NCBI GenBank assembly: GCA_016927555.1
Contig: JAFGML010000035.1
Span: 1-58,966 of the forward strand
DNA from: Thermoplasmatota archaeon
GTDB lineage: Archaea; Thermoplasmatota; E2; DHVEG-1
Reading direction: 5' to 3'
DNA: 58,966 nucleotides
The translations under genes were made by a program, and so were the position numbers. Numbering within the stretch: the first letter of the stretch is position 1; each line of letters begins with the position of its first letter. Below, one piece after another: positions 1 to 58,966 of this stretch. A model generated the notes under the pieces. That model ran no database searches and had not been told where the DNA came from. It saw only the letters and a list, made by a program, of their open reading frames with translations.

Positions 1-2
1 AG

Positions 3-75
3 TGGGCCCGTTGAGATTTGAACTCAAGTCACTAGCACCCCAAGCTAGAAGGATACCAAGCTACCCCACGGGCCC
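3..75 (-). tRNA. tRNA-Pro(GGG)
   Basis: Reverse complement GGGCCCGTGGGGTAGCTTGGTATCCTTCTAGCTTGGGGTGCTAGTGACTTGAGTTCAAATCTCAACGGGCCCA folds as a cloverleaf; anticodon arm CTAGC-TTGGGGT-GCTAG; TTCAAAT T-loop; CCA not encoded. Confidence 0.96.
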
Positions 76-166
76 AAGGCACACATGACATCCATGTATG
101 CTGCTACTAGCGTATTCGTGCATCCTAGAAAGCCTTAATATACTTTCTCAGATGACCCCTTTATGT

Positions 167-460
167 ATGATAGTAGATATTTTTACTCTCCTTGGCTTTG
201 CCGCTGGTGTGATTACATCCATAGGATTCATTCCTCAACTCATCCGCGGGTACCGAACAAAACAACTCACCGACGTTTCCTATTGGATGCCGTTAGTTCT
301 CACTGTTGGTATGGCCCTCTGGCTCCTCTATGGAGTCTTACGTAGTGACCTGGCTATCATGATTGCCAACGGAGTCGGTGTCACCTGCAACATCTTGCTT
401 GTACTCCTGAAAAAACGATACGCAACAAAGAAAGTACCAGGACTGCACACAATATCTTAA
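167..460 (+). CDS. SemiSWEET / PQ-loop family small transporter
   Basis: About 97 aa with three hydrophobic helices, PQ motif FIPQLIR, WLLYG and IAN motifs; start moved to ATG 167. Confidence 0.85.
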   Translation: MIVDIFTLLGFAAGVITSIGFIPQLIRGYRTKQLTDVSYWMPLVLTVGMALWLLYGVLRSDLAIMIANGVGVTCNILLVLLKKRYATKKVPGLHTIS

Positions 461-527
461 ATACTATCATACTCCATACCTCCTTAAAAACAAGAACCAG
501 CAGGTTCTCCTCCTCAAGTGACCAGGC

Positions 528-1157
528 ATGAAACCCCGGACAACTAAAAACACTATCCTTGATATCCTTGCTATTTTTACCATCAAAGTCATCTCGAATT
601 GCTTCTGGGAGGTCGCAGACAGCTGGTCCTATAAAAACGAGAAAATAGCGCGGATCTATGACCGCTCTATAGGAAAAGAATATCGCAAGGAGTATGAAAC
701 CTGTGGTATCCCCCCTACCGCCTCTATTTTACACATAGGCTGTGGTGCGTACCCACTCACTGAGATGGTACTTGCGGACTGCAGCAGTGGTCCTATAGTT
801 GGGATTGATAAAAATCTTCACACCGTCCACAAGGCACAACACGTGATACAACAACATCACCTGACCAACCATCTTACGATTATCCATGGTGACGGTTTAG
901 ACTACCCCATAGAACAATTCGATGTCATCATCGTCTCTAGCTGCTCACTGCCAAAAGTAAAAATCCTCACCCACCTCTTTGAAAAAGCAAAATCACACAG
1001 CATCATCATTGTCAGAGAAGTTGATATTGCAGCACAGGAGATCCTTCACTGCATCGATGCACACCAGGACATCACGGTCGAAAAACAAGTCCACCACAAC
1101 CCTTTCCCCTTCTTTGAGCCGATTGGTTGGACGACGCTCTGTTTGAAAAAGAGGTAA
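528..1157 (+). CDS. Class I SAM-binding protein, nicotianamine synthase-like
   Basis: ILHIGCGAYPLTEMVLA resembles the NAS motif FIGSGPLPLT; GID and FDVII SAM-fold motifs. Confidence 0.6.
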   Translation: MKPRTTKNTILDILAIFTIKVISNCFWEVADSWSYKNEKIARIYDRSIGKEYRKEYETCGIPPTASILHIGCGAYPLTEMVLADCSSGPIVGIDKNLHTVHKAQHVIQQHHLTNHLTIIHGDGLDYPIEQFDVIIVSSCSLPKVKILTHLFEKAKSHSIIIVREVDIAAQEILHCIDAHQDITVEKQVHHNPFPFFEPIGWTTLCLKKR

Positions 1158-1201
1158 GGAATCTATTTGAGTCACACACCCTCTACTCTCATGTGAGACA
1201 C

Positions 1202-2251
1202 ATGGAACAGGCAGCAGAAAAAAAAGACCATTTACTGAAACGCCCCATCAGGTTTCTCTTCAAATGGCGGTCGTTTTACCCCTACGAACTCGTCTGCTAT
1301 GTTCTCATGTACGCAGGTGCCACACTCTTTGCCTATGCTACCCTTCCTCCCGCTGGAATCCCACCGTACACCCCCAGTCTCCTACGCATCCTTCTCCTCA
1401 GCATTCTCACCTTATACTCCGGGTTCTTTGCTGCACTTATCTGGAATGACATCACAGATAAAGACATCGATCAGGTGGTGCATCCCACGCGACCCATCCC
1501 TGATGGACGCATCAGTCAATCCCGCTTCTTTGCTATAGCGCTTCTTTTCTCAGCGATGACGTTTCTCTTTGCTGTGCTCACCAGCCCTTGGTGTCTCATC
1601 CTCGTGGGCATGACTGCGTTGTTTGTCACCTTCCACAATAAATACCTCAAGAAAAAAATACACCTCCCAGCGTACTCAGAGATTTTCACCCCGGTCCAAT
1701 GGCTCACCGTACCACTGTTTGGGTTCTTTGCTATGTGGACTGCACTGCCTGCCACAGGGGATAGTACGATTACTGTACCGGTGCTTGGGTACCTCTCTCT
1801 CCACAGCACACAGCTCGTCCCCTTACTGCTCCTCGTGCTATTTACCTACTTTGCTGACGATGCCCACGACCTTGCTGAAGGTATCCATGACGTTGAAGGA
1901 GACCGTTTACAACGTGTGAACACCTACGCAACTTCCTTTGGCACCGCAGTTGCAGCTAAGGTCTCCTGCGCCATGATCATTATCTCAGGTATCTTTGGCA
2001 TTCTCCTCTGGTATACGACCCTCTTGTCTCTCCTCTTCCTTGTTCCCTTTCTCATCCTTTGGGTGTACACCTTGCGCTCTTTCTTCAAACTCGTCTCCGT
2101 AAAAGATGACCTCCAGGGGAAACAGCTCGCGAAACTCATGGGAAAAAAAGGCTATGACTACCTGCTCCTCAGCTACGTGATCCTCTTCTGCGACGTGTCA
2201 TTCCAACTCGTCAATGCCTACTCTCTTCACTGGGTCATCGGACTACTTTGA
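1202..2251 (+). CDS. UbiA family prenyltransferase
   Basis: NDITDKDID..HPTRPIPDGRI Asp-rich motif, second motif IHDVEGD, multiple TM helices; start at ATG 1202. Confidence 0.88.
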   Translation: MEQAAEKKDHLLKRPIRFLFKWRSFYPYELVCYVLMYAGATLFAYATLPPAGIPPYTPSLLRILLLSILTLYSGFFAALIWNDITDKDIDQVVHPTRPIPDGRISQSRFFAIALLFSAMTFLFAVLTSPWCLILVGMTALFVTFHNKYLKKKIHLPAYSEIFTPVQWLTVPLFGFFAMWTALPATGDSTITVPVLGYLSLHSTQLVPLLLLVLFTYFADDAHDLAEGIHDVEGDRLQRVNTYATSFGTAVAAKVSCAMIIISGIFGILLWYTTLLSLLFLVPFLILWVYTLRSFFKLVSVKDDLQGKQLAKLMGKKGYDYLLLSYVILFCDVSFQLVNAYSLHWVIGLL

Positions 2252-3152
2252 CGAGGAGTGCCATCTGAGCCCACATCCGGTTTTCCGCCTCATCAATAAT
2301 CACTGACTGTGGTCCGTATGCAACGTCTTTGGTGACTTCTTGCCCATAGTAGATCGGCATGCAGTGCAGAAAGATGGCATCTGGCTTGGCGTTCTTCATC
2401 ACATCCTTGGTAATCGTGTAGTTCTGGAGGTCTCGGAGTCGTTGCTGCCGTTCCTTCTCATACCACAACGACACCCAGGTGTCTGTAGCAACGACATCGG
2501 CGTTAGCTACTGCATTCAACTCCTCAGTAATCACAACAGCATGGTTCTGAGCTGAGGCAATCTCCTTTGCCGTCCGGTGGTAGTGTGCAGTTGGCCAGTA
2601 CTGCTTTGGGGCAATCACAGTTGTATTCATCCCTACCAGGCTGCATCCCAGCATGTATGAATGCGTCAGATTATCGTTCCCATCACCGATGAACACGAAA
2701 TTCAAATCCTGCAGTCGCCCCTTCTTCTCTTTTATAGTCATGAGGTCGGCAAGAATCTGGCAGGGGTGTTCATTACGGTCTAATCCATTGATGACAGGGA
2801 CTGTCGCATGCGCTGCTAGTTCCTGCAATGATTTTTCATTGATGGCTCGGTACATAATCACATCGACATACCGTGAGAGCACCAAGGCGACATCCTGTGG
2901 AGACTCTCGAGTCCCAATCCCCATTTCCGCGCCTGAAATAAAAATCGCATGACCACCAAGCCGTGTCATCCCGACTTCAAAAGAAACCCTGGTGCGCGTT
3001 GATTGTCGCTCGAAGATCATCGCGAGGGTCTTCCCCTGTAAATGCTGGATTTGTTTACCTGCCTTTGCGTCTTGTTTTAAGGTAATCGCAAGATCAATGA
3101 TGTCCTCGATTTCCTCCCCCACATCGAGGATGGACAGCACATTCTTTTTCAT
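2235..3152 (-). CDS. argF: Ornithine carbamoyltransferase (SMG loop atypical)
   Basis: STRTRVSFE, HPCQILAD, FLHCMP and EAENR motifs. Confidence 0.85.
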   Translation of the reverse strand: MKKNVLSILDVGEEIEDIIDLAITLKQDAKAGKQIQHLQGKTLAMIFERQSTRTRVSFEVGMTRLGGHAIFISGAEMGIGTRESPQDVALVLSRYVDVIMYRAINEKSLQELAAHATVPVINGLDRNEHPCQILADLMTIKEKKGRLQDLNFVFIGDGNDNLTHSYMLGCSLVGMNTTVIAPKQYWPTAHYHRTAKEIASAQNHAVVITEELNAVANADVVATDTWVSLWYEKERQQRLRDLQNYTITKDVMKNAKPDAIFLHCMPIYYGQEVTKDVAYGPQSVIIDEAENRMWAQMALLVKVVR

Positions 3153-3198
3153 ACGACGGACGCTAGGAAACAAGCCCGAGTATATTAAAATTGTCTTC

Positions 3199-4527
3199 TC
3201 ATCTGTTCCTGTGAGAGAAAGACGGTGGCGTCAGCCGTGTGTGCTTCCATTGAAGTTTCGGAACTGGTGCGAACTGTACAAGCACATCGATGTTCTTTTT
3301 GAAAAAATGAGACTCCACGTGTGCAGAGAGTCCAACACCCTTTGGTGGTCGTATGAACTCTATGGTCATCATGTTGTGCCCCAAGCAGGACAGCTCCCGC
3401 TGCGGCTCTATTTTACACACCCCGGTCAGTGGAGTTGTGTGGTGCCCATCGCTGTAGGACCCTGTCATGAGACCTGGCGCTTCACAGATCGCTAGACCAG
3501 ACCAAAATGAATTCTTACGAGCGATTCGTATGTACTCTCTGCTTGTACACGTCATCGTACAGGTGAGAGCGAGGGTTTCTTTCCCTTTGTTTGCCCGTAA
3601 TTGAATTGCAGTTGGATACACGAAATCATGCTCCTTCGCAGACACGGTGTTCGTGTATTGAAAGGAGATGTCAGAGAACTCTGTGTAGGTCTCTCCGTCT
3701 TTTGAAAAGATGAGGATGCCTGCCGCTGGTCCTTTCATAATCCAAAACAGTGCATTACCATAAAATACAGACCACCCGTTGTCAAAGACACCCCAAATCC
3801 AATCATACCCAAGCGGGTTGTTCTCAGTGCTAAAACCAAGTGATTTCGGTAGTCGTATAGTCCGGTTCTGCAGCCACCAGAACACGAGTTTCTTGTACAC
3901 CCAGAGAGTGCTCAACAATCCCGATGCCGTCGAGAGCGGATGTTCGTAATCAAAACTCCCCCAGACATGCTCCAGATACCCTGTTCCTTCAATGGTGTAC
4001 TGTTTCTGTTGTATCCTCAGGGTTCCTGAAATCCTGGTTTTAGGGATGAACCAGTACCGATAGAACCCGACGCCCATCGGCAGCCACCCTTTGGTTGCTT
4101 CTTGGGCAACCCAGTGAGGCTGCGACTCTGCCTGTGAGGTGAACTCAAGGGTGATCTCATGATCAGGATCATGAAACTTCATCTGATACAGCGGGTATGA
4201 TCCTCTCATGAACGACTGCTCGTACTGGACATCGAAGACCTCTGGGTTCTGTTGTAATCGTGTCTGTGGGATGCGTCTGTAATACTCGTAGTACTTATTG
4301 GCGTCCTCGTCAAACACAGTCATGTTGAACACAGACATCTGCTGGCGGTGTTGCGGATCGCCAAACCCCTCAGACATCGCGACCTTCACACTCCACCTCT
4401 TCTTGTCCTCGTGTGACTGAAAAAACGCCTCAATAGACCACCACTCCAGCACACTGTGTGGATGCCCTTTCTCATCTTCACGTGGATGGGACCTGTGCAG
4501 CAGTTTTTTTTGCTTCATTGACAGCAC
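3199..4527 (-). CDS. CrtC/AttH-like lipocalin-fold (hydratase/cyclase-like) protein
   Basis: EWW, GTGYLEHVWG, GYDWIW and YPT motifs typical of the CrtC/AttH/tocopherol-cyclase-like fold. Confidence 0.55.
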   Translation of the reverse strand: MLSMKQKKLLHRSHPREDEKGHPHSVLEWWSIEAFFQSHEDKKRWSVKVAMSEGFGDPQHRQQMSVFNMTVFDEDANKYYEYYRRIPQTRLQQNPEVFDVQYEQSFMRGSYPLYQMKFHDPDHEITLEFTSQAESQPHWVAQEATKGWLPMGVGFYRYWFIPKTRISGTLRIQQKQYTIEGTGYLEHVWGSFDYEHPLSTASGLLSTLWVYKKLVFWWLQNRTIRLPKSLGFSTENNPLGYDWIWGVFDNGWSVFYGNALFWIMKGPAAGILIFSKDGETYTEFSDISFQYTNTVSAKEHDFVYPTAIQLRANKGKETLALTCTMTCTSREYIRIARKNSFWSGLAICEAPGLMTGSYSDGHHTTPLTGVCKIEPQRELSCLGHNMMTIEFIRPPKGVGLSAHVESHFFKKNIDVLVQFAPVPKLQWKHTRLTPPSFSHRNR

Positions 4528-4629
4528 AGTGATTCGCTTCCTCTCTTAAATAGTTTTTAGAAGAAGGAGGGAAGATCGTATGTTAAAGATTTAAATGCAG
4601 CCATTGTCATTCCACGTTGAACGGACAGG

Positions 4630-5610
4630 TTGCTGCGCGTGACGCTTGGAAAAACCAGACTCTTTGCTCATCTTGAGACGATGAGGCCATACACCTTACT
4701 GTGGTGTGGCCTCGTCAGTCTTGTTGGGGCGAGTCTCGCTTACGGGGATATTCCTCCGCTCCGGGTCTCGCTCCTTGCCTTCTTCATTCCCATCCTTGGA
4801 TGGATTGCAGGGTTGTACCTCGCAGATTACTGCGACAGCACTCTTGACGCGATACAGAAACCCCATCGCCCTATCCCCTCAGGTCGCATCACCCGAAAGG
4901 AAGCACTCAGTGTGGGTGCAGCCTATGCAATCGCTGGCTTAGGCCTAGCATTTCTGCTCCCATTGTGGTCTCTTCTCTTTGTGTTCATCGCCGGTTTCCT
5001 CGTGTTCTGTTACGCGAAATTCACAAAAACACGAGGGATCCTAGGGAACCTCACGAGAGGCGCCTTAACAGTTATCACCTACTTCTTCGGCGTCATCTCC
5101 ACCGGAGTATATTCCGCAGTCACCCTCCCCATCGTCCTGCTCTCCCTCGTGTTTTTCTTCCATGACACCAACAGCAACATCATCGGTGCCATCCGAGATG
5201 TTCATGGAGATCGTACCGGTGGATATCATACAACACCCGTGATGTATGGTATTCGCATAGCGCTGTATCTCTCCCTGTGTCTCAGCGTGCTGTACCTTGC
5301 TCTCACAGGCGGTATCGTGTTTGTCTTTCCCCTCATCAATAACATCTCTTGGTTCCTCTTCATCTTCTGTATAGGCATTGGTATTCTGACTACTATGTAC
5401 GTAGCGCTGTTCACCTCCCTGCCTGTTCCAACTCAGAAGCAGTCCTTACGTGCCCATGAGTTATTCGTCGCAGAACGCATCGTCTTTTCCTCTGCGTTTC
5501 TGCTTGGAATCGCATCCCAACCTCTGCCGTCTCTGTCCTTATTTCTCCTCTCACTCCTCTTGACTCTACTGTCCCAGCATCTGCTGAGAGAACGATATGA
5601 ATTAACCTAG
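4630..5610 (+). CDS. UbiA family prenyltransferase
   Basis: MRPYT, DYCDSTLD..KPHRPIPSGRI, IRDVHGD; multiple TM helices. Confidence 0.88.
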   Translation: MLRVTLGKTRLFAHLETMRPYTLLWCGLVSLVGASLAYGDIPPLRVSLLAFFIPILGWIAGLYLADYCDSTLDAIQKPHRPIPSGRITRKEALSVGAAYAIAGLGLAFLLPLWSLLFVFIAGFLVFCYAKFTKTRGILGNLTRGALTVITYFFGVISTGVYSAVTLPIVLLSLVFFFHDTNSNIIGAIRDVHGDRTGGYHTTPVMYGIRIALYLSLCLSVLYLALTGGIVFVFPLINNISWFLFIFCIGIGILTTMYVALFTSLPVPTQKQSLRAHELFVAERIVFSSAFLLGIASQPLPSLSLFLLSLLLTLLSQHLLRERYELT

Positions 5611-5619
5611 GGATCCCCT

Positions 5620-6558
5620 ATGAATGTGTTGGTCACAGGAGCCTCAGGCTTCATCGGATCTGCATTGGTCAAACGACTTACCACTGAGGGGTTTTGCGTT
5701 CGTGCGCTCATCCACAACACACCTCCTGCAGAACTGGACTGTCAAGTACGCTACATTGTCGCCGATGTCACAGACCCCCAATCGTTAACCACAGCAGTAC
5801 AGGACGTTGACGTGGTGTTCCACTGCGCTGCCCTCGTCAAGGACTACGGCTCAACACGGGAGATACTCAACGTGAACTACCAGGGGACTCGTCATCTGGT
5901 TGAGTACTGTGGCACGCGCCTTCAGCGATTCATTTACCTAGGTCACCTGCATACCACACAGACGAGACGTGTGGGAGCGTACAGTCGTTCAAAAGCACTC
6001 GCAGAAGACTACCTCCTGCAACAACATCAGCGCAATCATTTTCCAGTCGTCATCATCAGACCCGGGAACGTCTACGGGCCTGGACAGGCTACCTGGGTGC
6101 TCCGGCCACTCCGTGCGATTCAACACGACCGGCTTCTGCTCATCGACCATGGGAAAGGAATCTTCCTTCACACCTACATCGACAATCTCATTGATGCACT
6201 GGTCACCTCGATGCATGCACCCTCCATCATTGGAGAAACCATTGATATCACCGATGGAGATGCAACAGTCACCTGGAAGCAGTACCTCAACTCTCTTGCC
6301 AAGGTTACAGGGAAACCGCCCCTCACCAAATCCCTCTCAAAAACCACCGCGCTCCTTCTCGGTTACGGACTACAGCTGAGTGCACGCCTCACGCACAAGG
6401 AACCTCTGCTCACACCTATGGCTGTCCATCTTTTTACTAGACAGTGCTCCGTATCACTGGAAAAAGCAGCAGCCTTGCTTGGGTACCACCCCTCCGTTGA
6501 GTACGAGGAGGCTATGGAACGGATCCGGATCTGGTTGAAAACCCACCACTACATTTGA
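5620..6558 (+). CDS. NAD-dependent epimerase/dehydratase (extended SDR, 3-beta-HSD-like)
   Basis: TGASGFIG, HCAA, YSRSK catalytic YxxxK, RPGNVYGP. Confidence 0.9.
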   Translation: MNVLVTGASGFIGSALVKRLTTEGFCVRALIHNTPPAELDCQVRYIVADVTDPQSLTTAVQDVDVVFHCAALVKDYGSTREILNVNYQGTRHLVEYCGTRLQRFIYLGHLHTTQTRRVGAYSRSKALAEDYLLQQHQRNHFPVVIIRPGNVYGPGQATWVLRPLRAIQHDRLLLIDHGKGIFLHTYIDNLIDALVTSMHAPSIIGETIDITDGDATVTWKQYLNSLAKVTGKPPLTKSLSKTTALLLGYGLQLSARLTHKEPLLTPMAVHLFTRQCSVSLEKAAALLGYHPSVEYEEAMERIRIWLKTHHYI

Positions 6559-6612
6559 GAATAACCCAATGTTTAAAGGAGCGGAACTGCATTTCATCCC
6601 TGAGCACGTCCT

Positions 6613-7287
6613 ATGGCTGCCTCTCTGCTTGAACGTCTCTTGTCCCTGCTACAAACCATGGTGTTTCAGCTCATTGGTAACAAAATACCGACTAACGCGT
6701 TGAAACACATCATGGACCTTGGGTTTGTCCTGTTTGAAAAAGTCAGCTGCAAATTTGAGGTTCTCTCAACTCTTTACCTCAAAATGTACTCAGACATCGT
6801 TCGAAAAGAAATCGCACTCGCCAACATTACCGATGGAGAACACGTACTCGTCATCGGCAGCGGAGCGCTACCAGCAACACCGGTACTCATCGCGCAGTAC
6901 TCCTCTGCACAGCGCGTCATCTCTATTGACAACGACCGATATGCTGTGAGAGAGGCAAGCCGCTACGTCCAAACCCATCATTTGGAACAGAAACTCTCAA
7001 TTGTCTACGCTGATGGTGTCAATTACCCTGTTGAGCCGTTCACTGTCATCTTTGTCCTCTACGGAGTCAAACACCCTCAGGAAATACTTACTTACCTCGC
7101 TGGTGCTGTGAGAGACGACACACGGATTATCTTTCGCGCAATCACAGATATCACTGGTCAACTCACAGATAGGAGCATCCGGCTCTCACCACTGTTCACG
7201 ATACAAAAGAAAGTACACACTGAAACACTAGGGTCCTTTGACTCGTTTCTGTTAGTGAAAAAGACATCACTCCATCCTGAGAGTTAA
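6613..7287 (+). CDS. Class I SAM-binding protein, nicotianamine synthase-like
   Basis: VRKEIALA followed by VLVIGSGALPATPVLIA, resembling the NAS/CntL motif; SID. Confidence 0.62.
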   Translation: MAASLLERLLSLLQTMVFQLIGNKIPTNALKHIMDLGFVLFEKVSCKFEVLSTLYLKMYSDIVRKEIALANITDGEHVLVIGSGALPATPVLIAQYSSAQRVISIDNDRYAVREASRYVQTHHLEQKLSIVYADGVNYPVEPFTVIFVLYGVKHPQEILTYLAGAVRDDTRIIFRAITDITGQLTDRSIRLSPLFTIQKKVHTETLGSFDSFLLVKKTSLHPES

Positions 7288-8603
7288 AACTTGAAATCTC
7301 GTTTATAGTACCGCCGGAAGGTGTAATTCGTGCCTGCAGGAAGCACCGCTGCCGTGGTTCTGACGATGGCAAACGTCCGTAGGGCACGCATCACCACATT
7401 GGGTATCGAATAAAACTCTCTTGCGACCTTGCGTGATCCTTCAAAGAGTTCTTTCTCTGTCATCTGCTTTGGTTTGAACACGACATCAACCTGGTTGTAC
7501 CGCATCCAGTCCTTCGTAATGATCCGTCCTTCACGCTCCAGCCGATCGTACAACGGTGTCCCAGGATACGGGGTTAAGATATTGATTTCCACGGCATCCA
7601 GCTCCCAGTCATACATCTTCTCAAGCGTCGCGTCAAAAATATCCGGTGTATCTTGGTCAAACCCAAAGATGATACCCCCCTGCACCGCCATCCCATGCTT
7701 GTGTAATCGCTTTATTGTCCGGCGGAAATCCTCGACCTTGTTCACTGTTTTTTTAATCCCATTCAGAGACGCTTGACTGACTGATTCAAACCCAACGAAC
7801 CACTCCACACACCCTGATCGTTTCGCCAAATCCAGGAAATCATCGTCGATTTTCCCAAGCACGTTGGCATTCCCGTTTGAGACCCAGCCTTTCTCGACTT
7901 TCTGCTTGATGAGTTCCTTGAAGAGCTCCCGGGAGTACGGTGGATTCACCGTGAGACTTGGGTCGTGGATGATGTAGATGCGGTTTGGCATCTGCTTGAT
8001 TTCCTCCACGACGTTTTTGATAGGACGGTGTTTGACGCCATGTTTGCAGAAACTCGCAATCGCACAGAACTCACATTGATTTGGACAGCCTCTGGTTGAC
8101 TGCACCGCGCCAAGCAGTGGGTTCTGACGGATTAAATCACGACGGAGCGGTGGAATTGCTGCCATATCAAAATCTGGACTTGGGCCATAGAATGGTTTTA
8201 GCACACCGTTCTGGCAATCAGCAATCAGCTCAGGCCAGGTCGCCTCTGCCTCCCCAAGGATAATGCTATCCGCATGCTGTTTTGCTTCCTCAGGCATCGC
8301 GGTCGGATGGTACCCACCAAGGACTACTTTCTTTCCTCGTCTGCGGAACTCATCAGCCAGTGCATACACATGAGGCGCAGTCATCGTGTAGCTCGTAATC
8401 CCTACCAGGTCCACGGGTTCATCAAACTTGATGTCCTCATAGTTCTCGTTGATAATCTTCACAGAATGACCCTGCGGGGTGAGTGCAGCCAGATGCGGCA
8501 ACGTGATAATAGGGTACCCAAAGAGAATCAAACTCCATGAGCCTTTGTCAGAGTACGTGGTAGCGCCATGCTCTATCTTTGGAAACACAAGTAGAATGTT
8601 CAT
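7284..8603 (-). CDS. B12-binding radical SAM protein
   Basis: N-terminal B12 domain (VVLGGYHPT, GEAE), CPNQCEFC, GFES, TPYPGTP. Confidence 0.92.
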   Translation of the reverse strand: MNILLVFPKIEHGATTYSDKGSWSLILFGYPIITLPHLAALTPQGHSVKIINENYEDIKFDEPVDLVGITSYTMTAPHVYALADEFRRRGKKVVLGGYHPTAMPEEAKQHADSIILGEAEATWPELIADCQNGVLKPFYGPSPDFDMAAIPPLRRDLIRQNPLLGAVQSTRGCPNQCEFCAIASFCKHGVKHRPIKNVVEEIKQMPNRIYIIHDPSLTVNPPYSRELFKELIKQKVEKGWVSNGNANVLGKIDDDFLDLAKRSGCVEWFVGFESVSQASLNGIKKTVNKVEDFRRTIKRLHKHGMAVQGGIIFGFDQDTPDIFDATLEKMYDWELDAVEINILTPYPGTPLYDRLEREGRIITKDWMRYNQVDVVFKPKQMTEKELFEGSRKVAREFYSIPNVVMRALRTFAIVRTTAAVLPAGTNYTFRRYYKRDFKF

Positions 8604-8666
8604 GTTGCGGGCACCCAATAGCAACACCGTCTATTAAGAGTTATCATCAACGATATCATACCACAG

Positions 8667-9437
8667 TTAGGGAAGGTCATGTTCAGTGGGGCCGATGTAC
8701 TCAGCGTCAATAGAAAACATCTCCCGCATGGGTTTTTCCTTTGTCTGCTCTTCATACACGTGTGCAGTAAGCCCAGCGACCCGGCCTAAGAGGAAGAATG
8801 CTTTTCCCAGCCGCCAGTCAAACCCCATGTCAGAGATGATGGCTGCGATGGCACCATCGACATTAATCGGAAGTTTTTTCCCTTGTGTTTTTTCTAATTC
8901 ACGTTCAACAGCCTTGGACAACGCGATGTGATTCTTTGCGATACCTAGCTTTGTTGCCAGTTCGAACAACCGTTGTGTTCGAGGATCCGCCGTGTGGATC
9001 CGATGCCCAAACCCTGGGATGCGTTTTCTCTGCTCGGTGGCTTCTTTCACAAGAAGTTCTGCCGTCTTTTCAACAGACCGCCCCTCGTTGGTCATATGCA
9101 GCACACCGTCTTGCAGTAACTGTGCTCCTTTTTCAATCGCGCCACCATGGGCATCACCGATGGAGAGAATCCCGGCTGCAACCGCCGTAGGTAACGGTAC
9201 GCCTCCCGATGCAACGGTTCTGGATGCAAGAGACGAAGGTGGTGTCACCCCATGGTCAATACAGGCGGTCAGGATAGCGTCGATCATTGTTCCCTGTTCC
9301 TTTGAAGGGAGTTCCTCCTTCAGCAACAGGTACACCACGTGGGAGAACGGGACATTGCCGATGAGATCCTCCTGTCGATACCCTTTCGTCACAATATGAT
9401 TCGGCTCAATTTTCGTAATCGAGGTTTTCCACTTCAT
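8667..9437 (-). CDS. Citryl-CoA lyase (citrate synthase fold)
   Basis: 256 aa; DHG, HGGA, IPGFGHRIH..DPR, INVDGAIAA. Confidence 0.85.
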   Translation of the reverse strand: MKWKTSITKIEPNHIVTKGYRQEDLIGNVPFSHVVYLLLKEELPSKEQGTMIDAILTACIDHGVTPPSSLASRTVASGGVPLPTAVAAGILSIGDAHGGAIEKGAQLLQDGVLHMTNEGRSVEKTAELLVKEATEQRKRIPGFGHRIHTADPRTQRLFELATKLGIAKNHIALSKAVERELEKTQGKKLPINVDGAIAAIISDMGFDWRLGKAFFLLGRVAGLTAHVYEEQTKEKPMREMFSIDAEYIGPTEHDLP

Positions 9438-10930
9438 ATGTTGTCCTCCTGTACCCGTCGGACGATGTCTAACACCGTTCCGTCAAACCATTTAATGATG
9501 CCGATGATGTCGTCTCCAAGATTTGGTGACGCTGGTCCACCCGTTGCTTCATACGCCATGTCTTTGAGTGTTTCAATGGGAACAAAATCGATAGATCCCG
9601 CTATCTTTTTCAGCAGGTCTTTTCGTAGTGGATTAATCGCGATCCCACGGTTCGTCACAATCGCATCAACAACCGCACCAGGTGTTGTAATCGTCGTGAC
9701 GCTCTCCCGTACAATCGGGTTTGTCTTCCTGAATATCGGGGTAGTGATTATTGTCAGGTACGATGCAGCTGCGGTGTCTTGATGTCCTCCGATTCCATGC
9801 AAGAGTCTGCCATCGCTGTGGGTATTAACATTGACATTAAAGTCGACGTCTACTTCTGTGGCGCCCAGGACCACGGCATCCAGGCTGTCAGCAGTCCGCC
9901 CCTTTGATGTCGGGTCCGCGTAGTGACCAATGTCTGCTGGCAGGCCAAGGTCATGTTGGATGAACTGAATCGATTCGGTGTCAAACACCTGCGAGTAGTA
10001 GATCTTCTTCACACGACCTGCTCTGTAAATATCAATGATGAACTTGGTCAGACCACCTGTGGCACACGAGGCAACCACGTTTTTTTCCTCAAGTCGCTCG
10101 GCAAGGTACTTCACTGCAGCAAGTGAAATGCCTCCTGCTCCGGATTGGAACACCATGCCGTTTTCTATGAGACCAGCTGCGTCCATTAAATCTACGCACT
10201 GTCTGGCGATGTTCAGTTTCTCAGCATCATCCGTGATTTTCAGCGACCCCGTGACAATCATCTTTGGATCACCAATCTGGTCTACCTGTGCGACGTAGTC
10301 GACGTGGCGCTCCTGGATCTCCTGTGGTTGGCAGGGGTACTCAACGATAGTGTCGGTGACGACGATCACATGTGCTGCTTTCATCGCATCAACTTGTGAG
10401 TACGAAATCGGGCCAAAGGCACTGTCTCCTACCACGCCGGTGCAGTTCCCATGCTCGTCTGCTGCTGAGGCAGCGATGATGGCGATGTCAACAGCAAGCT
10501 CCCCTGTTTTAACTGCTGCCCACCGCCCTCCATGGGACCGCAGGATCACCGGGCTATTCAAAGGGTGCTTTGAGACATAGTCACCCACCGAGTCGTTCAA
10601 GCTTCCCTCTATGCGGCTGACCACTCCTTCTTTGATGTACTCGATGACCGGTTGATGCACGGTGAACAACGCTGTCTGTGCAAGACGAATATCCTTCACA
10701 CCGAGTTCTTTGATTGCAGCAAGCGTCTGGTTCACCACGAAATCCCCGTTGCGCAGCTGATGGTGGAACGACACGGTCATCCCGTTCTTCAACCCACAGT
10801 GCTTCAACGCTTTCTCAAGAGTGGTGAGCTTGGAGTCAAACCCGTACTTCCGTGCACCAGAGAACGGCTTCATCGTCACCTCCCCAAAGGTGGTTTCCAC
10901 TTGTCTACCAGCAGCGTTCCTCACAAGCAT
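9434..10930 (-). CDS. citF: Citrate lyase alpha subunit (citrate CoA-transferase)
   Basis: GMTVSFHHQLRNGD, RSHGGR, FQSGAGG, EVDVDFNVNV, GGHQDTAA. Confidence 0.92.
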   Translation of the reverse strand: MLVRNAAGRQVETTFGEVTMKPFSGARKYGFDSKLTTLEKALKHCGLKNGMTVSFHHQLRNGDFVVNQTLAAIKELGVKDIRLAQTALFTVHQPVIEYIKEGVVSRIEGSLNDSVGDYVSKHPLNSPVILRSHGGRWAAVKTGELAVDIAIIAASAADEHGNCTGVVGDSAFGPISYSQVDAMKAAHVIVVTDTIVEYPCQPQEIQERHVDYVAQVDQIGDPKMIVTGSLKITDDAEKLNIARQCVDLMDAAGLIENGMVFQSGAGGISLAAVKYLAERLEEKNVVASCATGGLTKFIIDIYRAGRVKKIYYSQVFDTESIQFIQHDLGLPADIGHYADPTSKGRTADSLDAVVLGATEVDVDFNVNVNTHSDGRLLHGIGGHQDTAAASYLTIITTPIFRKTNPIVRESVTTITTPGAVVDAIVTNRGIAINPLRKDLLKKIAGSIDFVPIETLKDMAYEATGGPASPNLGDDIIGIIKWFDGTVLDIVRRVQEDNI

Positions 10931-10934
10931 CGTC

Positions 10935-11450
10935 TCACTTCCTTTTCTTGATCTCAAAATCAATGAAATCACAGTGATGGACAACGATTGCTTCGTACGT
11001 CCGGTTCATGGTGTCCCCCTCATGGGAGTGCGCAGCGATGATATGGACAACCTCTCTAGGAAGCCCGCATTCCTCAGCAAGCTTCGCACCAGACACTGGG
11101 TGACGCATGGTTTCCCCGAGTTTGCTTTTCACGATTCTACCGTCTCTCAGTTCATATTCAAGCATCTTTCCGACATCATGGAGCAGCGCTCCTGCGAGAA
11201 GAAAATCACGGTTGAGGGGTTCGTCTCGGGCGGCTGCCACGCTTTGTGCAAGTTTCGTAATCCTCTTGGTGTGGTCGACCAGTAACCCTGAGTTCTCAAA
11301 CAGCAGGGTGAAGGGTACTTGAGTGAGGTCCTCCCAGTGTCCTTGGTCCGCAGCTTTTTTCCAGACCTCGACAACCTTTTCTCGAAGACTTTTATCGTGT
11401 ATCCATGCTAGCTCTGTGAGATACTTCTCAATATCGCGTTTCTCAACCAT
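10935..11450 (-). CDS. HD-domain phosphohydrolase
   Basis: H...LLHDVGK, RHPVSGA, HIIAAHS, HHCD. Confidence 0.88.
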   Translation of the reverse strand: MVEKRDIEKYLTELAWIHDKSLREKVVEVWKKAADQGHWEDLTQVPFTLLFENSGLLVDHTKRITKLAQSVAAARDEPLNRDFLLAGALLHDVGKMLEYELRDGRIVKSKLGETMRHPVSGAKLAEECGLPREVVHIIAAHSHEGDTMNRTYEAIVVHHCDFIDFEIKKRK

Positions 11451-11596
11451 GATGAAGCCTCCACATGTAGGTGGGTTGTAATTGTTCACCGTATTATATA
11501 CATATCCGCGCGGTGAAAACGGGTAACAGTTGTACAAGAAACTATTTATATACTCCCTTCAGACGCACAAGTACAGTACATTCAACTTGGTGGAGA

Positions 11597-12886
11597 ATGA
11601 CATTCAGAAAAACAGATACCGTCATCATCGTGATCCTCATCATTACGTCAACAGCGTTCTTGTACAAAGCAGACTACATCTCCACTATTCTCCACCCAGA
11701 CCCTTCGACTCCACCAGGCGGTAACAATACAACCACGACACTCCCACCGATACAGGTACCTGCTCCACCAATGTCTTTTGTACCTGCGTATCGACGGGAT
11801 GTCTCCGCGGTTGATGAGGGCGTCCATTTTGATGAACTGCGCGTCTCCCGGGAGTGGTGGTACTTCAACGCGGTGTTCAACGACACTGCAAGTCATCTGA
11901 AGGACTGGTCTGTTGTGGTGAGCTTCAACCACATGGCCCGGGGTGATCTCTTTGGAACGAACAAACCTGATCTGCTCGTCGTCAGCCTGCTTGGGAATTC
12001 CAGTGAAGCCTACGGAGGCATGATCAACAAGGAGCACTTCCTAGGGATCATCAAGCAAGGGACGCTCATCGCCAGCTCCCCGGGTGTGAAAGTCGCGTTT
12101 GACAACTCTTGGGCAGAAGGCTCCTATCCCCACTGGCATGTCCATGCTGAGGATGAGGAGATCGACTCAGCCCATGAGATCATCATCGACCTTGATTTCA
12201 CTGCTCCCTCACTACCGATTTGGACGTTGAGTACACGAGCGTTTGATAAATCAGACAGCGAAGTCGCCAGCTACGTGCTGCTGGGATGCGAGGTGGTTGG
12301 CACTGTTACTATTGACGGGCAGACCTATCCTGTGAGAGGCACTGGGTCCCATGAGCACTCCTGGACCCCAGTTGCTATTACCCGACTGGCGATTGGCGGA
12401 TGGGACTGGTTCACGCTTAGCTTGGAGAACGGTTGGAGCATCTACGCGTCGAACTATTTGCCTACGCCGCAGGCATTATCTGGTGCAATTTCCTCACTCG
12501 ACCCGTTTGGCACCCTGCTGATTACCGCAGATAATGGACAGACGGTAACCGAGCTCAAAGATGTGAACTTGAAGATCACTGCGAAAGACGAGAAGATCTT
12601 TCCCCTCGTTGCGTTACCAAAGACGTTGACGGTTCAGGCAGACCCCAGCCTGAACCCTTTATTCCTCACCAGTCAGTCCTTGCTGTTTGGTACACAAACA
12701 TCACTGCAGGCTACCTTGGACATCACCCATGGGACACAAAAAATTTGGAAGTTCCCAACGTATTTGGGGATGAAAATCGGGTACGTGACCATTGATGGGT
12801 CACTGACGTGGACTGATAACGATGGTGATCATGAGGTTGCTCTCCAGGGTACTGGTGTGTCGTGGAGTATGCGAGCGTTCCTCTAG
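11597..12886 (+). CDS. Membrane-anchored/secreted CrtC/AttH-like lipocalin-fold protein
   Basis: N-terminal TM plus Pro/Thr linker; EWWYFN, GTGSHEHSW, GWDWF. Confidence 0.6.
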   Translation: MTFRKTDTVIIVILIITSTAFLYKADYISTILHPDPSTPPGGNNTTTTLPPIQVPAPPMSFVPAYRRDVSAVDEGVHFDELRVSREWWYFNAVFNDTASHLKDWSVVVSFNHMARGDLFGTNKPDLLVVSLLGNSSEAYGGMINKEHFLGIIKQGTLIASSPGVKVAFDNSWAEGSYPHWHVHAEDEEIDSAHEIIIDLDFTAPSLPIWTLSTRAFDKSDSEVASYVLLGCEVVGTVTIDGQTYPVRGTGSHEHSWTPVAITRLAIGGWDWFTLSLENGWSIYASNYLPTPQALSGAISSLDPFGTLLITADNGQTVTELKDVNLKITAKDEKIFPLVALPKTLTVQADPSLNPLFLTSQSLLFGTQTSLQATLDITHGTQKIWKFPTYLGMKIGYVTIDGSLTWTDNDGDHEVALQGTGVSWSMRAFL

Positions 12887-13394
12887 GTTCTTTTTTTATG
12901 ATGATGATTTGTTCATAGGTGATTCATCATAGGTTTTTTTCATATGACCGTTGATTAGAAACGACTGTGTTATGCGATGATTGCAGCGATCCAAGTCACA
13001 ACCGGTAGTGGTCTGCTACTCTCAACTGTTGTGTATCCTCACAGGTCATGGGACGTGATTTCGCAGTCGTCTCATTCGGCAGTCATTTTTGCTGAAGCAC
13101 AAAATCCCGGGTTCACTATTCATTTTCTACCCCTCTGGACAGTACTATATTGAATTATTATTGGTACTTGTTCTCTTTATTAGATTCTTTACTGTCGTTG
13201 TGAATTATTTGAAAAGACACTCACATTTCAATAAACGTTATACTCTCTTTTGAAAAAACCGTCGAAGATTGGATGACTGTTCTATAAACCTAATATACAT
13301 CGTAGCGTCATATCTCCCTTCGGAATGATGAAGACAAAGGTGCTTTCACCAACAGGTAGTTTTTTTATATGGAACATTCAATCTCAATGATGGA

Positions 13395-13793
13395 GTGATT
13401 CATTTGAAAATACAGACCACGAGGGTTCTTCTCTCACTAATCGATGGTACACTCATCACATTCTTATATTTCCTCTCTGTTGACATCACAAAACCTTTTC
13501 AAAACCTCCAACCTCTTTTCGTCCTCATCGTTTTTTGTCTATCCTCTTTTGGGATTTATATTATCTACTACGTGTTAGGAATGAAAACAACAAAGCACTA
13601 TCTTCAACATACAACACCGTGGGATTCTCCAAAAATGATTGGGATAATCACAATTATCTGGTGGATTCTGTGTGCCCTATTGTACTTTATTCATCCAGAT
13701 GGATTGATTTTATTTTCAGCAATTGGTGTACCTAAAGTATATTTATCCGGGGTTTATATGAGGAATGTCTACAGAAAACAAAAAGTACCTTAG
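13395..13793 (+). CDS. Hypothetical membrane protein (AT-rich)
   Basis: 132 aa ORF with about four hydrophobic segments; visibly lower GC than flanks. Confidence 0.6.
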   Translation: MIHLKIQTTRVLLSLIDGTLITFLYFLSVDITKPFQNLQPLFVLIVFCLSSFGIYIIYYVLGMKTTKHYLQHTTPWDSPKMIGIITIIWWILCALLYFIHPDGLILFSAIGVPKVYLSGVYMRNVYRKQKVP

Positions 13794-13795
13794 TT

Positions 13796-14182
13796 TTATC
13801 GTGCTACTTCGACAGTCGCGTTATCCGCATTCAACACTATAGTGTCCCCCTCTTTAATCTGATCAATGTCAATCTTGTCGACACAGGGGATTCCTGCTAG
13901 GATCACACCGGTAGCAACAATGGTTTCTGTTTCTCTGTTGATGATTCCTTTGGGGCCAACACCGTTCTTCTGCAACCCGTAGATAACGTACGAGCCGACG
14001 GTGGAGCCTTTTCCACACGGGAACACCAGGATTTTGTCTTTGACGTTCTTCCCTTCGAGGGGATGGCCTTTTTCTATGACTATGCCGGTTTTGATGTTGA
14101 TGCCGCCGTAAAATCCAATTGGCTCTTTTGACACAAGCGCTGTCCCTTTGACTTTCCCTGGTGAGATCATGCGTCCTTTCAT
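13796..14182 (-). CDS. Phosphomevalonate dehydratase small subunit (AcnX swivel domain, DUF126)
   Basis: GHPLEG..KDKILVFPCGKGSTVGSY; coupled to the AcnX large subunit. Confidence 0.92.
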   Translation of the reverse strand: MKGRMISPGKVKGTALVSKEPIGFYGGINIKTGIVIEKGHPLEGKNVKDKILVFPCGKGSTVGSYVIYGLQKNGVGPKGIINRETETIVATGVILAGIPCVDKIDIDQIKEGDTIVLNADNATVEVAR

Positions 14183-15366
14183 TAGAGAACCGCCTCCAGC
14201 AGTTTATGGAGATTGTTGAAACACACGTTCTGTTTGCAGAACCCGGGGAGGTAGTTGCCTGCTTTGCCGCTGTTCACACCCGTGGTCTTGTACCCCATGT
14301 CCTCGATGGGTGAGACGACCATGCATGTGTCAGCAACAATGTGTCCTCCTGCTTGTTCAATGGTTGCTGTGAATCCCATGCGGTCTGCTGCTTCTTTCAT
14401 CATCCGGCTGGTGCACACCCAGACTGGTTTTTTCAGGTGTTTTCCTTTGAGGTGCTCTGCGACAGCAGCGATTTCCCGTAACGAGGCATGCGGGCAGCCG
14501 AGGATTACGATATCTGGTTGTTTTCCTGTGTTGAGCTTCGCGTACGCCTCATCAAGCTCTTTTTTGGTGACCGTGATGGTCTCCAGGTTGTCTTTCTTAA
14601 CAAGATCTGCTTCTGGGGTGAGTCCTTCGACGTGGTACAGGGCGACTGCGCCTGAGGCGGCCATCGCCGCACCCAGGGCTTTGAGCTGGTCAGTGTCAGC
14701 ATTCTTGATGCCGGTGAAGTACGGAATCTTGTTTTTGATGAGTTTGCCGACATGATATCCAAGCGCGCCGTAGTCAGCATCAAAGGTCAGGTCTGCTTCT
14801 ATCTTCACTTTGATGCTCGGCTGTCTGTTCTCCCAGAGGTGGAACCCGTAGTTTGGGGTTTTTCCTAGGATGGCTGCGGCGAGTGCTGAGGGTCCTCCCT
14901 CGCGGTTGGTACGTGCGCCGATCACTGAGTTGGCAAATGAGATTGCTGATGATTCTGACCAGGCGATGTGCTCGCGAAACCGTGGGAGGTTGCCTGCGAG
15001 GTATGGCGTGCAGGTCGCGGTGATGACGATACCCATGCTTTTGAACGCGTTCATGATACGTAATTGGTTTTTTGCGAATTCCTTGGGGAACTTCAGCGTC
15101 TCCCAGTTCTCCAGGTCCATGCCTGCTGGGTTGAGGAACGTCAGGACCTTGACTTTTGCTCCTTTGCTGGCGAGGTCCTCGAGGAACTCGGTGCCTGGGT
15201 CTGCGATGGATTTGTAGGAGACACCAGCGACCTGGACAGAGCCGACCGGTATCATCTTGTCAGCGCCGTAGATGTCACCGAGCTGGACGAGCAGCCGCAT
15301 CATGCGTTCTGCGACCTCGCCTGATTCACCATGAAGTATTTTTTCTTCTTCTTTTGTCAGATACAT
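14182..15366 (-). CDS. Phosphomevalonate dehydratase large subunit (aconitase X)
   Basis: MYLTKEEE start, GVSYK, TCTPY, WSESSA, GARTNREGGP, GCPH, DTCMVV. Confidence 0.93.
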   Translation of the reverse strand: MYLTKEEEKILHGESGEVAERMMRLLVQLGDIYGADKMIPVGSVQVAGVSYKSIADPGTEFLEDLASKGAKVKVLTFLNPAGMDLENWETLKFPKEFAKNQLRIMNAFKSMGIVITATCTPYLAGNLPRFREHIAWSESSAISFANSVIGARTNREGGPSALAAAILGKTPNYGFHLWENRQPSIKVKIEADLTFDADYGALGYHVGKLIKNKIPYFTGIKNADTDQLKALGAAMAASGAVALYHVEGLTPEADLVKKDNLETITVTKKELDEAYAKLNTGKQPDIVILGCPHASLREIAAVAEHLKGKHLKKPVWVCTSRMMKEAADRMGFTATIEQAGGHIVADTCMVVSPIEDMGYKTTGVNSGKAGNYLPGFCKQNVCFNNLHKLLEAVL

Positions 15367-15432
15367 ATGAGAATAACCCCTGTAATGGACAGGGTTATAT
15401 GCTCTGATTATTTTAGTGTTTGTGTTGTGCCT

Positions 15433-16599
15433 ATGAAGCTGAAGCAGCAGCCCTCTGATTTCATTGTCGAGGAGGTCTCCTCCGTCCCCATCAGTCCAGA
15501 GAGGGAGGAGCATACCGTGTTTCTGCTGGAGAAACAAGAGGTTGATACGTTTGACGCGGTGCGGCGGATCGCAGGAAAACTGCGGATTTCACTCTTTGAG
15601 ATTGGCTATGCTGGTCTGAAGGATAAACATGCGGTGGCGCGGCAATACGTGTCGATTCCTACGAAATACAATGTTCGTGGCTTGAAGCTGGAGTCGTTGT
15701 CCCTCACCCTTGTTGGGCATGCTCAGAAAAAAATCAAGATCGGTGATCTGACAGGGAACCGGTTCATCATCACCGTGCGTGATCTGAAACCTGATGAACT
15801 CAAGGACGTCATGGCACGGGCAGAGACTGTTCCTCGGTGTGGTGTGCCGAACTATTTTGACTCACAGCGGTTCGGCAGCGTCCTTGACCATGAGTTCATC
15901 GGAAAAATGATTATACAGAAGAACTATGAGCAAGCGGTTAAACAATACTTAACCATGTATCAGAAATCAGAGCCAAAAAAAATCAAGGATGAGAAACGCA
16001 GGATTCTTGTTCAATGGAATGACCTTGCGGGGATACGTGTGTTCAATAAAGCGTTCTCCCTCGTCATCAAGGAATATCTCAAGACGCACAGCTGGCTTTC
16101 TGCATATAAGAGGATCCCTGCGAACCTGCGGGAGATGTACGTGAATGCGTACCAGAGCTATCTGTGGAACGAATGCGTCAAGGAAGTACTAAGACAGGGT
16201 GTGGAGGCGAGGAAGTTGTACTCAGTGGAGTACTCCATTGGGGCGTTGCTGTTTTACACTGGTCTTTCTGAGGAGGAGAGGAAAAAGATTCCGTTGACGT
16301 TTCTTTCGGTCAGCGAGACCGCGGTGTTCACCGAGGCAGAGCAACGGATCGTCGATGCTGTGCTTAGAAAAGAGAGGGTAGCGATCCCTGATTTTGATAT
16401 TGAGACGGAGACCGGGAATTTCTTCAAAGCCAGGCCACGGAACGTCCTGCTCATGCCAACGGATTTCTCTGTCTCGTCACCAGCGCCAGATGAGATCAAC
16501 AGCAGAGGAAATGTCCAACGGCAGAAACTTCAGGTCAGTTTTACGTTACCGAAAGGAAGCTATGCCACCATCGTCACAAAAGGGTTGTTCGCTCATTAA
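15433..16599 (+). CDS. truD: tRNA pseudouridine(13) synthase
   Basis: DFIVEE, YAGLKDKHA, GNRF, PNYFDSQRFG, AYQSYLWN, FTLPKGSYAT. Confidence 0.95.
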   Translation: MKLKQQPSDFIVEEVSSVPISPEREEHTVFLLEKQEVDTFDAVRRIAGKLRISLFEIGYAGLKDKHAVARQYVSIPTKYNVRGLKLESLSLTLVGHAQKKIKIGDLTGNRFIITVRDLKPDELKDVMARAETVPRCGVPNYFDSQRFGSVLDHEFIGKMIIQKNYEQAVKQYLTMYQKSEPKKIKDEKRRILVQWNDLAGIRVFNKAFSLVIKEYLKTHSWLSAYKRIPANLREMYVNAYQSYLWNECVKEVLRQGVEARKLYSVEYSIGALLFYTGLSEEERKKIPLTFLSVSETAVFTEAEQRIVDAVLRKERVAIPDFDIETETGNFFKARPRNVLLMPTDFSVSSPAPDEINSRGNVQRQKLQVSFTLPKGSYATIVTKGLFAH

Positions 16600-16601
16600 T
16601 A

Positions 16602-16919
16602 TCAGACGTGCTTGACCAACTTCTTGCAATTCTGGACTAATACTTGGATTTCCTCTTTCGTCGCATGATCAACATGCACACCACCAACCGCGACTACCTT
16701 GACATGATATTTTGTACACGCTGCCTCAGCGATCGGTTTGAGCACAACATCATCATAGTGACCAGACAACCGGATGACCCTCACCTGTTCCCCAGGCTCA
16801 GCAATCACCACACCACCAACATGTGGTCGTTCCCCACCACCAACAAAAAACACAAGGTCCTTACCGATCTCGTAGCGCTTCAGCCAGACCTTGTACTTCC
16901 CACTACCTGACGTACTCAT
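16602..16919 (-). CDS. Prenylated-flavin chaperone LpdD-like protein
   Basis: GGGERPHVG, GHYD and GGVHVDHAT motifs; overlaps the UbiD stop codon. Confidence 0.65.
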   Translation of the reverse strand: MSTSGSGKYKVWLKRYEIGKDLVFFVGGGERPHVGGVVIAEPGEQVRVIRLSGHYDDVVLKPIAEAACTKYHVKVVAVGGVHVDHATKEEIQVLVQNCKKLVKHV

Positions 16920-18213
16920 CAAGGTTCACTGTTCTGTACTTCACAATCTCATACTTACTCTTATCGACAGTAGACGGAATCGTCGCATCCACACCGACCT
17001 TATCGGTCAGCGCCTTCTTGCCCTCCTCCTGCTTTGAGGACGGGTCAAGGGAACTACCTGGTTGGTCACGCTTCACCACCAAATCACTGCCACCCTGGAA
17101 CCTGGTCGCAATCGCCCACTCAATCGCATTGGGATTGTAAATGTCAACATCCTCATCAATCACGACGACATGCTTCATGCTCTTATGACCCGAGAGCGCA
17201 GCCTCAATAGCTTTCTTGCCATCATCCGGGTGCTTCTTCTGGATTTGCACGACACCATGCAGCCATGAGCCGCCACCCATGGTCACCAGCACATTCTTAC
17301 AGACGGCTACCTTGCTGACCTGATCGTAGATCGTCGGCTCCTTTGGCATGCCCATGAGGATTTTATGCTCCAGCCGCCCAGGGATGAGCGCCTGGTACAT
17401 CGCATCCTTCCGATGCGTGATGCAATCTACGACAAACACAGGCTCCTTACGCTCAAAATCACGGGTCTCCGTCAGATCCACGAAAGGACCCTCTTTATCA
17501 ACATCCCTGATGAGTCGTCCTTCAAGCACAATCTCAGACTCAGCAGGCACCTCAAGGTCCTTGGTCTTACATCTCACCATCTTCATCGGATACAACGCGT
17601 TCGCTATGGAAAACTCATCAACACCGGACGGTGGACCAAGTGAGGCGGCAATCATCACGGGCACCGAATTCCCGATACAGACAGCCATCTCCAGGTCACC
17701 CGTGGTCTTGTCGTACGTCGTCCGTGTCTGACGACCCTTAATCAAGCGAGCAGTACACCGATTCTTGCCACGCTCCATCAGCCGATGGTACGACACGTTC
17801 CTACCAGTCTGCGGATCCTTAATCGTCGCCACGGTCGCAGTCGCATACCTGCCGCCATCACCATCCAGATGAAACAGCAACGGCAACATACTCAGATCCG
17901 GGTCCTTGACCACGACTTCCTGACATGGCGCGTTCTGCACCACCTCAGGGACCTTCGGATGACGCAAGGCTTCAACCAGCTTCATCAACAGGTTCTCCTT
18001 CGTCGTACCTAGACCTTGCGCGATGACATCCCGATCAGAGGTAATACCCCCGAACACCGGGAACCTGTAGCCTTTCACATGCTCAAAAATCACGGGTTTC
18101 TCATTCAGAGAGTACATTATATTAGCAATCTCATGTTTCACTGAGACTTCCTTGGTGATGCGAACAAGACTCCCCTGTTCTTCGAGCTTCTTGAGAAACG
18201 GACGAAGATGCAT
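16903..18213 (-). CDS. UbiD family decarboxylase (probable anhydromevalonate phosphate decarboxylase)
   Basis: NVSYHR, EGPFVD, KHVVVIDEDVD, SSLDPS, GVDAT; context of mvk and AcnX. Confidence 0.92.
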   Translation of the reverse strand: MHLRPFLKKLEEQGSLVRITKEVSVKHEIANIMYSLNEKPVIFEHVKGYRFPVFGGITSDRDVIAQGLGTTKENLLMKLVEALRHPKVPEVVQNAPCQEVVVKDPDLSMLPLLFHLDGDGGRYATATVATIKDPQTGRNVSYHRLMERGKNRCTARLIKGRQTRTTYDKTTGDLEMAVCIGNSVPVMIAASLGPPSGVDEFSIANALYPMKMVRCKTKDLEVPAESEIVLEGRLIRDVDKEGPFVDLTETRDFERKEPVFVVDCITHRKDAMYQALIPGRLEHKILMGMPKEPTIYDQVSKVAVCKNVLVTMGGGSWLHGVVQIQKKHPDDGKKAIEAALSGHKSMKHVVVIDEDVDIYNPNAIEWAIATRFQGGSDLVVKRDQPGSSLDPSSKQEEGKKALTDKVGVDATIPSTVDKSKYEIVKYRTVNLDEYVR

Positions 18214-19169
18214 TAGTACTCCACATCCTCACGCGACGCACCAATGATGGTTTTCACAGTCTGGAAGCCTTCCTTCTCAATAGCGGTGGCTACCTTGTTC
18301 TGCACGTCTTTACCCGGCGTCAAAGCGATCATGTTGCCACCCAGGCCGCCACCAGTGAGCTTCGCACCAAGCGCGCCAGCCTCACGGGCGATACTGACCA
18401 GGAAATCAAGCTCACGGGACGACACCTCAATCTGCTGCAGCAGCTTATGGTTCTCATTCATCAACTTGCCGATATCGGTGTACGACCGATCCGCAAATGC
18501 ACGTTTCGCAAGATACGCGATGTTCTCAGCCCGATCAAACACCTCCTGGTACTTCTTCGGGTTCTGCTCCTTGCGCTGTCGCACGCCATCCACTGCTGCC
18601 TTGGTGTCAGTCACCTTCCCGGTGTTGCCAATAACAATCTCCACCGGGTTTGCCAAGGTTATCCGGTCGATGACGTTCGCATCGCCTTTCTGAAACCAGA
18701 TGAGCCCACCATACGTGGATGCGGTGTTATCCACACCAGACGGCGTCCCATGGTACCCCTTCTCACCCTCGTAGGCGATCTCGTTGATCTGCTCATCAGA
18801 CAACGACATCTCATAATACTCTGCAAGAGCTCGTGCGACCGCGACGCAGGACGCAGCAGACGCACCAATGCCACTCGCGGCATACAAATTACCATCCAAC
18901 GTGATGCTCACGCCGTTTTTGGACAGATCAAGCCCCATCTTCTTAAACATCAACGAGAAGGAGTCCTTCTGCTGCTCTAGCTTATCCTCCTTGTACTTCG
19001 GCGTCGCTGGTCGCTTATCGAGCAGTGTAAACCCTGGCTTGTCGTACGGCTCTACTTTTGCTACGGTATGTTGCCCAATAGCAGATACAATCGAGGGAAT
19101 CCCGTACACCACAAAATGTTCATTAAACAAGATAGCCTTCCCGAAACCAATACCATGACCTCTCTTCAT
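18213..19169 (-). CDS. mvk: Mevalonate kinase
   Basis: GKAILFNEHFVVYG, SGIGASAA, HGTPSGVDN, GAKLTGGGLGG. Confidence 0.93.
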   Translation of the reverse strand: MKRGHGIGFGKAILFNEHFVVYGIPSIVSAIGQHTVAKVEPYDKPGFTLLDKRPATPKYKEDKLEQQKDSFSLMFKKMGLDLSKNGVSITLDGNLYAASGIGASAASCVAVARALAEYYEMSLSDEQINEIAYEGEKGYHGTPSGVDNTASTYGGLIWFQKGDANVIDRITLANPVEIVIGNTGKVTDTKAAVDGVRQRKEQNPKKYQEVFDRAENIAYLAKRAFADRSYTDIGKLMNENHKLLQQIEVSSRELDFLVSIAREAGALGAKLTGGGLGGNMIALTPGKDVQNKVATAIEKEGFQTVKTIIGASREDVEY

Positions 19170-19245
19170 ACACTATCCCAATGATGCTCAGATATATTTG
19201 GTTACATGACAAGATGAGTATATTATTTTTATGGAATATTATCCG

Positions 19246-19767
19246 TTATATTATTTTACTTGTACAATACTGCCTCATTGAGCACCGCTGACATCGACCG
19301 GGCTGGTTATGATTCCGCTCTACCACGCCTGAGCGAAGCAGGTGTCGCATCGTTTTTATCACTGACTCTAACTCGAACCGAAGCTTCGGATTAAAATGAA
19401 TAGTATACGGCTTCGTGTTGTACACCAGGATGCCCTCAGGGACAAACACCCCAAACGCCTCTTCGATCAACAGACAGTACGCAGCCAGCTGCAGGATATG
19501 ACCCTGCTGCGGCTGGGACTGCCCCCCAGTCTTCACCTCCACCGGCAGGAACTGTCCATCCCGCTGCAGGATATAATCTGGTTTTCCAGAGAGACGGAAC
19601 CGCTTGGAGAACAACGGCGTCGCAGGGACATTCAGATCAGTGTAGACCACGGTTCCTTCTGGGATGCCTGAGCGTTGCTTCTCACGAGACACCGATGACC
19701 TGATCCTGACTGCGTATGCACACAGCACACCTGCGCACACCACTAAGAGCAGACCAAAAATGAGCAC
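19246..19767 (-). CDS. Cas4/RecB-family nuclease C-terminal part with N-terminal TM helix
   Basis: GKPD...VEVK, QLAAY, CQRCSMRQYC; hydrophobic residues 1-20; GTG start. Confidence 0.85.
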   Translation of the reverse strand: MLIFGLLLVVCAGVLCAYAVRIRSSVSREKQRSGIPEGTVVYTDLNVPATPLFSKRFRLSGKPDYILQRDGQFLPVEVKTGGQSQPQQGHILQLAAYCLLIEEAFGVFVPEGILVYNTKPYTIHFNPKLRFELESVIKTMRHLLRSGVVERNHNQPGRCQRCSMRQYCTSKII

Positions 19768-19769
19768 CT

Positions 19770-20030
19770 CTATAAGACCACCTCAACCAGGAACAGACAC
19801 AACGCCACACACAACAGCACAATACCTACGAGGGCGTACCACCGTGAACACCGCATCTTCCTCTCGAACCCATCCAGTCGATCCCCAAGTTCACTATGCA
19901 TCTGTTTGCCTGGCTCAAGAAACGCTGACTGCGGTGTGTACCCCATGCGGTGCAACTGCCACGCGCACGCACAGTACATATACTGACCAATCTCAGATGC
20001 ACTGATGACATCGGTCTTCTTCGACGACAC
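19770..20030 (-). CDS. Small membrane protein carrying the Cas4 N-terminal motif
   Basis: ISASEIGQYMYC..AW and GKQMH correspond to the Cas4 N-terminus; C-terminal TM helix. Confidence 0.75.
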   Translation of the reverse strand: MSSKKTDVISASEIGQYMYCACAWQLHRMGYTPQSAFLEPGKQMHSELGDRLDGFERKMRCSRWYALVGIVLLCVALCLFLVEVVL

Positions 20031-20199
20031 CTACGCTCACACCACTGTATCCAGAAAGGACCAGACTATATATAGCTAGGAGGGGGATAGCTGAAACTAC
20101 CAGAAGGCACTGTTTGGTTTTTCCCAAACGTTTTCAGACAGTATATAAACGCTGACAGGTATAACAGGAAATACTACAATAGGAAATGATGTGAGAACC

Positions 20200-22200
20200 A
20201 TGAAAAAAGAACACGTCCAGCTGACCAGTGTGTTGTTTGTAGTAGTGTTAGTATGCGCAAGCGGCTTTGCATTGATAACCTTCTTGCCACAGAACCAAGG
20301 CTATAGCTATACACTCAATACCTTCACGTCTTATGACGATCTCCTTGCCTTCCTGCAGGAACGCTACGAAACCAGTATGAGCCAGGGTACTATGTACCGT
20401 GATTTTGGTCTCAAATGGGAGAATTCTGCTCCTGGAGTAGCCATGGATGCCGGGGAAGCACTCGGTAGTGGGGGGGCTCCTTCCTACTCAACAACGAATG
20501 TCCAAGTCATCGGTGTCGATGAGCCGGACATTGTCAAAACTGATGGCACCTACCTGTACGTGCTGGCGAACCAAACGATTTACATCCTGAAAGCATACCC
20601 GGTGTTCGATGCAACGATTCTTGCTACCATCTCTGTGCAGAACGTCTACATTAGCGATTTATTCATCCGAGGGGACCGTCTGGTACTGTTCGGCGAAGAG
20701 TACGAGTCCTATGACCCTGAGAAAGGAGACGTAGGAATCTATGGGAACTACTGGTGGGGTGGTTCTTCACAAACCGTGATTCGTGTCTATGACATCACTG
20801 ATAAAACGACCCCTGTGTTATCCAAAGAAGTGAAAATCGACGGCAGCTACTTTGACGCTCGCTTAATCGATGAGTACGTGTACCTGGTTGCCACCGAGTA
20901 CACCTACAACATTTACCGCATGATTGATGAGCAGAACTACACCCTGGAGATCCCAACGATACGGATTGATAACGACACGCAGAACATCTCTGCTGATAAG
21001 ATTTACTATGTGGACGTCCCAGAGCTCTCAGACACCATGAGCCATGTGCTGTCCATTAACCTGGACACCAACGAGGTTGACGAGAAGAGCTTCATGCTGG
21101 GCAGCTCCCAGACCATGTACGTCTCACGGGACAACATCTACCTTGCTTCAGCCCACTACCCGGTCTATGCTCTCTACATGACTCAACAGGGGGTGCCATC
21201 AACCGGTATCGATGAGACGACTATCCTGCATAAGATCTCTATCAACTCAGGGGACATCACCTACATCGCCCAAGGAGAAGTCCCTGGTCACATCCTCAAC
21301 CAGTTCTCCATGGATGAGCACAACGGGTTCTTCAGGATCGCAACGACCGTGGGCAACAACTGGGGCGAAGGCTCGCAAACCAGCAACAACGTGTACATCC
21401 TGGATGCCGACCTGAAGCAGATTTCACAGATTGAGAACATCGCACCTGGCGAGTCCATCTATGCAGCCCGGTTCCTAGGCGACCGAGCGTACCTCGTGAC
21501 CTTTGTGCAGGTTGACCCGCTCTTCACCCTTGACCTCTCAGACCCATACAACCCACGGATCCTTGGTGAACTGAAAATCCCTGGCTACTCTGAGTACCTC
21601 CACCCGTACGATGAGACGCACATCATCGGCGTTGGAAAAGAAGTCGACCCCAGCATTGATGCAGACAAGATTCACACCACCCACGCGGTGTACTACACCG
21701 CTATCCTAGGGGTGAAGCTCGCACTCTTCGACGTCAGCGACATAGAGCATCCTGTGGAAGTCGCCAAGGTCGTCATCGGCGACCGTGGCACGGACAGCCC
21801 AGTCCTGTACGATCACAAAGCCTTCCTCTTCGACAGGGAAAAAGAACTCCTGGTCATCCCCATCAGCTTGTATGAGATCCCACAAGCAACGATTGATACT
21901 ATCAATGAGAGTAACATCATAGAGATACCACAAGACTGGGGGCAGTTCACCTTCCAAGGAGCCTATGTGTACCACCTCAGCCTGGAGAACGGGTTTGACT
22001 ACCATGGGCGCATCACCCATCAGACCCCTGAGCAGGTGCAACAGCAAGGACAGGACTACTACTGGTACTGGGGATCCTCTGACACCGACATCACCAGGTC
22101 CCTGTACATTGGAGATAACCTGTACACCATCTCCAATGCCATGGTGAAAATCAATGCTCTCACTGATCTCAGCGAACTGACCAGTATTTCCTTTGCATAG
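20200..22200 (+). CDS. Secreted beta-propeller domain protein (Beta_propel family)
   Basis: Signal anchor; YSTTNVQVIGVDEPDIVKTDG, NQFSMDE, DPLF, LGELKIPGYSEYLHP, DHKAF. Confidence 0.9.
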   Translation: MKKEHVQLTSVLFVVVLVCASGFALITFLPQNQGYSYTLNTFTSYDDLLAFLQERYETSMSQGTMYRDFGLKWENSAPGVAMDAGEALGSGGAPSYSTTNVQVIGVDEPDIVKTDGTYLYVLANQTIYILKAYPVFDATILATISVQNVYISDLFIRGDRLVLFGEEYESYDPEKGDVGIYGNYWWGGSSQTVIRVYDITDKTTPVLSKEVKIDGSYFDARLIDEYVYLVATEYTYNIYRMIDEQNYTLEIPTIRIDNDTQNISADKIYYVDVPELSDTMSHVLSINLDTNEVDEKSFMLGSSQTMYVSRDNIYLASAHYPVYALYMTQQGVPSTGIDETTILHKISINSGDITYIAQGEVPGHILNQFSMDEHNGFFRIATTVGNNWGEGSQTSNNVYILDADLKQISQIENIAPGESIYAARFLGDRAYLVTFVQVDPLFTLDLSDPYNPRILGELKIPGYSEYLHPYDETHIIGVGKEVDPSIDADKIHTTHAVYYTAILGVKLALFDVSDIEHPVEVAKVVIGDRGTDSPVLYDHKAFLFDREKELLVIPISLYEIPQATIDTINESNIIEIPQDWGQFTFQGAYVYHLSLENGFDYHGRITHQTPEQVQQQGQDYYWYWGSSDTDITRSLYIGDNLYTISNAMVKINALTDLSELTSISFA

Positions 22201-22223
22201 AAGCCATCCGTAAACCAAAAGAT

Positions 22224-22301
22224 GAGAGAGGGAAGCATCCCATCCTGTATGCTTTCCATTTACTCCTCCCCTTCCTTCCCTCTCTCCCTTCTCTTTTTTT
22301 T
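22224..22301 (+). terminator. Putative terminator: inverted repeat plus pyrimidine/U tract
   Basis: GAGAGAGGGAAG (22224-22235) is perfectly complementary to CTTCCCTCTCTC (22275-22286), followed by a T run. Confidence 0.5.
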
Positions 22302-22376
22302 CTCCAGTGATCTGTGCTTTCTGCTGTCCGTAAAACCTATTAAACATGAATGGTTGGGGTGTTGTAGGTTTCACAG

Positions 22377-23684
22377 ATGAGTTCAACCCTTGGTATCCGT
22401 AGAGAAGATAAGAACCGCTGGGAGAGACGTGTTCCTCTCACCCCTCAGCATGTGCTCGAACTCCACAGGAACCATGGGATTGACACGATTATTCAACCGT
22501 CTCAGATTCGTGTATTTCCTGACACCGACTATCACTCTGCTGGAGCGCGTGTCCAAGAGAGTCTCACACCAAGCTCGGTGGTGTTCGCAGTCAAAGAGAT
22601 ACCGCTCCCTGTGTTTGAACACGGAAAAACCTACGTGTTCTTCTCCCACACCATCAAAGGCCAGAGCTACAACATGCCGATGCTGAAAATAATGATGGAG
22701 AAGCATTGTACTCTCATCGATTACGAGCGGATTGTTGATCAGACGGGGAAACGACTCGTGTTTTTCGGCAGATTCGCTGGTCTTGCTGGCATGGTGGATA
22801 CTCTCTGGGCATTTGGCAAACGACTGCAGTGGGAGCAGGTTGACTCGCCATTAAAAGAAGTACACTTAGCCCATCAGTACCAAAATCTCGATGACATTAA
22901 AACACATCTAGCTGCAATTGGTCGTACTATCCAAACCACGGGGCTGCCAACCTCTCTGACTCCTCTTATTATTGGTATCGCAGGCTATGGCCATGTCTCA
23001 GTAGGTACACAAGAAATCCTAGATATGCTACCGGTACAGGCGATCCAACCAGCAGACATCCCTCAGATCAGCGCCCATCCATCAAACAGAGTGATCTACA
23101 AGGTGGTCTTCAGAGAGGAGCATATGGTGCAACCAAATTCTGCTGATACCCCCTTCAATCTTCAACAGTACTACCAACACCCTGAGTTGTACTACTCTGT
23201 GTTTGAGCAGTATATCCCCTCACTGTCCATTCTGATGAACTGTATTTTCTGGAATAACCAGTATCCACGGCTCGTCACAAAGGATTATTTGAAAAAAATC
23301 ATGCCTAGGAAACCACAGCCGCACTTAAAAGTGATTGGAGATATCAGTGTTGATATCAAGGGGGCTATTGAGTGTACAGAGAAAATCACTACTCCAGATA
23401 ATCCTGTGTTTGTGTACTCTCCTGCTACCGATTCGATTCATGATGGCTATACCGGTGATGGTGTGGTCATCATGGCTGTCGATAACCTCCCTTGCGAGTT
23501 GCCACGGGAGTCCTCCCAAGCGTTTAGTGAAGTGCTCGTCCGATATATCCCCGAGATTATGAATGCTGATTACTCGGTCCCTGAGTTTGAGTCCCTTGCC
23601 GTACCTGATGAGATAAAAAATGCCGTGATTTTATATCGAGGTACACTCACCCCCCAGTACCAGTACATCAACAGATTTTTATAA
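22377..23684 (+). CDS. Lysine-ketoglutarate reductase (AASS LKR domain)
   Basis: GIRREDKNRWERRVPLTP, FFSHTIKGQ, LIDYE, FGRFAG, AVDNLPCELPRESS. Confidence 0.88.
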   Translation: MSSTLGIRREDKNRWERRVPLTPQHVLELHRNHGIDTIIQPSQIRVFPDTDYHSAGARVQESLTPSSVVFAVKEIPLPVFEHGKTYVFFSHTIKGQSYNMPMLKIMMEKHCTLIDYERIVDQTGKRLVFFGRFAGLAGMVDTLWAFGKRLQWEQVDSPLKEVHLAHQYQNLDDIKTHLAAIGRTIQTTGLPTSLTPLIIGIAGYGHVSVGTQEILDMLPVQAIQPADIPQISAHPSNRVIYKVVFREEHMVQPNSADTPFNLQQYYQHPELYYSVFEQYIPSLSILMNCIFWNNQYPRLVTKDYLKKIMPRKPQPHLKVIGDISVDIKGAIECTEKITTPDNPVFVYSPATDSIHDGYTGDGVVIMAVDNLPCELPRESSQAFSEVLVRYIPEIMNADYSVPEFESLAVPDEIKNAVILYRGTLTPQYQYINRFL

Positions 23685-23733
23685 GGTCAGCAGATACGCT
23701 GCTTAGCCACGAGTAACTCCTGGAGGCAGCCCT

Positions 23734-25062
23734 ATGAAACACGTTCTTGTTCTCGGCGCAGGCATGGTCTCTCGACCGATGATTCAGTACTTGTTAGATC
23801 AACCAGAGTACCACGTGATCATGGCGAGTCGTACTGTCAGCAAAGCAGAACACATGATCCAAGGGCACCCACAGGGCAAAGCGTTTGCCTTGGATGTCAC
23901 CGATGACAAAAAAGTAGAAGAGTTTGTCTCACAGGCAGACGTCGTTGTCAGTCTGCTGCCGTACACCTACCACGTGAAGGTCGCTGAGATGTGCATACGA
24001 CACAAGAAGCACATGGTGACGACATCGTACGTCAGTGACGCGATGAAAGCCCTGGATGCACGAGCAAAAGCAGCAGGGATCCTCATCCTCAATGAGTGCG
24101 GACTGGACCCTGGTATCGACCACATGTCCGCGATGCGCATCATCCATGGTATTACCAACAGACAAGGCAAGGTTGTCAGCTTCCGTTCCACGACCGGAGC
24201 ACTTCCCGCTCATGAAGCAAACAACAACCCATTCGGCTACAAGTTCTCCTGGTCACCCCGTGGTGTTCTGCTCGCATCCCGCAACGCAGCACAATGGCTG
24301 GAGCAGGGAAAAGAAATCTCCATTCCTGGTGAGCAGCTCTTTGAGAATTACTACCTCCAAGACGTCCCTGGTGTTGGCACCTTTGAGAACTACCCAAACC
24401 GCAACTCTGTGCCGTACAAAGACATCTATGGATTGCAGGAAGCTAGAACCGTCTACCGGGGCACGTTCCGGATGACCGGCTGGTGTGAGACCCTCCGCAG
24501 TATTGTCGCACTAGGGTGGCTGAGCGAAGAACCACCAAGGGGATTCACCGGGAACACCTACGGCGACCTCACCAGACACCTCATCAAAGCATCACAACAA
24601 GATGACCTCTCTACTGCAGCGGCACGGTACCTTGGGTTGAAACCCTCTGCCGCGATCATCAAGCGACTCAACTGGCTAGGACTGTTTGGCACCGAGCCAC
24701 TCCCCACAGACAAGAACAACCCCCTAGATTACCTCAATGTCCTCACCCTCAAAAAAATGTCCATGGCTCCCCATGAGCGCGACATGGTGGTGATGCACCA
24801 CGAGTTCATCGCACAGTATCCACGGCACCAAGAGTACGTGACCTCAACCCTGGTTGACTACGGCATACCAGATACTGACACCTCAGTGGCACGAACCGTC
24901 GCACTCCCCGCTGCCATCGCCGTGAAAATGATACTGCAGAAAACCATCGCCATCACCGGCGTGCACATCCCTGTCCTCCCAGCAATCTACAACCCTGTTT
25001 TAGACGAACTAGAGAGCATGGGGATACGGTTTGTGGAAACATCAGAGAAAATCACACCATGA
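23734..25062 (+). CDS. Saccharopine dehydrogenase (Glu-forming)
   Basis: LGAGMVS, TTSYVS, ECGLDPGIDH, YKFSWSPRG, YPNRNS, RGTFR. Confidence 0.93.
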   Translation: MKHVLVLGAGMVSRPMIQYLLDQPEYHVIMASRTVSKAEHMIQGHPQGKAFALDVTDDKKVEEFVSQADVVVSLLPYTYHVKVAEMCIRHKKHMVTTSYVSDAMKALDARAKAAGILILNECGLDPGIDHMSAMRIIHGITNRQGKVVSFRSTTGALPAHEANNNPFGYKFSWSPRGVLLASRNAAQWLEQGKEISIPGEQLFENYYLQDVPGVGTFENYPNRNSVPYKDIYGLQEARTVYRGTFRMTGWCETLRSIVALGWLSEEPPRGFTGNTYGDLTRHLIKASQQDDLSTAAARYLGLKPSAAIIKRLNWLGLFGTEPLPTDKNNPLDYLNVLTLKKMSMAPHERDMVVMHHEFIAQYPRHQEYVTSTLVDYGIPDTDTSVARTVALPAAIAVKMILQKTIAITGVHIPVLPAIYNPVLDELESMGIRFVETSEKITP

Positions 25063-25136
25063 CCGATATCATTTTATAACGTAGAAGGATACCGCTCTAC
25101 CAGGAACCACTCTGTATCCTCTGGAGGAGAACGACT

Positions 25137-26453
25137 ATGGCGATACAACCACAGAACGTCCATACGACCCTTGGCAAATACATGCTTGCCGATGGCTTTG
25201 ACCTTGTGTTAGATTTGAAAAAAAGTAAAGGGTGCCGCATCTACGATGCCCGTAGCAGCACCTCGTTCCTTGACGGCTTTTCTTTTTTTGCGACAGCACC
25301 GCTCGGCTGTAACCCTCCGCAGCTCACGGCACCTGAGTTTGTGAAAAAACTCGGTGACGTAGCAGTGAACAACCCGACGAACTCTGATATTTACACCGTT
25401 GAGATGGCGGAGTTTGTGGACACCTTTGGGAAGTTTGCAGTACCAAAGAACTTCCCACACTTGTTTTTCATTGCAGGAGGAGCCCTCGCTATTGAAAACG
25501 GTGTGAAGACCGCGTTTGACTGGAAGATACGAAAGAACATCGCACGAGGGAAAGGAGAACTGGGTCGACAAGTCATCCACTTCAAAGACGCGTTCCATGG
25601 ACGCACGGGGTACACGCTGTCTATGACCAACACGTTTAACAAGGATAAAACACGGTATTTCACGAAGTTTGACTGGCCGCGTATCACTAATCCTACAATC
25701 ACCTTTCCGTTGAACGCAGAGCACCTCACCACCGTTAAAGACCTTGAACACCAAGCGGTCTCTGAGATAGAACACGCGGTGGAGAAGAACCCTGATGACA
25801 TCGCAGCGCTCATCATCGAACCTATTCAAGGGGAAGGCGGGGACAACCACTTCCGCAAAGAGTTCTTCCATGAACTGCGGCGACTGTGTGATGAGTATGA
25901 GATGATGTTCATCATCGACGAGGTACAAACCGGCGTGGGGTTAACGGGAAAGATGTGGGCGTATCAACATTTTGATTTTGAACCAGATATCATCGCGTTT
26001 GGAAAAAAGACACAGATCTGTGGGATCATGGTCAACCGTCGTGTCGATGAGATACCAGAGAATGTGTTTCGAGTACCGAGCAGGTTGAATTCCACCTGGG
26101 GTGGCAACCTCATCGACATGGTGCGCTGCCAGAAGTACCTCGAGGTCATCGATGAGGAGCACCTGGTGAAAAACGCTGAGGTGCAAGGGAAACGTCTGCT
26201 CGAAGGTCTAGAAGACATACAACAGCAGTATTCTCAGAAGATCTCCAATGCACGGGGACGAGGGCTGATGTGTGCCTTTGACCTGCCGACCCCACAGCTG
26301 CGCGATGCACTGAAATCCAAGCTGTACGCCAATCATCTGCTTGTGCTCACCTGCGGGTCGGTGACGATACGGTTCCGGCCGCCATTAACAATTACTGCTG
26401 AAGAAATCGATGAAATACTTGCTATTGTCAAAAAAACAGTCCACGCCTTCTAA
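25137..26453 (+). CDS. lat: L-lysine 6-transaminase
   Basis: GALAIENGVKTAFDWK, FHGRTGY, EPIQGEGGD, DEVQTG, FGKK, STWGG. Confidence 0.92.
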   Translation: MAIQPQNVHTTLGKYMLADGFDLVLDLKKSKGCRIYDARSSTSFLDGFSFFATAPLGCNPPQLTAPEFVKKLGDVAVNNPTNSDIYTVEMAEFVDTFGKFAVPKNFPHLFFIAGGALAIENGVKTAFDWKIRKNIARGKGELGRQVIHFKDAFHGRTGYTLSMTNTFNKDKTRYFTKFDWPRITNPTITFPLNAEHLTTVKDLEHQAVSEIEHAVEKNPDDIAALIIEPIQGEGGDNHFRKEFFHELRRLCDEYEMMFIIDEVQTGVGLTGKMWAYQHFDFEPDIIAFGKKTQICGIMVNRRVDEIPENVFRVPSRLNSTWGGNLIDMVRCQKYLEVIDEEHLVKNAEVQGKRLLEGLEDIQQQYSQKISNARGRGLMCAFDLPTPQLRDALKSKLYANHLLVLTCGSVTIRFRPPLTITAEEIDEILAIVKKTVHAF

Positions 26454-26460
26454 ACCAGGC

Positions 26461-28122
26461 TTATAGCGACAGCTTCGTTTTCAACAATGATGCGACGTCA
26501 TCAATGTTGATTCGCTCTTGTTTCGTGGTATCGCGGTCCCTGACAGTGACCCTGTGATCTGAGAGTGAGTCATGGTCCACGGTGACGCAGAAGGGTGTGC
26601 CAATTTCATCCATCCGTGCGTACCGTCGTCCTATAGTGCCGCTTTCATCGTAGTAGGTCTCGATGCCGTGCTTGCGGATGGTATCGTCGATGTCTCGTGC
26701 GAGACGTATGAGTTGTTCATTGCTGATTAAGGGAAACACGCCTGCTTTGATGGGTGCCATCTTGGGAGTGAGACGTAAGACGGTGTACTCCTCCTCTTTT
26801 TTCTTGTCTTCCACAAAGTTGTGCTCAAGTACGAAGTACAGGATGCGATCGATGCCGAAGGATGGTTCGATGACGTGGGGGACAAACTTTTCACCACTCT
26901 GTTTCTCTGTGACATCCACAATGTCGTAGCACTCTTTTGGGATCTCCAGTGGCTCGCCATCAACAGTGACTGTGATCTTCTTTGCTGTTGACGGGTGCAG
27001 AGTCTCCAACTGTTCCTTTATTTTCCCTGCTGTACTGCCAAACCGTGGTCCAAGGACGTTCATCTTTGGGATGATTTTTTTGGTGGTAATCTCCTTTGGC
27101 TCATCAAAGGGCCTGAGGGCGTACATGTCAACAGAGGATGAGACGATGTGGGCGTTGAGGTCGTAAGCGGATCGATCAGCGATGCCGACGCATTCGACCC
27201 AACCGAACCGCTCGCTGTGCAGCTCGGCATCCCAGCATTCCGTGGCGTAGTGCGCCAGCTCATCGGCTGCGTGTTTCCGGAACCTGAATTTCTTTGGATT
27301 TACCCCCGCTTGCAGCAGGAACTCTTGTGTGAGGTACATGTAGTACGCGAGTGCCTGGTTGTTGATGACCTTCTTTTTCACGGCATCAGCGACTGACATC
27401 TTCAGTTCATTTATGTTGTCAAAAAGGAAGAGTTCTTTGTCTTGGACGGTAGGGAACAGTGGATGTGTTTTATCCTGCGGGTCGAAGAAGATTTCTGCCT
27501 CAGCCATGGAGAATTCACGTTGTCGAATCGTCCCCTGACGAGGGGATATCTCATTGCGGTAGCCCCTTCCTATTTGTACGACTCCGAAGGGGAGTTTCTT
27601 TCTATTGAATTGGTACAGTAGGTGGAAGTTAGTGAAAATGCCTTGTGCGGTCTCCGGGCGTAAGAACGCCTTCCGTCCGTCACCAGCACCTATGCTAGTG
27701 GAGAACATGAGGTTGACAGGGTGTGCATCGTGTAAGGATGCATGGCAGGTCGGACACCGAATGTTGTCCTCATTCATTGCTTGCTCGACACTTAGTCCTT
27801 TGTCAATGATGTCTTCGACTTTGTAGGAGCGTTGACATTTCAGGCAGTCAACGGTGAGATCCGTGAACTCCTCGACATGACCTGACGCAGCTAACACCTC
27901 GTACAGCGTGATCGTCGGTGTGCTGATTTCAACGCATTTGTCGTGTAAGACAAAAAAACGTCTCCACAGGTTTTCAAGGTTGTTTTTGAGCTGAGAACCG
28001 AGTGGTCCATAGTCGTAGAACCCTGCGATGCCGCCATAGATCTCAAACGAAGGGTAGATGAACCCTCTGCGTTTGGCTACCATCATAATTCTATCGTAGA
28101 TGTCTTGTGGCATCAGTGTCAT
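26461..28122 (-). CDS. glyS: Glycine--tRNA ligase (alpha2 type)
   Basis: YDYGPLG, LRPETAQG, RNEISPR, HVIEPSFG, IGRRYARMDEIG. Confidence 0.97.
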   Translation of the reverse strand: MTLMPQDIYDRIMMVAKRRGFIYPSFEIYGGIAGFYDYGPLGSQLKNNLENLWRRFFVLHDKCVEISTPTITLYEVLAASGHVEEFTDLTVDCLKCQRSYKVEDIIDKGLSVEQAMNEDNIRCPTCHASLHDAHPVNLMFSTSIGAGDGRKAFLRPETAQGIFTNFHLLYQFNRKKLPFGVVQIGRGYRNEISPRQGTIRQREFSMAEAEIFFDPQDKTHPLFPTVQDKELFLFDNINELKMSVADAVKKKVINNQALAYYMYLTQEFLLQAGVNPKKFRFRKHAADELAHYATECWDAELHSERFGWVECVGIADRSAYDLNAHIVSSSVDMYALRPFDEPKEITTKKIIPKMNVLGPRFGSTAGKIKEQLETLHPSTAKKITVTVDGEPLEIPKECYDIVDVTEKQSGEKFVPHVIEPSFGIDRILYFVLEHNFVEDKKKEEEYTVLRLTPKMAPIKAGVFPLISNEQLIRLARDIDDTIRKHGIETYYDESGTIGRRYARMDEIGTPFCVTVDHDSLSDHRVTVRDRDTTKQERINIDDVASLLKTKLSL

Positions 28123-28144
28123 GCTCCCATGGCAAAAAAGGAAT

Positions 28145-29026
28145 TCATTTGGAGGATTTAAACATGCATGACATCAGATCGATATCGGTGACCATGCCCA
28201 ACAGTTTGTTCTCAGGGCTGACGACGGGCACATGGCTGATCTTGTTCTTCATCATCTTGCGTGCTGTCTCAGAGATCGGGTCGTTCTTGTACGCTTTTAT
28301 CACATTGGTGACCATGATTTCTTTCACTGCAACAGGTGGGAGATCCACCTTGGTCGTCGAGTAGTACAACCTGATGGTATCCCGGATGCCCTCCCAGGTC
28401 CACTCATCCTCATCGCCACCCATCCCCAGGTTGGTCTGCGACACGCTCTCTTTGATGTGGCTGAGTTTGAACAGGTCTCCTTCGCTGACGATACCAGCGA
28501 GTTGCCCTTCAAGGTTTAAAATAGGCAGAGCAGTCTCGTTGGTGACACTGATGATTTCCATGATAAGTGTAATCGGGGTTTCCTGGTACACGGGGACGAG
28601 ATTTCTCGTGAAATAGTTATCAACAATGTCATCGTACTCATCGGTTAAGGCTTTGAGCACATCGGTTGGGCTGATGATGCCGACGATGTTCTTGCGTTTA
28701 TCAACCACGGGTAGGCCATGGATGCGGTGCTCGTAGAGCAGTTTCGCAGCGCTGGTCAGTGAATCGTCCTTCATGACAGTGATAGGTTTGGTACTCATGA
28801 TTAACGCGATTTGCTCTTCGTCAGGGTTCCTGAAAATATCGGAACGAGTGAGAACACCTGCGACTTTCTTTGTGTCTTTCTTCAGGATTGGCATCCCGGA
28901 GACGTTGTGTTTGGCAAGGGTTTTTAAGGCGTCTCGAATCGTCCCTGGTACGTAGCCAACGATTAAATCCTTTGACATCGCGTCTTCAATTTTCATCATG
29001 CTGTTATCCCTCTTCATCCCTATCAT
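28145..29026 (-). CDS. CBS domain protein (four CBS)
   Basis: Repeated hPhV...GhhTxxD CBS motifs; start uncertain (29026, 29017 or 28999). Confidence 0.9.
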   Translation of the reverse strand: MIGMKRDNSMMKIEDAMSKDLIVGYVPGTIRDALKTLAKHNVSGMPILKKDTKKVAGVLTRSDIFRNPDEEQIALIMSTKPITVMKDDSLTSAAKLLYEHRIHGLPVVDKRKNIVGIISPTDVLKALTDEYDDIVDNYFTRNLVPVYQETPITLIMEIISVTNETALPILNLEGQLAGIVSEGDLFKLSHIKESVSQTNLGMGGDEDEWTWEGIRDTIRLYYSTTKVDLPPVAVKEIMVTNVIKAYKNDPISETARKMMKNKISHVPVVSPENKLLGMVTDIDLMSCMFKSSK

Positions 29027-30030
29027 CTACGGTATAGGAGTTTTAAAGACCCTTTCTCTAAAACAATGAAGTGTTGTAATAGGGTGGGCCCCTGAATATC
29101 ATCATCTAAATTTAAAGCTTTCCTTGGAGTATATGTTACCATTTTCAGGAGTTCTTCAGTAGAAAAGCTACCAGAGTTGCGTAAGAAGCGGACCTCCTCG
29201 CTGACATCAGGCGTGTTGATCATCGCGTTGTCGGTTCCCAGCAATACGGTCACCTTGGTCTGTTTCATCAGAGAAAAATTATGCTTCAGATGAAAAAAGG
29301 AATAGGAGCGAGGGCAGATGACGACAGGAATACCTGCATCATGCACACGCTGAAGATCAGCCTGCGTTGCCTGAATCATGTGCACCAGAAGGCCTGGTCG
29401 TAACTCCAAGATACGATCCACGTCCTCACGGAGTATCTCACTGGCGTGTACGGCGAACATCTTGTTTTTTCTCCGGGTATGGGCTGCGATTTTCTCTATC
29501 TCCGAAGGCTCCCAGTCTGAGAGGCTGCTCAGGCCGATGCCATCTGAATTCTGCAGGAGCCAGTCGACCTCCTCTCGTTCGTATTTCATCTGCGATGGCC
29601 GTGAGAGAATCATCGCATGAACACTGCTGTGCCTCAGTGCCCTCCTCAGCTGAAAAATTCCTATGAGGCCTCCTTCTCGAAAATCACAGAAGCCTGCGGT
29701 ACCAGCAGCGCTCATCTCTGAGACTGCCTGCTGCATTCCCTGGACAACTTCCTGCTCTGTTGCGCCTTTGAGCAGTTGGAATTTAACTCCATCTGGGGGG
29801 CGGACCAACTCTGAGACACTACGAGGCAACGGGAGCTTTTTGGTTCGGATGAAGGCATCGCCGAGATGAGTATGGGCATTCACCAACGTTGGAAGAATCA
29901 CTCCCTTTGCCACTGGTTGTGCTGGTGGGACGCCTTTTCCAATCTCAACTGCTTGGCTCTTGGCTGAAAATCCAAGGTACCCGTGAACAAAACCCTCGTG
30001 GAGGAGGATGTCTCCCTGGACGTACTGCAT
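29023..30030 (-). CDS. Amidohydrolase / deaminase family protein
   Basis: NAHTHLGD, HASE, LVH, CPRS, LGTDN. Confidence 0.88.
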   Translation of the reverse strand: MQYVQGDILLHEGFVHGYLGFSAKSQAVEIGKGVPPAQPVAKGVILPTLVNAHTHLGDAFIRTKKLPLPRSVSELVRPPDGVKFQLLKGATEQEVVQGMQQAVSEMSAAGTAGFCDFREGGLIGIFQLRRALRHSSVHAMILSRPSQMKYEREEVDWLLQNSDGIGLSSLSDWEPSEIEKIAAHTRRKNKMFAVHASEILREDVDRILELRPGLLVHMIQATQADLQRVHDAGIPVVICPRSYSFFHLKHNFSLMKQTKVTVLLGTDNAMINTPDVSEEVRFLRNSGSFSTEELLKMVTYTPRKALNLDDDIQGPTLLQHFIVLEKGSLKLLYRR

Positions 30031-30204
30031 ACGCAACTGGGAAAGACCCACGTGTTTTTATAGTCTTTTTTCCCTCTGTTTCACCCTGACGAGAGGGTGC
30101 TATAGAAATATTTTTGTATACACCTGATGATTTCTCCCCCTCTCTTTCATTCTCCGATGTCTGTTGCATCACTTGAGATGTCCAGAGAGAGTAAGAACGT
30201 AGAG

Positions 30205-31275
30205 ATGGTTAGCATGGTTGAACATGACTTGGAACGAACATCATCAGTGGATAAGAGCAATATGCTCGATGGACTCGCTCGGTTTCCTGAGCAAATCAAA
30301 GAGGCACTAGCGATTGCTGAGACGGTGGAGCGCTTCACTTTTTTAAAAGTAGATGACGTCGTCGTCTCCGGGATGGGCGGGTCTGCGATTTCTGGGGACA
30401 TTCTCGCCAGTCTGTTTCGAGATACCCTTGATGTCCCCCTCGTCGTCAACAGAGACTACGATCTCCCAAAGTGGGTGAATAAGGACACCCTTGTCCTGTG
30501 CATGAGCTACTCAGGGAACACCTCTGAGACGCTCAGTTCCTTTAAACTGGCGTACCAGAAAAAATGTAAAATCATCTGCATCTCCACTGGTGGGAAACTC
30601 CAGGAGCTTGCTGAAAAACGCCAGGTGCCTTTTGTGAAAATCCCTGCTGGACTTCAGCCACGGGCAGCCACCCCGTACTTGCTGTTTCCCGCTATTGTCT
30701 TTTTGAAGAAAATCGGCTTAGTCAAAACAGCAATTGAGACAGACATCCAGGAAACCATCACCATCACCCAAGAGTTCATCACCACACTTCACCGAACAGT
30801 CCCACTGGAGAGTAACCCTGCGAAGCAGCTGGCAACAAAAATACACCAGACCATCCCTCAGGTCTACGGCTGGGGTGTGTACGCACCCATTGCACTCCGT
30901 TGGCGTCATCAGTTCAATGAGAACAGTAAAGTCATCGCTCGCACAGACATAGTCCCTGAGTGCAACCACAATGATCTCGTCGGCTGGTCCGCAAACCCGG
31001 AAGTCTCGAAACTCTTCTCCTGTATTCTCTTCCGAGATAGAGATGAGGAGCTCGTTGAAATGACACGGCGGCTGGAGTTCATGCACGACCTGTGCTCCAA
31101 CATGGCGGGCGCTGTCATCGAAGTCACACCGAAAGGGAAAAGCAGACTGGCGAAGATGATGTACTTCATGTGCCTTGGTGATTTCACGAGTTGTTACCTC
31201 GCGGTGCTCAGAGGCATTGACCCAAGTCCCGTGGACATCATCACAGCGCTGAAGAACCGACTCGCAGAAAAATAA
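30205..31275 (+). CDS. Bifunctional phosphoglucose/phosphomannose isomerase
   Basis: GMGGSAISGD, SYSGNT.ET, QPR, NENSK, PECNHN. Confidence 0.93.
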   Translation: MVSMVEHDLERTSSVDKSNMLDGLARFPEQIKEALAIAETVERFTFLKVDDVVVSGMGGSAISGDILASLFRDTLDVPLVVNRDYDLPKWVNKDTLVLCMSYSGNTSETLSSFKLAYQKKCKIICISTGGKLQELAEKRQVPFVKIPAGLQPRAATPYLLFPAIVFLKKIGLVKTAIETDIQETITITQEFITTLHRTVPLESNPAKQLATKIHQTIPQVYGWGVYAPIALRWRHQFNENSKVIARTDIVPECNHNDLVGWSANPEVSKLFSCILFRDRDEELVEMTRRLEFMHDLCSNMAGAVIEVTPKGKSRLAKMMYFMCLGDFTSCYLAVLRGIDPSPVDIITALKNRLAEK

Positions 31276-31347
31276 TCTGTCCGAACTCTATTGAAAAAGC
31301 ATAAATAGGCAGTACTGCATCTTTCCACGCAGCACTCACACGAAGGG

Positions 31348-32553
31348 ATGAGGATGACGAGGCCACCTGCGATCAAACCACTCACCGTCTTATGTATTCT
31401 TCTACTGTCTGTCGCAGTCCACTGCCTGTTCGTATTACCCGGCTCTGCTCAAGACGATGACTCCCTTACGGTTGCGCTGTATGATTCTGAGGATTGGAAT
31501 GAGTACATCGGCACGACGGTGCTTGAAGGAAAGCAGTACGATATCATTGCAAGCACCGCGGATGAAACCATCGAACTCAATGTCACCATTACTGTGCTTG
31601 GGCAGACGTACTTCATCAACGAGACGCAGCCATTCATTACGATCACTGCTCCTCTCTTTGATCAAACACATTCATTTCTGATCAATGCAACAAAAGAAGG
31701 GTATGTTCCTTATACATCAGAAATCAGCGTTGTACAAGGATTCCTGTCGGTTGTTGCTGATCGTAGCATCGTTGAAGAAAAAAAGGAGTTCCAAGTCACG
31801 GTCACCGACCACGATGGTCACCCCGTCGCTGATGTGACTGTCACGACCTCTGGCAACACCGAACCCGCTATTACTGATGCGCAGGGAGTCGCCTACATTG
31901 ATGCACCAAACGTGGACAACGATGTCACCATCAGCATTCAGGCCACAAAGGAAGGCTTCCTCCTCGGAGCTACGACCATTCGCATCGACAACGTCGAAGG
32001 ATTCCTCCTGGATTTCACCGGCGTCCAGTTCCTCCAGGTTCTCCCCATTCTCCTCGCAGTGCTCGTTGTCATCATCGCTATCATCATCGTCCTGTGGAGG
32101 CAGAAACGAAGCAAGTACATGGCGGGGGTGCCTCCTTCATCAGACACACCAGCTGAGCCGCTCCCCTACACACAGAGACGATCCAGCAACCACGCCACCC
32201 ATGACGCCACCCTCTACTCCGTCGACCAGAAGAAAGACCTCTCTGTCTCAACACCTTCTTCCAAGGTAGAAGAACTCCGCATCCCCGTACAAGAAAAGAA
32301 GAAAGAAACCACCTACCTGACCACCGACAAGCACCCAGAGCACCCTGTGCAGCAACAGAAGACAGAACCAGATGAGTGGTTCAAAGGGGAGAACTACATG
32401 CGGTACAAACTCGATGAGCTCACCGGGCAAATCGACCAACAGACCGACGGCAAATGGTTCGAAGGAGAACGCGACAGCAAGTACAAGGTCGATGAGACGC
32501 TCAAGAAATCCGCAAAGAAGAAAAAAGACGATGAGGAAGACGACACCAAATAA
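31348..32553 (+). CDS. Single-pass membrane protein with extracellular beta-sandwich repeats
   Basis: Signal peptide, ATKEG twice, TDAQG, one TM, charged cytoplasmic tail. Confidence 0.75.
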   Translation: MRMTRPPAIKPLTVLCILLLSVAVHCLFVLPGSAQDDDSLTVALYDSEDWNEYIGTTVLEGKQYDIIASTADETIELNVTITVLGQTYFINETQPFITITAPLFDQTHSFLINATKEGYVPYTSEISVVQGFLSVVADRSIVEEKKEFQVTVTDHDGHPVADVTVTTSGNTEPAITDAQGVAYIDAPNVDNDVTISIQATKEGFLLGATTIRIDNVEGFLLDFTGVQFLQVLPILLAVLVVIIAIIIVLWRQKRSKYMAGVPPSSDTPAEPLPYTQRRSSNHATHDATLYSVDQKKDLSVSTPSSKVEELRIPVQEKKKETTYLTTDKHPEHPVQQQKTEPDEWFKGENYMRYKLDELTGQIDQQTDGKWFEGERDSKYKVDETLKKSAKKKKDDEEDDTK

Positions 32554-32654
32554 TCTGCTTCTTTTACCCGCTCCCTTGTTGATTGCAGAAACTTGCCCTC
32601 CCGTCACTTCATGAACAGGATGATTTTTGTAGCAGCGAGGTTATCACTGTCTCT

Positions 32655-33662
32655 ATGCAGCTCCTCTTCGAACTCTCAAAAGAACATCCTACTCTACCAC
32701 ACGCAGAAGTACTCAGCTGTCTTTCAGCAGAAGCACCCTACTGTACTGTCCTTGAGAAGAACGACAATGTCCTCATAGTCGATGCCCCCGTGACCGAACC
32801 CCCAATCCAGAGACTCGCTGAGCGACTCGCGTTGACCACAACCATAGATCAGATGCTGTTCTCCTGCCCCGCTGACCTCGATGCGATTGCACACGCTGCA
32901 GAGCAGCACCCACTCATGACCCCCGGGTCAATGGCCATACGCTGTCACAACCGTTCCACTACGCTCCACTCGCCAGATCTCATCGATCGTCTTGGGGGCA
33001 TCTACACACCACACAGAGACGTCAATCTCATCGCCCCAGACATCGAACTACGTGCCATCGTCACACAACACACTGCCTACGTTGGGATAAAGAAGGCTGC
33101 TGTTGATACGCGTCAGTTCCACCGACGGCGCGGGCACCTCCGCCCCTTCTTAGCCCCGATTACACTTCACCCAAAGCTCGCCCGTGCGTTGGTGAATCTC
33201 TCTTCAATAAAAACACATGGTCTTTTACTGGACCCTTTCTGTGGCACCGGAGGCATCCTGCTCGAGGCAGGGTTGATAGGAGCAAGAACAATTGGCAGTG
33301 ACATTCAACAACAGATGATTAACGGCTGTCGAAAGACACTTGAACATTACGGGATCACCAATCATCAGTTATTCTGCTGCGACATTGGCCGCATCTCGAC
33401 GTGTGTCCCACCCGTTGATGCGGTGGTGACTGATTTTCCCTACGGCAAGGCAACCACCACCAAAGGCGAACACCTGCAAGAGCTGTACGACCGTGCCTTT
33501 GCCGCTATTGCCTCTGTCGTCAAACCACATGGTACGGTTGTCGTTGGTCTGTCTGAGCAATCCCTCGGCGCCCTCGGTGACCCGTACCTCACACGTGTCG
33601 ACTCCCATGCGTTCCGTGTCCATCGCAGTCTCACCCGTTATTTCTACGTGTACCGCAAGTAA
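32655..33662 (+). CDS. tRNA (guanine(10)-N2)-methyltransferase, THUMP domain (Trm11/TrmG10)
   Basis: LHPKLARALVN, DPFCGTGG, TDFPYG, VHRSLTR. Confidence 0.9.
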   Translation: MQLLFELSKEHPTLPHAEVLSCLSAEAPYCTVLEKNDNVLIVDAPVTEPPIQRLAERLALTTTIDQMLFSCPADLDAIAHAAEQHPLMTPGSMAIRCHNRSTTLHSPDLIDRLGGIYTPHRDVNLIAPDIELRAIVTQHTAYVGIKKAAVDTRQFHRRRGHLRPFLAPITLHPKLARALVNLSSIKTHGLLLDPFCGTGGILLEAGLIGARTIGSDIQQQMINGCRKTLEHYGITNHQLFCCDIGRISTCVPPVDAVVTDFPYGKATTTKGEHLQELYDRAFAAIASVVKPHGTVVVGLSEQSLGALGDPYLTRVDSHAFRVHRSLTRYFYVYRK

Positions 33663-33702
33663 CCACAACCCTTTTACCCTGAGGTGGCATCCGTTTCTCA
33701 CC

Positions 33703-34623
33703 ATGACGCAGCTGAGCATTATCTTTCTTGGAACTGGCGGCAGCTGGCCGACTGTACAACGCAATGTCACCTCTCTGGCTATCAAACGAGGCAGTGAAAT
33801 CCTGCTCTTCGACTGTGGAGAGGGCACCCAGCGGCAGTTCCAGAAATCAAACCTCAGTTACATGCAGATTTCAAAGATCTTCATCACCCACTTCCATGGA
33901 GACCACTTCCTGGGATTACCAGGGTTAATCCAGACGATGCAGTTGAACGACCGTAACGAACCACTCCACATCTACGGCCCCAAAGGCATGGAGGACCTGA
34001 CCTCCCGCCTCCTCCACCTCGGGTACTTTCGACCAAACTACGAGATCATCCCCCATGAACTTTCTGCAGGTGATGCCGTTGACTTCGAGGGGTACAGCAT
34101 TCAGACGCTGAGAACCGCACACAATATTCCCGCTCTTGCCTACTGTCTCATCGAGGTGGAACGCCCGGGGAAATTCAATAAACCAAAAGCCCTTGAACTG
34201 GGCGTACCCGAAGGTCCCTTATTCAGCAAGCTGCAACATGGACACTCAGTTACACTCCCGAGTGGTAAAGTCATCACCCCAGACATGATTTTAGGGAAGA
34301 AACGGAAAGGTCGAAAGATAGTGATTTCTGGTGACACGCGCCCCTGCGAGGAAATGATTGCGTTTTCAAAAGATGCGGATGTCTTGATCCATGAGGCGAC
34401 ATTCGCCTCAGAGCTGGAAGACATCGCCGCGGGCTACGGTCACACCACCGCTGCACAGGCGGCAGACATCGCGAAAAAAGCAGGGGTGGAACAACTGTTC
34501 TTAGTCCACATCAGTCCCCGGTACCTCGACCATCGTGTCCTGGAAGACGACGCGCGGACACTTTTTAAAAAATCGTATGTACCAAAGGATTTTCAAGAAG
34601 TTGAAATAAAACTAAAAAAATAG
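33703..34623 (+). CDS. rnz: Ribonuclease Z
   Basis: FLGTGG, DCGEGTQ, THFHGDH, GVPEGP exosite, SGDT, HEATF, HISPRY. Confidence 0.96.
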   Translation: MTQLSIIFLGTGGSWPTVQRNVTSLAIKRGSEILLFDCGEGTQRQFQKSNLSYMQISKIFITHFHGDHFLGLPGLIQTMQLNDRNEPLHIYGPKGMEDLTSRLLHLGYFRPNYEIIPHELSAGDAVDFEGYSIQTLRTAHNIPALAYCLIEVERPGKFNKPKALELGVPEGPLFSKLQHGHSVTLPSGKVITPDMILGKKRKGRKIVISGDTRPCEEMIAFSKDADVLIHEATFASELEDIAAGYGHTTAAQAADIAKKAGVEQLFLVHISPRYLDHRVLEDDARTLFKKSYVPKDFQEVEIKLKK

Positions 34624-34659
34624 AAGGCTCCCCTGCACCAATACTTGTATGAAAGGGAC

Positions 34660-35706
34660 TTAGTCCTCTACGGGTTTTGCAAAAAAGGTTCGTGCGATGT
34701 TGTAAATCTTCATGTCAACAATACGAAGCTTCGTGACCGATTCGTTCAGATCAACAGGGACAATTTCATATCCCCGTAACGCCACCATCTTGCCGAACTG
34801 ACCGCTCTTCACGAGTTCGACAGCTTCGACACCATAGCGTGTTGCCAGCACACGATCATAGGCCGTCGGGGATCCACCACGTTGCACATGACCAAGCACC
34901 GTGAACCGCGTCTCGACACCCAGGCGTTTCTCAATTTCTTTTGCCAACCGCTGACCAATACCGCCAAGCCTCACATGCCCAAACTCATCTTTCTCTTGAG
35001 ATACGGTCTCAAACTGCTTGGTATCCTTGGGTATCGCCCCCTCAGACACCACGACGATGCTAAACTTCTTACCGGTGTCATGACGCGCCTTCAGATTCGC
35101 GCAGAGTGCATCAAGGTCAAATGGTATCTCAGGAATAAGGATATCATCTGCCCCGCCCGCGATGCCTGACATGGTCGCAATCCACCCAGCGTGTCGGCCC
35201 ATGACCTCAAGGACCATGATGCGGTGATGTGATTCCGCAGTCGTATGCAGCCGGTCAATCGCGTCTGTCACAATCGACACTGCTGTGTCAAACCCAAACG
35301 TGTAATCAGTCCCTGAAATGTCGTTATCAATGGTTTTGGGTACACCAACAAGTGGAATCCCCATTTTATAGAGCTTCAGTGCAACCCCCAGGGTGTCTTC
35401 CCCGCCAATCGCGATCAGTGCGTCCAGCTTGAATTTTTTCATATTGTCTAAAAGTGCATCGACGTGCTTTTGATCTTTAAAGGGATTGGTCCGTGATGTG
35501 CCAAGGATCGTCCCCCCTTTTGGTAGAATCCCAGAGATATGCGTCTCGGTCAACGTCATCACCTGACCTTCGATGAGTCCTTTCCAACCATCGATAATAC
35601 CGAGAACCTCCCAGCCGTTTCTGTGGGATTTCTTCACGACGGCACGGATTACCGCGTTGAGACCTGGACAGTCGCCGCCCCCAGTTAAAACGCCAATCTT
35701 TTTCAT
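34660..35706 (-). CDS. pfkA: 6-phosphofructokinase, PfkA family, probably PPi-dependent
   Basis: TGGGDCPG, GGEDT, PKTIDND, EVMGR, LGHVQRGG. Confidence 0.93.
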   Translation of the reverse strand: MKKIGVLTGGGDCPGLNAVIRAVVKKSHRNGWEVLGIIDGWKGLIEGQVMTLTETHISGILPKGGTILGTSRTNPFKDQKHVDALLDNMKKFKLDALIAIGGEDTLGVALKLYKMGIPLVGVPKTIDNDISGTDYTFGFDTAVSIVTDAIDRLHTTAESHHRIMVLEVMGRHAGWIATMSGIAGGADDILIPEIPFDLDALCANLKARHDTGKKFSIVVVSEGAIPKDTKQFETVSQEKDEFGHVRLGGIGQRLAKEIEKRLGVETRFTVLGHVQRGGSPTAYDRVLATRYGVEAVELVKSGQFGKMVALRGYEIVPVDLNESVTKLRIVDMKIYNIARTFFAKPVED

Positions 35707-35869
35707 GTGCCTCCACTCACTTGAAACTGTCGAAAACCTTTATCTGCCGACTCTTTAATAATGTATGGTTCTCATGCTTCAAGGAAAATCGGGGTTATTT
35801 TTTTTTAGTTAAATGAAAACTAAATATAACACCATGTGGTTCCACGTGGGAACAGAGGCGGGAGATGTT

Positions 35870-38593
35870 ATGAGTGCTAACAGGATAGATCTCTCAGATA
35901 CCTTTACACAACAGTCCATACCGGATCTATTAGCAATATTTCAGACCTCCTCTCAGGGTCTCTCAGATGCCAAGGCTTCCGAGCTCCTTACGGTCTATGG
36001 CGCCAATGAGTTCGCACAAGAAAAAAAGAAAACGATTGTGCGAAAGATAGCTGAGGCGCTCATCGAACCAATGGCAGTGATTCTCATTTTCGCATCCCTG
36101 TTGTCGTTTTTCGTTATCGACGATTCGCTGGAGGCGTTTGCCATTCTTGGTGTTGTCATCATCAATACGGTCATCAGTTTGTTTCAGGAGGGAAAAGCAG
36201 AGAAAGCAGCAGAGGAGCTCAAAAAAATCCTTTCACCACAATGTAAAGTACTGCGCAATGGAACCGTCGAAGTCATTGCCTCAAAGTTCCTTGTCCCCGG
36301 GGATGTCATCGTCTTTGAAGCAGGGGATATCATCCCTGCAGACGGCCGACTCATGGAGATGACTGAACTGTTGGTCGATGAGGCGCATCTCACCGGAGAG
36401 AGCGACCCTATCCGCAAGATCACCGAGCCGATATCACAACCTCGTTTGGAACTCTATGAGATGAAAAACATCGTGTTCGCCGGCAGTAAAGTCCTGAATG
36501 GAACTGGAAAAGCGGTCGTGGCGAAAACAGGGAATGCGACAGAGATCGGAAAAATCGCGGTCAACATCCAAGAGGCAAAAGCAGAGCGGACACCCTTGCA
36601 GAAGAAGATGGACCGTGAAGTCAGAGTGTTAGTCGCCCTTGCTATAGTTGCCCTGGTGTTAGTCTTACTCATGGGAGTGTACCGCGGCGCAGACATTCGA
36701 ATCACCATCTTACTTGCGATCAGCATCATGGTCGCCGTTTTCCCTGAAGGACTGCCTGCCTCCATGACGATTGCCTTGTCACTGGCGATGGAGCGGCTGG
36801 CGAAGAACTCCGTAATCGTGAAACAGCTTTCCTCTGTAGAGACGCTGGGGAATGTCGACTACATCTGCACAGATAAAACCGGTACGATCACGAAGCATGA
36901 CATGACCGTCAAGGAATTCTTCATTGGCACGAAATTCCATGTGATGGCTGATCTCTTCAAAATGAGTGCTGAAGGTGAATCGTCCCTGCTCCATGACATC
37001 TTTCTGACGTCGGTGAAGTGCTCGACTGCTCAGGTGGTAGAGCAGGATGGAAACGTTGTCAAAGAACTCGGTGACCCAACAGAGGTTGCCTTGATTAAAG
37101 CCGCGATTCTGAATGGCTTTAAACAGAATCACTTCGACACCTTTACCATCCTCAACAGTATTCCGTTTTCCTCAGAGTTGATGTTCTCTGCGGTTCTCAC
37201 TGAGAGCAGGGCAGGGCAGCGAGAGATTTACATTAAGGGTGCGCCAGAGAAGGTCCTCTCCTTCTGTGATACGTACTATGTGAATGGGAGGATACAACCG
37301 CTTGATGATCACCATCGACACCACATCATTAAGGAGTTGAGTACCCGGTCGGAGAAAGGATTCCGTCTCATCGGATTTGTAAAAAAATCCACCGTCGGCC
37401 CCCTTCAGAACATCGACGTTCACACCATTGAGGGTTGTACGTTCCTTGCCACCGCTGCTATCTACGATCCACCAAAAGATGAAGTCAAGCAGATGATTCA
37501 GGAGACCAAAGAGGCGAACATCCATGTGGTGATGATTACTGGTGATAGTAAAACCACAGGGTTTTCCATCGCAGAGAGCGTTGGGATAGCTTCTGATATC
37601 AACCAGGCTGTTGAGGGCAAAGACATCGAGCAGATGAGCGATGAGGAGTTCGGAAGGCGCGTGGAGGATCTGCGTGTGTACTCACGTGTCGCCCCGCTTG
37701 ATAAATTGAAGATTGTGGAAAAACTACGACAGAAAGACCACATCGTGGCGATGACTGGTGACGGGGTGAATGATGCTCCCGCGTTAAAGCAGGCTGATGT
37801 GGGTATTGCCATGGGCCGTGCAGGCACCCAGGTGTCTCAAGAGGCAGCCAACATCATTCTCACCGATGATAATTTCTCTGTCATGGTGAAGGCCGTTGAG
37901 GAAGGCAGACGGGTGTACCAGAACCTGAAGAAGCTGATCCGCTACCTTCTGACGAACAACATCGGCAAGGTCGTCGGTGTGCTCATCACCCCGCTGCTTG
38001 GGTACCCCGTGCCGTTGATGCCTCTGCAGTTGCTCTGGTCGAATGTGGTGATGGAGTCGTTTCCCGCGGTTGGGGTGAGTACAGATTCTGCTGATCAGTC
38101 TATCATGAAGCGACGTCCCTCGAAGCTCTCCGAGCCGATTATATCCCGGCAGCATCGTCTGCTCATGGTACTGGACGGCGTAGTCTTTGGCTTGTCCATA
38201 GCAGCAGGGTACATTCTGACGCTGCACTACATGCTCACTGCTGGTGCAACACAATCGCACGCGGAGATGACCGCTAGCACGGTTTCCTTTGCCATCACGC
38301 TACTGTCTCCTCAGATCTACGTTTTTATCCTGCGTGAAGGGCGTTTCTTAGAAAAATTCAGACGACGTAATGTACTGCTGAAATCATTTTTTGTCATCAC
38401 GCTACTCATGATCCTTGCGATTCTCTACGTCCCCTGGCTCAACAAGATATTTACGACCACGCCGCTCGTTGATCCTCTGCTGTGGGGTCTCATTCTCGTC
38501 TTTGCGTCATTGACAACGGTTGTCCGAGCAGTGCTCGGGGAGAGGCCTATCCTCTGGCGGAGCAACAGGGCGCCTCAACGTGACAAATCATAA
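35870..38593 (+). CDS. Cation-transporting P-type ATPase (P2-like)
   Basis: [35 protein letters not shown]. Confidence 0.95.
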
Positions 38594-38634
38594 TTTTATT
38601 AAGCGGTCGTCTCATTCGTTGCTGTGGGTTTCTT

Positions 38635-39081
38635 ATGGCAGACCGACCGTCGTACGATGAGTACTTTATGGAAATGGCGCATGTCGTTGCAAAACGGAGC
38701 ACCTGTTTACGTCGAAAGGTTGGTGCTATTCTTGTTAAAGACAAGCACATTCTCAGCACAGGGTACAACGGTGCGCCGAAAGGCCTGAGGCATTGCGCAG
38801 AAACCGGGTGTCTGCGAGAGAACCTCAATATTCCATCGGGTGAGCGCCATGAGCTCTGTCGGGGGTTGCATGCTGAGCAGAACGCGATTATTCAGGCAGC
38901 GGTGTTCGGTATCTCGATCAAAGGCTCTGTGCTGTACTGCACAAATACACCGTGTGTCGTGTGTGTCAAGATGCTGATTAACGCAGGAGTCACAGAGATA
39001 ATCTATTCTGGGGACTACCCTGATGAGCTTGCAAAACAGATGATGGAGGAGAGCACTTTAAAAATAAAAAAATTTAAATAA
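38635..39081 (+). CDS. dCMP deaminase family protein
   Basis: RSTC, TGYNG, HAEQNA, PCVVC. Confidence 0.93.
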
Positions 39082-39162
39082 TAGGAAGAGATATAAAAAT
39101 TTGGTTGAAAAATTGAAAAATTATATATACATAAGAATTGATTTATTCTGCGAGGAGAATGT

Positions 39163-39549
39163 ATGAAACGGAAAAAGTCATTCGTGTTGGATGATAACGA
39201 GAATAAGGCGGTCCAATTGTTCTCAGAGCTCGGTATGCCTAAGAACCTTGCGAAGACATTACTGTATATCTCCCAGGTCGATGAATGCCGCTCCGCAGAC
39301 GTTGAACAGGGGGCAGACCTTCGACAACCAGAAGTCAGCGTAGCCATGCAGGAACTCAGACGACGGGGCTGGGCAAAGAAACGGGATGTCAAGAAGAAAG
39401 GGAAAGGACGACCAGTTCATCTCTACAAGCTCACGGCAGACCTGCCGACGATTCTAAAGAGCTTTGAAAAAGAAAAAATGAAAGAAGTCGAGAACATCAG
39501 AACTGACCTGGATCAGCTCCATAATCTTATCACTTCCATAGAAAAGTAA
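39163..39549 (+). CDS. Winged-helix transcriptional regulator
   Basis: LRQPEVSVAM helix-turn-helix, KGKGRP wing. Confidence 0.82.
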   Translation: MKRKKSFVLDDNENKAVQLFSELGMPKNLAKTLLYISQVDECRSADVEQGADLRQPEVSVAMQELRRRGWAKKRDVKKKGKGRPVHLYKLTADLPTILKSFEKEKMKEVENIRTDLDQLHNLITSIEK

Positions 39550-39633
39550 CCAGTGAGAGTTCGTATTCCCCTCACTCCTTCTAAACTATTCATTAGCGTA
39601 ATACGTCGTTCGTGGATTTGAGGAGAGTGAAAC

Positions 39634-40725
39634 ATGAGCGCGAGAGTCAAAACTCTTTTTCAGAAGAGTACAACAGCTGTTGACGTAATCCTGGTAAAAA
39701 ATGGTGCGGCTCCTTTTATCGATGATAACTTCTTTTATGTCACGGAACTAACCCAGGGGCTGTTCGAGGGTTCTGCTGTTCTCCTCCATCCCGATGGCGC
39801 CTGTGACCTTCTCGTCTCTGAGCTGGAAGCAGAGAGCGCACGGAAAGCAACCGCCAACCTCTCCGTCTACACGTCCACTGAGCAGTACTCAACGCTGCTG
39901 AAACACCTCCTAGGGACAGCAACAACTGTTGGAATCAATGGTGGCGGACTGTCGTACCATGAGTACATAAAACTCAAAGAGATGTTCCCGCAGGTGGCCT
40001 TCGTTGACCTCTCCAAAGTGTTCATAGCCACCCGCATGGTCAAAGAACCCCAAGAGGTAGAGCACATCAAGCACGCCTGCCGGATCGCTGATGATACCAT
40101 GGCTGCTCTCCCCGATGTGGTGTTCCCTGGGATGACCGAATGTCAGCTTGCCGCAGAGATCAACTACTTGCTGCAGAGCAATGGCGCAGAAAAACCAGCG
40201 TTTGACACGATCTCCTCATTTGGAAAGAACAGTGCAGAGCCGCACTACAGCCATGGCGACACACCACTTGCTGAGGGTGATCTGATGGTCTGTGATTTTG
40301 GAGCAAGTCTGAACAAGTACAACTCTGACATCACCAGAACGTTTGTGTATCGATCCGCACGCCAGCAGCAGAAAGAGATGTACGACACCGTGCTGCAGGC
40401 ACAACGCATCGCCTGTGAGATGATACGACCCGGGGTGGTCGCACGAGACGTCCACCAGGCGGTCAGTTCCTACATCGATTCAACCAAATTCAAAGGAACC
40501 TTCATCCACTCCACAGGGCATTCCCTTGGGCTTGCTGTCCATGATGGCCCTGGCTTGACTGCTGAGAACACGATGGTCCTGCAGGAAAACATGGTGCTCA
40601 CCGTAGAACCCGGGGTGTACCTCCCAGGTATCGGTGGGGTTCGCATTGAAGACGACGTCCGTGTCACCCACGAGGGCATTGAGGTACTGACGAAAAGCCC
40701 ACGGACGTTCACTGAATTGAACTAA
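39634..40725 (+). CDS. Xaa-Pro peptidase (M24)
   Basis: PHY, DFGA...SDITRT, HSTGHSLGL.VHD, TVEPG, GVRIED. Confidence 0.93.
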   Translation: MSARVKTLFQKSTTAVDVILVKNGAAPFIDDNFFYVTELTQGLFEGSAVLLHPDGACDLLVSELEAESARKATANLSVYTSTEQYSTLLKHLLGTATTVGINGGGLSYHEYIKLKEMFPQVAFVDLSKVFIATRMVKEPQEVEHIKHACRIADDTMAALPDVVFPGMTECQLAAEINYLLQSNGAEKPAFDTISSFGKNSAEPHYSHGDTPLAEGDLMVCDFGASLNKYNSDITRTFVYRSARQQQKEMYDTVLQAQRIACEMIRPGVVARDVHQAVSSYIDSTKFKGTFIHSTGHSLGLAVHDGPGLTAENTMVLQENMVLTVEPGVYLPGIGGVRIEDDVRVTHEGIEVLTKSPRTFTELN

Positions 40726-40742
40726 GGGTTCTACCACAGCTC

Positions 40743-40982
40743 TTAGGGTTTATCTCGCTTATACGTCCAGTTGATTTCCGAGTTGATTTTCTTGTACAAC
40801 TCGGCGCCCCTCTCTAATATTTTCTTCTCATTGAGAACTTCTAAGGATTCATCAGCGACTATCTTTAAGGCATCACGGAGTTCCTTCCGTTTTGCCTTCA
40901 GCATTTCAATTCCAATGGTAATCAGTTCGTTCATGATTTCAGAGACATTCTCTCCTTCTATTGTAATGTTAATCTTCACCAT
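40743..40982 (-). CDS. Hypothetical 79-aa helical protein
   Basis: ATG with GAGG SD-like sequence; AT-rich; fills the intergenic gap. Confidence 0.55.
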   Translation of the reverse strand: MVKINITIEGENVSEIMNELITIGIEMLKAKRKELRDALKIVADESLEVLNEKKILERGAELYKKINSEINWTYKRDKP

Positions 40983-41154
40983 GCCTGTTCCCTCAGTTTA
41001 TTTTTTCCCTGGTTTTTCTGGTTCAAAACCGGTGTTGCACCCTGCCATAAAAACCACCACTTATATACTTTTGTGTCTCACAAGAGAGGCATGATTGAAG
41101 CATGGGCCCTTCAAAGAATAATTCTTAATACCCTGAAGCTCTTACGGAGGTCCA

Positions 41155-42078
41155 ATGGTCACTGTAGGCTCTTCTGTTGTCAGTCGTACAGAAACTATCG
41201 CAGCAGCGACAACACTTTCTCTCGTTGGTCTGGGTGTACTGCAGGTACTCCTTGGTGAAACTATTTCGCAGAGTGTCGCCCTCATCGCTAATGGTATCGA
41301 TTGCATTGGAGACGGCTTTGTCTCTGGTATCGTCTGGGTGAGTCTGCGGTTCGTCAAACGACCTGCGGACCAGCGGTTCCATTTCGGGTACTACAAACTT
41401 GAGAACATTGCTTCGATTGCTGCCACTGTCGTAATGTTCCTGTTATCAGGCTACATCATCTATCGTTCGTATTATCAATTAGTGAGCCCTCAGGAAATCG
41501 AGCTACCGTTTCTTGGGGCAGTTGTCGCCTTTGTTGCTGGGTTCGTTGGCGTTACCCTTGGCGTCATCAAGATTAGATCGGGCAAGCAGAACAAAATGAA
41601 CTCATTGAAACTGGATGCTATCAACACCATCAAAGATGGGACCACCTCATTTCTCACGGTCTTTGCTCTCGTGCTCTCCTCCTTTGGTTTACAGGCCGCT
41701 GATGCAATCATCGGATTCATCATTGCTGGACTTATCCTCACCATCGGGTTCATCGCCATCAAAGAAGCAGGGTACATGCTTGTGGACGCCTGTGATGGCG
41801 ATTGCCTCATGTACGGGCTGCTCATTAAAACCTATGCGGAGCGCGTCCCTGGCGTACAGGCAGCAAAGGTGGTCCGGCTTCGTCGGACAGGCCCGGTCAT
41901 CCAAGGTGAACTTGAGATTGCTGTGCCAGGTCATTTATCCGTCTCAGAGCTGCATGCCATCCAATCTGAGATTATCAAAAAATCCAGTGAGAAAATCTCT
42001 GAACTGGAGCGGTTGACTATCTCTGCCGTCCCCTGTGAACAGCCTGAGCACTTTGAGGGAAACACTCAGCGTCGTTAG
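41155..42078 (+). CDS. Cation diffusion facilitator (CDF) transporter
   Basis: SVALIA, PAD..FHFGY.KLE, six TM, C-terminal LRRTG domain. Confidence 0.9.
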   Translation: MVTVGSSVVSRTETIAAATTLSLVGLGVLQVLLGETISQSVALIANGIDCIGDGFVSGIVWVSLRFVKRPADQRFHFGYYKLENIASIAATVVMFLLSGYIIYRSYYQLVSPQEIELPFLGAVVAFVAGFVGVTLGVIKIRSGKQNKMNSLKLDAINTIKDGTTSFLTVFALVLSSFGLQAADAIIGFIIAGLILTIGFIAIKEAGYMLVDACDGDCLMYGLLIKTYAERVPGVQAAKVVRLRRTGPVIQGELEIAVPGHLSVSELHAIQSEIIKKSSEKISELERLTISAVPCEQPEHFEGNTQRR

Positions 42079-42497
42079 AGGTGTTGTAATCGTTGGTGGA
42101 GTTTGACGACGGTTTCTACCGCTGCTTTTCCTCGTTCAATACGGTCTTCAGCCTGCAAGCGACTCATCCCTGGGCCTGAGATTCCCAGGCCAACCGGTTT
42201 ATTGTACTCTAAGGCGAGGTCAGCGATCTTCCGAGCAGCATGCTGGATCACCAGGTCATCATGCTCTGTTTCCCCTTCAATGACTGCTCCGATGGTAATC
42301 ACACCATCGATATCCTTGCGTGCGAGTAGTGCCTTCACCGCTAGACCCATGTCGAAGACCCCGGGGACTTTGACGACTTTGGTGATTGCTGCACCCAGGA
42401 ACTCCGCATGCTCTCTTGCGCGTTCGAACATCATGGTGGTGATGTCGTAGTTGAAATCAGAGACGACTGCTCCGATGCGTATGGTTTCTTTTGCCAT
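42075..42497 (-). CDS. ribH: 6,7-dimethyl-8-ribityllumazine synthase
   Basis: SDFN, VPGVFD, GAVIEGETEHD, KPVGLG. Confidence 0.95.
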   Translation of the reverse strand: MAKETIRIGAVVSDFNYDITTMMFERAREHAEFLGAAITKVVKVPGVFDMGLAVKALLARKDIDGVITIGAVIEGETEHDDLVIQHAARKIADLALEYNKPVGLGISGPGMSRLQAEDRIERGKAAVETVVKLHQRLQHL

Positions 42498-42524
42498 TCT
42501 TTTTTTGCCTCCATTTATTACTTG

Positions 42525-43437
<913 letters not shown>

Positions 43438-43450
<13 letters not shown>

Positions 43451-44136
43451 TGTGTCCACGCTTTGATGATTTCTTTTCCTTCAAGGAAGATGAGGTTGTG
43501 GTGTTTCGCATAGGTGCGTGCGTCTTCTTTGGGGAGTGCTTTTCCATGGTTCCCCATGATCTCACAGCCGCTTCCCACAGGAATCAGCCCGGCCATCTCC
43601 AGGAGAGATATGCCTAGCTCGGTATGACCTTTTCGTTCATGGAGCAGCCGTGATGCAGCAACGCAGATGGGCACGTGTCCTGGTGAGCGGAACTCCTTCC
43701 CAAATGCTGTGATAGCTGCATGGCTGTCAAGGTTTTTTGTTTTTTCAACGAGTGCTGCGAACTGTTTCATGGTGAGGCTGCGGTCGTTATCTGTGATCCC
43801 TGTGAAGGTGTTCCGGTGGTTGATGTACAAGGAGAATGAGGATTTAGTATCGTACGGGATGTCATTTGGTACGAGTTCTTTGAGGACTGGGTATTGTGTA
43901 CCGACGCTGGAGAACAGGTCTGCGAGGAACGGCAGTTGCAGGGTCTGTGCAGCCTGGTTAGAAACCATGAGAAAGATGAGTCCTCCGCCGTCTTGACGCA
44001 TGCGTTGAATCGCCTGGGGTGTCGCGTGTTGCGAGGCGATGACAAGGTCGGTTTCTCCTTCTCTGGACTCATTGTCGTAGACGAGGATGAACTGTCCGTG
44101 TTGGAGTGCGTTGAGTGCCTGTTGTATCTTCTGAAT
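43438..44136 (-). CDS. ribB: 3,4-dihydroxy-2-butanone-4-phosphate synthase; probable ATT start
   Basis: Frame extends upstream of the tracked ATG through YDNESREGETD; TGITDNDR, PGHV, RKGHTE, CE; in-frame TGA two codons above ATT 44136. Confidence 0.9.
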
Positions 44137-44188
44137 AAGGAGTCACCAGCAGGAAAGCATTCACCCAGGTAAAATAAATATTGGTGTG

Positions 44189-44407
44189 TTACTCAGAAAT
44201 GGGTCGACTTGGTTTGTTTTTACTCCTGGACACCACATAGCGGGTGATGTAGCCCGCTATCCTATTTCGTAACAAGTTACTGCTGACCGTCACTAGCTTG
44301 TCAAGTTTTTCTTTATTCCCTTGAAAATCACCATTGAAATGATCTGGATATTTCTTCACTAAGTCAATTGCTACGCTTTTGATATGTGTCTGTCGTATGT
44401 TGCCCAG
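44189..44407 (-). CDS. rps17e: 30S ribosomal protein S17e; probable CTG start
   Basis: GNIRQTHIK, DFQGNK, LRNRIAGYIT; GGTGA SD 5 nt before CTG. Confidence 0.93.
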   Translation of the reverse strand: MGNIRQTHIKSVAIDLVKKYPDHFNGDFQGNKEKLDKLVTVSSNLLRNRIAGYITRYVVSRSKNKPSRPISE

Positions 44408-44540
44408 GTTAATCACCCTTCAGATATAGAGTCCCGGAATACTGTTGAGTTATTTAAAGTTACTGCGCAAGATTCCCTGGTAAAAACGGGGATAGACAGC
44501 CAGTATTTTCTCCGGATAGATAACAGAGTCATAGAAGCGT

Positions 44541-45791
44541 TTACACGCCGTTGACGTAGTAATCCTTATCGTAATACGAGGTGGTCATCTCTTCTTTAAT
44601 TACATCTGCGAGGCGTTTAATCCCCTCGAGGATAACTTCATCCTCTGAGTAGGAAAAGTTCAGCCGCATCGAGTTATAGTTGCTGCTGTCGGGGTAGAAG
44701 GCATCACCAACCACGTAGGCAACCTTTTTTGCCAACGCCCGCTTAAACATCAATCGTGTGTTGATGTTCTTCGGCAGGGTCACCCAGAGGAACATCCCGC
44801 CGCCAGGCACGTTCCATTTCGCCTCTTTTGGGAAGTACTCTTTTAATGCTTTAATCATCACATCTCGTTTATGATGGTAGAGTGTCTTGATGTGCTGAAT
44901 CTGCTTGTCCAAGTACCCTCCCTTGACGTACTCGTAGGCGACGTACTGCACGAACATATTAGAGCACAGGTCACTGGATTGTTTGGTGAGCGCGAATTTA
45001 TTGATGATTTCTTCAGAGGCGACCACCCAGGCGAGGCGGAACCCCGGGGCAAGGACTTTGGAGAACGTACCGATGTACACCACCCGTCCTTTCGTATCTA
45101 GAGACTTAATTGGGGGAATCGGTTTACCTTCGAACACCAGCTCTCCGTACGGATCATCCTCAATGATCAAGAAATCGTACTCTGAGGCGATCTCCAGTAG
45201 CTCCTTGCGATGCTCCAAGGAGATGCTCTCACCAGAGGGATTCTGGAAGGTTGCCACCGCGTACAGAAACTTAGGAGTAATCCCTGTGCGGTGTAACCGT
45301 TTCAAGTTCCGTCGTAAGGAATCGATGTCAATGCCTTCGTCGTTCATCGGGATACATTCACAGTTGCCTTGGTACGCATGGAACGCCTGCAGCGCACCGA
45401 GATACGTCGGTGCACTGGTAATGTACGTATCACCTTGTTCTAAAAAATTATAGGCAATAAAGGAAAGTGCTTGCTGGGCACCATTAGTGATCAGGATGTC
45501 ATGCAGCTCACAGTCAATACCCTTCTTTTCCTTCATCCTCTTTGCGAGGACATCACGGAGGAGAGGTAACCCCTCAGTGGTCCCATACTGCAGCGCATTG
45601 TGAATGTTGGTCTTGAACACCTTCTCGATGCACTCATGGATGACGTCAACCGGGAATGCCTGGGGGTTTGGTAAACCGCCTGCCAGCGAGATGAACCCTG
45701 CGCTCTGGGTGAGCTTGAGGAGCTCTCGTATTTCTGAGGATTTCAGGGATTTTGATCGGCTTGTGAACAGACGGTCGTAGTTAACCACCAT
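44541..45791 (-). CDS. PLP-dependent class I aminotransferase (LysN/2-aminoadipate transaminase-like)
   Basis: ISLAGGLP, QYG.TEG, FQNPSG, IEDDPY, TFSKVLAPGFRLAW, RLNFS. Confidence 0.92.
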   Translation of the reverse strand: MVVNYDRLFTSRSKSLKSSEIRELLKLTQSAGFISLAGGLPNPQAFPVDVIHECIEKVFKTNIHNALQYGTTEGLPLLRDVLAKRMKEKKGIDCELHDILITNGAQQALSFIAYNFLEQGDTYITSAPTYLGALQAFHAYQGNCECIPMNDEGIDIDSLRRNLKRLHRTGITPKFLYAVATFQNPSGESISLEHRKELLEIASEYDFLIIEDDPYGELVFEGKPIPPIKSLDTKGRVVYIGTFSKVLAPGFRLAWVVASEEIINKFALTKQSSDLCSNMFVQYVAYEYVKGGYLDKQIQHIKTLYHHKRDVMIKALKEYFPKEAKWNVPGGGMFLWVTLPKNINTRLMFKRALAKKVAYVVGDAFYPDSSNYNSMRLNFSYSEDEVILEGIKRLADVIKEEMTTSYYDKDYYVNGV

Positions 45792-45880
45792 AAAAAATGC
45801 CCCGTGCCTGTAATCGGTTCTCTTATATTAAAACTTGGTATCTAGCAAAAAAAGGTTTTTTTATGTTTTTTCCCTGATTT

Positions 45881-47389
45881 TTATAGATAGGACTTCACTA
45901 ACAATCGTTTCCGTTTCAACGCCCTGTCCAATTCTTTCTCCATATCCCTCGTGTCAATACTCACCCAATGAACAGCATCATGTTCAAACAACTCAAAGAG
46001 AGGGAACCGTCCATCCCAGGGCTCCCAGGTCTTCTGCAACGTCATCCCGCTAATGGTCCGTATATTTGTTGCTCCTATCGCACCCATGGCATCAGCAAAA
46101 GGAATCAACCGATCCATAGGCAGAGCAACACCAATGGTTTGTAAAAAACTCCCAAGAGGTTTCGCACGCGTTGGTAACTCCATGAGATCAGACACCGGGG
46201 TGACCCTGATGACTCTAAACAACGGAGATGGCTCAAAATTCAACGTACTTTCATCATAGACCACTAACCACTGATGCGTTGCTGAGGGAAAAATCTTCAC
46301 TGGCTCCCCCATCATCTCTTTAGTCAAGTACTGGTAGTAGCCATCTAACACCTGCATTTTCCCAGGTTTTGATCCTTTCGGCAGTGCCTGTGTCGTGGTT
46401 TCCATTTCTGTGGCAAGTAACCCAGCAAATTCTTTTGGAGAGACAGTTCCTCCCGTTTCTACAAAGATTTCCTGGGGGGAAAAACATCCTTGTTGATCCC
46501 AGGCACAGACGTCAAGGGACACCAGCTCAGCAATCTCAGATGCCCGCTTTCCCAGATATTCTCTTGCTAATGCGATGAAACTAAATTTATGCCAATGACC
46601 GGCGAGAGGCACTTTATGTCTATGTGAGAGCTCAGAAAGACTCCTGCGTGCTTGTTCCCCGCCTGTCGCACGCACCAGGTCTGATTGTGAAAATAAATAC
46701 TCTTGGACATGCGACTGTTCGCTTCCGAAAGGGAGCACTGCGATGGTAGCGGCAAGCTTCGGGTCGATGTCTGCAATGGATTGTGCGTACAAGGCGCCGA
46801 ACACTGGTTCTTCAGAGGGGACCTTCACCCATGAGGCTGCGTCAACCAGTTTATCCATCACGATTTCAAATGCTGCCAGACCAAGGATGTTCCCTGCGCA
46901 GATATGACCAATGACTTCTGGTTCGTAATTCGAATGACTCACGTGAGGTTTTCCATAGGCTTTGACGTATCCCTCTTGAAAGGGTTGAAAGGTATGGTAC
47001 TCCTGTGGGTTGGGTTTGCCGAATAACGTGAGATTTTCTTTCTTCATCACTTGGAAGAACTGCTGAAAACCCCAGTGCTCAAGCATTTCTACAGAAAAAC
47101 CAGTGATGGTTGGGAGGATTTCCCGCGTCAGTCTCCTCCCCTCGTAGGAGGGATCCATCCATCGGTCATTGACCTTCCCAAGAATGTCTAGAATCTGTGG
47201 GATGTCAAGGGTAAGGAGATACTCGTTTCGCGCTGTTTTTATACCCTGGATGATTTTCTTCAAGGCTTCTTCTGTGAGGATGGGTTTTACAAGAGTGATA
47301 TCATTGCCGGCATCCTCTGACAGAAACTCGATATCGTCGTTTATGCCAAGCGAGGGGTCCCAAAAATAACACTTGATGGTTGTTCCCAT
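45881..47389 (-). CDS. LuxC-like acyl-CoA/acyl-protein reductase
   Basis: HICAGN, ATGG, HKFS, DQQGCFSPQ with catalytic Cys, LQTIG, WDG. Confidence 0.85.
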   Translation of the reverse strand: MGTTIKCYFWDPSLGINDDIEFLSEDAGNDITLVKPILTEEALKKIIQGIKTARNEYLLTLDIPQILDILGKVNDRWMDPSYEGRRLTREILPTITGFSVEMLEHWGFQQFFQVMKKENLTLFGKPNPQEYHTFQPFQEGYVKAYGKPHVSHSNYEPEVIGHICAGNILGLAAFEIVMDKLVDAASWVKVPSEEPVFGALYAQSIADIDPKLAATIAVLPFGSEQSHVQEYLFSQSDLVRATGGEQARRSLSELSHRHKVPLAGHWHKFSFIALAREYLGKRASEIAELVSLDVCAWDQQGCFSPQEIFVETGGTVSPKEFAGLLATEMETTTQALPKGSKPGKMQVLDGYYQYLTKEMMGEPVKIFPSATHQWLVVYDESTLNFEPSPLFRVIRVTPVSDLMELPTRAKPLGSFLQTIGVALPMDRLIPFADAMGAIGATNIRTISGMTLQKTWEPWDGRFPLFELFEHDAVHWVSIDTRDMEKELDRALKRKRLLVKSYL

Positions 47390-47393
47390 GACC

Positions 47394-47798
47394 TTACCCG
47401 TTTATGAAATCAACTGGGATTTTACTTGCCGTGTTGACGAGCTCTTGTGCTGCTTTTGCTTGTTCAAGAATCATTTTTGAATCGCCTTCCACTGTGAACA
47501 TGCCTCTGATTAACCCGCGGAGGGGATCGAGTTCTTTGTTGATGACTTTTTTCCAGTGGGAGTACGGTCCTTTGAGCACAAACTTCGCCTTTTTTTCTCC
47601 TCTCACGAGGTAGGCATCACGGCATTTCCCATGCCAGAGGTCTACGTACACTACTGTTTCGTGAGGGAACCCTTCGTCAGGGGCGATTACAAAGAGGAAA
47701 TCACCTTCCCAGTCTTTTGCAGCCTCAGCATAGGTTGTATTTTTGTTTAGTTCATCTTTGAACATCTTAGCCCATTCATCCGACGGGAAACGTACCAT
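47394..47798 (-). CDS. SCP2 sterol/lipid carrier protein
   Basis: FPSDEW, Y..AAKDWEGD, DLWHGKCR, WKKVI..LDP..G; AGGAGG SD. Confidence 0.85.
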   Translation of the reverse strand: MVRFPSDEWAKMFKDELNKNTTYAEAAKDWEGDFLFVIAPDEGFPHETVVYVDLWHGKCRDAYLVRGEKKAKFVLKGPYSHWKKVINKELDPLRGLIRGMFTVEGDSKMILEQAKAAQELVNTASKIPVDFING

Positions 47799-49161
47799 GC
47801 TCTGGTTCCTCCTGTTGCATGAGTTCAGCCATGACTGCAGCGCATCCTCGTCCTTCCACACCTGGAAGACGACTGACCTCGACATCAAGCACCGGTCCTT
47901 GTCGACTACAGACCGGACAGTGGTCTAACATTTTTACTCTATCACCTGTGATGATAAACCCAGGGTAACTCTGTGGTAAGGGGTCAATGAACGCGAACCG
48001 TCCCACTGTGTTATAGCCAACGGGACGTAACTCTTCGTCGAGCACCAAGGGGACGATGACAGGAGGGATGTGTTTGTAATGACCTTCACAGCTGAGAAAA
48101 ATAGAACTACATTCTGACATGGCGTACACATCATGGTAGTGGTCTTGCGGGATGCCTAAGGTGTCTTTGACCTTCTGTCGGAACCGTTCCTCGGGGGGTC
48201 TTTTCTCTTCCTCTGCTTTCCATCCGCCGCCAGTAAGCACCTGGCTGGTCTCTAAGCGCACTGATTTCCCTTCTTTTTTCATCCGCTCAAGAATCCTATC
48301 AAGCCAGAACGGAGGACCAGCGATATTTACTGTCTTCCCTTCTTTTTCAAGGTGCTCTAACAAGTGGATAATCTTCATATCAGAATTTTTTTGCACAAGC
48401 GGACTAATGGTGGCCATCGCTTTTGCTTTGATTTTTTCTGCAATACCAATGGTTTCATCCCGTTGCATACGGAGAAACTGGGTGGTGATTTTCATGTCAA
48501 GGGCAACATGGATGTTCTCTGGTTTGTAAAGATCATAGGCGATACCAAACAAGCTTGCTATCGTCAGGTTAGTTTGCCGAGGATCAGGGATAAGAAGCAC
48601 GATGGTGTCATCAGGATCATAGTTCATCAGCTCTGCGACTGCTACCATCGCATTGTATTTCAACCGGTTCCACGACAGCAAATCCCGGGGGATGAAACTG
48701 AACCGGCCGCTGGTGCCACTGGTGAACATGATGTGAATCCCTTTGTTGTTGTACTCCTCGATGATGGCGTCATGTGAGGGGATAGCCATGGGAAACTCAT
48801 GGGTGGGAAACTCGCCAGAATATATTGCTGCTAACCATTTCAAGAATCCTTTTCCCTCCGGGTAGTCCTTGAAGAAAGCGTCAGGCAGCAGTGGAATGGT
48901 CTTGGCATCATCTGGTGAGGTGATTGTTTCTGGTGTGACGTTGTTCATGTGGCAGATGCGATGGTACAGTGCATTGTTCTCGAAATGGTGTTTAAAACTG
49001 TGTTGAATCGCACGAAAGGTCGACTCTTGAATAGTCGTGTAGTTTGTATAGAACGATGCAGAGGAAAACAAGGCAGCATCCACAGGATTCCATGCTGCTT
49101 GTGGCGGCATGCATTTTTGTAATCGTTGTTGGAGTTCATGATTCAGAGTTGTGTTTTCCAT
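47776..49161 (-). CDS. LuxE-like acyl-protein synthetase
   Basis: IPLLP..FK, FTSGTSG, TGGGWK, YAMSE, SYPGFIITGD, EGRGC acylation Cys. Confidence 0.88.
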   Translation of the reverse strand: MENTTLNHELQQRLQKCMPPQAAWNPVDAALFSSASFYTNYTTIQESTFRAIQHSFKHHFENNALYHRICHMNNVTPETITSPDDAKTIPLLPDAFFKDYPEGKGFLKWLAAIYSGEFPTHEFPMAIPSHDAIIEEYNNKGIHIMFTSGTSGRFSFIPRDLLSWNRLKYNAMVAVAELMNYDPDDTIVLLIPDPRQTNLTIASLFGIAYDLYKPENIHVALDMKITTQFLRMQRDETIGIAEKIKAKAMATISPLVQKNSDMKIIHLLEHLEKEGKTVNIAGPPFWLDRILERMKKEGKSVRLETSQVLTGGGWKAEEEKRPPEERFRQKVKDTLGIPQDHYHDVYAMSECSSIFLSCEGHYKHIPPVIVPLVLDEELRPVGYNTVGRFAFIDPLPQSYPGFIITGDRVKMLDHCPVCSRQGPVLDVEVSRLPGVEGRGCAAVMAELMQQEEPEHGTFPVG

Positions 49162-49236
49162 AGTTACTCACCGGTGTTCTCTTGAATAATATGCTGTGCT
49201 GGTCTCACCCCTTCTGAAGAAAGAATCAGAGCCACA

Positions 49237-51165
49237 TTATCCTCCCGCAATGGTATGTACCAGTTCACCGAATATCTGCAACTCTTTCTCAGATAACCCT
49301 TTTGGCAGGGGATAGAAAAAGTGTTCTTTCCTGTACAATCCTTTGTGCAACACGTACTCAACCGGGATGACGTGGTCCATCGCCAGTGTCTTTTGCAAGG
49401 ACTCGACAATTCCTTGATTTAATCGTACATGGTCCTCAGGTTTTGTATGATCGTAGTAATAATCGTATTCAAGGAACGCGAGTTTCCCATGTTCAATGAA
49501 ACCGATGAATCCCAGTGCGTTCACTAAGTGATGTTTCTTCCCAACATCATGAAGCATTTCGGTCATCGATAAAATGAGGTCTTTTTCAGCAGCCATGAAT
49601 CCCCCTCGAACCATGAACATTTTTTGTCGCTGCAGACGACTCGGCAGAATACGGAACGCATGCAGCCAGACTGCATCAGTCATCTCCGGTTTCTCATAGA
49701 CTTTTTTATAAAACCCTTGCAGATCAGGATCAAACGCCTGTGCAATTTTCTCTGGAGATGCCTCTAGTCCTTGTTCAAGATGTGTTTTCATTGGGCCTGC
49801 GAAAAGTGCGTTCAAGGGGTCTTTCTCCTCAGAGAGCACCTTAAGGAACTCACTGTCTTTCAACGAAGCGAGTTTGGGTGCACCAAGCATCAGTGTCTTC
49901 ATCATGGATGAATCCATCGTCACCTTCGCAAGCTCCTCAATCCTCTTTTTATCAACAGTGTCACAGACAACATCAACCACGTACTTCATTTTCAGATGCT
50001 TGCTCATCACGTACTCGACATCTTCTGCTATTTCATTCGTCGGTGAAATGAATTCGGAGAGGTACTTACTTGAGATAATGGCAAGGGATAATCCAATCTT
50101 ACGCTTCGCCAGCACCAAGGCAAGATCCAGGGCATCCTGCAAATGCTCAAAGGGAACAAATACCGCGTACTCATCCTCAAACACAGGGTACAGTTTCACG
50201 GTCATCTCTGTCACAATATGTGAGGGTGTCAGCGTGAGATTCGTAAACGAGTTATCAGTCGCATACGGATTTTTCACTTCTTTATCATTCTGATGGACAA
50301 TGGCTCCATCGTTATTAACCAACTCCACATCAATGAAATTATCTGACCCCCAGCCGTAGGTGTTCCCCCAGGTTGAAATCGGACCAAACGTGGCAACATT
50401 CACACAGACATGTGCTTCTGCTTCAGCAACAAGTGCGCGCATCTGATGAGCATACGCTGCTTTCTGTAGCTCAAAGGCAGTCACCCCAGGGCCAATCGTC
50501 GCTGTCCAACTCTTTGGATGAATCTGGAGTTTTTTCATTCTCCGTAAATCAAGGATCATCCCGCGTTCAAGACTCACTCCTTTCATCAGTAACGTTTGCA
50601 TCGCCATTGCTAAAAACGTCCCATTCCCCCGTGGCATAAACGGGATCTTATGTGTATTGGCAATCTTCACAACCTGTGCAACTTCCTCGGCTGTCTGTGG
50701 CATCACCACATAAAAATTTCCAAGGTGTTCATCAGTGATAATTGACTTAGCGTAGGATGCACTAACAATAGGGTCATTCGTCGCCCATTCATTGCCCACC
50801 ACCGTACGGAGCTCTCGCAAGATGGCATCTTCAGGGATCTTTCGTATGTCACTTGGTTTCAAGTTCTCCGCGTACGTCTTCAACGCCTGTTGCGCCTTCA
50901 TGGGACGCAGGTGGGTGATGAAATGACATTGACGGTCACAGATACCACACATCGTACAAGAGTTCACAATATCTACGAGTGCTTGCGTTGGTGGAACCGT
51001 GCCTGCGGCAAGTGCCTGGACAAGTTCCATACGTCCCTCAGGCCAATACGCCACAAAACCATGTTTGAGTCCTGCAGGACACAACCCGGTCCCCAGGAAA
51101 TCAACCTTGCACATTCCACAATGTGTTTCTTTTTTAGCCATTTCTGCTGCTTCGTGTAGATTCAT
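49237..51165 (-). CDS. 4Fe-4S dicluster / FAD-binding (PCMH) oxidoreductase
   Basis: CGMC..C.. and CTMCGICDRQC at the N-terminus; P.TAEEV..VK.A...KIPFMPRGNGT, LDLRRM, GPGVT FAD domain. Confidence 0.82.
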   Translation of the reverse strand: MNLHEAAEMAKKETHCGMCKVDFLGTGLCPAGLKHGFVAYWPEGRMELVQALAAGTVPPTQALVDIVNSCTMCGICDRQCHFITHLRPMKAQQALKTYAENLKPSDIRKIPEDAILRELRTVVGNEWATNDPIVSASYAKSIITDEHLGNFYVVMPQTAEEVAQVVKIANTHKIPFMPRGNGTFLAMAMQTLLMKGVSLERGMILDLRRMKKLQIHPKSWTATIGPGVTAFELQKAAYAHQMRALVAEAEAHVCVNVATFGPISTWGNTYGWGSDNFIDVELVNNDGAIVHQNDKEVKNPYATDNSFTNLTLTPSHIVTEMTVKLYPVFEDEYAVFVPFEHLQDALDLALVLAKRKIGLSLAIISSKYLSEFISPTNEIAEDVEYVMSKHLKMKYVVDVVCDTVDKKRIEELAKVTMDSSMMKTLMLGAPKLASLKDSEFLKVLSEEKDPLNALFAGPMKTHLEQGLEASPEKIAQAFDPDLQGFYKKVYEKPEMTDAVWLHAFRILPSRLQRQKMFMVRGGFMAAEKDLILSMTEMLHDVGKKHHLVNALGFIGFIEHGKLAFLEYDYYYDHTKPEDHVRLNQGIVESLQKTLAMDHVIPVEYVLHKGLYRKEHFFYPLPKGLSEKELQIFGELVHTIAGG

Positions 51166-51382
51166 CTTTTCCCCCGCATCATGTGTGCATGTAGCACTTC
51201 TGAAAGCACACCGCCTCTATATTATTTTCCATATGTTCTCATACGCACTGACCTTCACATAAAAAAAACAAGTACTCGTTCTTTCGTTCAACAATTGTTG
51301 AGGTGTAGCGAACACTTTAAATGCCGAATAAAATACCCTTAGAAGGAAAAAATTGATTTCATAAAATCTTGATTATTGATGA

Positions 51383-51456
51383 TGGGCCCGGCCGGATTTG
51401 AACCGACGACCAACTGGTTATGAGCCAGTCGCTCCACCAGTCTAAGCTACGAGCCC
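51383..51456 (-). tRNA. tRNA with CAT anticodon, most likely tRNA-Ile2 (agmatidine-modified)
   Basis: Reverse complement GGGCTCGTAGCTTAGACTGGTGGAGCGACTGGCTCATAACCAGTTGGTCGTCGGTTCAAATCCGGCCGGGCCCA; Ile-type GGGC acceptor stem, no initiator A1-U72 pair or GGG/CCC anticodon stem. Confidence 0.92.
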
Positions 51457-51556
51457 AACACAAACAGTGAGCCCCTATCAGAGTTCTACTACTTAAAATA
51501 TAAACACAAGAAAGAGGGGGAAGGTTCATTAATTACCACAAATATCAGGACCAGTC

Positions 51557-52591
51557 ATGCGGGAGCTAGCCACCTTAGCAAAATATCCGTTTCTACACGA
51601 CACCAGAGAGTACATCAAAGACTACGGCCCAACCATCCCAGAACTCCTCCACGAGCCACCGTTCGAGCGCGCACGACTCATCGGCATCCAACGACTCGAC
51701 AACGCCCTGAAACACCGGGATGTCGGCGTCCGCAGCCTTGCCAACGACACCGACTGCATCATGGAGATCCTCTCGTACCCAATCGCACGGATGGTCGCCG
51801 TCTGCATCGGTGATTCCTTCTTCAATAAACGCTACGCGCTCAGCGAGGCGTACCACGCCTACAGCAGTCTGCTCACTGAACCACCCGGCTTTGTTCTCTC
51901 TGTCGCACACGAACTCAAGCTGAACGTCTCCCACGACACAGAAAAAAACAGTATGAGCATCTACTTCAAAGACTACCTGCGCAACGCACCCACCCGCTAC
52001 AAAGAATGGAAAATGGTGAACCGCGGCGTCAAAGCAGGGTACCTTAGTATTTCTCAGAAGGATCTCGCTCGACTCCTCCTCGAATCTCTCAGAGAGCGCC
52101 TCAACCAGGAGCTCCTCGAGAGAGGTTGTGACCACACCGTGTCTGAGGTCTTCTCTGCTGACATCCACCGCATCCAAAACATACTTGCGATGCAGAAGGA
52201 AAAAACAGAGGCCACACCCTTCGGCACACTCGCTATAGAGAAACTCCCACCCTGCATGAAAGACATCGTCTCCGCGATTCAATCCGGTGAAAACGTCCCT
52301 CACATGGGCAGATTCGCCCTGGTTGCCTTCCTCAACTCCCTCAAACTCACTCCCTCAGAGGTTTTGAAATTGTTCAGTACCGCACCAGACTACCAAGAAG
52401 ACAAGACACGCTACCAAGTCGAACATATCACTGGGGCATCCTCGGCCACCAGATATAAATGCCCGGGGTGTGACAAGATGCGGACCTATGGGATTTGCCC
52501 GGTGGAGAAAATGGATGACCTCTGCAGGAAGATACGACACCCACTGAGTTACTACACCACCAAGTGGAGGCAGGAGAAACGAAAACCATGA
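51557..52591 (+). CDS. priL: DNA primase large subunit
   Basis: AKYPFL, WKMVNR, PPCM, PHMGRF, TRYQVEHI, C-terminal Fe-S Cys residues. Confidence 0.95.
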   Translation: MRELATLAKYPFLHDTREYIKDYGPTIPELLHEPPFERARLIGIQRLDNALKHRDVGVRSLANDTDCIMEILSYPIARMVAVCIGDSFFNKRYALSEAYHAYSSLLTEPPGFVLSVAHELKLNVSHDTEKNSMSIYFKDYLRNAPTRYKEWKMVNRGVKAGYLSISQKDLARLLLESLRERLNQELLERGCDHTVSEVFSADIHRIQNILAMQKEKTEATPFGTLAIEKLPPCMKDIVSAIQSGENVPHMGRFALVAFLNSLKLTPSEVLKLFSTAPDYQEDKTRYQVEHITGASSATRYKCPGCDKMRTYGICPVEKMDDLCRKIRHPLSYYTTKWRQEKRKP

Positions 52592-53175
52592 AGAACTTCA
52601 TCACCTTTGAAGGCATCGACGGCTCAGGAAAATCCACCGTCTCAAAGCTTGTCGCAGAGAAACTCAAGGCTGCAGGCTACCCCGCCGTCTGGACGTTTGA
52701 GCCTACAGATTCCAAGGTAGGACAGTTCGTCCAAGACTGCATTCGATCGCACTCTGACCCGTTTGTCACGTCGTTTACCTTCATCGCCGACCGCATCCAG
52801 CACTGCAAAGCAATCACTCAGTGGATGCAGGAGGGCACGGTAGTACTCTGTGACCGGTACGCAGAGTCCACGTATGCGTACCAGGCAGCCCAGCTCGAAG
52901 ACACAATCAAGAACCCTTTGAAATGGCTCCAGGACCTCTCCAAAGACCGCATTCTCATCCCAGACCGCACGTTCCTCTTCGTCATCGACCCGAAAGCCTC
53001 GCTCGCACGCATTCAACACCGCGACGAGTTGATACCCTTTGAGCACCTTGCGTTCTTAGAAAAAGTCCATAACAACTACCTGACAGTATCAAAAGGAAAA
53101 CGATTCCTCCACCTCGATGCCACCAAATCCATTGATGAGCTGGTGACACTCTGCTACAACGATATCATAAAATGA
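52588..53175 (+). CDS. tmk: Thymidylate kinase
   Basis: FEGIDGSGKST, ADRIQH, DRY..STYAYQ. Confidence 0.95.
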   Translation: MKNFITFEGIDGSGKSTVSKLVAEKLKAAGYPAVWTFEPTDSKVGQFVQDCIRSHSDPFVTSFTFIADRIQHCKAITQWMQEGTVVLCDRYAESTYAYQAAQLEDTIKNPLKWLQDLSKDRILIPDRTFLFVIDPKASLARIQHRDELIPFEHLAFLEKVHNNYLTVSKGKRFLHLDATKSIDELVTLCYNDIIK

Positions 53176-53226
53176 CACGGCATGTACCACATACCAAAAA
53201 AAAAGATGCCCTACGATACCTTCAAA

Positions 53227-53379
53227 TTAGGTGTCCTCTTCCTCGTCGTCATCCTCGCTGTCAACTGCACCCTTCTGCAACGCAAGGTACCTGGCTCGCT
53301 GACCAACGATGAACAACTTGGCGATAAACGTGATTTCCGATGCCTCTTCTTTGCTGGAGACCTGTCCGACGATTAACAT
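53227..53379 (-). CDS. Putative 50-aa protein with acidic tail
   Basis: ATG about 30 nt downstream of a TATATA box; ends DSEDDDEEEDT. Confidence 0.4.
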   Translation of the reverse strand: MLIVGQVSSKEEASEITFIAKLFIVGQRARYLALQKGAVDSEDDDEEEDT

Positions 53380-53477
53380 AGTGATCAACACAAGGGTCTG
53401 CTTCCTGCGTATATACCCTTTGTTGTACAACCAGTACCATAAAAATAAAAACAAAAAAATAAAAAAAGACTACAGGA

Positions 53478-56354
53478 TTACATCCACGCGTCAAGGCCTT
53501 TCTGCTCAGTGGCAGCAATATCAGACAAGCCAAACGCACCCTGGATGTAATTCTCAATCATCTTCTTGTACCAGTCAAGGTCAATCTCACTTCTGTCCTT
53601 GACCAAGTCCACAGGGTACATGTAATCAATCGGTTTCACACCACTCTTCGACGGCTTCGAGATACCGGGCAACGGCTTCTTCGTCACCACAAACTTCATC
53701 TTCACCCGACTGCGGATCGGCTCACCAAGCAACTTTTCTAAAGCCTCAGCACGTTTCCCAAAAATCGATGCTGACCCATCTTGATTCAGCTTGTACCGCT
53801 TCTCCGGCTGCACCGCCTGAATCAGAATCAAATCATTCAAATCCACCTCTGAGAGATCCAACCGTGAGACGATCTCCCGTGTTTTACTTTTAATGCTGTT
53901 CTTCACCGCAGCACGCGCCTCTTCCTCTGCTTCCCACTGCGGATTCTCCTGCAGCACCGCCCGCATGATTTCATCAAGCACCTTCCGTGCGATGTTTGCT
54001 TTATCAGACCCTTTGAAGTTATTCCCTTTTGTGACCATCTCCATCAGACTATTTTTCGCATCAAAAATAAGGTAATTCTTATGTTTCACAAAGATCATCG
54101 CATCATGCTGCTCAGCTTCCAATTCAAACTCAGGGTACTTCAACTCCTGCTGCCATCTCTGGTTACAATGCTTGATTGCTTCTAACGCTACTTCTGGTTT
54201 TGTAATCCACGTATCCTCTTGTGAGGGAACCTGTACGCCGAGGGCTTTGGAAAATGCTGGGAGATTTCCCATGGAGCGGGAACATCCAAGGTAAATACCA
54301 TCCGTGTCTCCGTATACCACCCGGATATTCTTCTTATTCAGCACATCAAGTGTGTCAGCCAGAATCATCTGCCCTTTCGTGGTAATCGCCGCAGCACCCC
54401 ACAAGTTAAACTGCCTCCCTGTTATCGTCGGTGCTGCCAAGATGCCATGGGTCCCAGCATTGCGAGCACCCTTCATGCTCTGGTACATCATCTTCAACCG
54501 AGTGAGTTCGAGGTCATGAGATGTGCTTTTCGCTTGTTTTAGCTCCCATTTAATTTTCCCAATCATGTTCATGATACCGGTCATCGCACAGTTCACCACA
54601 CCAGGCTGCGAATCAATACGTACTCCAATCATGTACCCGGTATCCGCATAGGACTCCTGTGTGCTGATCTTTCGCCAGTTCACATTTCGGTTTGAAAAAA
54701 AAGTCTCAGGCAGCTTCTTGAGCCACACCCATGCATCCGGAGTCTCGGTTTTTGTTGCGAGTCGTACTGTGTCCGCCCCAATGTTCATTGCTTTCAATAT
54801 CGTAGGGTACATCGCACCGACGTCAGCGACCACGACATGGTACCAGGGGATGAAATGGGAATGCGCTTCTTTGTCTGGTTTGATGGTCATCCCACCAGGC
54901 ATGTGGTAGTTGACTACGTCCTCATCGTCCTCACCACGCACAAGCTCCTTGTATATCACCTGTGGGTACAGCACCCAGTCTGGCATCTCCTCTCCGTACT
55001 TCAGCACACGGACGAAATCCTTTGAGAGCTGCTCACGGCGCTTCTTCGCCAGACGCACAATCTCTTCTTTAGAAGATGGTGTACTAAAATCTTTCACCAA
55101 GGCCTGTGCTATGGATTTCACCCGGCAGATCGGCGGCATGATTTTTTTCTGAACCGCGCCACGCAGCAACGCCATGTGGTCCCACATGTTCACTGCACCC
55201 GAGGACATCAGCATGTCAAACGGCATGCAGGTGGTAAAGGACAGTGGCAGCGCCTGCTCTAGTAACTGCAATGATACACCGATTTGCTCTTGGACGTCCT
55301 GCTTGTTGTACACCAGTGTTTGTTCGTCCAGTTTAATCTGAGACGGTGACAGGTACACTCGGTCCTTTACAAGGACGTTGAGGAACGGTGCAAGGCTCTT
55401 GAGCCGATAATCATCCAGGTACGGGTAGAACTTCCGTGCCGCAAGGTACGTATCAAAGCTACACGGGTACATCTGGACGACCTCTGCACCCATGATCCCA
55501 AAGTGGAAGGATTTATCCTGCCGGCAGTACCGAGTGATGAAATCCTGCAAGGTGGTTCTCTCTTCACTCGAGAGTTGGTCGTGATTGTTTTTCAGTAGCC
55601 AGCTGATGCGATTCATGATGTGGACGTTGTCGAACCCGACGATGTTATGCCCGGTGATAATATCTGCTTCTTTTGCTAACGAACAGAACCGCAGGAGGTG
55701 CTGGAGTTCCTCATCAACGGTGCGGGCAAGGTGCTGGATGACCTCAACATCCTTCCAGTGCGCTGGGCTGTCTCTGATTTCAAAGCTGAACTCCTCGGTC
55801 TGAATGTTTTTCTGTGATTCAATAACGACATCGAAACTTGCATGACCTAGGATATCGATAGGGATGTGCGTCGTTCCCTCTTTGAACTGGGTTGTCTCAA
55901 TATCGTAGACCAGTACCTTCAGCTTTGTTTTCGCACCGTTGGTGTCAAACAACCATGCGGTGTCTGCTGCGGCAAGATCGACTAACGCCCGCTGGTGGTA
56001 CGGGATGTCATGCTCAGCGGTGTACAATCCTTGTTCGAAAAACAGAAAGTCACTGAGCTCTGGGACAAGGTACGATTCTTTGGTGTAGACTTTAAACACG
56101 GGTCGTGTCGTAGAAAAATCGCAGAAACTCCTGTAGGTTTCCAGCTCTCCAATCCCCGTGATCTTCGACAGCTTCGGATGCTCTGCTGAATTCTGCTCCC
56201 AGTAGTCCACAAACTTCTGACGCGCGGTCTCTGCGTTGTGTGATGATGGGGGAAACGCGAGGAAGTACGGCTGGTGACGCTCTGAGACGAGCTGGGGTTC
56301 TACCCCATGGTAGTACAGGTACGTTGGTGAGATGCCTACGAGTAGATGATGCAT
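53478..56354 (-). CDS. Divergent family B DNA polymerase with 3'-5' exonuclease and PIP box
   Basis: ExoI YDIET, ExoII HNIVGFD, ExoIII YNKQD; DVGAMYPT, K...N motif B variant, YGDTDG, KNY, KG; C-terminal QKGLDAW. Confidence 0.9.
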   Translation of the reverse strand: MHHLLVGISPTYLYYHGVEPQLVSERHQPYFLAFPPSSHNAETARQKFVDYWEQNSAEHPKLSKITGIGELETYRSFCDFSTTRPVFKVYTKESYLVPELSDFLFFEQGLYTAEHDIPYHQRALVDLAAADTAWLFDTNGAKTKLKVLVYDIETTQFKEGTTHIPIDILGHASFDVVIESQKNIQTEEFSFEIRDSPAHWKDVEVIQHLARTVDEELQHLLRFCSLAKEADIITGHNIVGFDNVHIMNRISWLLKNNHDQLSSEERTTLQDFITRYCRQDKSFHFGIMGAEVVQMYPCSFDTYLAARKFYPYLDDYRLKSLAPFLNVLVKDRVYLSPSQIKLDEQTLVYNKQDVQEQIGVSLQLLEQALPLSFTTCMPFDMLMSSGAVNMWDHMALLRGAVQKKIMPPICRVKSIAQALVKDFSTPSSKEEIVRLAKKRREQLSKDFVRVLKYGEEMPDWVLYPQVIYKELVRGEDDEDVVNYHMPGGMTIKPDKEAHSHFIPWYHVVVADVGAMYPTILKAMNIGADTVRLATKTETPDAWVWLKKLPETFFSNRNVNWRKISTQESYADTGYMIGVRIDSQPGVVNCAMTGIMNMIGKIKWELKQAKSTSHDLELTRLKMMYQSMKGARNAGTHGILAAPTITGRQFNLWGAAAITTKGQMILADTLDVLNKKNIRVVYGDTDGIYLGCSRSMGNLPAFSKALGVQVPSQEDTWITKPEVALEAIKHCNQRWQQELKYPEFELEAEQHDAMIFVKHKNYLIFDAKNSLMEMVTKGNNFKGSDKANIARKVLDEIMRAVLQENPQWEAEEEARAAVKNSIKSKTREIVSRLDLSEVDLNDLILIQAVQPEKRYKLNQDGSASIFGKRAEALEKLLGEPIRSRVKMKFVVTKKPLPGISKPSKSGVKPIDYMYPVDLVKDRSEIDLDWYKKMIENYIQGAFGLSDIAATEQKGLDAWM

Positions 56355-56463
56355 TGCTTCTTACTCCCCGACAGTGCTGTGTTTCACCCTAAACACATTG
56401 GGTGTACTTAAACCTTCGAATGAATCTTTATAAGAGAGGTATCTGATGTGTGCTGGTGATGCT

Positions 56464-57471
56464 ATGACAACACAGGTCGTCTTCTCCGATGAGTTCAACA
56501 AGCATGACACCGCGGATCACCCTGAGAACGCGGACCGGGTCTACGTCATGCTTGATGCCTTGGAACAGGCACCATTCTACCATGATCTTGAGATTATCGC
56601 CCCTGAGATGATTCCTGAGCAGCAGCTCTATGAGCTGCATTCCGCTGACATGATACAACGCATCAAAGACATCAGTGCACAAGGAGATTCTTGGATTGAT
56701 CTAGACACCTACGTGTGCGCAAAGGATTACGAAACCGCACGTCTGGCCGCAGGTGGTGTGGCACTCGCCTGCAGAAACGTCATGAGCGGAAACGCAGACA
56801 ACGCCTTTGCGTTGGTCCGTCCACCCGGCCACCATGCCTCCAGAGACAGGTCCATGGGCTTCTGCCTGTTCAACAACGCTGGGCTTGCTGCCCATGAGCA
56901 GACCAAGCATGGGAAACGTGTGCTCATCTTTGACCACGATGTGCACCATGGAAACGGCACCCAGTCGATGTTCTACGACCGCAACGACATCATGTACCAG
57001 TCCTTGCATTTATCACCGCACTACCCTGGAACAGGTACGATTAGTGAAGTAGGTGTGGGGAAAGGCGCGGGGTACAACCTCAATACACCCCTTGCCTTTG
57101 GTCATGATGATCGTGCGGTAACCCAGCTGCTTGATGAGGTGTTCATCCCGGTTGCTTCGCAGTTCAAACCACAGCTGATTCTCGTCTCCGTCGGCTATGA
57201 TGCCCATCACGCCGACCCGCTCGGTGGATTACACCTCACTGCGAATTTCTTTGGAGAACTCATCAAAAAACTCCAGACAGTACAACCAAAGATCGTCTGC
57301 ACCCTCGAGGGGGGGTACAACCTGCAGTGGATCGGCAAATGCTTTGTCTCTCAGATGGGTCAACTTGCTGGTCATCCAGTTCACTTTCAGGATGCAGTCA
57401 AGGGGAACGATGATGTCAGCACTCTCATTACTGCCTTAAAAAAAGAATTAGGAGCGTACTGGAAGCTTTAG
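56464..57471 (+). CDS. Histone deacetylase family protein
   Basis: HPE..R, RPPGHHA, GFCLFNN, DVHHGNGT, GYDAH..DPLG, LEGGY. Confidence 0.95.
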   Translation: MTTQVVFSDEFNKHDTADHPENADRVYVMLDALEQAPFYHDLEIIAPEMIPEQQLYELHSADMIQRIKDISAQGDSWIDLDTYVCAKDYETARLAAGGVALACRNVMSGNADNAFALVRPPGHHASRDRSMGFCLFNNAGLAAHEQTKHGKRVLIFDHDVHHGNGTQSMFYDRNDIMYQSLHLSPHYPGTGTISEVGVGKGAGYNLNTPLAFGHDDRAVTQLLDEVFIPVASQFKPQLILVSVGYDAHHADPLGGLHLTANFFGELIKKLQTVQPKIVCTLEGGYNLQWIGKCFVSQMGQLAGHPVHFQDAVKGNDDVSTLITALKKELGAYWKL

Positions 57472-57480
57472 GGGATCGGA

Positions 57481-57780
57481 TTAGTCAAAGATCATGCCCA
57501 TGCCGGTTGCAGCTGAATCCTCTTGCTCCTTTATTTTCTCGTCGATTACCTTCGCCTTTTTGTCAGGAAGCTTGGTCATCCCTAGTTCTTTTGCGAGTTC
57601 TTCTGCGCGTTTTATCCCTTCAACGCTTCCCTCGACTTTCAAGTAGGACACTGCTTCTTTGATGTCCAGGGAATTCGCATCGCGAATCACGATGCTCTGT
57701 CTGTTGACCACATCATCCTGCAACATGGTTTGTATTTTCCCTGTTTCTGCGGATTTCACTTCAAAGATGACATACGGCAC
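57481..57780 (-). CDS. Hypothetical protein
   Basis: GGTGA SD before the GTG start; plausible alpha/beta protein ending GMGMIFD. Confidence 0.75.
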   Translation of the reverse strand: MPYVIFEVKSAETGKIQTMLQDDVVNRQSIVIRDANSLDIKEAVSYLKVEGSVEGIKRAEELAKELGMTKLPDKKAKVIDEKIKEQEDSAATGMGMIFD

Positions 57781-57833
57781 AGCTTATCACCTTGCAGTTG
57801 CGGATAGAATCACTCTATTTAAATCTGCTCCTA

Positions 57834-58286
57834 CTAGAGCAACCGTCCGTCCTCATCGATTTCTTTGTTTCGAATCCGTGATGAAGAGATAGGCTGCTGG
57901 TCCTCGGCCAAAACAAAGGGAACACAGATGATCTGCAGTGGCGTTCTGCCGCTTTCCCTACGTTTCTTATTGATCTCCTCAGCAGTAGGCTGTGTCTCCG
58001 GGGAGACTATGATTACATCGAAAGCACCTGTTACTGCAGGGCCGTAGCGGTCATGGAGTGGCTGAATCGTCACTTGGTTCAGGGCGTGCAGGTCTTTGAG
58101 AAATCGCTGGAGGTCATGTTTGCGTTTCTCGAATGATGCTGTGATTCCTTTCTGTTTCGCGATGTCATCGTCTGTTACTCCGATAAAAACAGATCCAGTG
58201 CTGCCTGCAGCTTCCACGGCTATACGGAGCAGGGCTTTGTGTCCTCTGTGGAACGGATGGAACGTGCCACCAAGACAAACGCGCAT
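57834..58286 (-). CDS. coaD: Phosphopantetheine adenylyltransferase (archaeal)
   Basis: GGTFHPFHRGH, YGP, VSPET, IN..R, ISSSRIR. Confidence 0.92.
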   Translation of the reverse strand: MRVCLGGTFHPFHRGHKALLRIAVEAAGSTGSVFIGVTDDDIAKQKGITASFEKRKHDLQRFLKDLHALNQVTIQPLHDRYGPAVTGAFDVIIVSPETQPTAEEINKKRRESGRTPLQIICVPFVLAEDQQPISSSRIRNKEIDEDGRLL

Positions 58287-58378
58287 GTACGACTAATCGT
58301 ATGGACCTGCTTAAGGTTTTTCGATGAAGAAAACTATAAATCCTATGAAGGATTTCCTACTCTCAAGGTGTTGAGAGG

Positions 58379-58966
58379 ATGGAATCGAATTTCAAAGCAC
58401 TTGTACAACTCATTGTAATCACTCTGCTATTGACCGCAGGCGTAGGTGTATTCTCCTTTAGTTCTTCTCGAGCAGACAGTGTGATAGTGTATGTCAATAC
58501 AGCCTATCCCTATCCCACTGGCGATGGAACTGCAAACCGCCCCTACCGTACCATTCAACAAGGAATTGATGCGGCAAACCCCGGAGACAGTATCTATCTA
58601 TTCAAGGGATTATATAATGAGACATTGACAATCAACAAAGAAGTGACTATCCTGTCCGATGACCGAGAAAATACCACTATTTACTGGGGTGGGAAATCCA
58701 ATGCGTATCTCATTGAGATTACCGCCGATCTGGTGTCCCTCGAAGACCTCAACATCACTGACCCTTCAAACAAGATACGGACTGCCTTAATCCATGTCGT
58801 AGCGGATTATGCGCGTCTGGTGGGTGTTCGAGTGACGCATGGACGCAAATGGGGGGTCTATTTAGATGGATCAGATGATAACACCATAGGTTTCTCGCGG
58901 TTCGATAACAGTTCCAGCGATAGTATCCATGCTGTTGCATCCAGTAATAACGTCTTTACCAACAAC
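58379..58966 (+). CDS. Secreted right-handed beta-helix (NosD/pectin-lyase-like) protein, runs off the window end
   Basis: Manual translation: MESNFKALVQLIVITLLLTAG signal, then GDGTANRPYRTIQQGIDAANPGDSIYLFKGLYNE; absent from the ORF track because it has no stop. Confidence 0.8.
   Translation, partial: MESNFKALVQLIVITLLLTAGVGVFSFSSSRADSVIVYVNTAYPYPTGDGTANRPYRTIQQGIDAANPGDSIYLFKGLYNETLTINKEVTILSDDRENTTIYWGGKSNAYLIEITADLVSLEDLNITDPSNKIRTALIHVVADYARLVGVRVTHGRKWGVYLDGSDDNTIGFSRFDNSSSDSIHAVASSNNVFTNN

What the first reader, a model, noticed from the sequence alone, without database searches (positions are those of the whole stretch)
19246..20030. Split, doubly membrane-anchored solo Cas4 nuclease
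Seen: gene A (86 aa) has the Cas4 N-terminus (ISASEIGQYMYC with the first Fe-S Cys, then G..H) and ends in a TM helix preceded by basic residues. Gene B starts 2 nt later (TAG-AG-GTG, with GAGGTGG SD), begins with a TM helix followed by basic residues, and has PD-ExK, QLAAY and CxxCxxxxxC. No CRISPR array or other cas gene is in the window. Known: the Cas4 Fe-S cluster staples one N-terminal Cys to three C-terminal Cys. Inference: the positive-inside rule puts both halves in the cytoplasm, so the nuclease would assemble as a membrane-tethered heterodimer whose Fe-S cluster bridges two polypeptides. Possible roles are processing DNA entering the cell, defence or membrane-linked repair.
Basis: partly seen in the sequence, partly recalled or inferred. 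Interest (0 to 1): 0.82.

Follow-up and report, generated by a model that had tools for sequence, protein, structure and literature searches.

The report
Split membrane-anchored Cas4 nuclease operon
Two adjacent small genes of a Thermoplasmatota archaeon encode the two halves of a Cas4-type DNA nuclease, each ending or starting with one membrane helix; this cut-in-two, membrane-tethered form recurs in many archaea and bacteria and seems undescribed.

Summary
On the minus strand, gene A (20030..19770, 86 aa) carries the Cas4 N-terminus (C20, H45) and ends in a TM helix. Gene B (19767..19246, 173 aa) starts with a TM helix and carries PD-ExK, QxxxY and CxxCxxxxxC; it scores 75.8 bits against the cas4 equivalog (cut-off 65).

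The split is not an error. A and B occur in the same 27 of 41 related genomes. All 23 genomes of the window's family have the stop after TM1. Four genomes of other families in the class have one ORF with a 2- or 4-TM insert.

Of 80 wider loci (Thermoplasmatota, Methanothrix, Chloroflexota and others), 65 are split, 2 fused and 13 have B without an adjacent A. In 4 of 5 genomes tested from those 13, A lies elsewhere in the genome.

Outside this family the junction is usually a canonical 4-nt overlap. In this family it is ATAG or ATAA, 7 nt after a perfect anti-16S Shine-Dalgarno sequence, which points to an AUA start for B.

A complex model supports A-B binding (0.77 against 0.00 for controls). 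Genuine Cas1 matches occurred in 1 of 24 family genomes, and not in this one.

Verdict: a real two-subunit, membrane-tethered solo Cas4, a new variant of a known kind. Its cellular role is unknown.

The parts
19770..20030 (-). Gene A (86 aa): Cas4 N-terminal piece plus a C-terminal TM helix (tail-anchor type). The stop is TAG at 19772-19770.
   Evidence: ORF list. A-family alignment of 61 sequences has A11, C20, W24, G41, H45 and G49 invariant. PADLOC Cas4 model, positions 4-47 of 161.
19971..19973 (-). Codon of C20, the predicted first Fe-S ligand
   Evidence: Invariant in 61 of 61 A sequences. Its role as a ligand is inferred from the Cas4 family.
19896..19898 (-). Codon of H45, the predicted active-site metal ligand
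   Evidence: Invariant in 61 of 61. It aligns with the G..H motif of the Cas4 N-terminus in a weak 8d3l match. The role is inferred.
19773..19841 (-). TM1 (A residues 64-86)
   Evidence: Kyte-Doolittle 19-residue mean of 3.06. There are 4 K+R in the 15 residues before it and none after.
19778..19784 (-). Shine-Dalgarno element GAGGTGG inside the end of gene A
   Evidence: Relatives have GAGGTGATCC here. This is the exact complement of the 16S 3' end GGATCACCTC of a same-genus genome.
19771..19773 (-). ATA codon in the B frame that overlaps A's stop (ATAG): the proposed real start of B
   Evidence: The same B-frame position, 7 nt after GRGG, is ATA in 31 of 36 Thermoplasmatota-type loci and GTG, TTG or ATT in three others. 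A's last residue varies (L, V, R, P) but the third base of its codon stays A.
19246..19767 (-). Gene B as listed (GTG start, 173 aa): N-terminal TM helix plus the Cas4 nuclease core
   Evidence: TIGR00372 at 75.8 bits against a 65 cut-off. PDB profile hits to Cas4 chains 8d3l, 4r5q and 4ic1.
19708..19767 (-). TM2 (B residues 1-20), followed by RIRSSVSREKQRS
   Evidence: Hydropathy 2.71, with 5 K+R in the 15 residues after it.
19531..19578 (-). PD-ExK catalytic motif (D64, E77, K79)
   Evidence: Invariant in 61 of 61 B sequences.
19477..19491 (-). QxxxY motif (Q93, Y97)
   Evidence: Invariant in 61 of 61.
19264..19293 (-). C159-x2-C162-x5-C168, the three C-terminal Fe-S cysteines
   Evidence: Invariant in 61 of 61.

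Best explanation
This is a two-gene operon for a heterodimeric, membrane-tethered Cas4-family (RecB-like PD-ExK) nuclease that works independently of CRISPR.

Origin. The ancestral form is one polypeptide in which a TM hairpin sits between the N-terminal Cys/His segment and the nuclease core. In this archaeal family, and in most other carriers, the gene is cut by a stop codon in the outer loop of that hairpin.

Subunits. Subunit A (86 aa) supplies the first cluster cysteine (C20) and the conserved histidine (H45). It is anchored by a C-terminal helix. Subunit B supplies D64/E77/K79, Q93/Y97 and the three remaining cysteines. It is anchored by an N-terminal helix.

Topology. Basic residues flank the cytoplasmic ends of both helices. 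Both soluble parts therefore face the cytoplasm and refold into one Cas4 domain at the inner face of the membrane. The two TM helices pack together, and the cluster and active site are shared between the chains.

Translation. B is made by coupling to A. A ribosome held by an extended Shine-Dalgarno pairing (GAGGTGATCC in relatives, GAGGTGG here) starts 7 nt downstream, at a codon that overlaps A's stop. Here that codon is most likely AUA (AUAG).

What is shown: the conservation of the split, the motifs, the co-occurrence of A and B, and the junction anatomy. What is inferred: binding, topology, cluster sharing and AUA initiation.

Proposed role (a low-confidence inference, about 0.3): trimming or destroying DNA ends that appear at the membrane, such as entering viral, conjugative or taken-up DNA.
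For: Conserved split.
- 11 of 11 same-genus loci and 5 of 5 loci from other genera of the family have a stop after TM1 and B in the +2 frame.
- The A open frame is 86-141 aa in 23 of 23 family genomes. It is 306-442 aa (fused) in the 4 carriers from other families of the class.

Co-occurrence. A and B are found in the identical 27 of 41 genomes.

Wider sample of 80 loci.
- 65 are split, 2 fused and 13 lack an adjacent A.
- Among the 63 splits scored by script, frame offsets are +2 in 57, +1 in 3 and 0 in 3. Stops are TAG 27, TGA 23 and TAA 13.
- Methanothrix and Chloroflexota junctions that I read are canonical ATGA, GTGA, TTGA or TAATG overlaps.

Unlinked pairs. In 4 of 5 Chloroflexota genomes whose B has no neighbouring A, an A homolog lies elsewhere (E about 1e-18).

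A family. 1302 representatives at E<=1e-3 and 399 at E<=1e-10. Of the best 150, 144 are 65-132 aa and 5 are fused TM forms.

Invariant residues. C20 and H45 in A; D64, E77, K79, Q93, Y97, C159, C162 and C168 in B, over 61 sequences each.

Cas4 identity. A TM-less single-chain relative (L063, 205 aa) matches cas4 TIGR00372 over positions 1-179.

Complex model. ipSAE 0.76, 0.77 and 0.77 against a best control of 0.00. Partner pLDDT is 79 and the runs agree in at least 95% of contacts. This mark was reached by 58 of 80 solved complexes and by 2 of 110 mismatched pairs. Contacts include TM-TM (B 1-26 with A 58-83) and A 6-28 against B 58-65, 87-100 and 133-168.

Positive-inside pattern over 61 pairs. 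Mean K+R is 3.7 before TM1, 4.8 after TM2, and 0.3 and 0.07 at the loop ends.

Shine-Dalgarno and start. The 16S 3' end of a congener is ...GGATCACCTCCT. ATA sits at the fixed spacing in 31 of 36 loci.

Solo status. Strong Cas1 matches (E<=6.6e-54) in 1 of 24 family genomes; seven others gave only weak matches (E 2e-5 to 9e-4, one of them, in G019, at 23.6 bits, just over the 22.3 cut-off) to a ~671-aa frame, which I do not take to be Cas1. No match in this genome.
Against: - No experiment shows binding, a cluster, activity or membrane location.
- The complex pass may partly reflect likeness to solved single-chain Cas4 structures, because these are halves of one fold. The job also differed from its calibration: it used my own alignments and a ligand riding along.
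- No coordinates were available, so convergence of the four cysteines was not measured.
- AUA initiation is not established for archaea in anything I read (listing only). In the window a canonical GTG lies two codons further on.
- Published solo and CRISPR-linked Cas4 proteins can keep activity without the cluster (passages of PMC12501428). B might therefore retain some activity alone.
- In 1 of 5 Chloroflexota genomes tested, no A was found (completeness not given).
- The gene pair sits among housekeeping genes and is inherited vertically in this family. That fits a housekeeping role at least as well as defence.
Confidence: 0.72

Rival explanations
1. Programmed ribosomal frameshift or hop (+2 or -1) at the A stop makes one fused polypeptide with an intact TM hairpin. 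The Shine-Dalgarno-like element next to the stop would act as the stimulator, as in release-factor-2 genes (that comparison is recalled, not tested).
For: The +2 offset is kept in 57 of the 63 scripted split loci. A perfect anti-16S element ends 1-3 nt before the last sense codon. The ..TA-TA-G repeat would allow re-pairing at two of three codon positions. Many family members have no ATG, GTG or TTG near the junction. Fused natural forms exist.
Against: The frame relation is not obligatory. Offsets of 0 (L071, L076, L101) and +1 (L038, L086) occur, with gaps of 36 nt (L071) and 790 nt (L097). A and B are fully unlinked in 4 of 5 Chloroflexota genomes. The +2 offset is simply what ATGA-type overlaps give. 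In L038 and L076 the stop moves but ATA keeps its spacing to the SD. No common slippery codon precedes the stop: CCT, TTT, CTT, GTT, CGT or ACT would have to be re-paired. In the window the B frame is closed by TGA three codons before the ATA (five before the GTG).
Confidence: 0.07
2. B is a self-sufficient membrane-anchored nuclease. A is dispensable, or is a regulator rather than a structural half.
For: 13 of 80 loci have B without an adjacent A, and in 1 of 5 genomes tested no A was found. Cluster-free Cas4 mutants keep activity in some species (PMC12501428 passages).
Against: A co-occurs with B in 27 of 27 carrier genomes among the 41 relatives. A keeps an invariant Cys and His that in single-chain Cas4 belong to the same fold. 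B alone lacks profile positions 1 to about 55. The complex model is confident.
Confidence: 0.1
3. The split is a sequencing or assembly error, or a recent pseudogene.
For: One relative (G018, L023) does have a broken B, with 6 internal stops.
Against: The same stop position appears in independent assemblies from several phyla, at 38-67% protein identity. Both halves are under clear purifying selection.
Confidence: 0.01

Closest known systems
Cas4 (TIGR00372 / PF01930; solved chains 4ic1, 4r5q, 8d3l)
   Same: PD-ExK and QxxxY motifs, and one N-terminal plus three C-terminal cysteines in the CX2CX5C pattern. B scores above the equivalog cut-off.
   Different: Known Cas4 proteins are single soluble chains. 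This one has two TM helices inserted after the N-terminal segment and is cut into two genes. It is also not linked to cas1, cas2 or an array.
Solo-Cas4 (Hudaiberdiev 2017, PMC5704561; M. mazei Solo-Cas4, PMC12501428)
   Same: Encoded away from CRISPR-cas loci, with an Fe-S nuclease core.
   Different: Text searches of the two papers found 0 uses of 'transmembrane' or 'split' in the first and 0 uses of 'membrane' in the second. The M. mazei enzyme is described there as a soluble high oligomer.
Iron-staple nuclease domains of AddB, RecB and Dna2 (as named in PMC12501428 passages)
   Same: A cluster ties an N-terminal cysteine to C-terminal cysteines around a RecB-type nuclease fold.
   Different: In those proteins the staple lies within one chain. 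Here it would bridge two chains (inferred).
Translationally coupled gene pairs with 4-nt stop/start overlap (ATGA type)
   Same: Same geometry and +2 frame. The Methanothrix and Chloroflexota junctions that I read use ATGA, GTGA, TTGA or TAATG.
   Different: In the window's family the overlapping codon is ATA (ATAG or ATAA), which is not a canonical start.
Release-factor-2-type programmed frameshift sites (recalled)
   Same: A Shine-Dalgarno-like element lies just upstream of an in-frame stop.
   Different: The offset needed is +2 or -1 rather than +1, there is no shared slippery codon, and natural variants break the frame relation.

Membership tests
Cas4 family nuclease | Score above the curated cut-off of the cas4 equivalog model | tested here: met
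   B scores 75.8 bits against a cut-off of 65 for TIGR00372. Pfam PF01930 scores 46.9 against 22.7.
Cas4 family nuclease | RecB-type PD-(D/E)xK catalytic triad and QxxxY motif | tested here: met
   D64, E77, K79, Q93 and Y97 are invariant in 61 of 61 sequences.
Cas4 family nuclease | Four cysteines: one N-terminal plus CX2CX5C at the C-terminus | tested here: met
   C20 is in gene A (61 of 61). C159, C162 and C168 are in gene B (61 of 61). They lie on two polypeptides.
Cas4 family nuclease | Single soluble polypeptide of about 160-220 aa | tested here: not met
   There are two ORFs with one TM helix each. This is the variant feature.
Cas4 family nuclease | Fe-S cluster binding and metal-dependent nuclease activity | not testable with these tools
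   Needs purified protein.
CRISPR-associated (CAS-)Cas4 | Encoded next to cas1/cas2 or a CRISPR array | tested here: not met
   No repeats in the window. No Cas1 match in the genome, which is 85% complete. Strong Cas1 matches in 1 of 24 family genomes. Neighbours are mevalonate kinase, a UbiD-family protein and a beta-propeller protein.
Overlapping, translationally coupled gene pair | Stop of the upstream gene overlaps or abuts the start of the downstream gene, with an SD inside the upstream gene | tested here: met
   The junction reads GAGGTGG-TCTT-ATAG-AG-GTG. The +2 frame occurs in 57 of 63 scripted split loci. The SD complements the 16S 3' end.
Overlapping, translationally coupled gene pair | Canonical start codon (ATG, GTG or TTG) at the overlap | tested here: inconclusive
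   ATA occupies the overlap position in 31 of 36 family-type loci, and GTG or TTG in 2. The window also has GTG two codons later.
Programmed frameshift site | A fixed frame relation and a shared slippery codon at the shift site | tested here: not met
   Offsets of 0 and +1, spacers and unlinked genes all occur. The codons before the stop vary.
Tail-anchored membrane protein (gene A) | Single TM helix at the extreme C-terminus with no N-terminal signal | tested here: met
   The TM spans residues 64-86 of 86. The mean tail after the best 19-residue window is 2.3 residues over 61 sequences. Membrane insertion itself was not tested.

The most novel reading that the evidence does not exclude
An obligate two-chain Cas4 whose iron-sulfur staple and active-site histidine are supplied in trans by a 10-kDa tail-anchored subunit. 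Nuclease activity at the inner membrane face would then be switched on only when the two membrane proteins meet and a cluster is inserted. That would make it a redox-, iron- or assembly-gated gatekeeper acting on DNA ends entering the cell. In this archaeal family, subunit stoichiometry would be set by reinitiation at a conserved non-canonical AUA start that overlaps the upstream stop.
Probability: 0.15. Interest if true: 0.85.

Novelty: new variant of a known kind. Interest (0 to 1): 0.72.

Why it matters
Cas4 and its RecB, AddB and Dna2 relatives are treated as soluble single-chain nucleases. The role of the many Cas4 genes outside CRISPR loci is an open question.

This finding defines a large, conserved and cross-domain subgroup. 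At least 399 clusters at 50% identity match the small subunit at E<=1e-10. The subgroup is tethered to the membrane and mostly cut into two genes. Its small subunit is labelled only 'hypothetical protein' in the atlas clusters nearest to it, and its large subunit is annotated as an ordinary Cas4.

If the model holds, three things follow.
- It gives the first membrane-located Cas4, which points solo Cas4 biology toward DNA at the cell envelope.
- It offers a natural split-enzyme case in which an Fe-S staple and a catalytic ligand cross a subunit interface.
- It offers a testable, conserved case of AUA initiation coupled to termination in archaea.

There is also a practical point. Gene callers give B at least 20 different lengths among the 120 best hits, spanning 151-203 aa, and A is easily missed.

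Tried and rejected
Read-level check. One DNA run, possibly the source sample, and two metatranscriptome runs of the same study were laid on window 19100-20200. Only short pieces from other organisms aligned, at 90-99% likeness. No contig covered 19655-19950, and no RNA holder was listed. This says nothing either way.

Other searches that gave nothing.
- Single-sequence phmmer of the TM-less relative L063 against PDB sequences gave no hit. The profile searches did.
- A 16S gene was not found in the window's own genome. I used a same-genus genome instead.

Tree. The careful tree search did not finish in 288 s, so only the quick SH-aLRT tree is reported. It held 71 rows: the 61 rows of A4 and 10 fused forms. 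I left out the 13 B-only Chloroflexota loci and L038, L054, L055, L077 and L097. I draw no rooted conclusion from it about which form came first.

Literature.
- 'solo Cas4' + transmembrane: 0 papers.
- 'membrane-bound Cas4': 0 papers.
- Cas4 + 'transmembrane helices' + nuclease: 19 papers, 15 listed. None concerned a TM Cas4 by title or abstract. I read passages of PMC13621843 and it is unrelated.
- Cas4 + membrane-anchored + nuclease + archaea: 2 papers, both unrelated.
- AUA + start codon + archaea + non-canonical: I saw the listing only, and nothing in it bears on archaeal AUA starts.
- Supplementary files of papers were closed. The supplements of the 2017 Cas4 phylogenomics paper may list such proteins.

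Readings considered and dropped.
- B starting at the upstream in-frame ATG, which gives the 201-aa calls common. That ATG arises from A's conserved R-W codons. The stretch is not conserved as protein, and the frame is closed there in the window and in several relatives.
- A conserved third partner gene. All-against-all comparison of flanking ORFs over 81 loci found neighbours shared only within clades.

Counting note. Of the 46 rows with an SD-like motif, I counted only the 36 Thermoplasmatota-type loci: L024-L053, L055-L058, L062 and L076. I dropped 9 rows from other clades (L067, L079, L081, L090, L091, L093, L095, L100, L101). I also dropped the window row, where the script picked the second GAGGTG. 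I read the window's ATA instead.
Full report
**1. What is in the window**

The finding lies on the minus strand.

Gene A runs 20030..19770: GTG start, 86 aa, stop TAG. Gene B is listed as 19767..19246: GTG start, 173 aa. The junction reads GAGGTGG-TCTT-ATAG-AG-GTG, so B lies in the +2 frame relative to A.

A has a Cas4-like N-terminus, with C20 in ...QYMYC and H45 in GKQMH. After RKMRCSRW, a 23-residue hydrophobic tail runs to its last residue.

B opens with 20 hydrophobic residues, then RIRSSVSREKQRS. It carries GKPD64, E77-V-K79, Q93LAAY97 and C159xxC162xxxxxC168.

Family matches:
- B passes the cas4 equivalog TIGR00372 at 75.8 bits (cut-off 65), but only over profile positions 60-180 of 180. 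For Pfam PF01930 it covers positions 53-159 of 160.
- A hits no Pfam or NCBIfam model. It does match a PADLOC Cas4 model at positions 4-47 of 161 (E 0.0047).
- A profile of B relatives finds the solved Cas4 chains 8d3l (3.3e-9), 4r5q and 4ic1.

The two genes are therefore complementary pieces of one Cas4.

**2. The split is real and old**

In 41 related genomes, B is found in 27. A is found in exactly the same 27.

In the window's own family, A's open frame ends after TM1 in all 23 carriers (86-141 aa). In the four carriers from other families of the same class, the A-like part lies in an open frame of 306-442 aa.

Reading the loci confirms this:
- 11 of 11 same-genus loci have a stop after TM1 and B in the +2 frame. 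So do 5 of 5 loci from three other genera of the family and two further same-genus genomes.
- One further genome (G018) has an intact A and a B broken by six stops.
- The four out-of-family loci are single ORFs. Two or four TM helices sit between the Cas4 N-terminus and the core.

**3. The architecture is widespread and crosses domains**

A scan of one genome per species found 586 relatives of B, and I examined the best 80. These come from Thermoplasmatota, Methanothrix and Methanotrichaceae, a Methanofollis, a Syntrophobacterales bacterium and many Chloroflexota.

By script, 63 are split, 2 fused and 15 have no A. Reading the translations moves L055 and L077 into the split class. The final count is 65 split, 2 fused and 13 without an adjacent A.

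Of the 63 scripted splits:
- Frame offsets are +2 in 57, +1 in 3 and 0 in 3.
- Stops are TAG 27, TGA 23 and TAA 13.

The two fused loci are informative. L072 has a TM hairpin (311 aa). L063 has none (205 aa) and matches the cas4 equivalog over positions 1-179. That match shows the A-like segment is the ordinary Cas4 N-terminus.

A profile of 61 A sequences, searched against 1.84 billion representatives, found 1302 proteins at E<=1e-3 and 399 at E<=1e-10. Of the best 150:
- 144 are 65-132 aa.
- 5 are fused TM forms of 265-357 aa.
- 1 is a 187-aa oddity.

The 30 nearest ESM-Atlas clusters to A have no common Pfam family; the three shown are named 'hypothetical protein'.

B relatives in the large protein collection number 1276 at E<=1e-3. 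The best 120 are 151-203 aa long. Where named, they are called Cas4 or Dna2/Cas4 domain proteins of Thermoplasmatota.

**4. Two polypeptides, not a frameshift product**

The constant +2 offset and a strong Shine-Dalgarno-like element beside the stop at first suggested recoding. Four observations argue against that.

- In the Methanothrix and Chloroflexota loci that I read, the junction is a textbook 4-nt overlap (ATGA, GTGA, TTGA) or TAATG. Those overlaps produce the +2 offset by themselves.
- Natural variants break the frame relation. L076 has an in-frame TGA. L071 and L101 have in-frame stops with 36-nt and 15-nt gaps. L038 and L086 are offset by +1. L097 has A 790 nt upstream.
- The 13 loci without an adjacent A are all Chloroflexota. 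In 4 of 5 such genomes tested, an A homolog lies elsewhere in the genome (E about 1e-18). In three of those four genomes it has no B within the 1.7-3.2 kb loci fetched; the fourth (G041) has one such solo A and also a second A-B pair.
- The codons a slipping tRNA would have to re-pair with differ from genome to genome.

A quick tree of the nuclease cores shows fused forms scattered among split ones. At least two changes are forced by well-supported branches. For example, fused P0194 is sister to the split Methanofollis locus at 99. The Thermoplasmatota split forms make one clade of 35 rows at 97. Fission and fusion at the hairpin loop have therefore happened more than once. That is expected if the two forms are functionally equivalent.

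**5. How B is started in this family**

The last bases of gene A read GAGGTGATCC in many relatives and GAGGTGG here. The 16S rRNA of a same-genus genome ends ...GGATCACCTCCT, so the relatives' element is a perfect 10-base partner.

I looked at the B-frame codon 7 nt after GRGG in the 36 Thermoplasmatota-type loci. The results were:
- ATA in 31.
- GTG in L050.
- TTG in L058.
- ATT in L044.
- CTA followed by ATG in L039.
- TTA in L056.

The window also has ATA there.

In L038 and L076 the stop of A has moved, but ATA keeps its spacing to the SD.

A's last residue varies (Leu, Val, Arg, Pro), yet the third base of its last codon stays A. The next B-frame codon is GAN with all four third bases, that is Asp or Glu. 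These are the marks of a start position.

Many relatives have no ATG, GTG or TTG until the middle of TM2. The codons in between stay open and hydrophobic, with synonymous changes among close relatives.

I therefore propose that B starts at AUA, overlapping the stop (AUAG or AUAA), by SD-assisted coupling. This is an inference. In the window, GTG two codons later remains possible.

**6. Topology and assembly**

Over 61 A-B pairs, the mean counts of K+R are:

| Position | Mean K+R |
|---|---|
| 15 residues before TM1 | 3.7 |
| Short tail after TM1 | 0.3 |
| Before TM2 | 0.07 |
| 15 residues after TM2 | 4.8 |

Both soluble parts should therefore be cytoplasmic. A cytoplasmic location is also where Fe-S proteins are matured (general knowledge).

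A complex model of B, a 4Fe-4S cluster and A, each with a 61-row alignment, scored ipSAE 0.76, 0.77 and 0.77. The best of three controls scored 0.00. Partner pLDDT was 79 and the runs agreed in at least 95% of contacts. The pass mark was reached by 58 of 80 solved complexes and by 2 of 110 mismatched pairs.

Contacts include the two TM helices (B 1-26 with A 58-83). They also include A 6-28 against B 58-65, 87-100, 133-153 and 158-168. This places the region around C20 against the region holding the three cysteines.

Two cautions apply. These are halves of a fold with solved single-chain structures, so part of the pass may be memory. The job also differed from the tool's calibration.

Invariant residues support a shared site. 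C20 and H45 lie in A. D64, E77, K79, Q93, Y97, C159, C162 and C168 lie in B. A passage of PMC13621843 states that in the Sulfolobus Cas4 structure a histidine upstream of the acidic residues ligates the metal. That H45 is its equivalent is an inference from a weak alignment.

**7. Context and role**

The genome has one A and one B. It has no Cas1 match at 85% completeness. Strong Cas1 matches occur in only 1 of 24 family genomes, whereas 22 of 24 carry the split Cas4. Seven other family genomes gave only weak Cas1 matches (E 2e-5 to 9e-4) to a ~671-aa open frame, one of them (G019) just over the family cut-off; I do not take these to be Cas1.

The window has no repeats of CRISPR type.

Neighbours are mevalonate kinase, a UbiD-family enzyme, a beta-propeller protein and an alanine-dehydrogenase-like protein. 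These neighbours are shared only within the clade. Nothing but A-B is shared across clades.

So this is a self-contained module. It is vertically kept in this family and was probably transferred between distant lineages.

Its role is open. A 5'-end-processing nuclease fixed at the inner membrane face would meet DNA ends that enter the cell, whether from virus, conjugation or uptake. I rate that reading at about 0.3. A membrane-linked repair or turnover role is about as likely.

**8. Comparison with what is in print**

The Cas4 phylogenomics paper has 0 uses of 'transmembrane' or 'split' (find in PMC5704561). The M. mazei Solo-Cas4 paper has 0 uses of 'membrane' (find in PMC12501428).

Four full-text searches for membrane or transmembrane Cas4 found nothing relevant. 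Supplements could not be read. I conclude the form is undescribed in the library searched.

**9. Verdict**

New details are:
- the ancestral single-chain hairpin form;
- cross-domain spread;
- unlinked pairs;
- the probable AUA start.

It is a new variant of a known kind. Interest is 0.72.

Noticed in passing
window 16903-19169 (minus strand): Mevalonate kinase (GHMP kinase domains, 318 aa) and a UbiD-family protein (436 aa) share base 18213 as stop and start. In relatives they are followed by a conserved ~106-aa ORF. The trio is syntenic in 16-18 of the 81 loci compared. It looks like an archaeal modified mevalonate-pathway cluster.
   Followed up: partly
L023 (G018:C10:426900-430500): A same-genus genome keeps an intact gene A, but its gene B is broken by frame changes and six internal stops (4 TGA, 2 TAA). 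This is a decaying copy of the large subunit.
   Followed up: partly
L063 3827-4444: A Thermoplasmata MAG encodes a close relative (48% identity to B) as one 205-aa soluble Cas4. The TM hairpin is absent, so the hairpin can be lost or gained cleanly.
   Followed up: partly
L073, L079, L080, L082, L089, L092, L102 (upstream of position ~4000 or of the match): In several Chloroflexota, the TM-bearing B gene directly follows a short-chain dehydrogenase/enoyl-reductase-like gene with no A between them. A is encoded elsewhere in the genome.
   Followed up: partly
window 20066-20075 (minus strand): CTATATATAG lies about 40 nt upstream of gene A's GTG start, in the 160-nt divergent intergenic region shared with the beta-propeller gene (20191-22200, +). 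It may be an archaeal TATA box. This was not tested.
   Followed up: no
L014, L015 and protein P0246: Some single-chain relatives carry four TM helices instead of two between the Cas4 N-terminus and the core.
   Followed up: no
one search hit list: Gene callers give B relatives at least 20 different lengths among the 120 best hits, spanning 151-203 aa; the commonest are 201, 191 and 168 aa. This reflects arbitrary start choices: an upstream out-of-frame-derived ATG, or an ATG inside TM2. Database entries for this family probably have wrong N-termini.
   Followed up: partly
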